A stretch of 64,000 nucleotides of DNA, taken from the NCBI GenBank assembly GCA_041744215.1, contig JBGTLG010000039.1, positions 1-64,000 on the forward strand. Direction: 5' to 3'. The stretch is from Fimbriimonadales bacterium (GTDB lineage: Bacteria > Armatimonadota > Fimbriimonadia > Fimbriimonadales > ATM1). The translations under genes and the position numbers were made by a program. The notes below the pieces were generated by a model. That model had not been told where the DNA came from. It did not search any database and saw only the letters and a program-made list of their open reading frames with translations. This document shows positions 1 to 64,000 of the stretch, in pieces. The first letter of the stretch is position 1. The number at the start of each line of letters is the position of its first letter.

Positions 1-265
1 GACCACCGCCGCCTCCGCCACCGCCGCCGCCTCGATCTTCTCGGGGCCGGGCTTCGTTGACGGTCAGGGTTCGGCCTTCGAACTCCTTACCGTTCTTATC
101 GGCGATCGCCGACTCAAGCTGATCGGCGTCCACATCGACGAACGCGAAACCGCGGCCCTCGATAATGCGGACATTAGTAGCTCCGTACGCGGAGAAGAAG
201 TCAGAGAGCGTTTGCTCCGTAGATGAGTAGGAGATGTTCCCTACATACAGTGTTTTGTTTGCCAT
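1..265 (-). CDS. RRM RNA-binding protein with Gly-rich tail (3' end outside window)
   Basis: Manual translation MANKTLYVGNISYSSTEQTLSDFF...GRGFAFVDV...EFEGRTLTVNEARPREDRGGGG has RNP2 (LYVGNI) and RNP1 (RGFAFV); SD AAGGAG upstream. Confidence 0.93.
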   Translation of the reverse strand, partial: MANKTLYVGNISYSSTEQTLSDFFSAYGATNVRIIEGRGFAFVDVDADQLESAIADKNGKEFEGRTLTVNEARPREDRGGGGGGGGGG

Positions 266-447
266 TTTTGGCTCCTTTTTGCGGGCTTCTGAGCCCGATG
301 AGTTTCGTACGCGCCTGTTGTCTTCTATCTCGATACAAAACTCGCCAAGGCGGTATGCAGGGAGAATTCGGTGCTCCAAGGCCGTAACGGAGGAATTGTA
401 CCCTTTCCACAGGCCTCCGGGAATCTGTCATAATTCAAGAAATCTCC

Positions 448-1368
448 TTGAAAAAGCTAGTTTTGTATCGCGACGAGCACGACGTCGATTTTGCCTTCGG
501 TTGGTTTGTTCTTTTCGTTTCAATCGCTTCGGCCGCCTGGCTGGCCGGGAACTACTTCCTCTGGAACTGGATTCGCCCTGATATCGCTGCCGCCCAACTA
601 TCCGCACCCTGGTGGTCCTATGCGCTTTGGTTCACGGGTTTCCACGCAGGGGCCGGGATGTTTGAGTTCTTTTTTCATCGGTACGTTCTTCACAGCGAGT
701 TTTGGCGACCTCTCGGCGCGATGAAGCGAAAGCACACCGAGCACCATTCCCTCACCCACGTGCGAGAGTTGGCTCATACCAAGGACGAGCACGGCAAGAC
801 TGAGGTTAGGAACAAGTATCCGATTCTGTCTCCGGAGCAGATTGAATCTTCCGCATTTCCTGCGTACTCGCTCGTCGGGTTCCTAACCGTGTTTAGCGTT
901 ATCCTCGTTCCGTTGCAGCTCTTACTTCCTACCCATCCAGTCCTGGTAGCTGGTTACTGCGCTTTCATCGCGTCGTTCTCACTTTACGAAATTAAGCACG
1001 CGATTGAGCACATGGATTACGAGAAGCATTGGAAGCGGTGGGTCGAGAAAAGCCGATTCGTGAGGAACTGGTATGGATTCCACCTGATGCATCACTCGCG
1101 CATTCGGGTTAACCAGGCCATTGGCGGCGTGTATGCGCTACCGCTTTGGGACTGGGTATTCGGAACCTATTACGTCCCCGATGAGCTACCGTTGGCCGGC
1201 GTGCGCATATCTCCCGAAAAGCTAAACGCTCCAAAGCCCAGAAAACTGATTGTATGGTTGGACGAAGTCGTCAATCGATGCGAGAAGCGGATCGTTGAGA
1301 AGCGCAAGGCCAGCGCGATCAGGAATCAGGCGCGCCAGCACGAGGATGCGACTGCCTCCCAAGGCTGA
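448..1368 (+). CDS. Fatty acid hydroxylase/sterol desaturase family membrane di-iron enzyme
   Basis: His boxes HRYVLH, HTEHH, KHAIEH, HLMHH; WDWVFGT motif; TM segments. Confidence 0.8.
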   Translation: MKKLVLYRDEHDVDFAFGWFVLFVSIASAAWLAGNYFLWNWIRPDIAAAQLSAPWWSYALWFTGFHAGAGMFEFFFHRYVLHSEFWRPLGAMKRKHTEHHSLTHVRELAHTKDEHGKTEVRNKYPILSPEQIESSAFPAYSLVGFLTVFSVILVPLQLLLPTHPVLVAGYCAFIASFSLYEIKHAIEHMDYEKHWKRWVEKSRFVRNWYGFHLMHHSRIRVNQAIGGVYALPLWDWVFGTYYVPDELPLAGVRISPEKLNAPKPRKLIVWLDEVVNRCEKRIVEKRKASAIRNQARQHEDATASQG

Positions 1369-1420
1369 TCGGCGTTGGCGTCGTTGAAACGGGAGACCGA
1401 TTTGGCCTGAACCTCGGTGG

Positions 1421-2239
1421 CTACGCTTCCCATCCCCAGATCTGGTCCCACGCTGTTATCCAATCCTTCGCCTTGCTGACGACTTTTAGCGGCTCTACAA
1501 CTTCTACTCCGTGTCGTCCTTGGAATTTTAGTGCAGACTCAATGACACCGAGTTCGACGGTTATCTCGCAAGGCTTGCCGGGATCGTAGGGCTTCGTTGC
1601 GGTGAGGTTTCTTAAGGCAGTTCGTGCGCCGTCTTCAATCATCTGCCTCGCGCGGGCGGGGGGAATCTGCCTCGCGGAAAACCTCGTCAATCCCTTCTTA
1701 ACAGCGACAGTAGTTAATCCTTCGCCAATCAACTCACGTGATTCACGGCAGGTCGCGTCGTCTCCCGTGACAAGAAGTATAGGCACTCCATAGTGTCCGC
1801 AAAGAGCGGCATTGATGCCGACTTCGCCAACGAGATCGTGGTTGAACCACAAGTTTCGCCACGTCGTCGTGCTTATCGTGTGACACATCACCCCATCGGG
1901 CGTTCCTGATCGCGCGTGCATTCCTACGAGCAGACATGCGTCGCAGCCAGTCTCGAACATCTCTGTGTACCTAGACCAGGCGTGATGGGCAACCCATTCG
2001 CAATCAGGATCGAGCAACTCGGGAACGAGAGAGTTGAAGGTGTTTGGCCCTCCCGCCCCATGGCAATCAACGACAACGATCTGCGTCGCGCCAGCCGCTT
2101 TTGCTCCTCGCACCGCCGCGTTAATCTCTTCGGTGTAGAGCCGTCTTCCCTCTTCATACATGGAGCCGCCGTAGCTTACTTGGTCCCAAACGACGATTCC
2201 GGAGACGCCTTCCATATCCGTCATGATCAACACGCGCAT
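1421..2239 (-). CDS. M55 family D-aminopeptidase (DppA-like)
   Basis: DMEGVSG, DCHG, GMHA, HT motifs; start placed at MRVLIM. Confidence 0.9.
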   Translation of the reverse strand: MRVLIMTDMEGVSGIVVWDQVSYGGSMYEEGRRLYTEEINAAVRGAKAAGATQIVVVDCHGAGGPNTFNSLVPELLDPDCEWVAHHAWSRYTEMFETGCDACLLVGMHARSGTPDGVMCHTISTTTWRNLWFNHDLVGEVGINAALCGHYGVPILLVTGDDATCRESRELIGEGLTTVAVKKGLTRFSARQIPPARARQMIEDGARTALRNLTATKPYDPGKPCEITVELGVIESALKFQGRHGVEVVEPLKVVSKAKDWITAWDQIWGWEA

Positions 2240-2296
2240 GAGCCGATTATGGCAACCTTGCACTGAAATAATGGAAACTCTCGGTATATTCGAGCG

Positions 2297-3214
2297 ATGA
2301 GAGGGAGCAGCGAAACATCGGGCTTCGACGGTGGGATCGGAGCGGCAAACTCGCTTGATTCATCGCAACGAGTAGGAGCCAACAAAAGAGTCCTGCGCAT
2401 TGCGCACCTTACTGACATTCATGTGCAGCCCGAAGCAGGAGCCGTGGAAGGTATGTCGAAGGCGCTTACCGCGGTGAACGATCTCGTGGACAAGCCGGAC
2501 CTGCTTTTGACCGGCGGGGATCAGATCATGGACGCGTTAGCGACCGATCGAAGTCGAGCTCAGGCGCAGTGGGAAGTGTTCTTGAAGACACTGCGGGATT
2601 GTAATGGGCTGCCCGTCGAACACTGTATCGGCAATCACGATGTATGCGGTTCGGAAATAGGGGTCGACGAGGTGAGTGGGAAGCGATTGGCGATGGATGT
2701 TCTCGGACTAAGCAGCCGATATCGCAGCTTTGATCGCGCTGGATGGCACTTTGTAGTTCTGGACAGCACCTATCCCATCGGAGGTAGTTACGTGGCGAAG
2801 CTCGACGAGGAACAATTCGAATGGTTGAGGGAGGATTTGGCAGGCACACCGCCAGATGTCCCCGTCCTAGTGCTATCACATATGCCGATTCTGGCGGCGT
2901 GCGCTTACTTTCACGGCAACAACGAGAGTTCAGGCAATTGGCACGTGCCCGGAGCGTGGGTGCACATCGACGCGCGGAGGATCAAGGACACGTTTCGAGA
3001 GTTTCCCAACGTGAGGGTTTGCTTGAGCGGACACATACACCTCGTGGATCGAGTCGAGTACCTCGGTGTTACGTATCTTTGCAACGGCGCAGTTTGCGGC
3101 AGCTGGTGGAACGGCTGCTTTCAGGAGTGCGCACCAGGGTATGCGATTGTCGACTTGTACGATGACGGTTCGTTTAACTGCGAATACAGAGAATGGGGTT
3201 GGCTCGCCGACTGA
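2297..3214 (+). CDS. Calcineurin-like metallophosphoesterase
   Basis: DIH, GGD, GNHD, SH, GHIH motifs. Confidence 0.9.
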   Translation: MRGSSETSGFDGGIGAANSLDSSQRVGANKRVLRIAHLTDIHVQPEAGAVEGMSKALTAVNDLVDKPDLLLTGGDQIMDALATDRSRAQAQWEVFLKTLRDCNGLPVEHCIGNHDVCGSEIGVDEVSGKRLAMDVLGLSSRYRSFDRAGWHFVVLDSTYPIGGSYVAKLDEEQFEWLREDLAGTPPDVPVLVLSHMPILAACAYFHGNNESSGNWHVPGAWVHIDARRIKDTFREFPNVRVCLSGHIHLVDRVEYLGVTYLCNGAVCGSWWNGCFQECAPGYAIVDLYDDGSFNCEYREWGWLAD

Positions 3215-3217
3215 AGC

Positions 3218-5119
3218 CTATGCCCCTGGGTACGGCAAATTCAAGGCAGCGAGAGCCAGTTTCAGCCACTCAATACGATTCGAGTCGCCTGCTGGGATCT
3301 GCAACGGACGTCCTCGCGTGTCTACGATGAGCCCGACCATTCCACCGCAGTACCGCTGCTGCCCTGGCGACTGTTTACCCATCGGGGAAAAGGGACGAGC
3401 GACTACCGACTTCCCTTTTCCTGCGCCAACGTCAAAACTCTTTGCTGGCTCAACGGTGATGTCAAAGTTTGCCTCCTCCGGCAACGCGAACACTCGCAGT
3501 TCACCAAACGGAATCGAGGCATTGATGTCGCCACCTCTAACGGTTACGCAAGGCTCGCCTGGTTTGCCCACTCCGACCGGCGCGATGACCGTGCCGACTT
3601 TGACGATGCAGTCCCGTTCGAAGACTTGGTAGGCAGCATCGGGATGATGCTCGGAAAGTACGCCGAGGTGGGGCATCATAAAGATGGAGTCGACGGTTAG
3701 AATCGTGACGCCCTCAGGTTGGTAGGCGTCGATCATGATGAGCGCAGATTGCGCGCGTTGCGGAGCATGAGAGAGGACTCCACCGGAGCCGATCACCATG
3801 TCGAGTTTAAGCATGTTGACCAACGTCGCACCTGTCGCAACCTGGGAGATCGCCTCGCCTATGGTGCGCTGGGTTTGAACGCCGACTAAACCTCTTGCGA
3901 GCGTCTTGTGGTGTTCGAGGGCGAGGCGCAGCGCCTCTCTTGCGACCCCTTGCTCGATGAGAAGATCTTCGAGCGTGTGCGGGATCGTTGTCGGACGGAT
4001 CATTTTATTGCGGAGCCGATTTCGCAACTCGAAGGAGTCGATTTCGAATGGCAGCCAGCGCTTGATGTTCTCGGTCCCCGCTTCCTTCAGTACATTACAG
4101 ATCGAGTAAGACATCCCAAGGTTTGCGGAGACTGTCCGGTTGTAAACGAGTTGCTCTTCGCCAAACTCATCCTTGGATGTGAAGACCGAGAATATATCTG
4201 TGGTCGCGCCACCGATATCAACTCCTAGGAGGTGAATCCCTCGGGCTTTTGCATAGTGTTCCATGAGCTTGCCAACGGCGTTTGGCGTCGCCATGATCTC
4301 CTCACTCGCCCACTCGAGCAGCTTGTTGTAGCCCGGCGCCTGCTGCATCACGTGCTCGAGAAACATTTCATGAATCTCTTCCCGCGCGGGTCCTAAGTTC
4401 TCTCTGTCGAGCGTGGGGCGCAGATTGTCCACATTCTTGACTTCGATTGTCTCGCCGATTGCGAGCTTAACTTTCTCGCGAGCGTCTTTGTTCCCAGCGA
4501 AGATAACGGGCAGTTTCATGTCGCCGAAGCGCGGTCTTGGGTCCGCGCGGCGGATCACTTCGCCCATGTCAACGAGGTGATCGACTGTTCCACCATCGAC
4601 TCCACCCGACATGAGGATGATGTCAGGCCTGAGTTGTCGCAGTCGTTCTACTCGCTGATACTCTTTGCGGCCATCGTCTACAGCGAGCGTGTCCATCAAG
4701 ATTGCTCCGGCGCCGAGGGCGGCCCGCTCCGCGGATTCTGCGCTCATCGCCTTGACGACGCCAGCGACCATCATCTGGAGCCCGCCACCTGCTGAGGACG
4801 TTGAGACATATAGGTCGGCAGCCTCATCTGGATCCGATCGGGCATCCGCCGTCTTACCGCTTTTTAGCAGCCGCCATACACGTTCGTCCTTGATCAACGA
4901 TCGCTTCGCACCGAACGCTTCTTCTGTAAGCTCTTCAACTTCTCTGACAGCGTTGACGACACCGACGGTAACGTCTTCGAACGGCTTTTCGACTGTCGTC
5001 GGGGCTTCGCCACGGGCAACCAGTCGGTACTCACCGTCAGCGTTCTGTTCTATCAGTATCGCCTTGGTAGTTGTAGATCCGCAGTCTGTAGCGAGGATGC
5101 GCTTGATATCGTCGGCCAT
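3218..5119 (-). CDS. Glutamate mutase L (GlmL/MutL) family actin-like ATPase
   Basis: DCGSTTTK, SSAGGGL, GGVDGG, VDIGGATTD, RTVSANLGM motifs. Confidence 0.85.
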   Translation of the reverse strand: MADDIKRILATDCGSTTTKAILIEQNADGEYRLVARGEAPTTVEKPFEDVTVGVVNAVREVEELTEEAFGAKRSLIKDERVWRLLKSGKTADARSDPDEAADLYVSTSSAGGGLQMMVAGVVKAMSAESAERAALGAGAILMDTLAVDDGRKEYQRVERLRQLRPDIILMSGGVDGGTVDHLVDMGEVIRRADPRPRFGDMKLPVIFAGNKDAREKVKLAIGETIEVKNVDNLRPTLDRENLGPAREEIHEMFLEHVMQQAPGYNKLLEWASEEIMATPNAVGKLMEHYAKARGIHLLGVDIGGATTDIFSVFTSKDEFGEEQLVYNRTVSANLGMSYSICNVLKEAGTENIKRWLPFEIDSFELRNRLRNKMIRPTTIPHTLEDLLIEQGVAREALRLALEHHKTLARGLVGVQTQRTIGEAISQVATGATLVNMLKLDMVIGSGGVLSHAPQRAQSALIMIDAYQPEGVTILTVDSIFMMPHLGVLSEHHPDAAYQVFERDCIVKVGTVIAPVGVGKPGEPCVTVRGGDINASIPFGELRVFALPEEANFDITVEPAKSFDVGAGKGKSVVARPFSPMGKQSPGQQRYCGGMVGLIVDTRGRPLQIPAGDSNRIEWLKLALAALNLPYPGA

Positions 5120-5177
5120 GACACTCCTTTGTATCGCGGGAATCGGGCGCAGCCCGAAAGTGAGGCGCTATTATGCC

Positions 5178-6041
5178 TCAAGGGGCGACGTAGGGCTTGA
5201 CCTCACCTCTCTCGATTTTGTCGAGCCAGTAGGTGATGCCGTGGCTCCCCTCTACCGCTTGGATACGCGGCAGCCTGTACGGATCGAGTTTTTCGGAGGT
5301 AGGTGAGGGGGCAGGATTTGCCCCGACGAGCATCGCAGCCCTCATGCGGTAAGTCTTCCCGTTGTACGCAAATTCTCTGACTAGATCACGATTCTTGGGA
5401 AAGATGCCCATCGGCAAGGCGATTGAGTTGACCGAGAATCCGTACTTCTGAGCGAAGTCGATTACCCCTGCAATCTCTTTCTTAGCGTCATCGTCACTCA
5501 TCCGAGAAAGGTCGGGGTGCGTGAGCGTATGGTTACCAATCTCGCAACCCCACTCCTTAAGAAGTTGTGCCTTGCGCTCTGCGAACTTTGGTTGACCAAA
5601 GAATGGGTTCGGCATAATGTAGAACGTTGCTATCAGCGGAAAGTCAGGATGATCTTTCGCGAAATCCAGCCAGATTCCAACTGCACAGAGCGGATCGATT
5701 GACCCATTCTCCAGCATTCGAAACTGTGAAATGCTGGAGTCATCGAATGTGACAACAACAGGAGAAGCACCTGGAGCGAGATCCATTTTGTTGTCGAGAT
5801 AGGACATCAGGGTCACAGGGCGAAATCCTAACTCGTAAACACGCTGCAGATCGTTCTTGAAATCTTCCGGGGTGCGGTCGTATCTCCCTGCGCTTGGAAC
5901 AACACGGTGATACTGAAGTATCGGCACGACGCCGTCAAGGTTTGCAGGCCTGTCGCTGACACGCTTGGGAGGAGGTTTCGGCTCGGGGGCGCGAGACGCT
6001 TCCGGACTCGTTGCACAACCAAAGGTGCAAAATAGCAGCAT
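5178..6041 (-). CDS. Polysaccharide deacetylase (CE4), probable lipoprotein
   Basis: ILQYH, TFDD, HTLTH motifs; FGC lipobox-like; start uncertain. Confidence 0.85.
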   Translation of the reverse strand: MLLFCTFGCATSPEASRAPEPKPPPKRVSDRPANLDGVVPILQYHRVVPSAGRYDRTPEDFKNDLQRVYELGFRPVTLMSYLDNKMDLAPGASPVVVTFDDSSISQFRMLENGSIDPLCAVGIWLDFAKDHPDFPLIATFYIMPNPFFGQPKFAERKAQLLKEWGCEIGNHTLTHPDLSRMSDDDAKKEIAGVIDFAQKYGFSVNSIALPMGIFPKNRDLVREFAYNGKTYRMRAAMLVGANPAPSPTSEKLDPYRLPRIQAVEGSHGITYWLDKIERGEVKPYVAP

Positions 6042-6059
6042 CCACAGGAGGTGACCTGC

Positions 6060-7226
6060 TTGAAAACGACTCTTACCATCTTGGCGCTCGCTGTTTTGAC
6101 CCTCCTTGGAGGGGCGGGCTGCTCGAAGCGAGAGACAGCGAAGGTCGCTCCTAAAGTCGAAGAACACAAGCCGAAGTATAACTTTCCTGAGCCTGAGCAT
6201 GTGCGCGGAATCTATCTTACCGCTTGGACCGCATCGTCTCCAAGGCGCCTCGAAGAGCTTCTGTCGCTTATTGATCGGACGGAGCTGAACGCGGTCGTCC
6301 TTGACATCCGTGATGCGGGCAAGGTGTTTTGGAAAACCGGCATCTCACTAGCGGACGAGTCGAAAGCGACTGAGGTCGCAATTCGCGATCCCGAAGCGTT
6401 GATGAAGATGTTCGAGGAACGCGGCGTGTATCCCATCGCGCGAATTGCTTGCTTTCGCGATAACTTTGTTCCCAAACTGAGACCTGAACTTGCGGTTCAG
6501 AATCCTAATGGTAAACCTTGGGCTGACTCTGGAAAGTACATGTGGCTCGATCCATACAACAAGAAGAACTGGGAGTATCTCGCCGAGATTGTGGACTATG
6601 CGCTCGAACTGGGATTCCCTGAGATTCAACTCGATTACGTAAGGTTCCCAAGCGAAGGCGTGAAGAAGGATACAGTTTTTCCCGCCAAGAAAGACTGGAC
6701 TGATGCTGAACTCACGCAAACAGAAGTAATCGCTCAGTTCGCCGAGTTCATTGGTGCGCGCGTCCGAAAGATGAAGGCAGTATTTAGTGCAGACGTTTTT
6801 GGAATCATTAGCCAATCCACTAAGGATCAAGGGATTGGACAGATGTTAGAGCGAATCGCCGAACCATTCGACCTGCTGTGCCCGATGGTGTACCCATCGC
6901 ATTATGCTCGCGGCGAATATGGAATAGCACATCCCAACGCATCCCCGTATGAAACTGTGAAGAAATCGATCGCTGACTTTATTCGACGCGTTCCGCAAAC
7001 TCGACTTCGACCATGGTTGCAAGATTTTTCGCTATATGGCGTCACATACGGCAAAGACCAGGTTCAGGGGCAGATAAAGGCGCTAAAGGAGTTAGGCGTG
7101 GAGGAATACCTGCTATGGAATCCACGCAATGTCTACACGGAAGCGGCGATCACAGACAACTCGGCCCTCGCAGTAAAGGATCCACCTAAACCGGAAACGG
7201 AGCCCGTTCCAGATGAAGCCGAGTGA
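6060..7226 (+). CDS. Putative glycoside hydrolase (DUF4015-like) lipoprotein
   Basis: RGIY, IARIACFRD, EIQLDYVRFP, PMVYPSHY, RPWLQDF; lipobox GAGC; SD AGGAGGT before TTG. Confidence 0.8.
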   Translation: MKTTLTILALAVLTLLGGAGCSKRETAKVAPKVEEHKPKYNFPEPEHVRGIYLTAWTASSPRRLEELLSLIDRTELNAVVLDIRDAGKVFWKTGISLADESKATEVAIRDPEALMKMFEERGVYPIARIACFRDNFVPKLRPELAVQNPNGKPWADSGKYMWLDPYNKKNWEYLAEIVDYALELGFPEIQLDYVRFPSEGVKKDTVFPAKKDWTDAELTQTEVIAQFAEFIGARVRKMKAVFSADVFGIISQSTKDQGIGQMLERIAEPFDLLCPMVYPSHYARGEYGIAHPNASPYETVKKSIADFIRRVPQTRLRPWLQDFSLYGVTYGKDQVQGQIKALKELGVEEYLLWNPRNVYTEAAITDNSALAVKDPPKPETEPVPDEAE

Positions 7227-7527
7227 CCATGCCCACGCTTGGGACAACTTTGGCGAATCGCGGTTCGAGACCGAGATTTTGGGCCACAGCGCGTATCTCA
7301 AGTATCACAAAGAGGACTCCATCATTTCATTGCTGCACACCGAGGTCCCGGAGGAACTTCGGGGCTACGGCCTCGCCAACTCGCTCAGCCGATTTGCGCT
7401 TGAGTACGCGAGAGCAGCCGGCTTGAAGGTGCGAATCATCTGCCCTGCCGTTGGGCGGTTTCTGCGGAAGCATCTCGAATACGCAGATTTGATTGAGCGT
7501 GCAACCAGCCTTGATGCCGTGGACTAG
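7213..7527 (+). CDS. Small GNAT family N-acetyltransferase (YjdJ-like)
   Basis: HTEVPEELRGYGLA and CP motifs. Confidence 0.85.
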   Translation: MKPSDHAHAWDNFGESRFETEILGHSAYLKYHKEDSIISLLHTEVPEELRGYGLANSLSRFALEYARAAGLKVRIICPAVGRFLRKHLEYADLIERATSLDAVD

Positions 7528-7541
7528 ATTTGCGTGGATCG

Positions 7542-7617
7542 TGGTGGGCCCGGCTGGATTCGAACCAGCGACCAAGCGGTTATGAGCCGCCTGCTCTAAC
7601 CACTGAGCTACGGGCCC
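7542..7617 (-). tRNA. tRNA-Ile2 (CAT anticodon, lysidine type; elongator Met not excluded)
   Basis: GGGCCCGTAGCTCAGTGGTTAGAGCAGGCGGCTCATAACCGCTTGGTCGCTGGTTCGAATCCAGCCGGGCCCACCA; cloverleaf, encoded CCA, resembles E. coli ileX. Confidence 0.92.
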
Positions 7618-7641
7618 TTGGGGAACGGGAGGATACCGGTC

Positions 7642-7869
7642 CTACGAATCGAATCGCGAGGAAGGGTCGTCGTCATCACTTATCGGGACGGGGTCATCAC
7701 CGGCCGCGATGAGGCGGATGACATCATCGTGCGCTATCTTTCGGCACTCTTCGATGAGCTGCGCTTCCGGCAGCAGCGACCCTTGCTCACGCGCTTGCTC
7801 AAAATGCGCCCATGCCCTTGCTTCGAGGTCCTCGTCTTCAAAAGGCTCCGTGTAAACGTAGGGGTTCAT
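7642..7869 (-). CDS. Small acidic hypothetical protein
   Basis: 75-aa ORF filling the intergenic gap; no motif recognised. Confidence 0.5.
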   Translation of the reverse strand: MNPYVYTEPFEDEDLEARAWAHFEQAREQGSLLPEAQLIEECRKIAHDDVIRLIAAGDDPVPISDDDDPSSRFDS

Positions 7870-7984
7870 TATTCCTATATGAGGTTACCTCCCCCGCGTT
7901 TTCTGATGATTTCTTCCCAAGCGGGAGTCTTTTACTCCTGTTTCGCGTTATACATCAGAGTCATCCGAATTCAGGAGGAAACTG

Positions 7985-8512
7985 ATGAAGATCCTAGCCG
8001 CCCTCGCCTTGGGCATTTACACAAGCTTTATGGCAACTCCCCAGGAGAACTTGCCAACGGCCGACCAGTATCAAACTGCATGGAATCACGCTCTCGTAAA
8101 CGCGAAAGACAAGCAGGAAGTGCGGATTGTTGACTTCAAAGGCAGATACAAAGCGATCGTCATTGACGCGTTCGCAAGTTGGTGCGGGCCATGCCAAGCC
8201 CTGATCCCCGAAGTTAACGCGATGCACGCACAGTATGGCAAGAAGGGTGTTCTGTTCATCGGATTGAATGTTCAAGACGAATGGGCTGCGATGCAAAAGA
8301 ACATCGATTCGAAGTCGATTCAGTACCTCGTACTGCACGATTCGACTGAGGGTTCTGTGATGATGCAAAACCTCAAGATCCCTGCTATTCCAATGGCAAT
8401 TGTGCTTGATGGCACGACGCTCAAGGAGAAGGGACGATTTTTGGGCAATCGACCGGCTCACAAAGAGGGCCAGCTGAAGCTGCTCGCCGAACTTGGGGTA
8501 GAAGTCGATTAA
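7985..8512 (+). CDS. TlpA-like thioredoxin-fold disulfide reductase, exported
   Basis: ASWCGPC, AIP cis-Pro, signal peptide, SD AGGAGG. Confidence 0.88.
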   Translation: MKILAALALGIYTSFMATPQENLPTADQYQTAWNHALVNAKDKQEVRIVDFKGRYKAIVIDAFASWCGPCQALIPEVNAMHAQYGKKGVLFIGLNVQDEWAAMQKNIDSKSIQYLVLHDSTEGSVMMQNLKIPAIPMAIVLDGTTLKEKGRFLGNRPAHKEGQLKLLAELGVEVD

Positions 8513-8527
8513 CTCATTCATAATATT

Positions 8528-8555
8528 GGAACCTGCGGGGCCTTCCCGCGCGTTT
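8528..8555 (+). promoter_or_regulatory. Candidate ECF-sigma promoter
   Basis: GGAACC-N17-CGTTT. Confidence 0.4.
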
Positions 8556-8614
8556 AGAGACAGTAGCAGAGGGGCATCGCCCCAACGTTTCACAAACCAG
8601 GAGGATTGACACTA

Positions 8615-9184
8615 ATGAAGAAGTTTGCATTACTAGGCGGCGCAGCCGCTGTGCTCACCGTGATCGCGATTGCCGGCAGCTCGGTTGAGTCTGGGCTCGC
8701 CGTTGGCGACACAGTCCCGGCGTTTCACCCTAAGCATGTCGCTGGGCCCCACAAAGGGACTGACGCTTGCCCACCCTGCACCTGGGGCGCGCGCCCTCAG
8801 GTCCAAGTCTGGGTTGGCTACGACAAGTCGGAAAACTCCACCAAGATCGCCAAGGCTTTGGAATCGGCGATGGTGAAGTACGAAGACAAGGAACTCAAGG
8901 CGTTCATGATCCACATGGGACGCTGCGAGGCTTGCACGACTGATATGCCGCCGAAACTCGAGGCGACTGCGAAGGAGTCTGGGTTAGAGAAGGTGGCAGT
9001 TGCCTTTCTTCCGAACGCCGAGGACCCTGCAGCAAAGAGCTATAAGATCAACGGCAGCACGGATGTCAAGAATACGGTTTTCGTCTACTCGAAGAAGCGA
9101 GTCGTCGCCAAATTCGTGAATCTGGTGGCCGATGAAGCGGGCCTCCAAGCACTCAACGAGGCGATCGCTAAGGTCGTCCAGTAG
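8615..9184 (+). CDS. Exported redoxin-like hypothetical protein with two CxxC motifs
   Basis: Signal peptide; GLAVGDTVPAF; CPPC and CEAC; SD GGAGG. Confidence 0.7.
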   Translation: MKKFALLGGAAAVLTVIAIAGSSVESGLAVGDTVPAFHPKHVAGPHKGTDACPPCTWGARPQVQVWVGYDKSENSTKIAKALESAMVKYEDKELKAFMIHMGRCEACTTDMPPKLEATAKESGLEKVAVAFLPNAEDPAAKSYKINGSTDVKNTVFVYSKKRVVAKFVNLVADEAGLQALNEAIAKVVQ

Positions 9185-9199
9185 GTCAGTAAGCTCGCG

Positions 9200-9233
9200 A
9201 AGGGTCGGCCTTTTAGGCCGACCCTTACATTTT
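9200..9233 (+). terminator. Intrinsic terminator
   Basis: AAGGGTCGGCC-TTTTA-GGCCGACCCTT followed by a T-rich tract. Confidence 0.65.
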
Positions 9234-9242
9234 CTCGACCAT

Positions 9243-9275
9243 ACTTCGATATTTCTCGAAATATCGTGGTATACT
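9243..9275 (+). promoter_or_regulatory. ArsR/SmtB-type operator adjoining a -10 box
   Basis: Perfect CGATATTTC-TC-GAAATATCG (11/13 matches when extended to 13-2-13), then TATACT 6 nt before GTG. Confidence 0.75.
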
Positions 9276-9281
9276 GAAAGT

Positions 9282-9647
9282 GTGAAACCGAACGAACGAG
9301 TTTTTCATGCGATGGGAGACGAGACTCGTCTCCGGATCCTGGCTTGCCTGGCAAAGACCGAGGAGTGCTGCCTTGACGTCTGCGCCTGTGAGTTGGTGGA
9401 CTCTCTGGAAGTCAAGCCCTCGACTCTCTCTTCGCACCTGAAGATTCTCCGCGCCGCTGGCCTCGTGCGAATGCGCAAGCAAGGCACTTGGATCTACTAC
9501 CGCCTTAGTGAGGACTTACCCGGGTACCTCGTTGAGGCGATCCGTGCAGCGGAGTTTCCTGAGAAAGACGCGACTCGGCTCGAAGAACGGTTTTCACTGC
9601 GCGTTGACGGTCGCTGCTGCGTATCCGCCGGTGCGCTCCAAAACTAA
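9282..9647 (+). CDS. ArsR/SmtB family metalloregulator
   Basis: FHAMGDETRLRIL, CCLDVCACEL, STLSSHLKILRAAGLV, GTWIYY, C-terminal GRCC. Confidence 0.92.
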   Translation: MKPNERVFHAMGDETRLRILACLAKTEECCLDVCACELVDSLEVKPSTLSSHLKILRAAGLVRMRKQGTWIYYRLSEDLPGYLVEAIRAAEFPEKDATRLEERFSLRVDGRCCVSAGALQN

Positions 9648-9665
9648 AAACAAGGAGGAAATCCG

Positions 9666-9731
9666 ATGAACGACGATAAGAAGGGTTGTTGCGGCTGCTG
9701 CGAAAACTGCGGCTGCTCTGGTTGCTGCTAA
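9666..9731 (+). CDS. 21-aa Cys-rich metallothionein-like peptide MNDDKKGCCGCCENCGCSGCC
   Basis: Strong SD AAGGAGG, 18 nt after the arsR stop, 8 Cys, followed by a hairpin; below ORF-track cutoff. Confidence 0.75.
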   Translation: MNDDKKGCCGCCENCGCSGCC

Positions 9732-9738
9732 GGAGAAA

Positions 9739-9806
9739 GGGCTCGCCAGTCGCGAAGTCGAGCCCCTTCTAAGGCCGGTTCCGCCCGCTCGCATGAGCGG
9801 GCGGAA
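9739..9806. terminator. Two hairpins between convergent genes
   Basis: GGGCTCG...CGAGCCC and TTCCGCCCGCTC-GCAT-GAGCGGGCGGAA. Confidence 0.6.
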
Positions 9807-9815
9807 TCTTGCGTC

Positions 9816-10091
9816 CTACGAATCTGTCTTTTTGGTGGACGATTTCTTGGCCGCCGTCTTCCTAGGCGCCGCGGGCTTCTTTACAGCTGCTGGCTTTTTG
9901 GACTCGGCAATGTTGGGTTTCGCTGGAGGAGCAGGTTGCTCAGCCTTCACGGGCTTCGGAGCCGCTTTCTTTGCCTTGGCCTCCGGCGGTGGACCGTCAG
10001 GAAGTATGAAGACGGTCTTCATGCGACCGCGCATTCGTTGCGCCGTTGTTCGTTGGCGCTTGGGTTTGCGTCCGCTTCGTTCAATTCCCAT
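9816..10091 (-). CDS. Small basic Lys/Ala/Pro-rich (histone H1-like tail) protein
   Basis: MGIERSGRKPKRQR...KKAAPKP...KKPAA repeats; SD GAGAGG. Confidence 0.7.
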   Translation of the reverse strand: MGIERSGRKPKRQRTTAQRMRGRMKTVFILPDGPPPEAKAKKAAPKPVKAEQPAPPAKPNIAESKKPAAVKKPAAPRKTAAKKSSTKKTDS

Positions 10092-10093
10092 TT

Positions 10094-10190
10094 CAGTTGA
10101 CCTCTCAAGAAACAGCGCGCCAGGCCTTCCAGGCGGGCGCGCGGAGCCGAGAGGATACCTCAACTGTCGGTCGACTGGCTTCTGCGAGGT
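10094..10190 (-). promoter_or_regulatory. Structured 5' leader sequestering the SD
   Basis: Nested complementarities CAGTTGA/TCAACTG, CCTCTC/GAGAGG and GCGCGCC/GGCGCGC. Confidence 0.5.
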
Positions 10191-10264
10191 AATCCACTAT
10201 AATGAGCCCGCGTGGAACGCAAACACCCATCCGTCCGTTCCTAAGTGTGAATTTGAGGTGAAAA

Positions 10265-11215
10265 GTGGGCCCAGCTGAGATTGCCAAACATGCGCAGGCT
10301 ATTTGCGATGAAGTCGAAACAGTCATCTTAGGGAAACGAGATACCGTCGAGAAGGCAGTCCTGACCTTACTTTGCAACGGTCACCTCCTATTGGAGGACG
10401 TGCCAGGGGTTGGGAAAACGATGCTTGCCAAGGTGCTTGCCCGTACGATCGGGGGCGAGTTCCGGCGTATCCAGTTCACACCCGATCTGTTGCCCGCAGA
10501 CATTACTGGGTCAAGCATATTCAACCAAATGGCGATGGAGTTTGAATTCAAGGCAGGTCCAATCTTTGGGAACATCGTCCTTGCCGACGAGATTAACCGC
10601 GCGACCCCCAAAACTCAGTCTGCCCTGCTCGAGGCGATGGAAGAAAGGCAGGTGACAACGGACGGCATCACGCGGATGCTGCCTTCACCGTTCTTTGTCA
10701 TCGCGACACAAAACAACGTTGAACTGGTCGGTACGTACCCTCTGCCCGAGGCGCAACTCGACCGATTCTTTGCCAAGTTGTCTCTTGGGTATCCGGACCG
10801 AGCGGTCGAGGCCGACATCCTGAGGGATCAGCAGAAGGTTCACCCAATCGAGAATGCCCGCCAGATCGTCTCGCCGGCAGATTTAATCGAGCTCCAGAAG
10901 GGAGTTCGCGATGTGTACGTGCACGCGAGTCTTCGGGATTACATCGTGGACATCGTCAACGCGACTCGTTTTTCCAATCAGATCATCCTCGGCGCAAGTC
11001 CACGCGGATCACTGCTTTTGATGCACGCGGCACAGGCACACGCCGCGATGGATGGCGTCGAGTTTGTCCGACCGGACGACGTCAAGGCAATGGCTCCATC
11101 GGTGCTATCCCATCGAATTGTCCCAAGAGCAGATCTTCGCTCCCGCGGCGTCAGCGTTGAAGAGCTGATCGAGTCAATCGTGGATTCGATTCGTGCGCCT
11201 GTACCCGTTGCATAA
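10265..11215 (+). CDS. MoxR family AAA+ ATPase
   Basis: EDVPGVGKT, RIQFTPDLLPADITG, DEINRATPKTQSALLEAM, LPEAQLDRF. Confidence 0.95.
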   Translation: MGPAEIAKHAQAICDEVETVILGKRDTVEKAVLTLLCNGHLLLEDVPGVGKTMLAKVLARTIGGEFRRIQFTPDLLPADITGSSIFNQMAMEFEFKAGPIFGNIVLADEINRATPKTQSALLEAMEERQVTTDGITRMLPSPFFVIATQNNVELVGTYPLPEAQLDRFFAKLSLGYPDRAVEADILRDQQKVHPIENARQIVSPADLIELQKGVRDVYVHASLRDYIVDIVNATRFSNQIILGASPRGSLLLMHAAQAHAAMDGVEFVRPDDVKAMAPSVLSHRIVPRADLRSRGVSVEELIESIVDSIRAPVPVA

Positions 11216-12433
11216 ATGCGTCGCTACACAGTCCTGACTATCTCGACCTCCGGCGTCTTTCTTATGATCGTCGGCGTGCTAACGAACACGCAGACATTGT
11301 TTTACATGAGCACCGTCATGATCCTGATGCTGATTGTGATGCGGCTACAGGCGGGGCTTGCAACCAGGGGCCTTCGATTCGAAAGAATTGCACCAACTAC
11401 GATTGTCGCTGGCGAACTTATCACGATGCGGATCAGGGTTTGGTCTTCGATCCGGCTACGAAGGCCGCTCCTCTTCATTATCGATGACCTGCCTCCTGGA
11501 CTATTACATCAGGCGGACATGCGGCCTTTGCCAGTCGCGCCAGATTTTGAACAGGCTGTTGAGACCCGCTACGAATTGCGCCCGCACAAACGAGGCATTT
11601 TTCGATGGTCTACCATTCGCGTATCTAGCACTGATTCATTAGGCATAATCAGAGTTGAGAAGTCGTATGAGACCGAGCCTATCGAGTTGGTAGTCTATCC
11701 GTCCCAGATTCCTTTTGGGCTCGATCTGGTAGCTCTAAGTGGATGGGGCGCGAACCAAGCCGATCAAGGTCGAAACCGAGGCCAGGGAATTGAACCGAGA
11801 GGAGTCCGCGAGTTTCGCTCTGGAGACTCTTTGCGATTCGTTCATTGGAGGACTACTGCGCGCACCGGTCAATTGCAGGTTAAGGAGTTTGAAACGGGTT
11901 TCAATACGAACGTGACGATTCTGATTCAACAAACAGCTGGAAGCGAAGCGGGGAAAGGCGCCTACACGACACTCGAAGCAATGTGTGGCCATGCAGCATA
12001 CTTAGCGGATGTTCTCTTGCAGCGGGGGAGCCCAGTGAAGTTGCCGAATCTCGAACCTGCCGGCGCCGAACCTGCGAATTCTGCAGGTATTCGGTACGAG
12101 CAGATAGCAGAGGCACTGGCGGCGGCAGCAGCAGACCGCTCGGAGCCATTTGCCTTCGAGGTCGACTCCCTTATTGAGACTCTGGGACCTTCGTCGACTG
12201 TGGTTCTCTTCATGGCGGCAGCGGAGCCGGGACTCGCAGAGTCTATTCGAAGGCTTGCTGGGGTGGCCTCGGTCGTCGCACTGGTATACAGCCCAGATCA
12301 CTTCGCCGGCGACAAGATTGATGTCCGGCTTAGGCCGTCGATTGACCCTGACTTTCTAGCGAAAATCGCCGCTCCAACCGTGGCGATAAGACTGATGCAA
12401 AACCCCTATGCAAGCGACACACAAGCGGCTTAG
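11216..12433 (+). CDS. DUF58 domain protein
   Basis: REFRSGDSLRFVHWRTTAR, VKEFE; follows moxR. Confidence 0.9.
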   Translation: MRRYTVLTISTSGVFLMIVGVLTNTQTLFYMSTVMILMLIVMRLQAGLATRGLRFERIAPTTIVAGELITMRIRVWSSIRLRRPLLFIIDDLPPGLLHQADMRPLPVAPDFEQAVETRYELRPHKRGIFRWSTIRVSSTDSLGIIRVEKSYETEPIELVVYPSQIPFGLDLVALSGWGANQADQGRNRGQGIEPRGVREFRSGDSLRFVHWRTTARTGQLQVKEFETGFNTNVTILIQQTAGSEAGKGAYTTLEAMCGHAAYLADVLLQRGSPVKLPNLEPAGAEPANSAGIRYEQIAEALAAAAADRSEPFAFEVDSLIETLGPSSTVVLFMAAAEPGLAESIRRLAGVASVVALVYSPDHFAGDKIDVRLRPSIDPDFLAKIAAPTVAIRLMQNPYASDTQAA

Positions 12434-14480
12434 TGCAGAGCAGCAACTAGTTCACTTGGAGGCGAGTGCGCTCGATTACATGGTTCTGGCTGCCGCCGGG
12501 ATTGTCCCGTTGTTTCTTGCTGGCACCGCAATTCAAAAGCCGAATATCGGGATTGCCTTTTCGATCTTGTATGCCCTCGGCCTGCTCACGTCATTCGTCA
12601 TTCGTCGAAGTTTCCCACCGAACAAGCTGTTTCACCATTGCGCGTGGCTACAGTTGATCGTAGCGTTGTTTATCTCATTCAACCTTGGCAATCTGAACGG
12701 CATGTTGCCAGACGGCGGATTTGACCCACGGCTTTTCGTTCCGGCATACCTCTGCTTCCTAATGTGTCTCGGAAGCTTTTTCTATTGGTCTGACTCTCCT
12801 ATGATGTTCATGACCGTGCCGGGCGTTGCTCTCTTTGGCATCCTCAGCTGGCTTGAAACGAGCGGGTTCTTTGAGGTGTCGCTCATTCTTTTTATGGCAA
12901 GTGTCGCCGTGCTCTTGACCCGGCTGCACCTTCGCTCGATGTATGCAAGCGCGAGAGCAGCGGGTGCAACCGACTTGCCTGAGTTGCACAGAGGACCTTG
13001 GCGAGCCGTTGCCGGCCCATTTCTTGCGATTCTCACAATTCTTGCAGTTGCGGGATTCTCTTGGTTTGTCGCGCCAATGCTCGGCTCTGCGGCAAGGGCA
13101 GCGGTCGGCAATCCGACGCTGAACTTCACGCCACCTACACCGCGAGCAACACAGGGTTCAGGAGTCGTCGCGCAACGCACTATAGGTAACGGTCCTTCGT
13201 CCAGTAGCAATCGAGAGATCGTCAAAGTCAAGGCTGACATCCTTCCACCGTACGTTCGCACCACAAGTTACGACAGCTACCGACGGACAGGGTGGAATGA
13301 AGCGCCGAGCGTTCGAGAGGTTGAGCCCTCTGCTAACCGGCCCGCCACGAATCTGCGCAATCCACGGGTGTATACGTTCGAGTTACCGCGTCAAATCGCA
13401 CGCGGCCGGATCGTCGACATGTTTGTGCGATCCGCTTCCGGCGGGCATACCTATGCTCCTGTTCCTGGCCCGGTCATCCAATTCGAGTATGAAGGCAACA
13501 TCTCTATCGACCGGCGGCAGTTCATTGTGCTTAGTGACGGCTTCCCCGTGGACAAACAGTTCTTTGTTCGCGCGCAGTGGCAGATGCCCACGGCGGAGAT
13601 GCTTCGCGCAGCGACGCCGGCAAGCGAGCGGTCGCCAACATTCTCCCCAGGCTTCGATGTTATCGATCCACGCGTGATTGCGCAAGCGCGAGAATTAGTC
13701 GTTGGGCGGCAAACTGATTACGACGTGATTCTCGCAATGATGGACTTCATTGCGGACCGTTGCAGATACAATCTAAATGCCGAGGCGATCACAGGAGACA
13801 AAGATCGGGTCGCCGAGTTCTTGTTCGAGACAAGGGAAGGCTACTGCGATCTGTTTGCGAGCTCGCTCGCGGTCATGCTGCGGTCCGTCGGAATCAATGC
13901 GCGTGTCGTCATTGGATTCCGCATCACAGACGCTCCTGACGCCGAAGGTTGGGTCACTATTCGCGACCGAAACGCCCATATGTGGACAGAGGTTTACTTT
14001 GAGGAGTACGGCTGGATCCCGTTTGATGTAACGGACATGGCTCAGGCCGTCCCCGGCGGCGAGTTGGGAACTTTGCTCGACGAGGAAGAAGGGCTGGCTG
14101 GAGTCTCGTGGGCGATGAAAGCGGCCGGCATAATCTTCGGATCTGCAGCGCTGATACTTATCATCGCTTTCGCAGTCGGGGCCTTACGAAGTCGCAACTC
14201 AATAACTGGAACGTACCGCAAGCTGCGCCCGAGCTATCTCGTTTTCTTACGGGTCATAGCAAAGCAACTGAAGAGACCGAAGATGCCCTCGGAAACGACG
14301 CGTCAGTTCGCGATTGCTTACCGCGACGCTGCTGGCAACGGCGAGATCGTTCTTGACATAGCCAATAAGTTTGAGTCTGCTTTCTACGCAGCGGATGAGC
14401 CGACACACGAACAAATCGAGACAATTCGAAGTAGCGTTGACAAGTTGGTCGCCGCAGTGAGGAACGGAAATGGCCGTTAG
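12408..14480 (+). CDS. Membrane transglutaminase-like protein (TgpA-like)
   Basis: Multiple TMs; GYCDLFASS, HMWTEVY, FDVT Cys-His-Asp triad. Confidence 0.9.
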   Translation: MQATHKRLSAEQQLVHLEASALDYMVLAAAGIVPLFLAGTAIQKPNIGIAFSILYALGLLTSFVIRRSFPPNKLFHHCAWLQLIVALFISFNLGNLNGMLPDGGFDPRLFVPAYLCFLMCLGSFFYWSDSPMMFMTVPGVALFGILSWLETSGFFEVSLILFMASVAVLLTRLHLRSMYASARAAGATDLPELHRGPWRAVAGPFLAILTILAVAGFSWFVAPMLGSAARAAVGNPTLNFTPPTPRATQGSGVVAQRTIGNGPSSSSNREIVKVKADILPPYVRTTSYDSYRRTGWNEAPSVREVEPSANRPATNLRNPRVYTFELPRQIARGRIVDMFVRSASGGHTYAPVPGPVIQFEYEGNISIDRRQFIVLSDGFPVDKQFFVRAQWQMPTAEMLRAATPASERSPTFSPGFDVIDPRVIAQARELVVGRQTDYDVILAMMDFIADRCRYNLNAEAITGDKDRVAEFLFETREGYCDLFASSLAVMLRSVGINARVVIGFRITDAPDAEGWVTIRDRNAHMWTEVYFEEYGWIPFDVTDMAQAVPGGELGTLLDEEEGLAGVSWAMKAAGIIFGSAALILIIAFAVGALRSRNSITGTYRKLRPSYLVFLRVIAKQLKRPKMPSETTRQFAIAYRDAAGNGEIVLDIANKFESAFYAADEPTHEQIETIRSSVDKLVAAVRNGNGR

Positions 14481-15510
14481 TGGCGTATCGCCATCTGTCG
14501 TCGCTATCTCAGGCTCCGACCCACTTCTTATAATCGAAGCTCTGCAGGCTTCGCTCGCCGAAGCAGGCATTGATCCTGTCGACTCATTCGATCATGTCGA
14601 TCTTGACGGTATCGAAACTTCGGCTGCAGAGATACTGCAATCGGCAACGACGATTCCCTTCTTGTCGCCACGACGATCCGTCGTTGTGCGGCGTGCGGAT
14701 CGCCTTGGGGAAGCGGATGTGGACGCCCTTTCCACAGCACTACCGACGATTCCCGCGAGCGGGTTGATTGTCTTTGTCTTTGAGCCGCTCGGAGATGCTG
14801 CGAAAGGTGCTGCACTAAAATCAGCTGCGAAGAAGGCGGGCCGACTTATCGAAGTCAAATCACCAGACCGCTCGGTGATCATTACGGAATTGAAGAAACG
14901 TGCAGGTGAGGCTGGCTTGTTGTTCGACAGAGACGCGGCCGAGAAGATGTGTGACCTTGTTGGATCGGATCTCTCAGAGGCTGTGTCTGAACTTGGCAAG
15001 ATAATCGCGGCATGTTCTTCCACAGGAAAGGTCACTGTTGACGACGTTAAGCAGATCGTCATTCCAAGCCAGGAATACCGTGTGTTTTTGTTGCTTGACG
15101 CCGTTTGCGAGGGCCAACTCGGCCCCGCGCTAACTCAATTGGGAAGGCTACTCAGCGCGATGCCTAAGGCCGAGGATGCTGCCATGCGAAACGTGCTTCC
15201 TCAGATGCATAAGCAACTCCTTAACATCTTTCAGGCGCGAGCGTTGCTGGACGAGCGCGTCAGTCTTGACTCGCCGGATGCCAAGCGGTACCTGTCCGAA
15301 GCCTATAGTCTGGCCAACGCAAACGACTTTCCGCGGAAGAAGGCCACGGCTTTCGCGAGAAGACTCAGTCTGGCTCAGGTCGCAGCCCTTTTGCGCCTTG
15401 TACTTGAGACCGACATGCGACTCAAGGGACAGTTGCCGCAAGCTACCGCCGAGGAGACGCTGGAGAGAATGCTTGCCGAAATGTGTCTCATAGTGCGGGA
15501 TCAAACGTGA
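14470..15510 (+). CDS. holA: DNA polymerase III delta subunit
   Basis: PFLSPRRSVVV, ELGKI, VFLLLDAV, ETDMRLKG pattern; 346 aa. Confidence 0.8.
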   Translation: MAVSGVSPSVVAISGSDPLLIIEALQASLAEAGIDPVDSFDHVDLDGIETSAAEILQSATTIPFLSPRRSVVVRRADRLGEADVDALSTALPTIPASGLIVFVFEPLGDAAKGAALKSAAKKAGRLIEVKSPDRSVIITELKKRAGEAGLLFDRDAAEKMCDLVGSDLSEAVSELGKIIAACSSTGKVTVDDVKQIVIPSQEYRVFLLLDAVCEGQLGPALTQLGRLLSAMPKAEDAAMRNVLPQMHKQLLNIFQARALLDERVSLDSPDAKRYLSEAYSLANANDFPRKKATAFARRLSLAQVAALLRLVLETDMRLKGQLPQATAEETLERMLAEMCLIVRDQT

Positions 15511-15569
15511 AGCTCTACGCCTGGTGGTAGACTGGAACCGCCAATCACCACTAAGTCCAAGGAGGGCCC

Positions 15570-16394
15570 ATGGCAACGACCGCTCCCAAGAGCGCGGAAT
15601 CTGTCCGAACATTGCGAACTGACGCCTGGTGGATTCAGCCTCTGTTGACCGCTTTGGTTTTGACCGGATTCATCGTCTACGCGACGTACAGAACGTTCGA
15701 AAACAACTTTTTTCTCGCCGAGTTGACTTGGGTCAACGGCGAATGGCAACAGAGCCAATTGTGGCTTGACGGCAAGGTCGGCCACCTGCTAAGTCCGTTC
15801 TATTCCCCGCTCTTTCTGATCGATTGGCGCGTTCTGGGCTACCACATTTCGCCAGCAATTCTTATTCTCCCGTTCCCTTTGAGTTTTCGACTGACTTGCT
15901 ATTACTATCGCAAGGCTTACTATCGATCATTCTTCGGGAGTCCACCCGCATGCGCGGTAAAGGGCACCACGAAGAAGGGCTATCGAGGCGAGCAGGTCTT
16001 TCCGTTCGTAATCCAGAACCTCCACCGGTACGCGTTTTATGCAGCCTTCATTTTTATCTTCATCTTGTCGTATGACGTTGTCCTCTCGATGAAGTACATC
16101 GACGGCTGGGGAGTGAGCCTGGGCACTCTGGTGCTTCTAATGAACGTCGTTCTCCTGGCGGGGTACACGTTCGGGTGTCACTCGTTCCGCCACTTGATCG
16201 GCGGCAAGGTGAACTGCTACAGCTGCTCACTTGCAAACAAGACGAAGCACGGCCTCTGGAAAAAGGCAACGTTCCTGAACGATCGCCATGCGCTATTCGC
16301 ATGGACGAGCCTGTTTGGCGTCGCGATCGCGGATGTGTATGTGCGTATGGTTTGCTCTGGTGTGTTTGCAGATCCTGTGTTTGTGAATTTCTGA
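15570..16394 (+). CDS. Succinate dehydrogenase membrane anchor, mycobacterial Sdh1-like
   Basis: SPFYSP, FRLTCYYYRKAYYRSF, QNLHRY, GCHSFRH; precedes sdhAB. Confidence 0.85.
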   Translation: MATTAPKSAESVRTLRTDAWWIQPLLTALVLTGFIVYATYRTFENNFFLAELTWVNGEWQQSQLWLDGKVGHLLSPFYSPLFLIDWRVLGYHISPAILILPFPLSFRLTCYYYRKAYYRSFFGSPPACAVKGTTKKGYRGEQVFPFVIQNLHRYAFYAAFIFIFILSYDVVLSMKYIDGWGVSLGTLVLLMNVVLLAGYTFGCHSFRHLIGGKVNCYSCSLANKTKHGLWKKATFLNDRHALFAWTSLFGVAIADVYVRMVCSGVFADPVFVNF

Positions 16395-16395
16395 A

Positions 16396-18180
16396 ATGTC
16401 GAACTACGAAACGTTTGAATATGATGTCTTGGTCATCGGCGCAGGTGGCGCCGGGCTTCGCGCCGTTATCGGCGCAGTCGAGAAGGGGTGCAAGGTCGGG
16501 GTGGTGACCAAGTCACTGCTAGGCAAAGCGCATACGGTTATGGCTGAGGGCGGCGCGGCCGCAGCCCTAGCGAACTACGACACTGAAGATGGTTGGAAGG
16601 TTCACTTCCGGGACACGATGCGTGGCGGAAAATTCCTCAACAATTGGCGCACTGTCGAGATTTTCGCGAAGGAGGCGCCAGAGCGCATCCTGGAACTCGA
16701 GAGGTACGGCGCCGTCTTTGACAGAACACCCGAGGGGTTGATCAGTCAGCGAGCGTTTGGCGGTCACAAGTACCGAAGGCTCGCGCATGTAGGCGACCGG
16801 ACGGGCCTGGAGCTGATCCGGACCCTCCAAGACAAAGCTGTCAGCCTTGGATTTGATTGCCACATGGAAACCACCCTAACTCGGCTGCTGACCGACGATG
16901 GTCGAGTTGTTGGAGCGTTTGGGTATCGACGCGTCGATGGACAGTACGTAGTTTTTCGAGCGAAGGCGATCGTTTTGGCGACCGGGGGATTCGGTCGGAT
17001 GTACAAGTTCACGTCGAACAGTTGGGAATCCACGGGCGACGGCGTCGGGATGGCCTTTGATGCTGGCGCGGAGCTCCAGGATATGGAGATGGTTCAGTTC
17101 CACCCAACCGGTATGATCTGGCCACCGGGGATGCGAGGGATTCTCGTCACTGAAGGGGTGCGGGGGGACGGTGGTGTGCTAAAGAACGGCAAAGGTGATC
17201 GGTTCATGTTTGATCACGTGCCGGACTTCTTCCGCGATGAGACAGCCGACACACCCGAAGAGGCTGCGCGATGGGTCGATGATAAGCGAAACAATCGGAG
17301 GCCGCCAGAACTTCTTCCGCGGGATGTCGTTGCAAGGGCGATCTTCAAGGAGGTCGGCGCGAATCGCGGAAGCGAACACGGAGGCGCATACCTTGACATA
17401 TCGCACAAGGGTGCAGACTACATCAAGAAGAAACTGCCAAGTATGTATGACCAGTTTCTTCACCTCGGTGATGTAGACATTACCAAGCAACCAATGGAGG
17501 TTTATCCGACGATCCACTACGCAATGGGCGGGATCGCGGCAGACCCTGATACTTGCGCGACATCTTTGCCCGGACTGTACGCCGCTGGCGAGGTTGCCGC
17601 GGGCTTACACGGCGCGAATCGATTGGGCGGGAATTCGCTTACTGACATCTTGGTGTTCGGGCGCAGGGCAGGAGAAGCCGCAGGAGAATTCGCGAGCGGT
17701 AACGCACACGGTACGGTGCCTGCTGAGCAGATCGAGCAGGAAACGGACATTCTTATGCGTCCGTTGTCGGGAGGAGATGGCGTCAGTCCGTACGAGATCC
17801 AAACCGAATTGCAGGAAGCGATGCAGAAGGGCGCGATGATTGCACGCACGGAAGAGAGCCTGAATGAGGCGTTAGCGAAGGTGATCGAGTTACAGGGCAA
17901 ACTGAATGATATCCGCGTTCCTGGGGACACACGCTTCAATCCTGGCTGGAACGCCGCACGTGACGCCCGATTCATGCTGACGAGCAGTGAGGTGTTGATC
18001 CGCTCTGCCTTGGAAAGGAAGGAGAGCCGTGGGGGTCACTGGCGGCTGGATTTCCCGGAAGAGGATGCTTTTTGGTCAAAGCACAACATCATCGCTAAGC
18101 TGGAGGGCGATCTACTGAAGCTGGAACCGCGGCCGGTTCCTCAAATCCCGTCTGAGCTTGAGGAGATTTTGAAGGACTGA
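16396..18180 (+). CDS. sdhA: Succinate dehydrogenase/fumarate reductase flavoprotein
   Basis: GAGGAG, HTVMAEGG, QFHPTG, HYAMGG, HGANRLGGNSL, ESRGGH. Confidence 0.95.
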   Translation: MSNYETFEYDVLVIGAGGAGLRAVIGAVEKGCKVGVVTKSLLGKAHTVMAEGGAAAALANYDTEDGWKVHFRDTMRGGKFLNNWRTVEIFAKEAPERILELERYGAVFDRTPEGLISQRAFGGHKYRRLAHVGDRTGLELIRTLQDKAVSLGFDCHMETTLTRLLTDDGRVVGAFGYRRVDGQYVVFRAKAIVLATGGFGRMYKFTSNSWESTGDGVGMAFDAGAELQDMEMVQFHPTGMIWPPGMRGILVTEGVRGDGGVLKNGKGDRFMFDHVPDFFRDETADTPEEAARWVDDKRNNRRPPELLPRDVVARAIFKEVGANRGSEHGGAYLDISHKGADYIKKKLPSMYDQFLHLGDVDITKQPMEVYPTIHYAMGGIAADPDTCATSLPGLYAAGEVAAGLHGANRLGGNSLTDILVFGRRAGEAAGEFASGNAHGTVPAEQIEQETDILMRPLSGGDGVSPYEIQTELQEAMQKGAMIARTEESLNEALAKVIELQGKLNDIRVPGDTRFNPGWNAARDARFMLTSSEVLIRSALERKESRGGHWRLDFPEEDAFWSKHNIIAKLEGDLLKLEPRPVPQIPSELEEILKD

Positions 18181-18184
18181 CAAC

Positions 18185-18916
18185 ATGAGCACAATCACAC
18201 TCAGGGTTTTTCGTGGCGATCATACTGGCGGCGAGTTTCGCGACTATGAGGTAGAGACTGCTCCTGGAATGGTCGTTTTGGATGCAATTCATGCCATTCA
18301 GAAGGAACAAGACCCGTCACTGGCTTGCCGATGGAACTGTAAGGCTGCAAAGTGTGGATCTTGTAGCGGAGAGGTTAACGGCAAGCCAAAGCTTCTTTGC
18401 AAGGCACGAATCGACGAGTTGCCTAACGACCAGCCAATCGTTGTCACTCCAATCAAAACATTCCCCGTCATCAGAGACTTGGTGTCGGATGTGAGCTGGA
18501 ACTATGATGTTGCGAAGCAGATTGAGCCACTTAAACTGGCAGACGAGGGCAGCACAGAACCGCTTCGAATGCAGCAGATTGATATAGATCGGATCCAAGA
18601 ATTCCGGAAGTGCATTGAGTGCTTTTTGTGCCAAGACGTATGCCACGTATTGAGAGATGGTGACCGACAAGACCTGTTCTTCGGCCCAAGGCATATGGTG
18701 CGATTCGCAGCTCTCGAGATGCACCCGCTTGACACGGCAGATAGACGGCCCCTCTTAAAGGAAACGGCGGGAATTGGAACGTGCAACATCACGAAATGCT
18801 GTACCGAAGTATGTCCGGAGCACATTCACATCACAGACAATGCGATCATCCCACTTAAAGAGCGCGTTGCAGACCTCTACTTTGACCCGATTCAGAGGCT
18901 CTTCAGGCGACGCTAA
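18185..18916 (+). CDS. sdhB: Succinate dehydrogenase/fumarate reductase Fe-S subunit
   Basis: CKAAKCGSC, CIECFLCQDVC, CNITKCCTEVCP. Confidence 0.95.
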   Translation: MSTITLRVFRGDHTGGEFRDYEVETAPGMVVLDAIHAIQKEQDPSLACRWNCKAAKCGSCSGEVNGKPKLLCKARIDELPNDQPIVVTPIKTFPVIRDLVSDVSWNYDVAKQIEPLKLADEGSTEPLRMQQIDIDRIQEFRKCIECFLCQDVCHVLRDGDRQDLFFGPRHMVRFAALEMHPLDTADRRPLLKETAGIGTCNITKCCTEVCPEHIHITDNAIIPLKERVADLYFDPIQRLFRRR

Positions 18917-20814
18917 TGGACATGAGTCCCTTCTGGCGCTGCTTTGTCAGGCATCAATAGGATCGCGCCGCCGTCTTCGGCATCCGCTGCGAGGATCATC
19001 CCCTGACTTTCATAGCCGCGAAGTTTTCTGGGAGCAAGGTTGGTGACCACCACGACTTGCCTGCCAATGATGTCCTCGGGCGTGTACTGCTGCGCGATGC
19101 CGGCAAGTACTTGCCGTCGCTCGTCACCGATGATCAGTTCCAATCGCAAAAGCTTGTCGGCACCATCGATTCTGTGCGCGTCAAGCACACGTCCGACTTT
19201 GAGTTTGACTTTCAGAAAGTCTTCAATAGTTATCAGGTTTTCGCTAGTCTGCGTCTGTTCGTCCATTTTCTGTTCCTGTTTCTTCTGCTTTTCAAGCCTG
19301 AGGAGGAGAGGCGTAGGCTTGTGGACCGCGTGATTCGCAGGAATGCAATCGTCGGCCCCGATCTGCTGCCAACTCTCTGTAGGCGAAAGATTCAACAGTC
19401 CACTCACTCGGTCTGATAGCATGGGCGTGATTGGCCTAAGGACGCCTTCGATTGCACGCAGCACGTAAGCGAGCGTCACCATGACGTCGGCCAGCCTTGG
19501 ATCGCTGTTCTTCTTTAGATCCCACGGCTTCTCCGTGTCGATCAAATGATTGAGAACGCTCGCTAACTCAGGGATCTTTGCACTTGCTTCATCGACACGA
19601 TATCGATTCATTGCGTTAGCGAACTCGGAGACGATCTCGCGGACGCGAGTGACTATCGCCTGATCTATCCGTCCGCTCGGGATCACCCCATCACAAAAAC
19701 TGTGGGTCATCGAAATGACTCGGTGAACTCCGTTCGAAATGTCATTGACTAGCTCCGCATTGAACTTCAGGTCAAAATCATCGAACGTGAACGTCGAATC
19801 AGACTCATAAGGCGCAATGCGCATCATGTAGTAACGGACACAGTCAACCGCGAGATCAATGTCGCAGGCGTTTCGATCAACTAAGGTTTGAGCGAGATCA
19901 AGCGGCGCAACTACATTTCCGGTCGACTTACTGATCTTCTCTTGACCCATCAGCGTCCAGCCGTGACCAACGAGTGTTTTAGGCAGCGGCAACTCGAGTC
20001 CCATCAACATCGCCGGCCATAACGTCGCGTGGAATCGCACAAGAATATCTTTGCCGACTAACTGCATGTCGGCTGGCCAATACTCTTCCCAATCACCGTC
20101 CGGCCAACCGATCGCAGAAATGTAGTTAACCAAGGCATCGAACCATACGTAGATCACTTGTGATTCATCGCCCGGCACTGGGATTCCCCAGCCCGTCGTC
20201 GCGCGCGTAATGCACGCGTCTCTTAGCCCCTGACCGATAAACGAAACCACTTCGTTTCGGCGGACATCTGGGAGAATAAAGTCCGGGTGGTTCTCGATGT
20301 GCGAAAGAATTCGGTCCTGGAAGGCAGAGAGCCTAAAGAAGTAGTTCTCCTCTTTGACCCATCTAACATCATTGCCATCCGGACTCTTTCCCTCGACTAG
20401 TTCCGACTCCTTGAAAAATGTCTCAGTGCGTACGTCGTACCATCCCTCGTATTCGCCTTTGTAGATGTGTCCCGCTTGTTGGAGTCGACGAAACACCTCC
20501 TGAACGACCGACACGTGTCGTGGCTCAGTCGTGCGTATGAAATCGTTGTAGCTGAGGTGCATACCATCGAAAACGCGTTTAAACTCGGCTGCAACTTCGT
20601 CAACAAATGCCTTTGGATCTTTTCCCGCGGCTTGGGCTGTCTCAAGAACCTTGGTCGCGTTCTCGTCGGTCCCAGTTAGGAAGTACGCGTCGCCGCGGGA
20701 CATGCGTTGAAACCGGGCGACGACATCGGCGAGCACCGCTTCTTGGGCAGATCCGATGTGCGGCGCGCTGTTAACATAATAGATTGCAGTCGTGATATAG
20801 AAGCGCTTCGACAT
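18913..20814 (-). CDS. metG: Methionine--tRNA ligase with C-terminal tRNA-binding domain
   Basis: YITTAIYYVNSAPHIG, YVWFDAL, GKDI, KISKS, SQGMILAA. Confidence 0.95.
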   Translation of the reverse strand: MSKRFYITTAIYYVNSAPHIGSAQEAVLADVVARFQRMSRGDAYFLTGTDENATKVLETAQAAGKDPKAFVDEVAAEFKRVFDGMHLSYNDFIRTTEPRHVSVVQEVFRRLQQAGHIYKGEYEGWYDVRTETFFKESELVEGKSPDGNDVRWVKEENYFFRLSAFQDRILSHIENHPDFILPDVRRNEVVSFIGQGLRDACITRATTGWGIPVPGDESQVIYVWFDALVNYISAIGWPDGDWEEYWPADMQLVGKDILVRFHATLWPAMLMGLELPLPKTLVGHGWTLMGQEKISKSTGNVVAPLDLAQTLVDRNACDIDLAVDCVRYYMMRIAPYESDSTFTFDDFDLKFNAELVNDISNGVHRVISMTHSFCDGVIPSGRIDQAIVTRVREIVSEFANAMNRYRVDEASAKIPELASVLNHLIDTEKPWDLKKNSDPRLADVMVTLAYVLRAIEGVLRPITPMLSDRVSGLLNLSPTESWQQIGADDCIPANHAVHKPTPLLLRLEKQKKQEQKMDEQTQTSENLITIEDFLKVKLKVGRVLDAHRIDGADKLLRLELIIGDERRQVLAGIAQQYTPEDIIGRQVVVVTNLAPRKLRGYESQGMILAADAEDGGAILLMPDKAAPEGTHVH

Positions 20815-20855
20815 GGGGCGGCGAATGGTACCCGGTGCCTGTATAATCATCTGCG

Positions 20856-21455
20856 ATGGAGCCGTTTCGCACTCACCGGGGGAAGATTGCCATTCTCAAT
20901 GAAGATGACGTTGATACCGACCGAATCATCCCAGCTCGATTCCTGAGCATGGTCACGCGATCCGGCTATGGCAATCTCTTGTTTCACGACGTCCGGCAGG
21001 ATGGCTTTCCGTTAGATGCCCCAGAAGCGCAAGGCGCGACAGTTCTGATAGTTGGAACGAATTTTGGTTGCGGCAGTAGTCGTGAGCATGCCGTCTGGGC
21101 GATTCAACAGTCTGGCTTCAGGGCCGTTGTAGCGCGAAAAACAGAGGAATCCGAGGGGTTCAGCGACATTTTCAGACAGAACAGCGCGAACAATGGGCTC
21201 CTTCTTGTCGAAGTGGGCACTGAGGCGCATCAGGCGATTGTCGGGCTTGGAACGGGGGCTACGATAGAAATCGACTTGCCGACCCAGCGCATCCAGTTCG
21301 GGGGCCGCGCGGCGGAGTTTGAGATCCACCCTGCGACAAAGCACGCGCTCACCGAGGGACTTGATCTGATTGGGACAACCCTCGTCCACGAAGACGCCAT
21401 AACTGAGTACGAGCGGACTCATGGAACTTCGGCCCCACCCAGCACGCAACGCTGA
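20856..21455 (+). CDS. leuD: 3-isopropylmalate dehydratase small subunit
   Basis: DTDRIIPARFL, NFGCGSSREHA, FSDIFRQNSANNGLL. Confidence 0.9.
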   Translation: MEPFRTHRGKIAILNEDDVDTDRIIPARFLSMVTRSGYGNLLFHDVRQDGFPLDAPEAQGATVLIVGTNFGCGSSREHAVWAIQQSGFRAVVARKTEESEGFSDIFRQNSANNGLLLVEVGTEAHQAIVGLGTGATIEIDLPTQRIQFGGRAAEFEIHPATKHALTEGLDLIGTTLVHEDAITEYERTHGTSAPPSTQR

Positions 21456-21558
21456 TCACCAATCCTAGTAAAATTACCGGTTCTCGATATTACTGCAGCA
21501 TCTGACAGGAAGCGGCTCAGGTATCGCTCGCGGTCTACCGAAACTCCCTATTGGGAAC

Positions 21559-22347
21559 ATGCCGCGACCAAAACATACACCTGCAGTCAAGTTTGCGTTA
21601 TCAGCCGTCCTCGGGATGACCTTCCCGATGGCGACCTTTGGAACCTCGGTCGGCGTCTACACCCGCGGGAACCCGGCACCTGAGTTCGTCCCATTAGTGA
21701 TGCCCGAACTACAAGCTCAGTTGAGTATCGCGATCGTGGAAATGGCCTTTGGCGACATCAGCCGAACTGCGCCCAGGGCAGCGGCGGCAGGGTTGCCCTC
21801 ACGGATCAGCGTTTACATCGATACAGGAACTCTTCCCCCGAGCAGAGCGTCGCAGCTTCGCTCGTGGGCTGAGGAGGGGGTCCGCGAATGGGATCGCGCG
21901 CAGATTAGTGTGCCGATCGACTTCATTGACTCGCCGACGCGCGCCACAACTGTCATTCGCTTTGTAGATCGGCTCGTAGTCGATGGACGCAGGATGGCCG
22001 GTTTCATCGAGTGGACCCGAAGGGTGATTCGAAACGGAGGCGGCTCGAACCTGGAGGTGCGATCCCTAATCAGAGTCTCGAATCGATTCTCAAACGGAAG
22101 CCTGATGTCGGAAGGACAAATCAAGAAGGTCGTCGCTCATGAGTTTGGACACCTGCTGGGCCTAGCGGATGACGATTGCTCGAAGTCGCTTATGGGGCCG
22201 GTTGGCCCTCACGCGGACGGCATCGTGCCGGACTCTGCTGTTCAAGCTGTGGCTGAGTTGCGCGGGCGAAGTCAGGAGGTCGTTGCGGCTGCGCAACAGG
22301 TTCGTCCTGAGTCCAAGCAGCCACGCATTTTCGTCTTTGCCAAGTAA
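21559..22347 (+). CDS. Secreted matrixin-like zinc metalloprotease
   Basis: HEFGHLLGLAD plus Met-turn SLMGP. Confidence 0.75.
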   Translation: MPRPKHTPAVKFALSAVLGMTFPMATFGTSVGVYTRGNPAPEFVPLVMPELQAQLSIAIVEMAFGDISRTAPRAAAAGLPSRISVYIDTGTLPPSRASQLRSWAEEGVREWDRAQISVPIDFIDSPTRATTVIRFVDRLVVDGRRMAGFIEWTRRVIRNGGGSNLEVRSLIRVSNRFSNGSLMSEGQIKKVVAHEFGHLLGLADDDCSKSLMGPVGPHADGIVPDSAVQAVAELRGRSQEVVAAAQQVRPESKQPRIFVFAK

Positions 22348-22353
22348 CAGGCT

Positions 22354-22842
22354 CTAGGCCGGAAACTCTGGGTGTGAGCGGATCATCCAGATCTGTCCCG
22401 TGTGGTAGCCCGCATGCTGCGCTAGACGAGCCAGACCTTCACGACCTGAAACGTCGTCACCCACTGGGCTCACCAGTCGCATCTCAAGCTGGTCGATCGT
22501 TGGGCTAGACAACACCGGCTCGATCTCGACTTCCGTGAACTCCAGCGCAGCAAGGCAGCCAGCAACCGTCATCTCTGCATCGTCGAAAGGAGAGTGACCA
22601 TCGCGCAAGAATCCGTCCTTCACTGCTAAGTCCAGTTTTCCTTCGTAATCCGTTCTTGCCGGATTTTGGCCGTGAAGCCGGGCTGCCCAATAGTGCTCTG
22701 CGCCCGCAATGTGATAGAGAATCTCAGCGATAGTATGTGAGCGCTCGTGCTGCCGCCAGGTTACTTGGTTGTCGGACAGTCCGTCGATCGCCTGCGAAAG
22801 CCTCTGCCTCGTGAATCTCCAAACGTCATAAAGATCGCTCAT
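22354..22842 (-). CDS. DinB family protein
   Basis: HIAGAEHYW and HAGYHTGQI His triad. Confidence 0.85.
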   Translation of the reverse strand: MSDLYDVWRFTRQRLSQAIDGLSDNQVTWRQHERSHTIAEILYHIAGAEHYWAARLHGQNPARTDYEGKLDLAVKDGFLRDGHSPFDDAEMTVAGCLAALEFTEVEIEPVLSSPTIDQLEMRLVSPVGDDVSGREGLARLAQHAGYHTGQIWMIRSHPEFPA

Positions 22843-22961
22843 GAATCAAACTTACCTTGACCAACAACCCGTCCAAACGATAGGCAAATTGCGATAGAAT
22901 TGGTGTAGATCGTAAGCTCGCATTGTTTGCCTGGTAATTCTGCCAGGCCATTGGAGGAAAG

Positions 22962-24689
22962 TTGATGATACGCAAAATGAAAGTATTAGTTGGAGTTGCT
23001 CTAGGGGCAACGATGGTGGTGTCCGCGGTCGCGCAGACAATCACGCTTCCGGATTACTTCGTTGAGACAATCGTAGCGGGAGGGACCGGGCTTTCGCAAC
23101 CCACAACAATGGCCTTCATCGGGTCGAACGACTTCTTGATACTTGAGAAAGCGACCGGTAACGTGAAGCGCTATACGAACGGTGCGTTCCAAGGTGTTGT
23201 GCTTAATGTGCCGGTAAACTCATCCAGCGAACGTGGACTACTGGGCATCTGCTTGCATCCTGATTTTCCAGTTGTCCCTCAGGTTTATCTCTACTATTCG
23301 CGTGCGGCGACCGCAGGAGGAACGTGGTTGGACAACCGCGTCGATCGATTCAATTGGAATGGCACCAATCTGACGTTCGACATGAACATCATTTCGTATC
23401 CTTCCTCTGCATCGCAAGCTAATGGCGCGAATCACGACGGCGGAATCATCATGATTGGTCCCGACCGAAAGCTCTACGTCGTCACCGGAGATCTAAACCG
23501 TGGTCGATTTGCGAATCCTCGTATCGAGCAGAACACCAGCACTACTGCGGTTGCAGACGTTGGCGGGATTGACCGGCTTGAGCTTGACGGTGGCACACCT
23601 GTAGATAACCCTTTCATTGGTCATGCGGATCCACGCATTCGAAAGTACTTCGCCTACGGGGTACGGAACTCGTACGGCATGTGCTATGACCCAGTCACAA
23701 ACAAGGTTTGGATCACCGACAACGGGCCCAACGTTTATGACGAGATCAACTACGTTGAAGCCGGATTCAATGGCGGTTGGCTAAAAATCATGGGTCCCGA
23801 TTCGCGCAATGCGACGTACACCGAAAACGGCTTCACTTCGTTCAACGCCGGCGACCTCACAGTACTCCCAGGCTCGCACTACCGAGATCCGGAATTCAGT
23901 TGGTTGGCGCCAATCGGGGTCACATCGATTCGCTTTCTGAGCAGCGAAAAGTTCTATCCAAGTGAGCGTAATGGGATGCTCGTCGGCGATAACAACACTG
24001 GCCAACTCTACTTTTACGAGATGACTCCTGCGCGCGACGCGCTCGTCCTGTTTGGAGGAACTCTTGACAAAGTTGCTGACTCAACCGCGGAGAGGAACCA
24101 GCACAGAGTTGGAACTGGCTGGGGCGTGACCACCGACATAGTGATTGGCCCTGATGGCTATGCGTACCTCGTAAGCCTGTCGGCAGGCGCAGTTCGCCGG
24201 ATACGACCCTCGATCGAGACAGTCTATGCCAACAGCTACACGCTTAACACAGGTGTAGAGGTAGGTGGAAATCTTCAGTCGTTGCGCGAGAGCGACAACG
24301 ACCGACTATCGATTCGCGAGGTGCCACCAGTGGCGCTGGGCGGGCCGTCGGTTGTTGTGACGGTGTTTGGCCTTTCGCCGGTCCTTGCGCCCACAGAACT
24401 TCGGTTGATCGTCGAGCACTCGACTACCGGCGTTCCTGCAAGCGCGGTGACTATTCGAACGATGATGTTCAACTTCCAAACTAACTCCTACGACATCGTG
24501 GATCAACGAGCAGGAACCGCTGCCGACACTGTCGTGGAGGTAGTCATCGGAAGCAACACTTCGCGATACATTAACCAGGCCACAAATGAAGTGAGGACGA
24601 GGATCCAATACTTCGATCCTGGAACATTGTTCTCATTCGGCTGGGTGGGAAGGATAGACCAAGTCAATTGGAGAGTTCGTGTACAGTAG
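22962..24689 (+). CDS. Secreted PQQ-dependent sugar dehydrogenase (GSDH) with C-terminal beta domain, copy 1
   Basis: ERGLLG, NHDGG, GVRNSYG, DEIN; signal peptide. Confidence 0.88.
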   Translation: MMIRKMKVLVGVALGATMVVSAVAQTITLPDYFVETIVAGGTGLSQPTTMAFIGSNDFLILEKATGNVKRYTNGAFQGVVLNVPVNSSSERGLLGICLHPDFPVVPQVYLYYSRAATAGGTWLDNRVDRFNWNGTNLTFDMNIISYPSSASQANGANHDGGIIMIGPDRKLYVVTGDLNRGRFANPRIEQNTSTTAVADVGGIDRLELDGGTPVDNPFIGHADPRIRKYFAYGVRNSYGMCYDPVTNKVWITDNGPNVYDEINYVEAGFNGGWLKIMGPDSRNATYTENGFTSFNAGDLTVLPGSHYRDPEFSWLAPIGVTSIRFLSSEKFYPSERNGMLVGDNNTGQLYFYEMTPARDALVLFGGTLDKVADSTAERNQHRVGTGWGVTTDIVIGPDGYAYLVSLSAGAVRRIRPSIETVYANSYTLNTGVEVGGNLQSLRESDNDRLSIREVPPVALGGPSVVVTVFGLSPVLAPTELRLIVEHSTTGVPASAVTIRTMMFNFQTNSYDIVDQRAGTAADTVVEVVIGSNTSRYINQATNEVRTRIQYFDPGTLFSFGWVGRIDQVNWRVRVQ

Positions 24690-26436
24690 GTCACACTCAA
24701 ACAAAGTAAATCGAAGGAGCGTGAGACGATACTGCGTGTCGATCTTGCTCGCGTCAGGTGCCCTTGCAAACGCTAGCCCAGCAGCAGGGCAAACGCTAAA
24801 TCTGCAAGGGTACTTCTACGAAACAGTTGCCACGGGGTTGTCATTTCCCACTATGATGGCCTTCGTGGACCACAATGACTTCCTCGTTCTCGAAAAGAAT
24901 ACGGGAAAAGTGAAGCGATATGTGAATGGGGTGTTCGTGGGCGAAGTACTCGACTTAGCGGTGTCGAACCAAAGCGAGCGCGGACTGCTCGGTATCGTAA
25001 GTCATCCCGACTTTCCTCAAGTGCCAAAATTCTACGTATACTATTCACGAGCAACAGTTGACGGAGGAACATGGCTCGATAACAGGGTCGAGACGTTTAC
25101 ATGGAATGGCACGACGCTCGTTGTCGATCAACTGATCGCGGATTGGCCACCTGACCCCACGCAAAACAACGGGCCAAATCATGATGGCGGATACATGGTC
25201 ATCGGCCCAGATCGAAAGCTATACATCCAAACGGGAGACCTTAACCGTGGTCGATTCAACAATCCAAGAATCGAGCAAAACACAAGCTCAACTGCAGTGG
25301 CTGGCGTTGGCGCGATCGAAAGGAGAGAACTTGATGGCTCGGCTCCCCCAGACAATCCGTTCTTCTCACATTCGGATCCACGAGTTCGAAACTACTACTG
25401 CTACGGCTTTCGAAACGGTTATGGAATGGCATTTGATCCCGTCACAGACATACTTTGGATGACAGAAAACGGATCAGGCAGCTACGATGAAATCAACTAC
25501 TGTCTTCCTGGACTCAACTCCGGGTGGGTGAAAATCATGGGGCCAGACAAGCGTGACGCCTCATATGCAGAAAATGGGTTCCAGGTTTTTGATGCAGAAG
25601 ACTTGTTTTACTTGCCAGGCTCGCACTATCGCGACCCGGAGTTTAGTTGGCTGGCGCCTGTAGGAGTTACCGCACTCGAGTTCTTGCGAAGCCGAAAGTT
25701 TTACCCATCCGAGAGAAACGCAATGTTCGTCGGCGACATCAATGGCGGGCGGCTCTTTTATTTTCAACTAACGCCCTCTCGTGACGAACTCGAACTCTTT
25801 GGCGGGACTTTGGATAAGGTTGCAGACACGCTGGAAGAGCGCAATCAGCACGTCGTTGGCACTGGATTTGCAGGAATAACCGATATAAAAATTGGTCCAG
25901 ATGGTTATGCGTACATCGTCAGCTACTTCAACGGTGCTGTTTACCGCATTCGACCAATTGTTGAGACAGTCTATGCAACTTCATTGCAGATGTTGACAGG
26001 CGTCATTCAATCTGGCGGACTCGCAGAGCTCGAGGAGAGCGATGATTTGAAGTTCATCGTTCGCGAAGCCCCACCAATTGCGCTCGGCGGACCTTCTGTC
26101 GCGTTCTTTATCGAAGGCACCTCGCCGGAGGCTTCTCCAGTCGAAGTTTCCTTCGTTGCCGAATTTTCGACCAGCGCTGCGCCTGCACCCGCGACTACCT
26201 TCCGTACTAGTTTGTTCAACTTCCAAACAAACTCATACGAGATTATCGATTCCCGTGCCGGAACAGCTACGGACGTTTCTTTTGAGGTCAGCATCACGAA
26301 GAATCCTTCGCGCTTTGTCGACCCGACTTCGCGGACTATCAGAGCAAGGTTTCAAGTGCTGGATCCCGGCACCTTGTTCACGTTTGGTTGGGCTGCCCGC
26401 TTTGATACAGCCGTTTGGAAAGTAACCGTCCGTTAG
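24679..26436 (+). CDS. Secreted PQQ-dependent sugar dehydrogenase (GSDH), copy 2
   Basis: Same motifs, collinear with copy 1; start uncertain. Confidence 0.88.
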   Translation: MYSRSHSNKVNRRSVRRYCVSILLASGALANASPAAGQTLNLQGYFYETVATGLSFPTMMAFVDHNDFLVLEKNTGKVKRYVNGVFVGEVLDLAVSNQSERGLLGIVSHPDFPQVPKFYVYYSRATVDGGTWLDNRVETFTWNGTTLVVDQLIADWPPDPTQNNGPNHDGGYMVIGPDRKLYIQTGDLNRGRFNNPRIEQNTSSTAVAGVGAIERRELDGSAPPDNPFFSHSDPRVRNYYCYGFRNGYGMAFDPVTDILWMTENGSGSYDEINYCLPGLNSGWVKIMGPDKRDASYAENGFQVFDAEDLFYLPGSHYRDPEFSWLAPVGVTALEFLRSRKFYPSERNAMFVGDINGGRLFYFQLTPSRDELELFGGTLDKVADTLEERNQHVVGTGFAGITDIKIGPDGYAYIVSYFNGAVYRIRPIVETVYATSLQMLTGVIQSGGLAELEESDDLKFIVREAPPIALGGPSVAFFIEGTSPEASPVEVSFVAEFSTSAAPAPATTFRTSLFNFQTNSYEIIDSRAGTATDVSFEVSITKNPSRFVDPTSRTIRARFQVLDPGTLFTFGWAARFDTAVWKVTVR

Positions 26437-27368
26437 CGCGAAAAAAAGCTTCTGATAAAGAAGAAAAGGTTAGCGGGTCGCTCCGCAAGCCTGCGCGTGA
26501 AGTACGGATACCAACTGCTGCCGTAGGGGACATACACGCGGACAATGTTTCCACGCTTTTTGAGCTGCTGTTGAAGATTCCTCCGTATTCCGTACAGGAA
26601 TTGGTACTCGAAGCGACCGTGAGAGATGTCGCTTCGATCCGCAAACTCATTAATCTGATCAATGATTGCAGAGTCATGGGTGGCGATGCCCGGATGCACC
26701 GCATCGCGTATGAGTTTGCAGGCTGCCATCACGAACGCTTCGTTGACTGCCTTCTTTTTTGTGAGCGCAACAGCTGCTGATTCCAAGTAAGCGCCCTTGA
26801 CTAACCGTATTCGGACTCCCGCCGCCACGAGTCGCTCAATATCCGTCGGTGTCCGGTGGAGCATTGCCTGCAAAACTGTTCCAACATTTCGATGCCGCTG
26901 CGCGGCATTGAGTACCAACCGGATGGTCACGTCTGTCAGCGCACTCTCCTCCATGTCGATGCGGACGAAGATCGGAGGATCGCTGGCTGCTGCCAAAAGA
27001 CTCTCAAGCCGACCCGCGCACCTGGCCTCATCGATGTGCGCACCAAGTTGTGATAGCTTTATCGAGATGTTGATTCTCTCAGGGATCCACCCCCCGAAGT
27101 GCGGCGATTCCGAAATGGCCTGAACTAAGCTAAGGTACTCCTGGAGAGCGGCGTCAGCTTCTTCATCCGTTGCGACATTCTCGCCCAGCAGATCAAGGGA
27201 AACCTTGTAGCCCTCGGAAGCGAGGCTCTCTGCGACAGCCATCGCCTCTTCCAGGGTGTCGCCCGCGACGAAGCGCCGAACAACGCCCCTGAACACCCGG
27301 CTTCTTCGAACGAACCGCTCAATGGCCTGGTTGCGGGCGAGAGAGAGTATGAGACTGCGCAAGATCAT
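26433..27368 (-). CDS. Monofunctional proline dehydrogenase
   Basis: RFVAG, DLLGE, RIDME, RLVKGAY, ATHD, YFTRRLAERPAN. Confidence 0.92.
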   Translation of the reverse strand: MILRSLILSLARNQAIERFVRRSRVFRGVVRRFVAGDTLEEAMAVAESLASEGYKVSLDLLGENVATDEEADAALQEYLSLVQAISESPHFGGWIPERINISIKLSQLGAHIDEARCAGRLESLLAAASDPPIFVRIDMEESALTDVTIRLVLNAAQRHRNVGTVLQAMLHRTPTDIERLVAAGVRIRLVKGAYLESAAVALTKKKAVNEAFVMAACKLIRDAVHPGIATHDSAIIDQINEFADRSDISHGRFEYQFLYGIRRNLQQQLKKRGNIVRVYVPYGSSWYPYFTRRLAERPANLFFFIRSFFSR

Positions 27369-27638
27369 GCGGCGTCGGCGATACTACCGAATCCTTCCTG
27401 ATGGTATAATCCGCCCGTGCTCAAAATCGCCCCGCCTAACTCCAGGGCGATCGCGGTTGCCCAGCGCACGTGGGGATGAACGAGATCATTTGCATGCAGG
27501 CCCGCCTAACACGCCAGTTTCAATTGCCCACCAGTATGGCCAGGATGGCCCCCGACCAACATTTTTGCCTCAAATCTTGAATCCACTAGCTGCCAGAAGG
27601 TACGCTTATGGTTTGTCGCTCACCTGCCGGAGGGTTGA

Positions 27639-30600
27639 ATGAAAGAGATCAAGCACGCCTCGAGTCCGCTAAGCCAGGTTCTCGAGGTCCCGAACCTCAT
27701 AGAGGTTCAATTGAACTCATACAAGCAGTTTCTTGAACAAGGACTTCCCGAACTTCTAAAAAGCTTCTCCCCGATCAAAGATTTCACCGGGTCGAACTAC
27801 ATAGAGTTTCTCGATTTCTCGCTCGGAGAGCCTAAGTACGACATCGACGACTGTCGCGACCGCGACGTTACGTTTGAGGCGCCCATCAAGGTGCGGGTCC
27901 GACTAGGCGGCCGAGACCGGGAGGTCATCGAGTCGGAGGTCTACCTCGGAGACTTGCCCCTGATGACGAACCAAGGGACGTTCATCATCAATGGACGTGA
28001 AAGAGTCATCGTCTCCCAACTAAGCCGTAGCCCCGGCGTTTACTTCTTTGACGAGCCCCAGCAGGCGACAAAGTGGGAACTCCGCCACGTCCTCATGCAT
28101 CGGCTTCCCCTCCGTGCGGAGGTGCTCCCAAACCAAGGCAAGTGGCTTGAGGTCAGCGAAGCCGAACCGAATTTCGTCCTGTTCGCACCGCTGAATCAGA
28201 GCAAAAAGATCCCCGTAACCCAGTTGCTCAAGGTTTTGTCCGCGTTCGAGACGGCGCGCGTCCCGACGCGATTGCTGGTTGAGAACGCAGTGAACAAGCG
28301 GCTAGCTGAGCCTCTTGCCGACCCGGAGACCGGCGAGGTCCTCGGCGACGCCGAAACTCTGCTTACGCAAGAATTCATTGACAGCCTTCCAAAGAGCGTC
28401 CGGGGCACCAAGGCGGTGGTTCACACCCCCGTCGGATCGAACGAGGAGCTCGTTACCTCTTTCGGTGTCAAACACGTGCTGAAGTCCCCGAAAGAAGGCG
28501 ACCTGATCGGAAAGCGCGCGACAGGGGACATCAAGGATGGAGACGAGGTCGTAATCGCGAAATCTGGCCGGATTGATCGAGACGTGGCAAAGAAGATCGC
28601 TGCGATGGGCCTGAAGCGACTTGAGGTCATTGAGGTCAACCCATTTATTGACGCGACTCTCGAACACGACACTACGGATTCGACCAAAACCGCCCTCAAA
28701 GACCTGCATAGAAAGTTGCGTCCAGGAGAGTCACCTGACGAGGAGAACGCTAAGTCACAGTTCTATTCCCTGTTCCTGGACCCTAGAAACTATGATTTAG
28801 GCCGAGTCGGGCGACACCAGATGAATCGCCGCCTCGGGATCGAACTCCCGGACACGGCGCGCAACATAACCATCGAAGATGTGGTTGCGATGATCAATCG
28901 ACTCGGGCTACTGCTCGAAGGCGAGATCGGCGGCGACAACATCGACCACCTTCAAAACAAGCGCATCAAATCGATCGGCGAATTGCTTCTCAATCAGATG
29001 CGTGTCGGCCTCAGCCGGATGGAGAAGGTAGCTCGAGAGAGAATGACAAGCGCCGAGCCAGAGAACTTGCTGCCCGGGATCATTCTGAGCGTGAAGCCAG
29101 TTACGGCAAGCATCCGCAGCTTCTTCAGCAGTAGTCACCTGAGCACGTTCATGGATCAGACCAACCCGCTAAGCGAACTGTCAAACAAGCGGAGACTCTC
29201 GACTCTGCCGGATCGCAGACCGTCCGCGTCTGGGCGCGCGGGAGTTGTCGACGCGCAACGTGAAGTTCAGCCAAGCGAATATGGCCGAATCTGCCCCATC
29301 GAGACGCCGGAAGGGCCCAACGTAGGACTTATGAAACAGCTCAGCGTATACGCAAAGATCGATGAAGACGGTTTCTTGCACGCGCCTTTCCGAACCGTCA
29401 AGAACGGCAAGGTTACTGACGAACTCAGCTATCGCGTATCAGGAGACGAGGACGACAAAAAAGTAGCCCCGCCGGATACACCTCTTGGCCCCAACGGCGA
29501 AATCTTGGACGATCCTGTTATGGTTCGTTTCCGAGGCGAATTCCCCGAAGTTCCTCGCAACGACGTTGAGCTTATGGACGCTTCGCCGCTCATCTTTTCT
29601 GTCGCAGCTTCCTGTGTTCCATTCCTGAATCACGACGACGGGGCACGGGCCCTGATGGGCGCGAATATGCAGCGCCAGGCAGTGCCCTTGCTCCGTTCAG
29701 AGGGGGCCTTCGTTAGCACCGGTTATGAAGAGAGAATCGCCCGCGATACAGGGACGACCATCCTCGCGCACCGGTCGGGCATTGTGAGAAACGTCACGGC
29801 GTTGTCGATCCAGATTGAAGCCGACGACGACGGCACTCTCGATGTGTACCCTCTGGAGCACCTGCGCCAGTCGAACAAGTCTACGTGCTTCACGCACAGA
29901 CCGCAAGTGTTTCCGGACGAGCGGGTCACAAAGGGTCAGCCAATCGCCGATGGCCCATCCTGTCACGACGGAAAACTTGCCCTTGGCAAGAACCTCGTTG
30001 TCGCGTTCATGCCGTGGCGTGGCTACAACTTCGAAGACGCGATTTTGGTGAGCGAGCGACTGGTCAAGGAAGACACGTTTACGTCCATCCATATCGAACG
30101 ATACGACACCGAAGCGGTCGACACAAAGCTTGGGCCGGAAGAAATCACCCGAGATATTCCGAACGTCGGTGAAGAGGCTTTAAAGGATCTTGACGAAAGT
30201 GGCATCGTCCGGATCGGAGCCGACGTGCGTCCTCTCGACATCCTCGTAGGAAAGGTCGCTCCGAAGGGTCAGGTTGAACTAACGGCCGAAGAGCGACTCA
30301 TCATCGCGATCTTCGGGAAGAAAGCGGAAGAAACTCGCGACGTATCGTTGCGAGTCCCACACGGCGAGCAAGGCACAGTCATCGACGTGAAGGTATTCAG
30401 CCGCTACAAGTACCGCGACAAGGCGACCGGCAAGATTTTCCACGAGTCGAAGAAGCGCGAGCACATGGTGAGTGAGATAACAGGCGGCGATCTGGAGCAG
30501 ATTCCAGGTGATGAGCTACCTGCCGGAACGAACATGACTGTCCAGGTGCATGTCGCGCAAAAGCGCAAGATTACGGTCGGAGACAAGATGGCGGGGCGGC

Positions 30601-31655
30601 ACGGAAACAAGGGTGTCATTTCGCGGATCGTCGCTGAGGAAGATATGCCTTTCCTCGCCGATGGACGCCCGGTGGACATCGTGCTGAACCCACTCGGCGT
30701 ACCGAGCCGATTGAATGACGGTCAGATGCTTGAGTCGCTGCTCGGATTGGCGGGAGCGAAGCTTGGCATTCGCTTCATCTGCCCTGCGTTCGAGGGCTCA
30801 AGGCCTGAGCAGGTGATGGCGGAGATGCGGCGCATCGCCGAACAAACTCGCCGAGACGTTTTGCAGGCATACGTAAACTCGGAACTGGGCCTCAATCTCA
30901 GTTTCAAGCGAGGTGTGGCTGTACAAGAGATGCTGAATGAGATCGAGGACGCGCTTCGCAAGCTTGGGAAGACCCGGCTCGAGGCGGTATCGAGGCTCGT
31001 AGCCGCCGAACCTGCGATAAGCGTCGCAGACATGGATCCTGAAGCCGAGTTCGTTGTTGAAGACAATGAACCCGCGCATAAGGCTCCTGATCCAGTGTAC
31101 ATATCGATCCTCGATGCGATCCGACAACGTGTTTGGGTTCGCGCCGGAATTGATGAGACAACCGGAAAGAGTCTGTTACGCGATGGTTGGTCTGGCGACT
31201 TCTTGGAGTTCCCCGTCTCTGTTGGCGTGATGTATATGTTCAAGCTTGAGCACCTCGCCGAAGAGAAGATTCACGCTCGGAGCATTGGCCCATATTCTCT
31301 GGTAACTCAGCAGCCGCTTGGCGGAAAAGCCCAGTTCGGCGGCCAGCGCTTCGGAGAAATGGAAGTCTGGGCGCTCGAAGCGTATGGCGCGGCGAATACA
31401 TTGCAGGAGATCATCACGATCAAGTCTGACGATGTGATGGGCAGAGTCAAAACGTACGAGAGCATCGTGCGTGGAGAAACAATGCTCGAGCCAGGGATAC
31501 CAGAATCGTTCAAGATCCTCGTCAACGAGCTAAGGAGCCTCGGCTTGCGCGTCACAGTTGAGGACGCAAACAACCGGGAAATCAGCCTCCGAGACCTAGA
31601 CGAGCATTCGCAGGGCGACGACATGAAGCTCGCGAGATCAGTCGGCTTCTTTTGA
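27639..31655 (+). CDS. rpoB: RNA polymerase beta subunit (divergent)
   Basis: CPIETPEG, RALMGANMQRQ, GDKMAGRHGNKG, GGQRFGEMEVWALEAYG. Confidence 0.98.
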   Translation: MKEIKHASSPLSQVLEVPNLIEVQLNSYKQFLEQGLPELLKSFSPIKDFTGSNYIEFLDFSLGEPKYDIDDCRDRDVTFEAPIKVRVRLGGRDREVIESEVYLGDLPLMTNQGTFIINGRERVIVSQLSRSPGVYFFDEPQQATKWELRHVLMHRLPLRAEVLPNQGKWLEVSEAEPNFVLFAPLNQSKKIPVTQLLKVLSAFETARVPTRLLVENAVNKRLAEPLADPETGEVLGDAETLLTQEFIDSLPKSVRGTKAVVHTPVGSNEELVTSFGVKHVLKSPKEGDLIGKRATGDIKDGDEVVIAKSGRIDRDVAKKIAAMGLKRLEVIEVNPFIDATLEHDTTDSTKTALKDLHRKLRPGESPDEENAKSQFYSLFLDPRNYDLGRVGRHQMNRRLGIELPDTARNITIEDVVAMINRLGLLLEGEIGGDNIDHLQNKRIKSIGELLLNQMRVGLSRMEKVARERMTSAEPENLLPGIILSVKPVTASIRSFFSSSHLSTFMDQTNPLSELSNKRRLSTLPDRRPSASGRAGVVDAQREVQPSEYGRICPIETPEGPNVGLMKQLSVYAKIDEDGFLHAPFRTVKNGKVTDELSYRVSGDEDDKKVAPPDTPLGPNGEILDDPVMVRFRGEFPEVPRNDVELMDASPLIFSVAASCVPFLNHDDGARALMGANMQRQAVPLLRSEGAFVSTGYEERIARDTGTTILAHRSGIVRNVTALSIQIEADDDGTLDVYPLEHLRQSNKSTCFTHRPQVFPDERVTKGQPIADGPSCHDGKLALGKNLVVAFMPWRGYNFEDAILVSERLVKEDTFTSIHIERYDTEAVDTKLGPEEITRDIPNVGEEALKDLDESGIVRIGADVRPLDILVGKVAPKGQVELTAEERLIIAIFGKKAEETRDVSLRVPHGEQGTVIDVKVFSRYKYRDKATGKIFHESKKREHMVSEITGGDLEQIPGDELPAGTNMTVQVHVAQKRKITVGDKMAGRHGNKGVISRIVAEEDMPFLADGRPVDIVLNPLGVPSRLNDGQMLESLLGLAGAKLGIRFICPAFEGSRPEQVMAEMRRIAEQTRRDVLQAYVNSELGLNLSFKRGVAVQEMLNEIEDALRKLGKTRLEAVSRLVAAEPAISVADMDPEAEFVVEDNEPAHKAPDPVYISILDAIRQRVWVRAGIDETTGKSLLRDGWSGDFLEFPVSVGVMYMFKLEHLAEEKIHARSIGPYSLVTQQPLGGKAQFGGQRFGEMEVWALEAYGAANTLQEIITIKSDDVMGRVKTYESIVRGETMLEPGIPESFKILVNELRSLGLRVTVEDANNREISLRDLDEHSQGDDMKLARSVGFF

Positions 31656-31704
31656 TCAAAACAGGGCATAGCCCACAAAACAACTCAGGAGACTCAAAAC
31701 AACA

Positions 31705-32001
31705 ATGGCAAGTGTAAGATTCGTATTCGACAGCGGCGACGTAATCATCCCCGCAGAGACAGACCGCAGCGCAAAGCTGATCATGTCAGGCTTCCGGCGA
31801 AAGATGGAGGCCGGCGATGAGATGATCGATGTCAAAGGAAAGGACGGCGTTCGGCTAGTTAATGCGGGCAAAGTGAACTACATCGAAATCGTCGGCGGCT
31901 CAGCCCGCAGCAGCAAGCCCGCGGCACGCGGAGGCGCAACGGCGAAGAAGACAGTTCGTAAGGCGAAGACCACTCCCGCGCGCGGTCGTAAGCGACGATA
32001 A
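31705..32001 (+). CDS. Small hypothetical protein with basic tail between rpoB and rpoC
   Basis: 98-aa ORF with AGGAG upstream; ~63-aa globular part plus K/R/A-rich tail. Confidence 0.8.
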   Translation: MASVRFVFDSGDVIIPAETDRSAKLIMSGFRRKMEAGDEMIDVKGKDGVRLVNAGKVNYIEIVGGSARSSKPAARGGATAKKTVRKAKTTPARGRKRR

Positions 32002-32046
32002 CAGCCACCGCCGTATTGGCAACCAAACTGGAGTTGAAATCACAGC

Positions 32047-35000
32047 ATGCCCGACGTAACTCTTTTTGAAAAAATCCGTGTGGGAATTGCGAGCCCGGAA
32101 GACGTTCTCGCATGGTCTCATGGCGAAGTAAAGAAGCCCGAGACCATCAACTATAGAACGTTCAAGCCGGAGCGTGATGGACTTTTCTGCGAGCGGATTT
32201 TTGGACCGGTCAAAGACTGGGAGTGCCACTGCGGTCGATACAAGAAGGTCAAGTACAAGGGCATCGTGTGTGAGAGGTGTGGCGTCGAAGTCACCCGGTC
32301 GCGCGTGCGCCGCGAGAGGATGGGTCACATCGAACTCGCGGCGCCCGTGTGTCACATTTGGTTTTTGAAGGGCGTCCCTTCGCCGGTTGCGCTTCTCCTA
32401 AACATCGGACCACGCGATCTTGAAAAGGTCGTCTACTTTGGGTCGTTCATCGTCATCGACCTTGACAAAGTGGGCCTCGACGAGGGCCGGTCACAGATTG
32501 AAGAACTAGTCGAGCTCGAAAAGTCCGCGCTCGAGCAAAGCATGGCTGAGCTTGAGGAAGAGATTCGCGACGCATTCGCCAGCGAGTTGGAGGAGAACAA
32601 GGACGAGTATGACGAGTCAATCATCAAGGATCGCACGAAAGCGGTCAATGATCGGATAAAGGCCGAGCAGCGAGACTCCCAAGATCGCGTCAAAGAGATG
32701 GATGTCGCGCTGGAAGTACTGTATAAGCTTGAGCAGAATCAACTGATCGAGGAAGACAAGTTCCGAGCTGTCGATCGGATGTTGAATGCTGTGTCCCGTC
32801 GAAGCGGCAAGCAGTACAACCAGATGCTTAAAGCTGGCATCGGTGCGGCTGCGATCAAGGAGCTTCTGCTCCGGGTCAACCTCGACTCGACTTCCAAGGA
32901 GCTTCGCGCAGGCATCATGCGGAGCCAAGGACCAAAGCGCGCGCGCATGATTAAGCGCCTCGAAATTGTCGAAGCGTTTATCAACTCGAAGACTAAGCCC
33001 GAGTGGATGGTCCTAGAGGTAATGCCCGTGATCTCGCCTGAGCTACGGCCCATGGTTCAGCTTGATGGCGGCCGGTTCGCGACATCCGATCTCAACGATC
33101 TCTACCGACGCATCATCAATCGGAACAATCGTCTGCGCAAGATTATAGAAATCCGGGCTCCTGAATCAATCATCAATCATGAGAAGCGTTTGCTGCAAGA
33201 AGCGGTAGACGCACTTGTCGATAATGGCCGTCGGTCCCGACCGGTGGTCGGCAGCAACAATCGTGCTTTGAAGTCCTTGAGCGACATGCTTAAAGGCAAA
33301 GAGGGACGGTTCCGAAAGAACTTGCTTGGAAAGCGTGTGGACTATTCTGGAAGAGCTGTCATTGTGGTGGGTCCTCACCTCAAGCTCCATCAATGCGGTT
33401 TGCCGAAAGAAATGGCGCTTGAGCTGTTCAAACCCTACGTGATGAAGGCGCTCGTGGACCAAAAGCTCACGCAGAACATCAAGACTGCGAAGCGCATGAT
33501 CGACCGAATGCACCCGGCAGTGTGGGATGCTCTTGAGGAAGTCATCAAAGATCACCCGGTGCTGCTTAACCGCGCTCCAACGCTCCACCGATTCGGCATT
33601 CAAGCCTTCGAACCGATCCTCGTCGACGGCAAGGCGATCCAGGTGCATCCACTCGTGTGTCCGCCCTTCAATGCGGATTTTGACGGTGACCAGATGGCCG
33701 TGCACGTTCCTCTCAGCGCTGCCGCACAGGCCGAAGCACGCATCCTAATGCTGTCGAGCAATAACCTGTTCTCGCCAGCGGATGGACAGCCGACGATGGC
33801 ACCGGTACAGGACATCATTCTTGGATCGTACGCACTAACTGCTCTCAACCGTAAAGCGCTTACGCGCTTCGAAGCGGAGACAGCTGCGCATCGGAAGGAT
33901 CCCGAAAAAGTGCGCGCACCGATGACGTTCTCGTCCCCTGACGAGGCAATCCTCCTTGCAACGCACCCAGATGCCGCGGTTCGGATTCCACTGAACGACC
34001 CCGTTTTCGTCCGTGTCCGACGTCCATCCGGATTAGCAAATGAAGCGGGCGAGTTCGAAGAGTGGGAGACTGTCGTGCGACAAATGACGCCCGGTCAGTT
34101 GATCTTCCACGAAGTGCTCCCGTACCCAGTAAAGCACCACGATGATTGGATTGGAGTCGAGTTCACAAAACGAAACCTGACTCGGCTCATCACTCACGTA
34201 CGCAACGCAACTTCAACGCAAAAGACTGTCGAGATGTTGGATCAAATCAAGGAGCTCGGATTCGAGTGGGCGACACGATACGGATTGACAATCGCGCTTT
34301 CGGACGTAGACCCGCGCTCCGCTCCAACTTCCGACCTATCGCTTGTCAATGAAATGGCACGGCGCGAAATCGCAGGTCAGGCCATCAGCCATGATATCGA
34401 GAAAGATTTTGAAACTGCAGGACGATTGAAGGGCCTGATTGAGGCTAAGATCGGCGAAGCTAAAAAGGCGACCACCGAAGTTCGAAAGCACTATCAGCTT
34501 GGCACGATGGCGACGAACGAGCGAGACCGAAAGCTACAAACGATTTGGCAGGGCGCGTTCGGAGCGCTGTCCGACACTATTGTTACGGAGATGGGGCAAT
34601 TCAACCCGCTTCGAATGATGGTCGACTCAGGCGCAAGGGGATCGCGTGAGCAGTTGGTTCAGCTGATGGCAACGCGCGGAATGTTCCGTAACAACTTCAA
34701 TCAGCCGATCACGGACATTGTAGGTGGCAACGGGTTGTTCGATGGCTCACGTGTGTTCGAGTACTTCGTGTCGATGTTCGGTGCCCGAAAGGGTGTCACG
34801 GATACCGCGCTCTTGATGGGTTACTCCGGATTCATCGCCCGCCGTCTCGTTGATGTGTCACACGACATCGTGATCAAAGCTGAGGACTGTGGCACCACCC
34901 AGGCCATCTACGTCGCGAAGATTATCAAAGAAGGGGACGTCGTTGAGCAACTCAGCATTCGATGCAAGGGTCGAACGTCGATTGAACGAGTTACATTGCC

Positions 35001-36762
35001 TGGCAGCAAGGAAGAAGTCGTGCTCTGCGAAGCTGGTGACGCCTTTGGCGACAAGGGTGCGGCGCTCTTAGACGAAGCCGACGCTCTCTATTACAAGCTT
35101 CGAAGCGATGCTCAAGAGGCGAAAGACGTCGATAAGGCGACCGAGAAAGTCGAGGCCGACTTCCGCAAACACGGCTTCCGCATTGGTGAGCACGGCGAGT
35201 TGCAGGTATCAATCAGGAGTCCGCTTACGTGCGATCTCGACAGCGGCATCTGTTCCAAGTGCTATGGCTGGGACCTCTCGACCAAGAAGTTCGCCGAGGT
35301 TGGCCTTGCAGTTGGCGTCATCGCAGGTGAAACGATGTCTGAACCTCTGTCTCAGTTGACGATGAGAACATTCCACCACGGCGGCGTTGCGACGGGCACG
35401 GTCCTTACTGGATACAACCAAGCTGGGCGAATGTACGGCACACTACACCAAGAGCTCAAGGTTGACCTCAAGACTGATGAGCTTGACGTGCATGAGATGC
35501 CGGACTTTATTGGTGAGCAGCGCGGCTTGCTCGATGAACTCACGGGGAAGGCCGAGCGGCTCAAGGCCGAAGCAGAGAAGCCGACAAAGAAGACTAAAAA
35601 GTCCTTGACGCCTCCTCCGCGAACCACAGCGAACCGTCAACTCGCTCGGGAGTTGGTGGAGCACTCGTTCTATCACTACGTAGGCATACCCTTCGTAGAG
35701 AGGCTTCTTGAAGCTCGTCGCGCGCCCAAGGGTGAGGCAGTCGTGTCTCGCTACGATGGTGTGGTCGACACAATCAAGGTCGGTCAGCTTGGTCGATGGA
35801 TTGTGATCCGGGCTATCGTCACCCCTGGGGAGCACGACATCGCTGGTAAGACGATCGCTGAGCGGGTCCTCCATCCAGAAACGAAAGAGACACTTATCGA
35901 AGCTGGCACAGAGATCAACAAGGCAGCTACCGACAAGCTTGCGAAGCACGGCGTGGAGAAGCTCACGATTTTCGAAGTGATCCTTCTTCCGAAGCGTCGA
36001 ATCCTTCTGGTTGAGACAGGCGACAAAGTCAAAGCGGGCGATCCTCTCACCCAGGGTCCGCTCGATCTTGGCAGCCTCCTCGAGTTCCGAGGAGTTCGCG
36101 CGGTGCAAGAATATCTGGTAAGTGAACTTCAGTCGATTTACAAGTCGAATGGCGTTAGCATCAACGACCGTCACTTGGAGGTCATCTGTCGCCAGATGCT
36201 GCGAAAGGTTCGCATAAAGGAAGGCGGTGACTCAAAGTTCTTGCCCGGCCAAATCATAGATCGATTCGCTTTCCGAAGAGAGAACGAACGTCTTCAGCAG
36301 ATGATTGCAGCGAAAGAAGAAGTCGAGTATGAGGACATTGAAACCAGCGACATGAAGAAACGGCTTCCGATTCCTGCCACGGCTGATGCAGTCATTCAGG
36401 GCATCACCGAAGCCGCCCTAACGACTGAGTCATTCCTATCGGCGGCCTCCGCGCAGAAGACTGTTCGTGTGCTTACAGACGCGGCCGTCAAGGGGCGCAC
36501 AGACGATCTAGTGGGCCTAAAGGAAAACGTGATCATTGGGCGGCTGATCCCCGCCGGATCAGGATTCCCGGCATACCGAAACATCGCCGTCAAGACGACG
36601 CGAGAGCCGGTGTGGGCAAAGGCTCCTATCACGGCACTCGCGAGTATGCAAGACCGCGAGGATGTGGAGGAGATCGAAGAATTCGACGAGAGCGATATCG
36701 GAGATATCCGATCGCTCGCTGAGAGCCTCGGCGCAGAACGCGTCGACGAAGCAGACGTTTAG
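32047..36762 (+). CDS. rpoC: RNA polymerase beta' subunit (divergent)
   Basis: N-terminal Zn ribbon, [30 protein letters not shown]. Confidence 0.98.
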
Positions 36763-36768
36763 AGAACA

Positions 36769-36817
36769 GAAGTAGATCCGGCAACGGGCTGGTAGTAAGC
36801 CCTGCCGGATCTACTTC
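36769..36817. terminator. Long hairpin between convergent genes, probable bidirectional terminator
   Basis: GAAGTAGATCCGGCA...TGCCGGATCTACTTC 15-bp inverted repeat. Confidence 0.6.
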
Positions 36818-37676
36818 CGTTCTGGAATCAACGTCCAGTTCACCTGGCACGGCGAGCCCTCGCTCGTCGTGATCACGCGGCGGAAATCAAAGTCAAAGCA
36901 GATTGCCTCGCTCTGGCCCTCGAATGGAACTGGTATTGCCGCAGGTCGCTTTGTGAACCAATCGTCCGGTGATCCTTCATAGAGTAAGGCTGCCAGATAA
37001 GTTCGAATCACGACTCGCGTGCCGTTGGCGTTCATATCCCCAGCAGTTGCCATTCGCATCAGAGGAGTTGAGCCATCAAGACGTAAAGTCCCCAACCTCC
37101 GCAGTGTTGACTCACCGTGCTTGAGATCAGAAAAGTAGACACCGCTCTCACCATCTCGTGACTTTGTGACAAGCTGAACGTTGCCTTCGGGAGTGACGAG
37201 CAGAGCTTCACAATCATGCTCGCCGTCAGGGTATCTAAGAACAAACTTCTCGAACTCTGTCACTTGGATGCTGCCCGCAGCTGTCGATGGCTCAGGGATT
37301 CGGTAGACGATGACCGACTGGCGGATGCGATTGTTGTCACCAATGTCTCCCACGAAAAGATAAGGCTTGCCATTGATCGTAGCGCTTGCAATGTCTTCCC
37401 AATCTACCGCCTCGACACCCTTCAACGTGTAAGTCCCCAAGTCCTTTCCGCTCGCATCGAACGCATAGAGGTTTGCGCCGTCTCCGCTGTCGTTGTGTGT
37501 CCAGTAAACGCCCCTTGTGAGCCGAGAAAGGGCTATTCCACTACTTTCGACAACCTCAGCGCTTTCAAGAGTACACAGCCTGCCAAAGACCTGCTGTTCG
37601 ATAACGGGTAGTCTGGCCTCAACATTTGCGGAAGCACAGCCTGCAACAAAAGCCATAACGCAAATGAGTGTGCGCA

Positions 37677-37677
<1 letters not shown>
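36811..37677 (-). CDS. Putative lipoprotein, conserved beta-propeller-like family
   Basis: Lipobox VAGC; ESSG, HNDSGD, DWEDIA, GDIGDN, DCEAL motifs. Confidence 0.7.
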
Positions 37678-41384
<3,707 letters not shown>

Positions 41385-41391
41385 CTTCGCC

Positions 41392-42291
41392 TTAGTTCTT
41401 TACGCGGGTCATCTTTATGGTGGTTGTTCCGTTGATGTCCGCTTGGAACATGCCTCCATCAATCTTTTGCTTTGACTTCTGAAGCGTCTCGTGCTTCACG
41501 ATTCGCCCAGTGCCTTGCTCAACCCACACTGTCGCACTAGTTTCCATCGCGCCGGTGATCTTCATGTCCGCCATCATGCCGGCCATGTCGTTCCCGCCGC
41601 CCCCTTGGGCTTCCATCATGCGAGCCATGTCGATGTTCATGGGTGTACTAGCCTTGATCGCGACGACATAGATCAAGACCCCGTCGACATCACGCTGGCT
41701 AACGAGTTGAGCGTTCATCTTCTGATCTGGAGTGCCCGTCATAGCGTTGGCAGGAACGGGGATGTCCCAAGAGTCACCAATGTTTAGGGGTGCCTCGGGG
41801 AATCTGAGGCTTGGAAACATGGTCCCCGCACCGCTCGCGCCGCCGCCGAGCATCATCATCATGCCGCCCATCATCCCGCCGCGGCCGCCGGTCGCTGGCG
41901 CCGCCATCGCGCCGGTAATCTCGCCAAACTTGTTCATCTTGCCCTTGAAAGAGAACTCTTTCGGCATCTGGCTGTCCACGTCCCCCATCATTCCGCCGAT
42001 TGAGCCGAAGTCGTACTTGAGGTCGGTACCGGTGATGTCGACATCAGCTTCCTGCTTCTCTTCGTCCACCTTGCCGACCTTCATGGCGACTTTTGCTGTA
42101 GTAATGACGTCAATTGGAAACTCTTGCCCCATCATGTCCGAGTACATGATCTGACTAGACTTGATTTCGACCAGATAGGTGTCCAGATCCCCTTCTACCA
42201 GTTGGCGACGCAATGTGATGCCGCCCTGCGTGAAACTCGTCGCGGCGAACATGGCTGCTCCCGCGATTACTGCGATTTTGTAGATCTTCAT
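41392..42291 (-). CDS. Exported Met/Gly-rich hypothetical protein
   Basis: Signal MKIYKIAVIAGAAMF; ATGA overlap with upstream stop; GGMMGGMMMMLGG; PLNIGDSW. Confidence 0.8.
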   Translation of the reverse strand: MKIYKIAVIAGAAMFAATSFTQGGITLRRQLVEGDLDTYLVEIKSSQIMYSDMMGQEFPIDVITTAKVAMKVGKVDEEKQEADVDITGTDLKYDFGSIGGMMGDVDSQMPKEFSFKGKMNKFGEITGAMAAPATGGRGGMMGGMMMMLGGGASGAGTMFPSLRFPEAPLNIGDSWDIPVPANAMTGTPDQKMNAQLVSQRDVDGVLIYVVAIKASTPMNIDMARMMEAQGGGGNDMAGMMADMKITGAMETSATVWVEQGTGRIVKHETLQKSKQKIDGGMFQADINGTTTIKMTRVKN

Positions 42292-43082
42292 AGACTTTTC
42301 GACCCCTTGTGTTCGATTTTGAATAGCGTCCGCAGGCGACGTTGCCCTACCGGATCGCCAGGCTTTACATTGTAGACGCTCGAGACGGCCTCCGCGTTTA
42401 CCTCGGCGCGCACAATCCAACCTTTGGGACCTTTGAACCAGACAGTCCCATCCCCGGTAACCTTGGTCCTGACGATCTGGGCCACATCCTTAGCCTCGAG
42501 CGTCGGGTTATTGTTCTCATCTTCTTTGGTCTCATAGTCCTGCCTGAGCGTGAGCCTGAACCGGTGGCCGGTCTCATCCTCGCCGTCATACTTAGCATCG
42601 TAAAACACTGTCGAGTCGCCAAATCGACGAGAGTATGACCACGTGTCTCCGACCTCTACCGGTTCGGCGGGCAACTCAAGCAACATGAATGTTATGTCAG
42701 GGATATGCTGTAGGTCCAAGCCAGGCAAGCGTACGGGCAACTCCGTTTTCGGCATGCTGGTCGCAGAGATCCTCCCGCTGGGATCAAACTTGATCGTCGA
42801 GGTTGGGAACAGGTCCTTTGCGCTTTGCTCGTTGAAGGGCAGAGCCACCCACTCGCCAGTCTCAAGGTTGCTCAAGTACGCCGATAGAGTGCGCAGGCTC
42901 GTGGTGGCTTCCCCTGCCCCCTTCGGCTCGACCGAGAGGCTGATGTCCACCTTCGCCTTTTGCTCAAACCCTCCAAGGAAGGGCAGGTATCCGTCGTAGA
43001 GAAGGGTCAGGTCATATTGCGAGGCCCCATTCGGCAAGCCATAGGTGAAAACCGTCAGGCACAGAACGTTGAGAATCATCAT
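42288..43082 (-). CDS. Exported hypothetical protein
   Basis: Coupled to both neighbours; LPAEPVEVGDTW. Confidence 0.75.
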   Translation of the reverse strand: MMILNVLCLTVFTYGLPNGASQYDLTLLYDGYLPFLGGFEQKAKVDISLSVEPKGAGEATTSLRTLSAYLSNLETGEWVALPFNEQSAKDLFPTSTIKFDPSGRISATSMPKTELPVRLPGLDLQHIPDITFMLLELPAEPVEVGDTWSYSRRFGDSTVFYDAKYDGEDETGHRFRLTLRQDYETKEDENNNPTLEAKDVAQIVRTKVTGDGTVWFKGPKGWIVRAEVNAEAVSSVYNVKPGDPVGQRRLRTLFKIEHKGSKSL

Positions 43083-44185
43083 CCTGCTTGTTTGACGCTT
43101 TGAGGAGCAGGGGTGGTCTGCGAAACTGCCGGCCTGCCCGCGGCCGCGCGGACTCGCGCAATTGCATCGTCTGTCAATGCTCTCTCGAAGCTGCGGAATC
43201 CGGCGAGGCGAAATCCATGCTCGGCCGCAAGGGCGCGCATGGTCTCAACCTGGTCGACCGAGACGTCCTTCCCTACTGTAAAGGGCTCGGCTCGGTTTTC
43301 AAGTGCCAAAATCATCGTCTCGCTCATGCAGGCGTACGCGGTACGTGCAGGGAACCCGAAGCTGAAACCGAAGTCCGGGTCTCCCGGGACCTCCACAACC
43401 CCTCCCTCAAGCACCAGCACGTCCGGGCGTTCTTCGGAAACTCTGACGCTCACATCCCTGGGGCGCGCGACATCACAGACCACCGCACCGGACTTCAAAT
43501 GTTCTGGCTGAATCACGGCGGATTCGCTACTCGTTACCGTCACGATTACGTCTGCATCTCGGATCGATTCTACATCGGTCGTCCCGACGCAGCCGCGACC
43601 GATCGAAGCAGCAATCTCCTGGGTTCGGGCGAGGTCTCTTCCAATCAGCAAGGTTTTACGGAAACTCGGTGCCATCACGACGGCGCAGGTGCGGCCGATC
43701 GAGCCCGTCGCGCCAACCACAGCAAGAGTCGAGTCGGCTGGCACGATGTCCATGAGTCGCGCTCCCTCCATCGCTCCCTCAATCGCGGAGGCAACCGTAT
43801 AGCTGTTCCCTGTCGTCACCGGGATTGGGCTGCGTTTCGCTATTGTGACGCCGCCATCACCCACTACTGCCGTAAAAGCACCGAGGCCTATGAGTTTCGC
43901 TCCTCTTGAAGCAGCTAACTCGCAACATTCCAGAATCTTGCTGTAGACCTCCTCTAACGGAAGCTCCAGCATCATGGTCGGAGTGAGCGGGCAGCCGATA
44001 AACCAGCCCTCCGTCCTCGCTCCGGTCGCAGACACGATCCCCGTGGCGTGCCCGAGCATCATCGGCTTCTTTCGCTTGAGGAACCACTCAATCATCGACA
44101 GCGGCAGATACCGCGCAATCGGGTACTTCCGGGCCACATCGCGGCGAGCGTCAATGGGATGAACGATGAAAGCAAAAGGCGTCAT
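43079..44185 (-). CDS. Acyl-ACP reductase-like NAD(P)-binding oxidoreductase
   Basis: FAFIVHP, GLGAFT, TTGNSYT, VVGATGSIG, DVARPRD, ACMSETMILALE. Confidence 0.75.
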   Translation of the reverse strand: MTPFAFIVHPIDARRDVARKYPIARYLPLSMIEWFLKRKKPMMLGHATGIVSATGARTEGWFIGCPLTPTMMLELPLEEVYSKILECCELAASRGAKLIGLGAFTAVVGDGGVTIAKRSPIPVTTGNSYTVASAIEGAMEGARLMDIVPADSTLAVVGATGSIGRTCAVVMAPSFRKTLLIGRDLARTQEIAASIGRGCVGTTDVESIRDADVIVTVTSSESAVIQPEHLKSGAVVCDVARPRDVSVRVSEERPDVLVLEGGVVEVPGDPDFGFSFGFPARTAYACMSETMILALENRAEPFTVGKDVSVDQVETMRALAAEHGFRLAGFRSFERALTDDAIARVRAAAGRPAVSQTTPAPQSVKQAG

Positions 44186-44296
44186 AGTAGGCTTGCGAGA
44201 GCCGGATTATGGCCCATGCCTGGCCCTAGTCACCGGCAGAGCATTTAGGGGTACAAACTGGTTCCTCACACGTCTAATAGGTTGGATCGACACGAA

Positions 44297-44824
44297 ATGA
44301 CCACACTTCTCGCTACCCTCATCCTCTCGACCGGATTTGCGCCGGCCCAGGATCCAAACCCGCAGGTTTCCTTGACAATTCAGTCACGGGGAGAGATGGT
44401 CATTGAGCTTTTTCCGCAAGACGCGCCGAAAACTGTGGCCCAGTTTCTCAAACTGGTCAACAGTGGCTTCTACAACGGTGTTCTGTTTCACAGGGTTGAG
44501 AACTACCCCCGCCCGTTTATCGTGGTGACTGGTGATCCGTTGACCAAAACCCTTCCGCTGACCGACCCGCGAATTGGGACCGGGGGGAGCGGCAACACGC
44601 TTCTCTTCGAAAGCAACAAGCGCTCCTTTGCCAATGGAACCGTCGGGCTTGCTCGCGACCAGAAGGATAAGAACAGCGGAGACAGCCAGTTCTTCATCTG
44701 CAACGGCCCGCAGAAGTTTCTTGACGGCTCATACGTCGCGTTCGGGCAAGTCGTAAAGGGCATTGAGATTATCCCCAACATTGCGTTGGGTGATAAGGTT
44801 ACGTCGGTACGCCAAACTCGCTGA
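44297..44824 (+). CDS. Exported cyclophilin-type peptidylprolyl isomerase
   Basis: APKTV, FYNGVLFHRV, SQFFI, LDGSYVAFGQV. Confidence 0.92.
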   Translation: MTTLLATLILSTGFAPAQDPNPQVSLTIQSRGEMVIELFPQDAPKTVAQFLKLVNSGFYNGVLFHRVENYPRPFIVVTGDPLTKTLPLTDPRIGTGGSGNTLLFESNKRSFANGTVGLARDQKDKNSGDSQFFICNGPQKFLDGSYVAFGQVVKGIEIIPNIALGDKVTSVRQTR

Positions 44825-44879
44825 TCAAGGCACTGCCCGATGGGATGCGGCCCCGGCACCCAGGTACCCTTCGGATCAG

Positions 44880-46049
44880 ATGCACTACATTGACCCATTC
44901 GGAAAGGACGACCTTGTCACGCTTCGAGCCATCCGTGAAGATCATTGTGTCTCGCTCTACCTGCCAACCCACCGGAAAGGGTCAGAGGTTGCTCAAGATC
45001 CCATTCGGCTTAAGAACCTGATTGCGCGAGCTGAGGAAGTCCTCAAGACCAGGGGAGCACGCTGGGACGTCATCGAATCCATCCTAGGCGAAGCGAAACA
45101 GCTTCTCGACAAGGAGTTTTTTTGGCAGCACCAGGCAGACGGTCTAGCGATATTCGCAAAACCAGGCGAAACACGAGCGTTTCGAACCGGAGTCGGCTTT
45201 GGCGAGGCGGTGACAGTGAGCGGTCGCTTTGACTTAGCGCAGATGGTTCGACTTCTCGCTTCCGATGGCCGATTCTACGTGCTCGCCCTGGGGGAGCAAA
45301 TGGTCAAGCTGCTGGAGGGTACGCGATTCAGCGTCTCCGAGATAGCGTTGGACAATCTGCCCCAATCCATTGACGACGCCCTCAAACTGGATGATCCTCA
45401 AAAGCAACTGCAGTACCATACGGGCGCAGGCGCCAGCTCCGGCGGCGGTAGAGCGGCAATCTTTCACGGACACCGATTCGATGGATCCGAAAACAAAGAG
45501 AACCTGAAGAGATTCTTCAACATCGTCGACCGCGGGCTGGAGCCCCTGTTTAAGCATTACCCTGCGCCGGTCGTCTTGGCTGCGGTGGAGTACTACTTCC
45601 CACTTTACTTGGAGGTCGCGAACATTCCGGGACTCGTCGAGGGCGGTATCAAAGGCAACCCCGACGTCATGCGAGACGAAGAGCTGCACAAGGCGGCTTG
45701 GAGCATCGTGTACCCAGCGTTCAAGAAGTCGCAGGAGGATGCACTGGAGCGTTACGCTCAAGTTATCGGTACCGGCCAAACTACACAGGGCGTGGAGGGC
45801 ACCGCGATAGCGGCATATCAAGGAAGGGTGGACACACTGTTCGTCGACACTGAGCCAGACGTTTGGGGCGAAATCGACGAAACAACCCAATCGGTCAGCA
45901 TCCACGAGGTTGAAAACGCAGGCGATCTCGAACTCGTCAATGAGACGACTCTTGCTGTTCTGACAAGCGGTGGAAGGGTGTTTACGATGCCAAGCGCAGA
46001 GGTTCCAGGCAGTGGCCCGATGGCCGCGATCCTTCGCTACGCTGGCTGA
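44880..46049 (+). CDS. baeRF family (aeRF1/Pelota-like) protein
   Basis: CVSLYLPTH, DPIRLKNL, GLAIFA, FYVLAL, AAYQGRVDTL, AAILRY. Confidence 0.8.
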   Translation: MHYIDPFGKDDLVTLRAIREDHCVSLYLPTHRKGSEVAQDPIRLKNLIARAEEVLKTRGARWDVIESILGEAKQLLDKEFFWQHQADGLAIFAKPGETRAFRTGVGFGEAVTVSGRFDLAQMVRLLASDGRFYVLALGEQMVKLLEGTRFSVSEIALDNLPQSIDDALKLDDPQKQLQYHTGAGASSGGGRAAIFHGHRFDGSENKENLKRFFNIVDRGLEPLFKHYPAPVVLAAVEYYFPLYLEVANIPGLVEGGIKGNPDVMRDEELHKAAWSIVYPAFKKSQEDALERYAQVIGTGQTTQGVEGTAIAAYQGRVDTLFVDTEPDVWGEIDETTQSVSIHEVENAGDLELVNETTLAVLTSGGRVFTMPSAEVPGSGPMAAILRYAG

Positions 46050-46056
46050 GAGAGGG

Positions 46057-46131
46057 TGGAGCCTTCGACGGGAATTGAACCCGTGACCTCCTCTTTACCA
46101 AAGAGGTGCTCTACCCCTGAGCTACGAAGGC
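46057..46131 (-). tRNA. tRNA-Thr(GGT)
   Basis: GCCTTCGTAGCTCAGGGGTAGAGCACCTCTTTGGTAAAGAGGAGGTCACGGGTTCAATTCCCGTCGAAGGCTCCA. Confidence 0.95.
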
Positions 46132-46137
46132 GAGACT

Positions 46138-46223
46138 TGGTGGGGAGTGTAGGATTCGAACCTACGTAGGCATTCGCCGGCAGATTTACAGTCTGCTCCC
46201 ATTGGCCACTCGGGCAACTCCCC
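46138..46223 (-). tRNA. tRNA-Tyr(GTA)
   Basis: GGGGAGTTGCCCGAGTGGCC...GCAGACTGTAAATCTGC, long variable arm, GGTTCGAATCC, CCA end. Confidence 0.95.
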
Positions 46224-46281
46224 AAGCGGCGGTCAATGTACCCGAAATCGTCAGTATGAGGCCAAAAACTGCTGAGAGGAC

Positions 46282-46911
46282 ATGGCAACAACGGCGTCGA
46301 AACAATCGCATATGCTTTACACCACAGACGGGAGAACAAAGGTGGGACTCGTCGCATTGTCGTCTGCAGCGGTGGTGGTCGCAGGCTGGGTGGGGTACAG
46401 CCAGCTTACGCAAACCAACTCGGGTAGCGCGCGTCCGATGGAGTTTCAGGTGCATGTCGCTGGCGAGGTGCGGAGCCCTCAGGTTGTTTGGGTGAACTCC
46501 GAATCACTTGTCGTTGAGGCGGCCCAAAAGGCCGGAGGCGAGACTCGAAACGCCGACCTTGACCAATTGAACCTTGCAGCGAAGTTGATTCCAAACACGC
46601 AACTCTACGTACCTGCGATGGGAGAAGAAGCGGGGGACCTTTTGGGGCCCTACGGCGCGGGATTTGCGGCATCAAGGAACGCTCCAGTGTCTGCTTTCGG
46701 TTCACCGTCTGCCGGTGGACTAATCAACGTAAACACCGCCGACATCGCAACTCTGGATCAATTGCCCGGCGTCGGACCCGTGACCGCGCAGAGCATTATC
46801 GATTATCGCAATGTGAATGGACCCTTTAGGTCCGTCGAAGACCTGATAAACGTGAAGGGAATCGGCCCAAAGAAGATGGAGCAGCTACGGACTCGCGTGA
46901 CGGTGAACTGA
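46282..46911 (+). CDS. comEA: ComEA family DNA-binding protein (SLBB plus HhH)
   Basis: VHVAGEV, LNLAAKL, INVNTA, LPGVGP, VKGIG. Confidence 0.88.
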   Translation: MATTASKQSHMLYTTDGRTKVGLVALSSAAVVVAGWVGYSQLTQTNSGSARPMEFQVHVAGEVRSPQVVWVNSESLVVEAAQKAGGETRNADLDQLNLAAKLIPNTQLYVPAMGEEAGDLLGPYGAGFAASRNAPVSAFGSPSAGGLINVNTADIATLDQLPGVGPVTAQSIIDYRNVNGPFRSVEDLINVKGIGPKKMEQLRTRVTVN

Positions 46912-46918
46912 CGCGGCT

Positions 46919-47473
46919 CTAACCCGGCTTGAACTTAAGCAACTCGGCGGTCAGCGTTCCTCCGGGCATATCGTGCTCAATCCGTACCCACCCGACCCCT
47001 CTCGACAGCCAGTAACGGGAAGTCGTTACGATGTTGCCGATTTGAAGGCCGATTTCGGACACGATTGCATCGTAACGCCCAACAGGCAAGGTGAGACGCG
47101 CATCGCTCAGGCGGCGAACTTCCGCCCGCGCCGCGGAGGCCTCGCCAACGGATCCGTCCCAAGACCAGCTTCGAGTGCCTGACGACGAGAAGACGCATAG
47201 CGACGGCATGTAGGCGCCCATCGGCCCCGTTATCTTATGGATCGTAGTGTCCGAAACCAGGATCCTCTCCTCTCCGTAGACGACTTGCCCGCCGAGAGTT
47301 GCCTTAGATGAGATCCGAAGTTCGTGCCCGATGCCGGAAGGAGCCGACTGCTCGATCCTTTGCACAAGGGTGCCCTTGAAGGAGAGGGACTGGAGGTCGT
47401 ACGTCCACTCGACCCCGACAGTGACCGGGAACAGCGGTGCGAGTGATGCGGCGACCAGCTGAAGGACGTTCAC
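46919..47473 (-). CDS. Exported hypothetical protein
   Basis: FPVTVGVEWTY, LPVGRY, WLSRGVGWVR pattern. Confidence 0.65.
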   Translation of the reverse strand: MNVLQLVAASLAPLFPVTVGVEWTYDLQSLSFKGTLVQRIEQSAPSGIGHELRISSKATLGGQVVYGEERILVSDTTIHKITGPMGAYMPSLCVFSSSGTRSWSWDGSVGEASAARAEVRRLSDARLTLPVGRYDAIVSEIGLQIGNIVTTSRYWLSRGVGWVRIEHDMPGGTLTAELLKFKPG

Positions 47474-47568
47474 GAGTTAGATTATCGGTCTCAAATCCAC
47501 CGAACTGGCGAGAGCGGCCCGCAAGGGTCTGAGGAGCCCCTCTAACCGGCAACAGTGCTGGAAACGTT

Positions 47569-48723
47569 CTATTCCACGAGCGTCAGAGCCGTAAGCGTCC
47601 GCGTTGGCTCAAGTTCGTCTATCTCTCGCGCAATCTGGTTGTAGTGTGAATCGCGTTCAATCGGTTCGCGACCGGCCTCGAGAATCATCGCAATCATGTT
47701 TGACGGGGTCAAAGATTGAGACTTCTGGCCGAACTCACCCTCTTTGTATGTGATCTCATACTCAAGCACGGTTCCGTCTGCGTCGTCGGCGCCGTACCAC
47801 AGCGCCGCTTGCGTAACCGGAATCGTGTTCATGATCCAGAACGACTTGATGTGCTCAAAGTTGTCCAGCATCAGTCGCGAAACTGCGATGTTTCTGAGAT
47901 CGTCGTGCGCCGTGGGTGGCTGAATGTGCTCAAGCTCGGTTTTCTCAGGATGGAACGAAAGCGGAGTCATACACAAAAAGTGGCCGGTTTCGTCCTGAAG
48001 CTCGCGCAACTGGATTAAGTGATCGACCCGCTCTTCGTCGGTTTCGATGTGGCCGTAAAGCATGGTGGCGTACTGTCGCAGCCCAAGCTTGGCCGCAATG
48101 CGCGCGACTTCGAGCCACTCTTCGCCACGGAGCTTTCTTCCAAACAACTCTTCGTGCACCCGATCCGACAGAATCTCGATACCACCGCCAGGCAAACTAT
48201 CGAGACCCGCAGCCATCAATTCTCGCAACGCGCCTTCTATCGTGGTTTTGCCAACGCGTGCGATTTCGACGATCTCGACGGCGGTAAACGCTTTGACATG
48301 AATTCCCGGCCGCTCTTCTTTGATCGCTTTAATGAAGTCAATGTAGTAAGAGTAAGGCAGGCGCGGATTTATACCTCCCACGCTGTGGACTTCTGTGATT
48401 GGTACATGCTTGTATCGTCGGAGCGCGTGTCGCACTTCTTCAAGACTCATTTCATAAGGTGCCGGCCCACCCTTTTTGGCGTAGAAGGAGCAAAACTTGC
48501 AAAACTTGTTGCAGATGTTGGTGTAGTTGATATGCTGATTGCGAACGTAATAGGTTCGATCGCCGTGCTTGCGTTCCCGAACAATGTTGGCGAGTGCGCC
48601 AACTGCAGTCAGGTCAGGATGACGGTACAGGACGATGCCGTCTTCCCTGCTCAGCCGTCGGCCAGCTTGTACCTTCTCATGGATCGGAAGTAGTTCAATC
48701 GGCAGAGTGGCTTCAAGTTTCAT
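47569..48723 (-). CDS. mqnE: Aminofutalosine synthase (radical SAM, futalosine menaquinone pathway)
   Basis: CNKFCKFC, HVKAFTAVEI, ATMLYGHIE, LRELQDETG, HIKSFWIM. Confidence 0.85.
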   Translation of the reverse strand: MKLEATLPIELLPIHEKVQAGRRLSREDGIVLYRHPDLTAVGALANIVRERKHGDRTYYVRNQHINYTNICNKFCKFCSFYAKKGGPAPYEMSLEEVRHALRRYKHVPITEVHSVGGINPRLPYSYYIDFIKAIKEERPGIHVKAFTAVEIVEIARVGKTTIEGALRELMAAGLDSLPGGGIEILSDRVHEELFGRKLRGEEWLEVARIAAKLGLRQYATMLYGHIETDEERVDHLIQLRELQDETGHFLCMTPLSFHPEKTELEHIQPPTAHDDLRNIAVSRLMLDNFEHIKSFWIMNTIPVTQAALWYGADDADGTVLEYEITYKEGEFGQKSQSLTPSNMIAMILEAGREPIERDSHYNQIAREIDELEPTRTLTALTLVE

Positions 48724-48770
48724 TGAGAGTTCATGGCCATTATACGCCGCCCCAGCAGCCGGCAGGGATA

Positions 48771-49130
48771 CTACTTAGCAAACTCAACAATTCCGATAGG
48801 GTTACCGTCGGGATCAGCAAGAACGGCAGACCAGCCTACCGTCGGCACCTCGGCCTTTTGCTTCAAGATCGTGCCCCCGAGGGACTGAGCCTTCGCGAGG
48901 AGAGCGTCAACAGATTCGACGTCAAACCAGATGGATGGCGACGAGCCCGGCGATACCGTTTCCACCTGTTGCAATCCTCCGATATGCTTGTCACCGGTGC
49001 CGAAGACTACCATCGTGTCCATGAACTCCTTAAACTGCCATCCAAAGAGCCCTTCAAAAAACGATCGGGACCGGGCGATGTCCGTGACGTCAAATTCGAT
49101 GTGACAGATTTCGTGCATTGATCTTCTCAT
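48771..49130 (-). CDS. VOC/glyoxalase family protein
   Basis: HIEF, FFEGLFGW, DPDGNPIGI. Confidence 0.9.
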   Translation of the reverse strand: MRRSMHEICHIEFDVTDIARSRSFFEGLFGWQFKEFMDTMVVFGTGDKHIGGLQQVETVSPGSSPSIWFDVESVDALLAKAQSLGGTILKQKAEVPTVGWSAVLADPDGNPIGIVEFAK

Positions 49131-49221
49131 TGATTATGTTACGCGAGAGCTGATACCAACAATTTTGCCGATGTTGCAAAATTGAAGAGTGATGAGGAGG
49201 CACCTCGAGTTAGTCGATGCG

Positions 49222-50460
49222 CTACTTCCGAATGGGCGGAGGAGGAGGCGATTCCAACGCTAGTGCCGACTCGGACGGCTTCAGTGCGGTCGTCGGTTGC
49301 CAAAGCACAACTCGATGACCCTGCACTTCGGCCTTTTCCCCACCCAACATCGCTGGGCCCCCGGGCAAGTAGTACGCCGCCGCTTCAGTAACTGCGACGC
49401 CACCAATCGGCGAAACCCTCTGCACGTGTGCGCACAGGTCAATCACATGACTGTAGCTCACGTTTGCCGCATCGCCCTTTGCGGCCATGACCGTTCCTGC
49501 GTGGATTCCACAACGCAACAGGAAGTTTCCTCCGATTCGATTGCGAAACGCATTGAACTCGAGCATGCCGGCCTGCATTTTTCGCGCCGCGAGGAATGCC
49601 TGGTGAGGCTGATTGAAGGTGATAAGTATCCCGTCTCCTGCCGTACTGTGAATGGAGCCATCAAATTCAGAGGCAACAGAACGCACGAAGTTTGTGTACT
49701 CGGTGAACGTGTACTCGACAGCGAGCGGATCCGCGCCGTGCTTCATCGAAGTGCTGCCAACAACGTCAACGGAAAGAAACGTTACCGTTCTTTCCCCTTT
49801 CTTCAATTCTTCCTGAAGCTCGACAAGTTGCTTCAGTAGATATTCTCGCCGTTTCTGAGGGTCTGCCTGAAATCGGATCATTGTTATGCGGTCGCCAAAA
49901 CGACCTACTAGGAATCCGACGAGCGCACAACCAAGCGTCAACGGAATGAGCATCGTTCCATTGGCGGATCCAGGGGATCGAAACAGCCAGGAGAAAAACG
50001 CAAACCCCACTGATGCCGCAAGTCCGAATGCACCACCGGTGAGCGAACCCAAGTTGCTGTTCCGAGTGAGTGCCACGTTATAAACTGCGAGCGCAGCTAG
50101 AATCGTCATCGCGCTCACGCCCAGACCATATTGATCTCCATACACTCGTGCCAGCACGTTCACGAGCTGCATTTGAAGCCCGAGGAAGGCGCTTACGACG
50201 ATGCGCCGGGTGGCAAAGTCCATTTGTCGGAACTGTTGGACAAACCGACCCCACCGGGTTCTCCTTTTGGACTGCTCTAAATGGAGTTCTTCAAGCACAT
50301 GCTCAATTGCCTCGGGGGGAGCGAGCGTCTCCTCAGCAATCTCTCGGAGGGACTCCTGCAACTGCCGACTGACGGTGGCCTTGGCCTGGGTGACTGAGTC
50401 ATCCAGTCCCGAGTGAAGCTGCTCATCGCGCTCCAAGCCAGGCTCTTCGTGCTGTTCCAT
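49222..50460 (-). CDS. Membrane-anchored class III nucleotidyl cyclase-like protein
   Basis: About 4 TMs; FLSVDVVGST, TAGDG, RCGIHAG. Confidence 0.82.
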   Translation of the reverse strand: MEQHEEPGLERDEQLHSGLDDSVTQAKATVSRQLQESLREIAEETLAPPEAIEHVLEELHLEQSKRRTRWGRFVQQFRQMDFATRRIVVSAFLGLQMQLVNVLARVYGDQYGLGVSAMTILAALAVYNVALTRNSNLGSLTGGAFGLAASVGFAFFSWLFRSPGSANGTMLIPLTLGCALVGFLVGRFGDRITMIRFQADPQKRREYLLKQLVELQEELKKGERTVTFLSVDVVGSTSMKHGADPLAVEYTFTEYTNFVRSVASEFDGSIHSTAGDGILITFNQPHQAFLAARKMQAGMLEFNAFRNRIGGNFLLRCGIHAGTVMAAKGDAANVSYSHVIDLCAHVQRVSPIGGVAVTEAAAYYLPGGPAMLGGEKAEVQGHRVVLWQPTTALKPSESALALESPPPPPIRK

Positions 50461-50499
50461 CAGTAGACCTCATTCTACAGGAAGCGGTAGAATCCGCCT

Positions 50500-50730
50500 G
50501 TGGAGTTGACCGTGCGATTGTTCGCCGGGCTGAAGTCCCAGCACGGCACCTGCATCCTCCTAGAAGTTCCCGATCCTGTCTGTGTCGAAGGAGTGCGTTC
50601 TGCCCTCAAGGCGCGAGGGGTCTGGACGTCCGGCGCGAGGATTGCGCTCAACCACTCATTCTCCAACCTAGACGATACGGTCAATCCTGGTGATGAAGTT
50701 GCAGTGATTCCTCCGGTGAGCGGTGGATGA
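50500..50730 (+). CDS. moaD: Molybdopterin synthase sulfur carrier
   Basis: VRLFA...GDEVAVIPPVSGG. Confidence 0.93.
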   Translation: MELTVRLFAGLKSQHGTCILLEVPDPVCVEGVRSALKARGVWTSGARIALNHSFSNLDDTVNPGDEVAVIPPVSGG

Positions 50731-51140
50731 TCGGCCTTACCAAGGACCCGATCGACCCGGAGACGATTCGGAGGGCTGTGGAATCTGACGAGTTGGGCGG
50801 ACTGTGCATCTTCGTCGGGGAAGTTCGGTCTCTTACGTCGGGGCGCGAAACATCTCACCTCTTCTACGAAGCTTACGAGCCCATGGCCACAGGGAAAATG
50901 AGGGAGATCGCGGCTGAGGCTTCCGTGAAATGGTCTGGAAAGTTCGCGCTGGTGCACCGTGTAGGAGAGCTCAAGCCTGGAGATATCGCCGTCGTGACTG
51001 CCGCAGCCTGCCCGCACCGAAACGAGTCCTTTGAGGCGTGCAGGTTTCTCATTGAGCGGGTGAAGGCCGACGTGCCAATTTGGAAAAAGGAGTTTGGGCC
51101 GGACGGAGAGTCTTGGGTCGAAGGTGAAACAGCGAGTTGA
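50727..51140 (+). CDS. moaE: Molybdopterin synthase catalytic subunit
   Basis: YEAYEPMA, HRVGEL, PHR, VPIWKKE. Confidence 0.95.
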   Translation: MIGLTKDPIDPETIRRAVESDELGGLCIFVGEVRSLTSGRETSHLFYEAYEPMATGKMREIAAEASVKWSGKFALVHRVGELKPGDIAVVTAAACPHRNESFEACRFLIERVKADVPIWKKEFGPDGESWVEGETAS

Positions 51141-52132
51141 GCGAAGTCAAGGACGTCACGATAATAGGCGCAGGCCCCGTGGGCCTCTTCGGCGCATTCT
51201 ATGCTGGCATCAGGGGATTGTCCGTTCGGATCATTGACTCCTTACCGATTCCTGGCGGACAACTCACCGCGCTGTACCCTGAAAAGTATGTCTATGATAT
51301 GCCGGGCTTCCCTCAAGTTCTCGCCAAAGATCTTGCTCGTGAAATGATCGAACAGGCTTCCAGGTTTTCGCCGGAGTATGTGCTCGCGGCGCAAGCCGAA
51401 ACGCTAGAAAGAGTAAATGATGATTGGATCGTAGGCACCTGCAGTGGCGAGTTCCCGACGAAGACACTCATTATCTGTGCAGGGGTTGGCGCGTTCAACC
51501 CTACAAAGATTGGTGTCGACCGGGAGCAGGAGTTCGAAGGCAAGGGTCTCGCGTACGGGGTTAAGAGCAAGGAGGATCTGAGAGGAAAGCGCGTGGCGAT
51601 TATAGGAGGTGGGGACAGCGCACTCGACTGGGCTCTCGGTCTCGAAGGAATCGCATCAGAAGTTGTGCTCATTCATCGACGCGACGGATTTCGCGCCCAT
51701 GAAGAGAGCATTGAACATCTCCAAAGGAGTTCGGTAAAAACCCGAGTATGGGAGGTGGTGTGCGAAATTGTTGGGGGCGAGCGCGTGGAGGCGATTGTTA
51801 CAGAAAACAAGAAATCCGGAGAGAGGACTCGAATTGACTGCGACTTCGTAAGTGTGAACATTGGCTTCAAGAGCAACCTCGGCCCGCTGCTCACATGGGG
51901 CCTTGACCTAGAGAAGACAAAAATCAAGGTCAATGCACATATGGAAACTAACCTCCCCGGGGTTTACGCTGCGGGCGATGTGTGCAGCCACGAAGCAAAA
52001 CTCGAGTTGATTGCGACAGGTGTTGGTGAAGTCTGCACGGCAGTGAACTTTGCGAAGACGTTTCTCGATCCCAGTGCGAAGGCGTTCCCGGGCCACAGCA
52101 GCGACATGGACATACCATCCATACAAAAATGA
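51137..52132 (+). CDS. Ferredoxin--NADP+ reductase (TrxR-type, YumC-like)
   Basis: GGQLTALYPEKYVYD, GGGDSALDWA, C-terminal PGHSS; no CxxC. Confidence 0.9.
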   Translation: MSEVKDVTIIGAGPVGLFGAFYAGIRGLSVRIIDSLPIPGGQLTALYPEKYVYDMPGFPQVLAKDLAREMIEQASRFSPEYVLAAQAETLERVNDDWIVGTCSGEFPTKTLIICAGVGAFNPTKIGVDREQEFEGKGLAYGVKSKEDLRGKRVAIIGGGDSALDWALGLEGIASEVVLIHRRDGFRAHEESIEHLQRSSVKTRVWEVVCEIVGGERVEAIVTENKKSGERTRIDCDFVSVNIGFKSNLGPLLTWGLDLEKTKIKVNAHMETNLPGVYAAGDVCSHEAKLELIATGVGEVCTAVNFAKTFLDPSAKAFPGHSSDMDIPSIQK

Positions 52133-53181
52133 GAGTCGCGATTATTGGCGCTGGCGCGACAGGATGTGCAGCGGCACGGTTTCTCGCTAAATCCGGTAAT
52201 GACGTGGACATTTATGAACAGTTCTCACTTGGACACGAACACGGGAGTTCACATGGAACGTCTCGAATCGCAAGAAAGACATATCCCGATCCACTCTACG
52301 TTCGATTGATGACTGAAGCATTTCCGCTATGGTTTGAGTTGCAGGAGGAGGCCAGAGAGGAGTTGTACCGAGAGACGGGCTTCCTCATCTTCGGACTCCC
52401 GAATCACCCGTGGATGCGGGAAGCGAGGAAGAGCTTGCTTGAGAACCACGTCGCGTTTTGGGAGATGGGGTCAATCGATGCGGCAAGAAAGTTCGGGGGG
52501 ATACACCTCGAGCCTGATGAGGTTGCGATGTTTCAACCGGAAGCAGGCATTCTGCTAGCGGAACGAATCTTGGCCGCGCAACTCGACATCGCCAGAGAGC
52601 ACGGTGCGCGAGTGCTCGAGCGGACCCACGCGAGCATTGACAGCGAGGGACTCATTAACCAAGAAAGGTATGACGCAATCGCGATCTGTTCTGGCGCTTG
52701 GATCAATCAGTTTCTCCCGCTAGGGCTCAAGTCCCACCTTCAGACGTTTGCCTACTTTAGCGCTCCGATCGGAGAAGCCCCGGCCTGGGTAGAGGCGTCA
52801 GACGATTTGTTCTATGGATTTCCAAACTATGGGCGCGGATTCAAAATTGGCCGGCACCGGTACGGCCCGGAAATCGACCCGGACGGCCCGCGCCCAATTG
52901 ATGATCAGGCGGCTTTCGATATCTCCGAGTGCGCCCGGATGCGCCTCGGAGCCCGGACGCCTGCAAGCGAGATTTTTTCCTGTATCTATACTGTCGAACC
53001 CAATGAGGATTTTAGGATTGGGAGGCTCAACTCGCCAACACCGACATACTTCGTTAGCGCTTGTTCGGGCCACGGATTCAAATTCACAATTTGGTTTGGG
53101 AAGCTCATTTGTGACATGATTGAAGGGCGCAAACAACCAGAGGAGTACCCAAGATTCAATGTTGACCTACCACAACTTTAG
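52129..53181 (+). CDS. Monomeric sarcosine oxidase/N-methyltryptophan oxidase family
   Basis: GSSHGTSRI, CIYT, CSGHGFKF. Confidence 0.88.
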   Translation: MRVAIIGAGATGCAAARFLAKSGNDVDIYEQFSLGHEHGSSHGTSRIARKTYPDPLYVRLMTEAFPLWFELQEEAREELYRETGFLIFGLPNHPWMREARKSLLENHVAFWEMGSIDAARKFGGIHLEPDEVAMFQPEAGILLAERILAAQLDIAREHGARVLERTHASIDSEGLINQERYDAIAICSGAWINQFLPLGLKSHLQTFAYFSAPIGEAPAWVEASDDLFYGFPNYGRGFKIGRHRYGPEIDPDGPRPIDDQAAFDISECARMRLGARTPASEIFSCIYTVEPNEDFRIGRLNSPTPTYFVSACSGHGFKFTIWFGKLICDMIEGRKQPEEYPRFNVDLPQL

Positions 53182-54697
53182 CCGTTCTCTCGCTACATTA
53201 GCACTAGCGGCACTCGCCCCGCTTGCGCTAGCAGACGATCTCACGAACCTGCTCCAGCGGGCACGTTCAGCCGCAGGCACAGAGGCATTTGAGAAACTCG
53301 CACTCATGGTCGAAGCAAAAGGTAAAGCTAAAGCGCTCGGCGTTGATGGTGACTACACGCTTCTATTCACGAACAAAGGCGAGTTCCTTGAAACGTTCGT
53401 CAGTCCGCTCAGCAACTCTTCTGGATACGACGGCAAGACTGGGTGGTCGACGGATTGGAGCGGCGCCACGCGGGTACTCGAACTTGAAGATCTTGAAGTT
53501 CAACGAACAATCATTGCTCTCGTTACCGGGCAATGGCTAACCGAACGCTCTCCACTCTCACTTTCGCTCGCAGAACCCACGGGAGATGCATTTCGACTGA
53601 CTGCCAAGTATCTTGGTGGCGAGTTGGTCGCTACAATCACAATTGATAAGCAGACCTATCTGATCACCGAGTTCTCACGCAAGTCGTCTGCGGGCGATGA
53701 TGTTTGGAAGTTTTCCGACCACTCAGTTGACTTCGGATTGTCGATCCCCCGTAAGATTAGCAACACAAACGGCGGCCAAACCAACACGTTTACACTGCTC
53801 GAAGTTGGCCGCGCTCCGACATTCGTTCGAAACCCCTTCGAGATGGTCGCCGGACCGGTGCCGAATACAACTTTTCGATCCGAGGTTGATGGGAAAGTTG
53901 AATCTCGCCGAGCAGTTTCGGGCCATGTGCTCATCAAGCCGACGATCAATGGCAAAGACATCGGATGGTTCATTCTGGACTCAGGCGCAGGCGCCCTTTG
54001 CATCGATTCGAAAGTGGCAGATCGCGAAGGATTTGGCAAGGTTGGTGAGATTCCGGCCGTGGGCATCGGCGGCGTCGTCTTGTCGCCTATGCGAATGGCG
54101 GAGTCTATAACAGTTGGCCAGGTGACGTGGACAAAGCCGGTGTTTGTACAGTTAGACTTGGAACAAATCGGACGAATGTTTGGCATCGAGTTGGCTGGAA
54201 TCGTCGGCTACGATCTTATGGCCCGAGCAATCGTTGAGATGGATACGCAGCAAAATCATGTTGCGGTTTTTGATCCCAAGTCGTACACTTTATCGGGCGC
54301 CGCATGGTCTACGCTGCACCTCGATGGCAAGCACCCAGTGGTCGAAGCTCGGTTCGAGGGCAACCGCAAAGGACTGTTTCGCCTAGATACTGGCGCGAAC
54401 AACACTTTGACGTTTCATACCGTTTGGGTCGAACGATATGACTTGCTCAAAGATCGACAAACGATGAACACTGCATTGGGCGGCGTCGGCGGGATGATGC
54501 CTGCTAAGCAGGGTCGTATCGAATGGTTCGAACTCGCAGGCGAGCGATTTGAGAACCCTTCGGTGACCTTTTCTCAGGCAGAGAGTGGTCCGCTTGCAGA
54601 GGGTTACACGATCGGCAACATCGGCCAAGGCTTCTTGCGCCCGTTTAAGTTGGTGTTCGATTATCAGAGCCGGCGTATGGCATTCGTGAAACGATAA
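53159..54697 (+). CDS. Secreted two-domain retropepsin-like aspartyl protease
   Basis: LDSGA...GIVG and LDTGA...GNIG; signal peptide. Confidence 0.85.
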   Translation: MLTYHNFSRSLATLALAALAPLALADDLTNLLQRARSAAGTEAFEKLALMVEAKGKAKALGVDGDYTLLFTNKGEFLETFVSPLSNSSGYDGKTGWSTDWSGATRVLELEDLEVQRTIIALVTGQWLTERSPLSLSLAEPTGDAFRLTAKYLGGELVATITIDKQTYLITEFSRKSSAGDDVWKFSDHSVDFGLSIPRKISNTNGGQTNTFTLLEVGRAPTFVRNPFEMVAGPVPNTTFRSEVDGKVESRRAVSGHVLIKPTINGKDIGWFILDSGAGALCIDSKVADREGFGKVGEIPAVGIGGVVLSPMRMAESITVGQVTWTKPVFVQLDLEQIGRMFGIELAGIVGYDLMARAIVEMDTQQNHVAVFDPKSYTLSGAAWSTLHLDGKHPVVEARFEGNRKGLFRLDTGANNTLTFHTVWVERYDLLKDRQTMNTALGGVGGMMPAKQGRIEWFELAGERFENPSVTFSQAESGPLAEGYTIGNIGQGFLRPFKLVFDYQSRRMAFVKR

Positions 54698-54718
54698 TCA
54701 GCGAGCATTGGCGGTGCG

Positions 54719-55198
54719 TTAGACTTCGAACCAAGGTCCGAGTTGCATATCCTCCTCGCAAATCTTCCTTTCCGCTTCGTCTTCGATCTTTTTGATCGCT
54801 TCGAGCGCGAGCGACTTATGCTTCCTCGCCTCAACTTCGTTGCCGATAGCGCCGAAGGCGCGTGCTATGGCAGCCTCCGCAAAGGCTGTGTCCCAACCTT
54901 CGGCTTCCGCTTCGCCGCAGAGGTCCCGATACTTCTTTGCATAGTGAAGGGCAAGCATCGGCTCGTTGTCTGCTTTCGTGAGCGCTCGCGAGATCGTCCC
55001 GTAGGCCCGACCGCGATTGATTGGCTTGCCGATCGCACTCCAGTGAAACAGCGACGCGAACGCCGCGGAAATCATTTCTTCCTCTTTGTCGATACTCAGC
55101 TTTTCCGGTTTGGAGATGAAGTCCCAGGCGAGGTTGTTGGTCTCGACCGCGAAGTAACGGTGGTTCACTAGCAGCAGGGCATCTGTGTTCAGGGGCAC
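54719..55198 (-). CDS. Helical conserved hypothetical protein
   Basis: HRYFAVETNNLAW, ASLFHW, AIARA; start uncertain (55198 or 55168). Confidence 0.7.
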   Translation of the reverse strand: MPLNTDALLLVNHRYFAVETNNLAWDFISKPEKLSIDKEEEMISAAFASLFHWSAIGKPINRGRAYGTISRALTKADNEPMLALHYAKKYRDLCGEAEAEGWDTAFAEAAIARAFGAIGNEVEARKHKSLALEAIKKIEDEAERKICEEDMQLGPWFEV

Positions 55199-55256
55199 AG
55201 GGCAGTTTGGCCGATTGGGTACGAAACTGGCAAGCCGGGCGTCATAATGATCCTGT

Positions 55257-57086
55257 ATGTGTGGCATCGCCGGATACATCGGCCCGAGGGAGGCCGTAAC
55301 AATAGTCTTTGATCAGATCACCCGACTGGAGTACCGTGGATACGACAGCGCTGGCGTTGCCTACGGCACCGAGACCGGCATCGGCGTTCTGAAAAAGGCA
55401 GGGAAGCTGAACAATCTTGGTCAATTGATCGAAAACGAAAGGCCGGTTGCTCACATTGCAATGGCGCACAGCCGCTGGGCAACCCATGGCGGGCCAACAG
55501 ATGAAAACGCCCACCCTCACTATGACCAGTCCGGCAAGATAGCGGTGATTCACAACGGAATCATTGAGAACTACTACGAGCTTGGTGAGGCACTCAAGCT
55601 GAAGGGTCATCGATTTGAGAGCCAAACGGATACTGAAGTCGCCGCGCATGTCATCGGCGAAGAGTACGCAGTAACGGGACTGTTCGTAGAAGCCGTGAGG
55701 CGCGCAGTTCGCCGATTGCGCGGCGCGTTTGCGATGGTAGTCATGTGCATTGACGAACCGGATAAAATCGTCACCGTCCGAAACGCAAGCCCGCTTGTCT
55801 TAGGAGTTGGACAGGGGGAAAACTTTCTCGCAAGCGACATACCGGCCCTGCTTCCGTACACGCGAGACGTAATCGTGATGGACGAAGGCGACCTCGCAGT
55901 GCTAACCCGTGAGGAAATCTACCTCGAAGATGCTGAAGGTAAACCGAAACTCCCAAAGCGGGTTCACATTGACTGGAACATCGAAGCTGCAGAGAAAGGT
56001 GGTTATGAGCACTTCATGATCAAGGAGATCATGGAGCAGCCTCATTCGATCCGCCAGTGCCTAGCGGGTCGGCTGCTAAAAGACGAGACAGTTGCCCTCC
56101 CCGACACGTTCTCCACAGATGAATGGAGGCGATTCGAGCGGGTGATTGTGCTGGCCTGTGGAACTGCGTACCACGCGGGACTTCTAGGTAAGCAAGTTTT
56201 TGAAAGCCTCCTCAGAATGCCTGTGGAGGTTAATTTTGCGAGCGAGTTTAGATACAACAATCCAATTCTTCGGCCAAGTGATTTGGTCATCGTAATCAGC
56301 CAGAGCGGTGAGACTGCGGACACCCTGGCCGCACTAAGGGTTGCGAAAGAGGGCGGAGCAAAGTCGCTTGGGGTAGTGAACGTCGTCGGCAGCAACATTG
56401 CCCGAGAATGCGACGCGGTGCTTTACACTCAGGCTGGGCCAGAAATCTCCGTGGCGAGCACCAAGGCATACACGGCCCAGGCAGCGCTCCTGACGCTGAT
56501 CGCGCTCCATATGGCGCAGCACAGAGCGCCGGACAAAGAGAAGTACCAGCGACTAATCACAGAGCTTGAGCGGCTTCCTGAACACATTGAGGTCTGCCTT
56601 CGAGCAGACGAAGAGGTGATCAGGGTTGCCGAAAGCATTCGCAATACACCTCTCATCTTTTTCCTTGGCCGAGGTGCAGACGCGGCAGTTGCGATGGAGG
56701 GTGCGCTCAAGATGAAGGAGATCGCGTACATACCCACGCAAGAATCACCAGCGGGAGAGATGAAACACGGACCGCTGGCACTAGTTACCGAAGGAGTCGT
56801 CGCAGTCTTCGGGGTAACAAACCCGCCAACGCGAGAGAAAGTGATTAGCAACATTAAGGAAGTGAAGGCGCGCAGTGGGACCGTGGTCGCGGTCGTAATG
56901 GAAAGTGACACAGTTACGCCAGCGGAGTCCGACTTCCTGCTACGCATTCCTCACATTGACTCTAACGTGATCGCAGCCATCACTTCCGTGGTCCCCCTAC
57001 AGTTGCTCGCTTATCATGTGGCCAGGCTCCGAGGATGCGATATTGACCAGCCTCGAAACCTGGCGAAGTCAGTTACAGTCGAATAG
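55257..57086 (+). CDS. glmS: Glutamine--fructose-6-phosphate transaminase
   Basis: MCGI, HSRWATHG, SQSGETADT, PRNLAKSVTVE. Confidence 0.98.
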   Translation: MCGIAGYIGPREAVTIVFDQITRLEYRGYDSAGVAYGTETGIGVLKKAGKLNNLGQLIENERPVAHIAMAHSRWATHGGPTDENAHPHYDQSGKIAVIHNGIIENYYELGEALKLKGHRFESQTDTEVAAHVIGEEYAVTGLFVEAVRRAVRRLRGAFAMVVMCIDEPDKIVTVRNASPLVLGVGQGENFLASDIPALLPYTRDVIVMDEGDLAVLTREEIYLEDAEGKPKLPKRVHIDWNIEAAEKGGYEHFMIKEIMEQPHSIRQCLAGRLLKDETVALPDTFSTDEWRRFERVIVLACGTAYHAGLLGKQVFESLLRMPVEVNFASEFRYNNPILRPSDLVIVISQSGETADTLAALRVAKEGGAKSLGVVNVVGSNIARECDAVLYTQAGPEISVASTKAYTAQAALLTLIALHMAQHRAPDKEKYQRLITELERLPEHIEVCLRADEEVIRVAESIRNTPLIFFLGRGADAAVAMEGALKMKEIAYIPTQESPAGEMKHGPLALVTEGVVAVFGVTNPPTREKVISNIKEVKARSGTVVAVVMESDTVTPAESDFLLRIPHIDSNVIAAITSVVPLQLLAYHVARLRGCDIDQPRNLAKSVTVE

Positions 57087-57089
57087 CCA

Positions 57090-57839
57090 TCAGTCGAACT
57101 TCTCAAGTTTTGGCTCCCGTAGCTTTACAGGGGCGCTTGCCTTCTTCTTAAGCCGAAGATTGAGCATCTCTACGACGATCGCGAACGCCATTGCAAAGTA
57201 AGTGTATCCCTTTGGGACGTGTACGCCAGTGCCTTCAGCGACAAGGTTCGCCCCAATGAGAACGAGAAATGAAAGAGCTAGCATCTTGACCGTAGGATGA
57301 GACTCGACAAAGTCGGCGACTGGCCGCGCATAGATCATCATTAGTGCGATGGAAATCACTACCGCTGCGATCATCACCCCAAGCATGTTTGACATTCCGA
57401 TCGCGGTCAGCACCGAGTCGAGCGAGAACACGAGATCGAGAAGCGCGATTTGAACTATTACTGAAGTGAACGTCACTTTCTTTGGTGCTTCGCCGTGCAC
57501 TTCGACTCCTTCGAGCTTGTCGTGGATCTCTCGAACGCTCTTCCAAATAAGGAACAAGCCTCCAAGCACAAGAATGACGTCGCGACCCGTAACAGGCTCG
57601 TTGAAAATCACAAACAGCGTCGAAGTCAATCCAAGTATCCAAGTTATCGATAAGAGCAACAGCACGCGCATCACCAAAGCCGTTGTAAGGCCGATACGAA
57701 ACGCAAGCCCCCGCTGCTGCTTCGGCAGCTTGCCGGCAAGAATCGAGATGAAAACAATGTTATCGATTCCTAATACGATCTCAATGAGCGTCAAAGATAA
57801 GAGGCCGATCCAAACTTCCGGATTTGAAACCCAGTCCAT
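57090..57839 (-). CDS. TerC family membrane protein
   Basis: EIVLGIDNIVFI, DLVFSLDSV, PKGYTYFAM. Confidence 0.93.
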   Translation of the reverse strand: MDWVSNPEVWIGLLSLTLIEIVLGIDNIVFISILAGKLPKQQRGLAFRIGLTTALVMRVLLLLSITWILGLTSTLFVIFNEPVTGRDVILVLGGLFLIWKSVREIHDKLEGVEVHGEAPKKVTFTSVIVQIALLDLVFSLDSVLTAIGMSNMLGVMIAAVVISIALMMIYARPVADFVESHPTVKMLALSFLVLIGANLVAEGTGVHVPKGYTYFAMAFAIVVEMLNLRLKKKASAPVKLREPKLEKFD

Positions 57840-57926
57840 TGCCGGATTGTACCGTTCGCTTTGCGGGGTCGAAAGTCCTGATCCTCGCCGCTGATCCGAC
57901 TTTTCGACGCCGTTTGGCGGATAACG

Positions 57927-58493
57927 TTGATGGCACCTCTAACTGAAGAGCGGCCGCAAACAGGAGGCTTATCAATGTTGATCATCGGAGACGTCTTGGC
58001 TTTTCTTGCAGGAATCACTCTGCTTGCCGCTTCTTCTTGGGCGCTCACTATGTGCACTTCGCTCATGTTTCCTGGCCGAACAGAGAGAGCCCGCGATCTT
58101 CTGTTCGCTAAGCCATGGCAAACACTTCTGGTTGGAATCCTACTGCTGGCGCTGCCAGGGACGGTTTCAGTTTCCCTCCTAGCGCAGCCTTTGCCTGGAT
58201 TGAAGCTGCTTGGTTGGATTGGGCTGATGTTACTCCTTGCGATGGCTGCCGTTGGCTCAGGGGGCTTGGCCACGCTCGTCTCCGCTCGTATCCGAGCGCT
58301 GGCACCCGAGCTGACGCTATTGGCTGCAACGGGCCGCGCTTCCGCAATCATCGTGACAGCGGCGCTCTTCCCAGTCCTGGGCTGGTTCGTTTTTACTCCC
58401 CTCACGCTGTTGTTTTCACTAGGGGCAGGTTTTCGTGCGATCGTTGAGCGCGATCGTATACGGGCAAGCCTAGCTGGCACACTGGAAAAGTGA
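57927..58493 (+). CDS. Hypothetical membrane protein
   Basis: Several TMs; overlaps the DUF1800 start. Confidence 0.7.
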   Translation: MMAPLTEERPQTGGLSMLIIGDVLAFLAGITLLAASSWALTMCTSLMFPGRTERARDLLFAKPWQTLLVGILLLALPGTVSVSLLAQPLPGLKLLGWIGLMLLLAMAAVGSGGLATLVSARIRALAPELTLLAATGRASAIIVTAALFPVLGWFVFTPLTLLFSLGAGFRAIVERDRIRASLAGTLEK

Positions 58494-59890
58494 GCGATAC
58501 AAGCAGCCGACGCGAGTTTCTGTCAATCATGGCGGGCTCTGCCGGCATGCTGGCTGGCTGCCGCCTTTTGCAGTTTCAAGAGGGCGAGTCGCTGCCTGAG
58601 TCGGTTTCGCTGCCGACTCAACGCGTCGAAGCCCACGTCCGCCTTCTGAATCGAGCCACTTTCGGCCCGAGACCAGGAGACATCGGGCGGGTGGATGCAC
58701 TCGGGAGAAAGGACTACGTCGACGCGCTACTAAGAGCAGACGGAAGTGAGTCTCTTGGCCTGATCTCCCGATTACATCGTATCGATGTCTTGCGGATGGA
58801 CGGATCGGAACTCATGGACCTGCCAAGGGAGGAGATCATACGGCAGTTGCAGCAAGCCGCACTTCTTCGCGCAACTTTTGGCAGAAATCAACTTCTCGAG
58901 CGACTGGTGGAATTCTGGTCAAATCACTTCAACATCTACGCTCGTAAGAGCGAAGGAATGTATCTGTTGCCTGCAGACACTGAGCGAGTCATACGGTCTA
59001 ATGCGCTGGGCAGGTTTGGTGATCTGCTTGCTGCGTCAGCAAAGAGCCCGGCTATGCTCTTGTACCTCGACAACCAAGTGAATCGAAAGGGCGTACCGAA
59101 CGAGAACTATGCACGAGAACTGTTGGAACTGCACACGATGGGTGTTGACGGCGGATATTCGCAGACTGACGTACAGGAAGTCGCGCGGTGCCTGACCGGA
59201 TGGACGATCGAATCTCGGTTCTTGAGACCCCGAGGCAAGTTCCGCTTCGACAGCTCAATGCACGACGAGGGCGAAAAACTTGTGCTTGGCACTCGGATTC
59301 CTCCCGGCGGTGGGATTTCCGATGGGGAGCGTGTGCTTCGAATACTGGCCAGCCATCCATCGACGGCTAGTTTCATTTCTCGGAAGTTGTGCCGTTACTT
59401 TCTCGGACACGAACCACCGGAGTGGGTCGAACAGACCAAGGCAACTTATCTAAGAACGAACGGAGACCTTCGAGCTATGTTGCGACCGATTCTCCTCGCG
59501 GACGCGCTCACCGAGGCGCCTGCGATTGTCAAGAGACCTTTCGACTTCGTTGTTTCATCGCTGCGCGCTTTAGACGCGGTGACGGATGCGAGCCTGCCTC
59601 TCCAAAGTTACCTGACGTCAATGGGGCAACCGTTGTATCAGTGGCCAATGCCTGATGGATATCCTGATGCAACAGCGTCGTGGACTGGCTCGCTGCTTTC
59701 GAGATGGAAGTTTGCGACGGATTTGGTGGGAGATCGCATCAGCGGCACTACTGTGTCCCTGAAGCGACTCAAGGAGCGAGGTGCCGACTGGTCCGAACTG
59801 ATTGCCAAGCCAAACAGTCCTTTGAAGTTGGGTGTTGATGATGAAAGGGTCGCCCTGCTCCTTTGTTCTCCTGAGTTTCAATGGCGGTGA
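58490..59890 (+). CDS. DUF1800 family protein (Tat signal)
   Basis: SRREFL, FWSNHF, PAMLLYLD, NENYARELLELHTMG. Confidence 0.9.
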   Translation: MSDTSSRREFLSIMAGSAGMLAGCRLLQFQEGESLPESVSLPTQRVEAHVRLLNRATFGPRPGDIGRVDALGRKDYVDALLRADGSESLGLISRLHRIDVLRMDGSELMDLPREEIIRQLQQAALLRATFGRNQLLERLVEFWSNHFNIYARKSEGMYLLPADTERVIRSNALGRFGDLLAASAKSPAMLLYLDNQVNRKGVPNENYARELLELHTMGVDGGYSQTDVQEVARCLTGWTIESRFLRPRGKFRFDSSMHDEGEKLVLGTRIPPGGGISDGERVLRILASHPSTASFISRKLCRYFLGHEPPEWVEQTKATYLRTNGDLRAMLRPILLADALTEAPAIVKRPFDFVVSSLRALDAVTDASLPLQSYLTSMGQPLYQWPMPDGYPDATASWTGSLLSRWKFATDLVGDRISGTTVSLKRLKERGADWSELIAKPNSPLKLGVDDERVALLLCSPEFQWR

Positions 59891-61182
59891 CGAAAATGAT
59901 AAACCACTGGATGACTTGTGACGGGGACTCACGTGAGTACGCGCTTCGATCGCCGGAAACCTCACCCCTCTCGCGGCGAAATCTGCTGACTGCCGCGCTT
60001 TTGTCCAGTGTGTGGTGGACAAAACGACCTGCGACAGGGATTACTGAGTTAGCAGTATCGTCAAACGGACGACACGACAACGTGTTAGTCGTGGTCTTCT
60101 TGCGCGGCGGTGCCGACGGGCTGAATGTCGTAGTCCCGTATCTCGAAGATTCGTACCATCGCGAACGTCCGACACTTCGAATCAGAAACCCCCTCGATCT
60201 TGACGGGTTCTTTGGATTTCATCCCGCGATGGCTGCATTGCTGCCTCACTATCGCGACGGTGAACTGGCGGTCCTCCACGCAGTGGGGTCGGGAGACACG
60301 ACGCGATCCCACTTTGAAGCTATGTCAGCTATGGAACGCGGCCTAAAGGCTGAGGGCCCGGGCGATACGAGCGGCTGGATTGCCAGGCACCTCAATGCAA
60401 CTCGACCACCCGCAGCGTCTCCGCTGCGAGCAGTTTCGATCAGCTCAATAGTGCCCGACAGTCTTCGTGGAGCAACATCAGCCGTCGCCATGACATCTAT
60501 CGCCGAGTATCGACTCGAACCTCCGTTCGATAAGAGCCTCGTCCTACGTGGCCTCGAGCGCCTTTATGAACATGGTCGTGATGAGATCTCGCAAGCTGGC
60601 CGCGAATCGCTCACAGTCTTGAAAGAGATTGAGCAACTAGATCCTGCAAAGTATTCTCCCGATTCAAAGCATCCGTATCCCCAAAGCGAACTCGGGGAAT
60701 CACTCAAGCAAATCGCTATGCTGATAAAAGCGGATGTCGGCTTAGAAGTCGCTTGTGTAGACCGCGGAGGATGGGACACCCACGTCGCGCAAGGGGCTGA
60801 GTCTGGGTGGTTGGCGGGAAACCTCGCTGATGTATCTGCTGCACTAAGTACGTTCGCAGGTGATCTCAACAAGGAAATGGAGCGCGTCACCGTTGTGGTT
60901 ATGACAGAGTTCGGGCGCCGTGTCTATGAAAACACAGGTCTAGGTACCGATCACGGACGTGCAAGCTTTATGTTGCTCATGGGCGGCGGTGTACGCGGCG
61001 GGCGCGTGTACGCCGATTGGCCAGGCATTGATCGCGACAACCTCGAAGGCCCCGGCGACCTCCGAGTCACGACCGACTACCGTAGCGTTCTTTCGGAGGT
61101 GCTTGAGAGGCGCCTGATGAACACGGCAACTACCGAAGTTTTCAAGGGGCTAAGCAGACCCAGAATTGGCGTTTTTGCTTAG
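59881..61182 (+). CDS. DUF1501 family protein
   Basis: SRRNLL, LRGGADGL, RSHF, GGWDTH, EFGR, GTDHG. Confidence 0.9.
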   Translation: MAVTKMINHWMTCDGDSREYALRSPETSPLSRRNLLTAALLSSVWWTKRPATGITELAVSSNGRHDNVLVVVFLRGGADGLNVVVPYLEDSYHRERPTLRIRNPLDLDGFFGFHPAMAALLPHYRDGELAVLHAVGSGDTTRSHFEAMSAMERGLKAEGPGDTSGWIARHLNATRPPAASPLRAVSISSIVPDSLRGATSAVAMTSIAEYRLEPPFDKSLVLRGLERLYEHGRDEISQAGRESLTVLKEIEQLDPAKYSPDSKHPYPQSELGESLKQIAMLIKADVGLEVACVDRGGWDTHVAQGAESGWLAGNLADVSAALSTFAGDLNKEMERVTVVVMTEFGRRVYENTGLGTDHGRASFMLLMGGGVRGGRVYADWPGIDRDNLEGPGDLRVTTDYRSVLSEVLERRLMNTATTEVFKGLSRPRIGVFA

Positions 61183-61508
61183 GTTCGCCTTTTCGTCCTT
61201 GCTACCGCTAGAGCTTTCTTGATCCAGCCTTCCAGCTCAGGCGGGCTATTCAGTACGCTGTCCGGTACCTCCCAATAGTGCATGGGTGTTGAAGAGTCAT
61301 AAGGGTGGAACGGACTCATCCCGTAATCTTCGAAGTCTGGTCGGTTGGAGTCGTCGACCTTAAAGTACAATTTATCCTCCGCTATGAGTGCGAAGAACAA
61401 GTCGCTTGAGTAGATCCCAACTCCTCCAAACATTGCTTTCGTCCGAATCGGCACTATCTCCGATAACTTCTCTTCTATCAATTCCCGGTACTCAGCTGTA
61501 AAACCCAT
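61179..61508 (-). CDS. TfoX/Sxy N-terminal domain protein
   Basis: KAMFGGVGIY, LYFKVD, YWEVP. Confidence 0.88.
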   Translation of the reverse strand: MGFTAEYRELIEEKLSEIVPIRTKAMFGGVGIYSSDLFFALIAEDKLYFKVDDSNRPDFEDYGMSPFHPYDSSTPMHYWEVPDSVLNSPPELEGWIKKALAVARTKRRT

Positions 61509-61515
61509 AGCGATG

Positions 61516-62559
61516 TCACGATTCTGACAGACGTGAAAGCCTCTGAGTGCACAGGTTGGGATCATGTCGGACGCTCAGCGATTCAACCACTGCCATTTGC
61601 TTATGTTCTGTTGAACCCGGGTTAGGAGCCGGCAATGGCCGAAGTTGCAGTATCACTGCCATGTACGATACATACAGTGCGATAAGGAGCACACTGCGTG
61701 ATCTCGGGATGCTTCCGGACCTTCGTGGGTAGGCGCACAACAGGACCACGATACCAAAGATGATGCCGATGCTCAGTTCTCTGAGCTCTATGCTGATTGG
61801 ATGAATCGACCCAGCAATCGGAACCACAAAGAGGACGTTGAAGATATTGCTCCCTATCACCGTGCCCAATCCAACTTCATCATGACCCTTTAGCCTGGAA
61901 ATCATTACTGTCGCCAACTCTGGGATCGTAGTTCCTATGGCGACAAGCGTCGCGCCAACGACGAACGTATCCAGCCCAAACAACTCACCGACGCCTGCCG
62001 CCCCAATCACGATTGTGTGCCCCGCGACTCCAAGAAGTGCAAGGCCGACGACACACCAAACAATTATCAAGGAGTGGTTGACTTCGCCTAGAGTTTCGAC
62101 TACGCTGCTCCTCTGTCTCCGCGCCTCGATTATCACCGCTGTGAGCCAACCGAAGAAAAGCAGAATCATGATCGCAGAGTCCAACCGTGAGAGCTGACCA
62201 TCGACTGCGAACAGAATCAGGACGACTGGAGCAAGCACCGCGACAGGAAACTCGCGCTTCAAAGTGCCGCGGGTGGCAGTGATGGAGGACATGAAGAGCG
62301 CAATCGCTAGGATGAGCGCGACGTTCGAGACGTTGCTCCCGATCGCGTTGCCAAGCGATATCTGGGGCTCCTTCGCAAGGCCGGAGGAGACGGCTACGGC
62401 GACCTCAGCGCTCGACGTAGCGAACGCCGCAACGGTTGCGCCGATGATTCCGGGCGATACCCGGGCCCAATGGGCGAGGCCGACTGCCCCACGGACAAAC
62501 AACTCACCCCCAAGGCCCGCACAGACGAAGCCGATCGCGAGCGCAAGCCAAGGGTTCAT
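61516..62559 (-). CDS. Calcium/sodium antiporter (YrbG-like)
   Basis: ATSSAE...GSNVSN and GTTIPE...GSNIFN alpha repeats. Confidence 0.9.
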   Translation of the reverse strand: MNPWLALAIGFVCAGLGGELFVRGAVGLAHWARVSPGIIGATVAAFATSSAEVAVAVSSGLAKEPQISLGNAIGSNVSNVALILAIALFMSSITATRGTLKREFPVAVLAPVVLILFAVDGQLSRLDSAIMILLFFGWLTAVIIEARRQRSSVVETLGEVNHSLIIVWCVVGLALLGVAGHTIVIGAAGVGELFGLDTFVVGATLVAIGTTIPELATVMISRLKGHDEVGLGTVIGSNIFNVLFVVPIAGSIHPISIELRELSIGIIFGIVVLLCAYPRRSGSIPRSRSVLLIALYVSYMAVILQLRPLPAPNPGSTEHKQMAVVESLSVRHDPNLCTQRLSRLSES

Positions 62560-62660
62560 CGACGCGCATTTTAGCGTCCGGCGCGTGATAAGTTTCGGAT
62601 GATAGACTCCAGCCCCAACCAGGCGGTATAATTGCGGCTCATTCATCCGAGGTCGATCCC

Positions 62661-62795
62661 ATGAAGCGAACCTACCAACCCAACAATCGGCACAAGCACA
62701 AGACCCACGGATTCCGGACTCGCATGAAGACCCGGAACGGTCAAAACGTGCTTAAGCGGCGGCGGCAGAAAGGTCGCCACAAGCTTGCTGCCTAA
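62661..62795 (+). CDS. rpmH: 50S ribosomal protein L34
   Basis: [44 protein letters not shown]. Confidence 0.97.
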
Positions 62796-63108
62796 GAGCC
62801 GCCGCTTGCGAGCGAAGGCTGACTTCGAACGAGTTTTCAGGGCCGGGCAGGTCGTAGACCGCCCAGAACTGCGTATAATCTGGTGCCGAGGCGACGGTAA
62901 AGCCGCCGTTGTCGCGGCTAAGGCGATAGGAAGCCTAGCTCACCGCAACCGGGTGCGGAGACGCTGGCGGGAAGCACTCAGGCTGATGGTCGATCGCCTC
63001 CCCGGAGACGTTGACATGGTAGTTCTTGTGAAGCCACGGGGCCTGGCTATCCAAGGGCAGCGGGCTGTTGAACTCCTGGGCGACGCGCTCGGACTGCTAC
63101 CGAATTGA
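62785..63108 (+). CDS. rnpA: Ribonuclease P protein
   Basis: RL...DFERVF, RNRVRR motif; follows rpmH. Confidence 0.9.
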
Positions 63109-63323
63109 GACAGTTGGGAACAAAGATGGGTGTTGGCCTCATCAGGCTCTACCAGCGGGGCACACGCTGGAAGCCGGCTGTGTGCCGATTCACGCCCACC
63201 TGCTCACAATACACTTTGGAGGCGATACAGAAGTACGGATTGATGAAAGGAAGTTGGATGGGTGTTCGACGCATCGCGCGTTGTCATCCATGGCATCCTG
63301 GCGGATTCGATCCGGTACCCTGA
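63105..63323 (+). CDS. yidD: Membrane protein insertion efficiency factor
   Basis: [24 protein letters not shown]. Confidence 0.95.
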
Positions 63324-63337
63324 GGCTCGGCTAACTT

Positions 63338-64000
63338 ATGGCGCAACCTTCTCCTAGAAGCAACTTCATCACCATGCTTATGGTGATGGCCGTGGTTTTC
63401 CTCGGCTACAACCTTTTTTGCGGACAACGAGGAACTCCAGCACCGACTGAACAGCTGCGAGACAACTACATCAAGGCCGTTGAGGCGAACTCTCCGCAGC
63501 AGATCATTGAGAATGGTGTGGCTTATGGGCAGCGGCTGCGAACTGAAGCAGACGCGTTCGAGGGGGACCGAAAGCAGAGAGCGATCTCGGAGGCGCGACA
63601 GATTGAACTAGCGGTTGCCGATGCGCAGTTTAAAGACGCCGAGGCGCGTCAGGATTTCAACGTTGCAATCATGGCCTATCAGGCATTCGATCGCCTTGCG
63701 CTCGACGCGGAAGGCACTGAGGTTGGCGCGAAAGCGGCTGAGCGGAAACTCGCTAGTCGGGACTTAGCGACTAAGCTGCCAAAGAGCCCGATCATCCAAG
63801 TTGGATACGATTTCATCAACTGGCTAGTCAGCGCGACTGGAAGGGTCCCAGCGTTCAGCTTCTGGTTCGCCGCGCTAATCTTGGCCCTTATCGTTCGCGC
63901 ACTCGTTTGGCCCCTGGCGACCAAACAAATCATGGGCTTCAAGCGCATGGGACTTCTCCAGCCGATGATTAAAGAGCTTCAAGAGAAGTACCAGGGCGCA
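63338..64000 (+). CDS. yidC: YidC/Oxa1 insertase (3' end outside window)
   Basis: Manual translation ending ...LIVRALVWPLATKQ...LQPMIKELQEKY; operon position. Confidence 0.88.
   Translation, partial: MAQPSPRSNFITMLMVMAVVFLGYNLFCGQRGTPAPTEQLRDNYIKAVEANSPQQIIENGVAYGQRLRTEADAFEGDRKQRAISEARQIELAVADAQFKDAEARQDFNVAIMAYQAFDRLALDAEGTEVGAKAAERKLASRDLATKLPKSPIIQVGYDFINWLVSATGRVPAFSFWFAALILALIVRALVWPLATKQIMGFKRMGLLQPMIKELQEKYQGA

Follow-up and report, generated by a model that had tools for sequence, protein, structure and literature searches.

The window, i.e. the complete 64,000-nucleotide stretch of DNA from a Fimbriimonadales bacterium analyzed here, encodes the two large subunits of RNA polymerase (RNAP), β and β', in adjoining genes (Table 1). 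The rpoC product comprises the β' Pfam domains in the order PF04997, PF00623, PF04983, PF05000 and PF04998 (Rpb1 domains 1-5), all above their cut-offs, and solved bacterial β' chains match it at E = 0, the closest ones by whole-protein sequence being Clostridium-type and actinobacterial enzymes. The catalytic loop NADFDGD and the motif LTMRTFH are both intact in the translation. rpoC is a single unbroken frame of 1571 codons next to rpoB, and the contig that bears both genes is at least 64 kb long. The genome, a metagenome-assembled genome of 2.68 Mb in 42 contigs with an estimated completeness of 93%, gave no other match to rpoC. An antisense open reading frame at 35443-36174 is taken to be spurious as it lies inside rpoC and has no Pfam match. 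The genome also encodes a complete GreA (PF03449 and PF01272), and therefore the secondary channel is presumably still open to a Gre factor.

Table 1. Features of the rpoB-rpoC locus, with positions counted from the first nucleotide of the window.
Feature	Position	Strand	Evidence and remarks
rpoB, β subunit, 1338 aa	27639..31655	+	six Pfam Rpb2 domains; immediately 5' of rpoC
Fork loop 2 and following segment, β 518-552	29190..29294	+	rpoB alignment (9 clade members, 14 other Fimbriimonadales)
β link region, residues 664-669, NHDDGA	29628..29645	+	alignment
rpoC, β' subunit, 1571 aa	32047..36762	+	five Pfam Rpb1 domains; sole genome copy
F-loop and bridge helix, β' 868-940	34648..34866	+	conserved-position scan, E. 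coli alignment; 21 of 43 clade-fixed changes
Trigger-loop N-arm, β' 1089-1113	35311..35385	+	translation, E. coli alignment; predicted helix 1089-1110
Trigger-loop insert, β' 1114-1212, 99 aa, predicted all-α	35386..35682	+	Pfam, two AlphaFold models, composition
Insert helix 1, β' 1122-1143 (predicted)	35410..35475	+	DSSP on AlphaFold context model; contains D1140
Insert helix 2, β' 1154-1176 (predicted)	35506..35574	+	DSSP on context model; best-predicted part of the insert, block-mean pLDDT 83-92
Basic Lys/Thr/Pro-rich linker, β' 1177-1193	35575..35625	+	contains KKTKK; predicted without secondary structure, low confidence
Insert helix 3, β' 1194-1207 (predicted)	35626..35667	+	DSSP on context model; runs into C-arm
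Trigger-loop C-arm (12 residues), β' 1213-1224	35683..35718	+	translation, E. coli alignment

Positions 35314-35720 translate into β' residues 1090-1224, which hold nearly the whole trigger loop (TL): a 21-residue N-arm string (β' 1093-1113) with G1113 as its last residue, the insert, and a C-terminal string of 16 residues (β' 1209-1224) that includes the C-arm. Equivalent residues were assigned by alignment to E. coli K-12 RNAP. The catalytic residues M1106, R1107 and H1110, corresponding to E. coli M932, R933 and H936, are all kept, and the positions of the glycines G924 and G927 are occupied by S1098 and L1101. On the C-terminal side V1212 takes the place of E. coli G1136, F1216 that of R1140 and L1221 that of F1145. 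The original prediction had described trigger helices with divergent motifs and with Ser and Leu at the two hinge glycines, and both the motifs and the substitutions are found in the translation and the alignment.

The insert is located between TFHHGG and GIPFV, i.e. between the two trigger helices, as is SI3 in E. coli. GG is followed by 99 residues before the G of GIPF, and thus by 100 before IPF, exactly the number that had been predicted. A charged, helical insert with a KKTKK patch, unlike the β-sandwich of SI3, had been predicted as well, and its composition agrees with this, as 15 K/R and 15 D/E are present among the 99 residues, KKTKK is found at β' 1181-1185 and the best 20-aa window of the linker has a net charge of +7. 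When the insert alone was searched against Pfam with E values up to 10, only an unrelated family was returned at E = 0.24, and PF21668 (RPOC_hybrid) was absent both from this search and from the whole-protein matches.

In an AlphaFold model of a 161-aa fragment DSSP assigned only helices and coil to the insert, with a pLDDT of 53.6, which is too weak for a fold assignment. A second model, covering β' 860-1420 (561 aa) and based on an alignment of 61 sequences, reached a pLDDT of 81.7 and a pTM of 0.77. Within the insert the block-mean pLDDT of this context model ranges from 49 to 92, with values of 49-69 over the first third and of 83-92 near residues 1150-1179, and DSSP detected no strand in the insert in either model. 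Searching with the low-confidence fragment model, VIA-align listed only generic helical proteins and bundles with Z ≤ 6.0, a list from which the absence of a family does not exclude it. Foldseek with the 561-aa context model returned only β' cores at a TM score of ~0.5 (query-normalized) and is uninformative on the insert, and the best look-alike of residues 1112-1214 in the ESM Atlas scored 0.82, which is chance level for this tool. Thus, the insert is predicted to consist of three helices and a basic, Pro/Lys-rich disordered linker, with no β-sandwich, and the structure prediction and fold search asked for by the original prediction yielded no SBHM match as far as prediction can tell.

We then compared the spacing between TFH and FEAR, which is 114 residues here, with that of other bacteria. 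In our sample from other phyla the spacing is bimodal, with 23-25 residues in TLs that lack an insert and at least 198 in those of the SI3 type. In the Armatimonadota it amounts to 72-88 residues in most families, 101-104 in one family (f28) and 101-138 in the Fimbriimonadales; four further families (f13, f18, f20 and f35), which were missed by the C-arm pattern, contain inserts of similar size as read by eye. No short TL was present among the Armatimonadota sampled, i.e. ~40 GTDB families with one to a few genomes each, which is not a census and in which the genomes are related, so that counts are not independent. The genomes compared are mostly metagenome-assembled, and genome G011 was excluded from every alignment, tree and count. 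At this sampling depth the insert is phylum-wide in the Armatimonadota and enlarged in the Fimbriimonadales, and it is not special to this organism. The proposal of an independent, lineage-specific module thus holds insofar as a module other than SI3 occupies the SI3 site, to judge from the lack of a Pfam match, the lack of predicted strands and a size far below that of SI3-type inserts, but the lineage in question is the whole phylum.

The basal form of the insert reads as a helix-turn-helix, a hairpin of ~50 aa within ~60 aa from GG to the C-arm G, which is connected to the trigger helices by Gly-rich segments. Whole inserts of the Fimbriimonadales comprise 86-131 aa. Aligning insert profiles without the arms by hhalign, we obtained a probability of 96.5% (E = 7.4e-10, 53 columns) for the inserts of other Fimbriimonadales versus the basal hairpin, and of 80% (E = 1.4e-5, 56 columns) for the insert of the window's clade versus other Fimbriimonadales, the latter from shallow alignments of 10 and 12 sequences. 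When the clade insert was aligned directly to the basal hairpin, no significant match resulted (probability 5%, 13 columns). At the position of D1140 at least 90% of the 38 sequences aligned have an Asp, and an LTG start is common to the inserts. As the profiles are linked, though only via intermediates, and as the site, the LTG start and the Asp are shared, we consider with moderate confidence that the insert of the window is a diverged elaboration of one ancestral Armatimonadota insertion.

In the Fimbriimonadales the hairpin has gained one more helix and, as the main part of the enlargement, a basic linker that is rich in Lys and Pro and varies in length. The best 20-aa window has a net charge of at least +4 in 19 of 21 Fimbriimonadales sequences and of +3 in the other two, both members of the window's clade. 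Length and sequence of the linker vary among relatives, and its composition stays basic in most lineages. A neutral spacer would explain this variability no worse than a functional basic patch would, and so the insert, or at least its expansion in the Fimbriimonadales, might be a functionless low-complexity spacer that is tolerated on a surface loop, as might be expected of a linker that lacks conserved sequence, is predicted to be disordered and belongs to inserts differing in length by tens of residues within one order. We nevertheless regard a mere spacer as unlikely. The helices are well conserved, with 35 invariant columns in the ten clade inserts, the hairpin has been retained by every family sampled, and a basic linker has been kept in most lineages despite its changing sequence. 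Moreover, the TL is the most dynamic catalytic element, which makes it unlikely that a passenger of 100 aa is kinetically silent; SI3, for one, is reported not to be (PMC11077087).

The arms of the TL have a different history. Seven residues precede LTMRTFH, and they read IGEPGTQ in 122 of the 123 distinct sequences outside the window's clade, i.e. in 21/21 other Fimbriimonadales, 52/52 other Armatimonadota and 49/50 sequences from other phyla, a sample that was picked by similarity to the query N-arm and not at random and that covers Planctomycetota, Patescibacteria, Chloroflexota, Actinomycetota, Omnitrophota, Spirochaetota and others. The one exception, IGQPGTQ, belongs to the set from other phyla. 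In all ten members of the window's clade the same heptamer is MSEPLSQ, and at the level of sequence the divergence of the trigger helices is far above chance expectation. Most Armatimonadota have canonical TL arms, with a 17-residue N-terminal string and RV..LFEAR on the C-terminal side, and in this they resemble the insertion-less TLs of Actinomycetota, Chloroflexota and Patescibacteria, from which they differ by a TFH-to-FEAR spacing of 72-138 instead of 23-25 residues.

Derived arms are restricted to seven of the sampled genera (g1, g2 and g5-g9). Canonical arms are present in the other Fimbriimonadales, including two genera of the same GTDB family (g3 and g4) and families with longer inserts, which shows that the insert occurs without divergent trigger helices as well. 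Although both elements proposed for this locus exist, they are thus not one feature: the trigger helices diverged separately and more recently, in a single clade. In a maximum-likelihood tree of 23 rpoB sequences (midpoint root) the derived group forms one clade with a support of 100/100 and a stem of 0.30 substitutions/site. The arms are identical in 10/10 clade members except for one conservative change per arm, at an overall identity of 55-84% in the β' region compared.

We also checked how far the remodeling extends beyond the TL by scanning for positions with a conservation of at least 90% among 31 other Armatimonadota but with a different fixed residue in the clade, the latter being represented by the eight sequences with long enough β' loci. 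This identified 43 clade-specific fixed changes among 259 conserved β' positions. They are concentrated in β' 851-950, which includes F-loop and bridge helix and where 21 of 55 conserved positions are changed; the TL N-arm contributes eight and the C-arm three, and none of the 42 conserved positions in β' 501-600, around the catalytic loop, is affected. In the central bridge helix, E. coli K789-T797, the sequence is L-M-G-Y-S-G-F-I-A, the changed residues being L923, M924, G925, Y926, S927, F929, I930 and A931.

In β, the comparison of nine clade members with 14 other Fimbriimonadales revealed fixed changes at 22 of 495 conserved positions. Fork loop 2, where E. coli has GPGGL (534-538), is replaced and three residues longer, and the segment that follows has VVDAQ for E. 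coli AGFEV (543-547). The link region differs from E. coli EHDDAN (672-677) by E672N, A676G and N677A, and the motif SRMNIGQ has become SRLNDGQ in the clade. F-loop and bridge helix of β' and fork loop 2 of β had not been part of the original prediction. The derived residues are nearly invariant within the clade, whose members are only 55-84% identical in the β' region compared; this points to selection on the new state and not to decay. TL arms, F-loop, bridge helix, fork loop 2 and link region have changed jointly, which is most simply explained by co-adapted re-packing of the bundle of bridge helix and trigger helices and of its cap, and this remodeling of the active center is more surprising than the insert.

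The positions of several of these changes would also fit a different cause, namely adaptation to natural-product inhibitors of this module (the streptolydigin, salinamide and CBR classes) and not a change of elongation per se. The changes lie on or next to published determinants. The segment β 543-546, which we take to be the streptolydigin-resistance cluster, reads VVDA here and AGFE in E. coli; the position of β N677 is Ala (A669), that of β' N792 is Tyr, and that of β' A779 is still Ala in the window, most clade members having Thr instead. High-level resistance to salinamide has been mapped to β' R738, A779 and G782 and to β D675 and N677 (PMC4029172), and the substitution β' N792D is reported to raise the streptolydigin sensitivity of E. 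coli RNAP (PMC3959191). The case for inhibitors is one of positional overlap, and the 43 changes in β' plus 22 in β far exceed what resistance needs. Furthermore, the surfaces of this module also control translocation and pausing, so that overlap with drug sites is to be expected for any change in this region. Since the same surfaces govern elongation kinetics anyway, we consider an origin in inhibitor resistance quite improbable.

Having located the insert at the site of SI3, we asked how the two are related. SI3 (β'i6; 188 aa and two SBHM domains in E. coli, larger in cyanobacteria) is inserted into the same TL tip, in E. coli between TFHxGG and GLPRV (939 to 1137, with 198 residues from GG to LPRV), and both are lineage-specific passenger domains on flexible linkers. 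They differ in that the present insert is predicted to be all-α and not a β-sandwich, has no match to a sequence family, is half the size or less and is found in the Armatimonadota. A further difference is the basic disordered linker, the exposed surface of E. coli SI3 having been described as acidic (PMC2939025). A degenerate or miniaturized SI3 of the SBHM/HABAS type, sharing its origin with the insert of Gracilicutes, would explain the identical insertion point, and a survey from 2024 leaves some room for it, one sentence assigning the β' of Armatimonadetes to a 'type 4' with HABAS inserts at the SI3 site (PMC11515920). Such an origin is nonetheless highly improbable in view of the lack of PF21668 or any other Pfam match and of strands in either AlphaFold model, in view of the size, Armatimonadota inserts having 60-131 aa and SI3-type inserts at least 198 aa, and in view of the basal form, which reads as a plain two-helix hairpin. 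Finally, an assembly or binning artifact, a pseudogene or a specialized second polymerase, for which the 42 contigs and the 93% completeness of the metagenome-assembled genome leave conceivable space in the form of a second rpoC copy on missing sequence, can be dismissed almost entirely, as the uninterrupted frame lies next to rpoB on a long contig, is the sole rpoC match and shares its derived, conserved motifs with 10/10 clade genomes from seven genera.

In the literature that was searched, neither a helical TL insert nor insertions in Armatimonadota rpoC are described. The β'i catalog of Lane & Darst 2010 reportedly predates the genomes of Armatimonadota. In the papers covered, bacterial TL insertions are described as β domains of the SBHM/HABAS type (bioRxiv 10.1101/2021.01.27.428476; PMC11077087; PMC11515920). 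The last of these includes two Armatimonadetes genomes and is inconsistent on their β' type; its main text, as far as available, mentions no helical TL insert, and its β' table may bear on the insert analyzed here. The predicted structure suggests a lineage-specific TL insertion with a fold other than the known ones, so that its kind would be known and its fold new.

All in all we favor, with a probability of about 0.6, a reading in which two features are overlaid: a phylum-wide all-α insert in the TL tip, an analog of SI3 that is enlarged in the Fimbriimonadales, and a co-adapted re-packing of bridge helix and trigger helices that belongs to one clade. We infer that the insert is an analog and not a homolog of SI3 and that it tunes TL folding. 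As it is carried on flexible linkers at the TL tip, it is expected to move with TL folding, and by analogy with SI3 the helical module may ride on the TL, shift as the TL folds and unfolds, and thereby bias the balance between folded and unfolded TL, on which catalysis, pausing and cleavage depend. SI3 itself is reported to change its contacts with TL folding and to modulate pausing (PMC11077087). Contacts of the basic linker with nucleic acid or with an acidic patch on the enzyme are conceivable, and a gating of the secondary channel, as proposed in the original prediction, would be a putative role of the insert.

The clade-specific substitutions, for their part, would re-pack the bundle of bridge helix and trigger helices together with its cap and might thus alter the dynamics of elongation, with the catalytic residues and NADFDGD being kept. 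Single substitutions at the interface of bridge helix and β in E. coli have been reported to accelerate catalysis, slow down translocation and blunt pausing (PMC3959191), and the residue at the position of E. coli G1136 is reported to tune intrinsic RNA cleavage and to correlate with the presence of SI3 (PMC4756841). The substitutions of the clade affect elements (F-loop, bridge helix, fork loop and the G1136 position) that are also hit in the E. coli mutants β' F773V, P750L and G1136S/M and β V550A, and such mutants are described as altered in catalysis, translocation, pausing and intrinsic cleavage (PMC3959191, PMC4756841). F773 and β V550 themselves are unchanged here when mapped by E. coli numbering. 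In contrast to the E. coli mutants, dozens of changes have been fixed together in nature and are conserved across the seven genera sampled.

A more far-reaching version is also conceivable, in which the Armatimonadota evolved a second, structurally unrelated TL passenger in the form of a helical hairpin, the Fimbriimonadales added a basic disordered tether that makes contact with downstream DNA or RNA and links TL folding to the position of the nucleic acid, and one clade rebuilt the whole bundle of bridge helix, trigger helices, F-loop and fork loop 2 at residues that are nearly invariant in the other bacteria sampled. Taken as a whole, this combination is speculative and rather improbable.

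If the overlay of a phylum-wide insert and a clade-specific re-packing is true, an all-α insert at the SI3 site would make the TL tip a general docking point for unrelated folds, and it would offer a natural comparison that separates effects of the SI3 fold from effects of the mere presence of SI3. The remodeled clade would represent a natural experiment in which IGEPGTQ, the central bridge helix and fork loop 2 have been replaced together while catalysis has presumably been kept. Ideas on the coupling of bridge helix and TL, on pausing and on the inhibitor pocket would become directly testable with recombinant enzyme, and the canonical relatives in the same order include Fimbriimonas ginsengisoli, which is contained in the genome list in the supplement of PMC11515920.

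The beta' subunit of the window departs from the canonical form also outside the trigger loop. Many otherwise conserved positions are substituted in the stretch that comprises the F-loop and the central part of the bridge helix (residues 868-940): the residue corresponding to E. coli H777 is replaced by Phe, and the central bridge-helix segment that spans K789-T797 in E. coli reads LMGYSGFIA. Comparison with the Clostridium-type beta' subunit (PDB 8i23, chain D) further revealed extra segments at residues ~146-251, 754-802, 1006-1048, and 1243-1313. The first of these coincides in the alignment with the region of the actinobacterial N-terminal insertion, and two helices are predicted with high confidence for residues ~1002-1041.

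In the beta subunit of the window's clade, i.e. the Fimbriimonadales genera with derived trigger-loop arms, fork loop 2 has lost the GPGGL motif and gained three residues, and the segment following it is rewritten as well (together residues 518-552 in the window), whereas other Fimbriimonadales retain the canonical form. In one clade member, G009, rpoB is read as three separate parts, and the matches contain a single TAA and a single TAG, a pattern that could reflect an assembly error, frameshifts, or a truly broken gene.

Trigger loops that differ from the canonical form were also found in two Armatimonadota families (f13 and f35; loci L177, L205, L195, and L202). Here, LTMRTFH is changed to FTMRTFH or FTLRTFH, and the GG following TFH is replaced, giving TFHTVVG or TFHTVIG. 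Judged from these sequences, the trigger loop has departed from the canonical form a second time, independently of the window's clade. The Arg corresponding to E. coli beta' R1140 may have been lost in organisms beyond the window's clade, too, as an automated pattern match returned three sequences from other phyla whose C-terminal arm reads GLPLV or GLPYV instead of GLPRV.

The genome of the window encodes a full-length GreA homologue with an acidic coiled-coil tip, which seems to be one residue longer than the usual motif. Neither ribosomal-protein genes nor nusG adjoin the rpoB-rpoC pair in the flanks listed in the table.

Coordinates of the features described (window positions unless a genome handle is given)
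Feature	Position	Strand	Content
Fork loop 2 and following segment (beta)	29190-29294		
F-loop and bridge helix (beta')	34648-34866		
rpoC (beta')	32047-36762	+	
rpoB-rpoC spacer	31656-32046		391 nt
rpoB upstream flank	21559-27368		proline dehydrogenase (minus strand), two glucose/sorbosone dehydrogenase paralogues
rpoC downstream flank	36811-40555		288-aa ORF, OGG-like glycosylase, NAD-dependent DNA ligase
GreA homologue, window's genome	G000:C4:12885-13106 (locus L142 1483-1980)	-	165 aa; PF03449 and PF01272
Interrupted rpoB, clade member	G009:C3:13778-17815 (locus L169)
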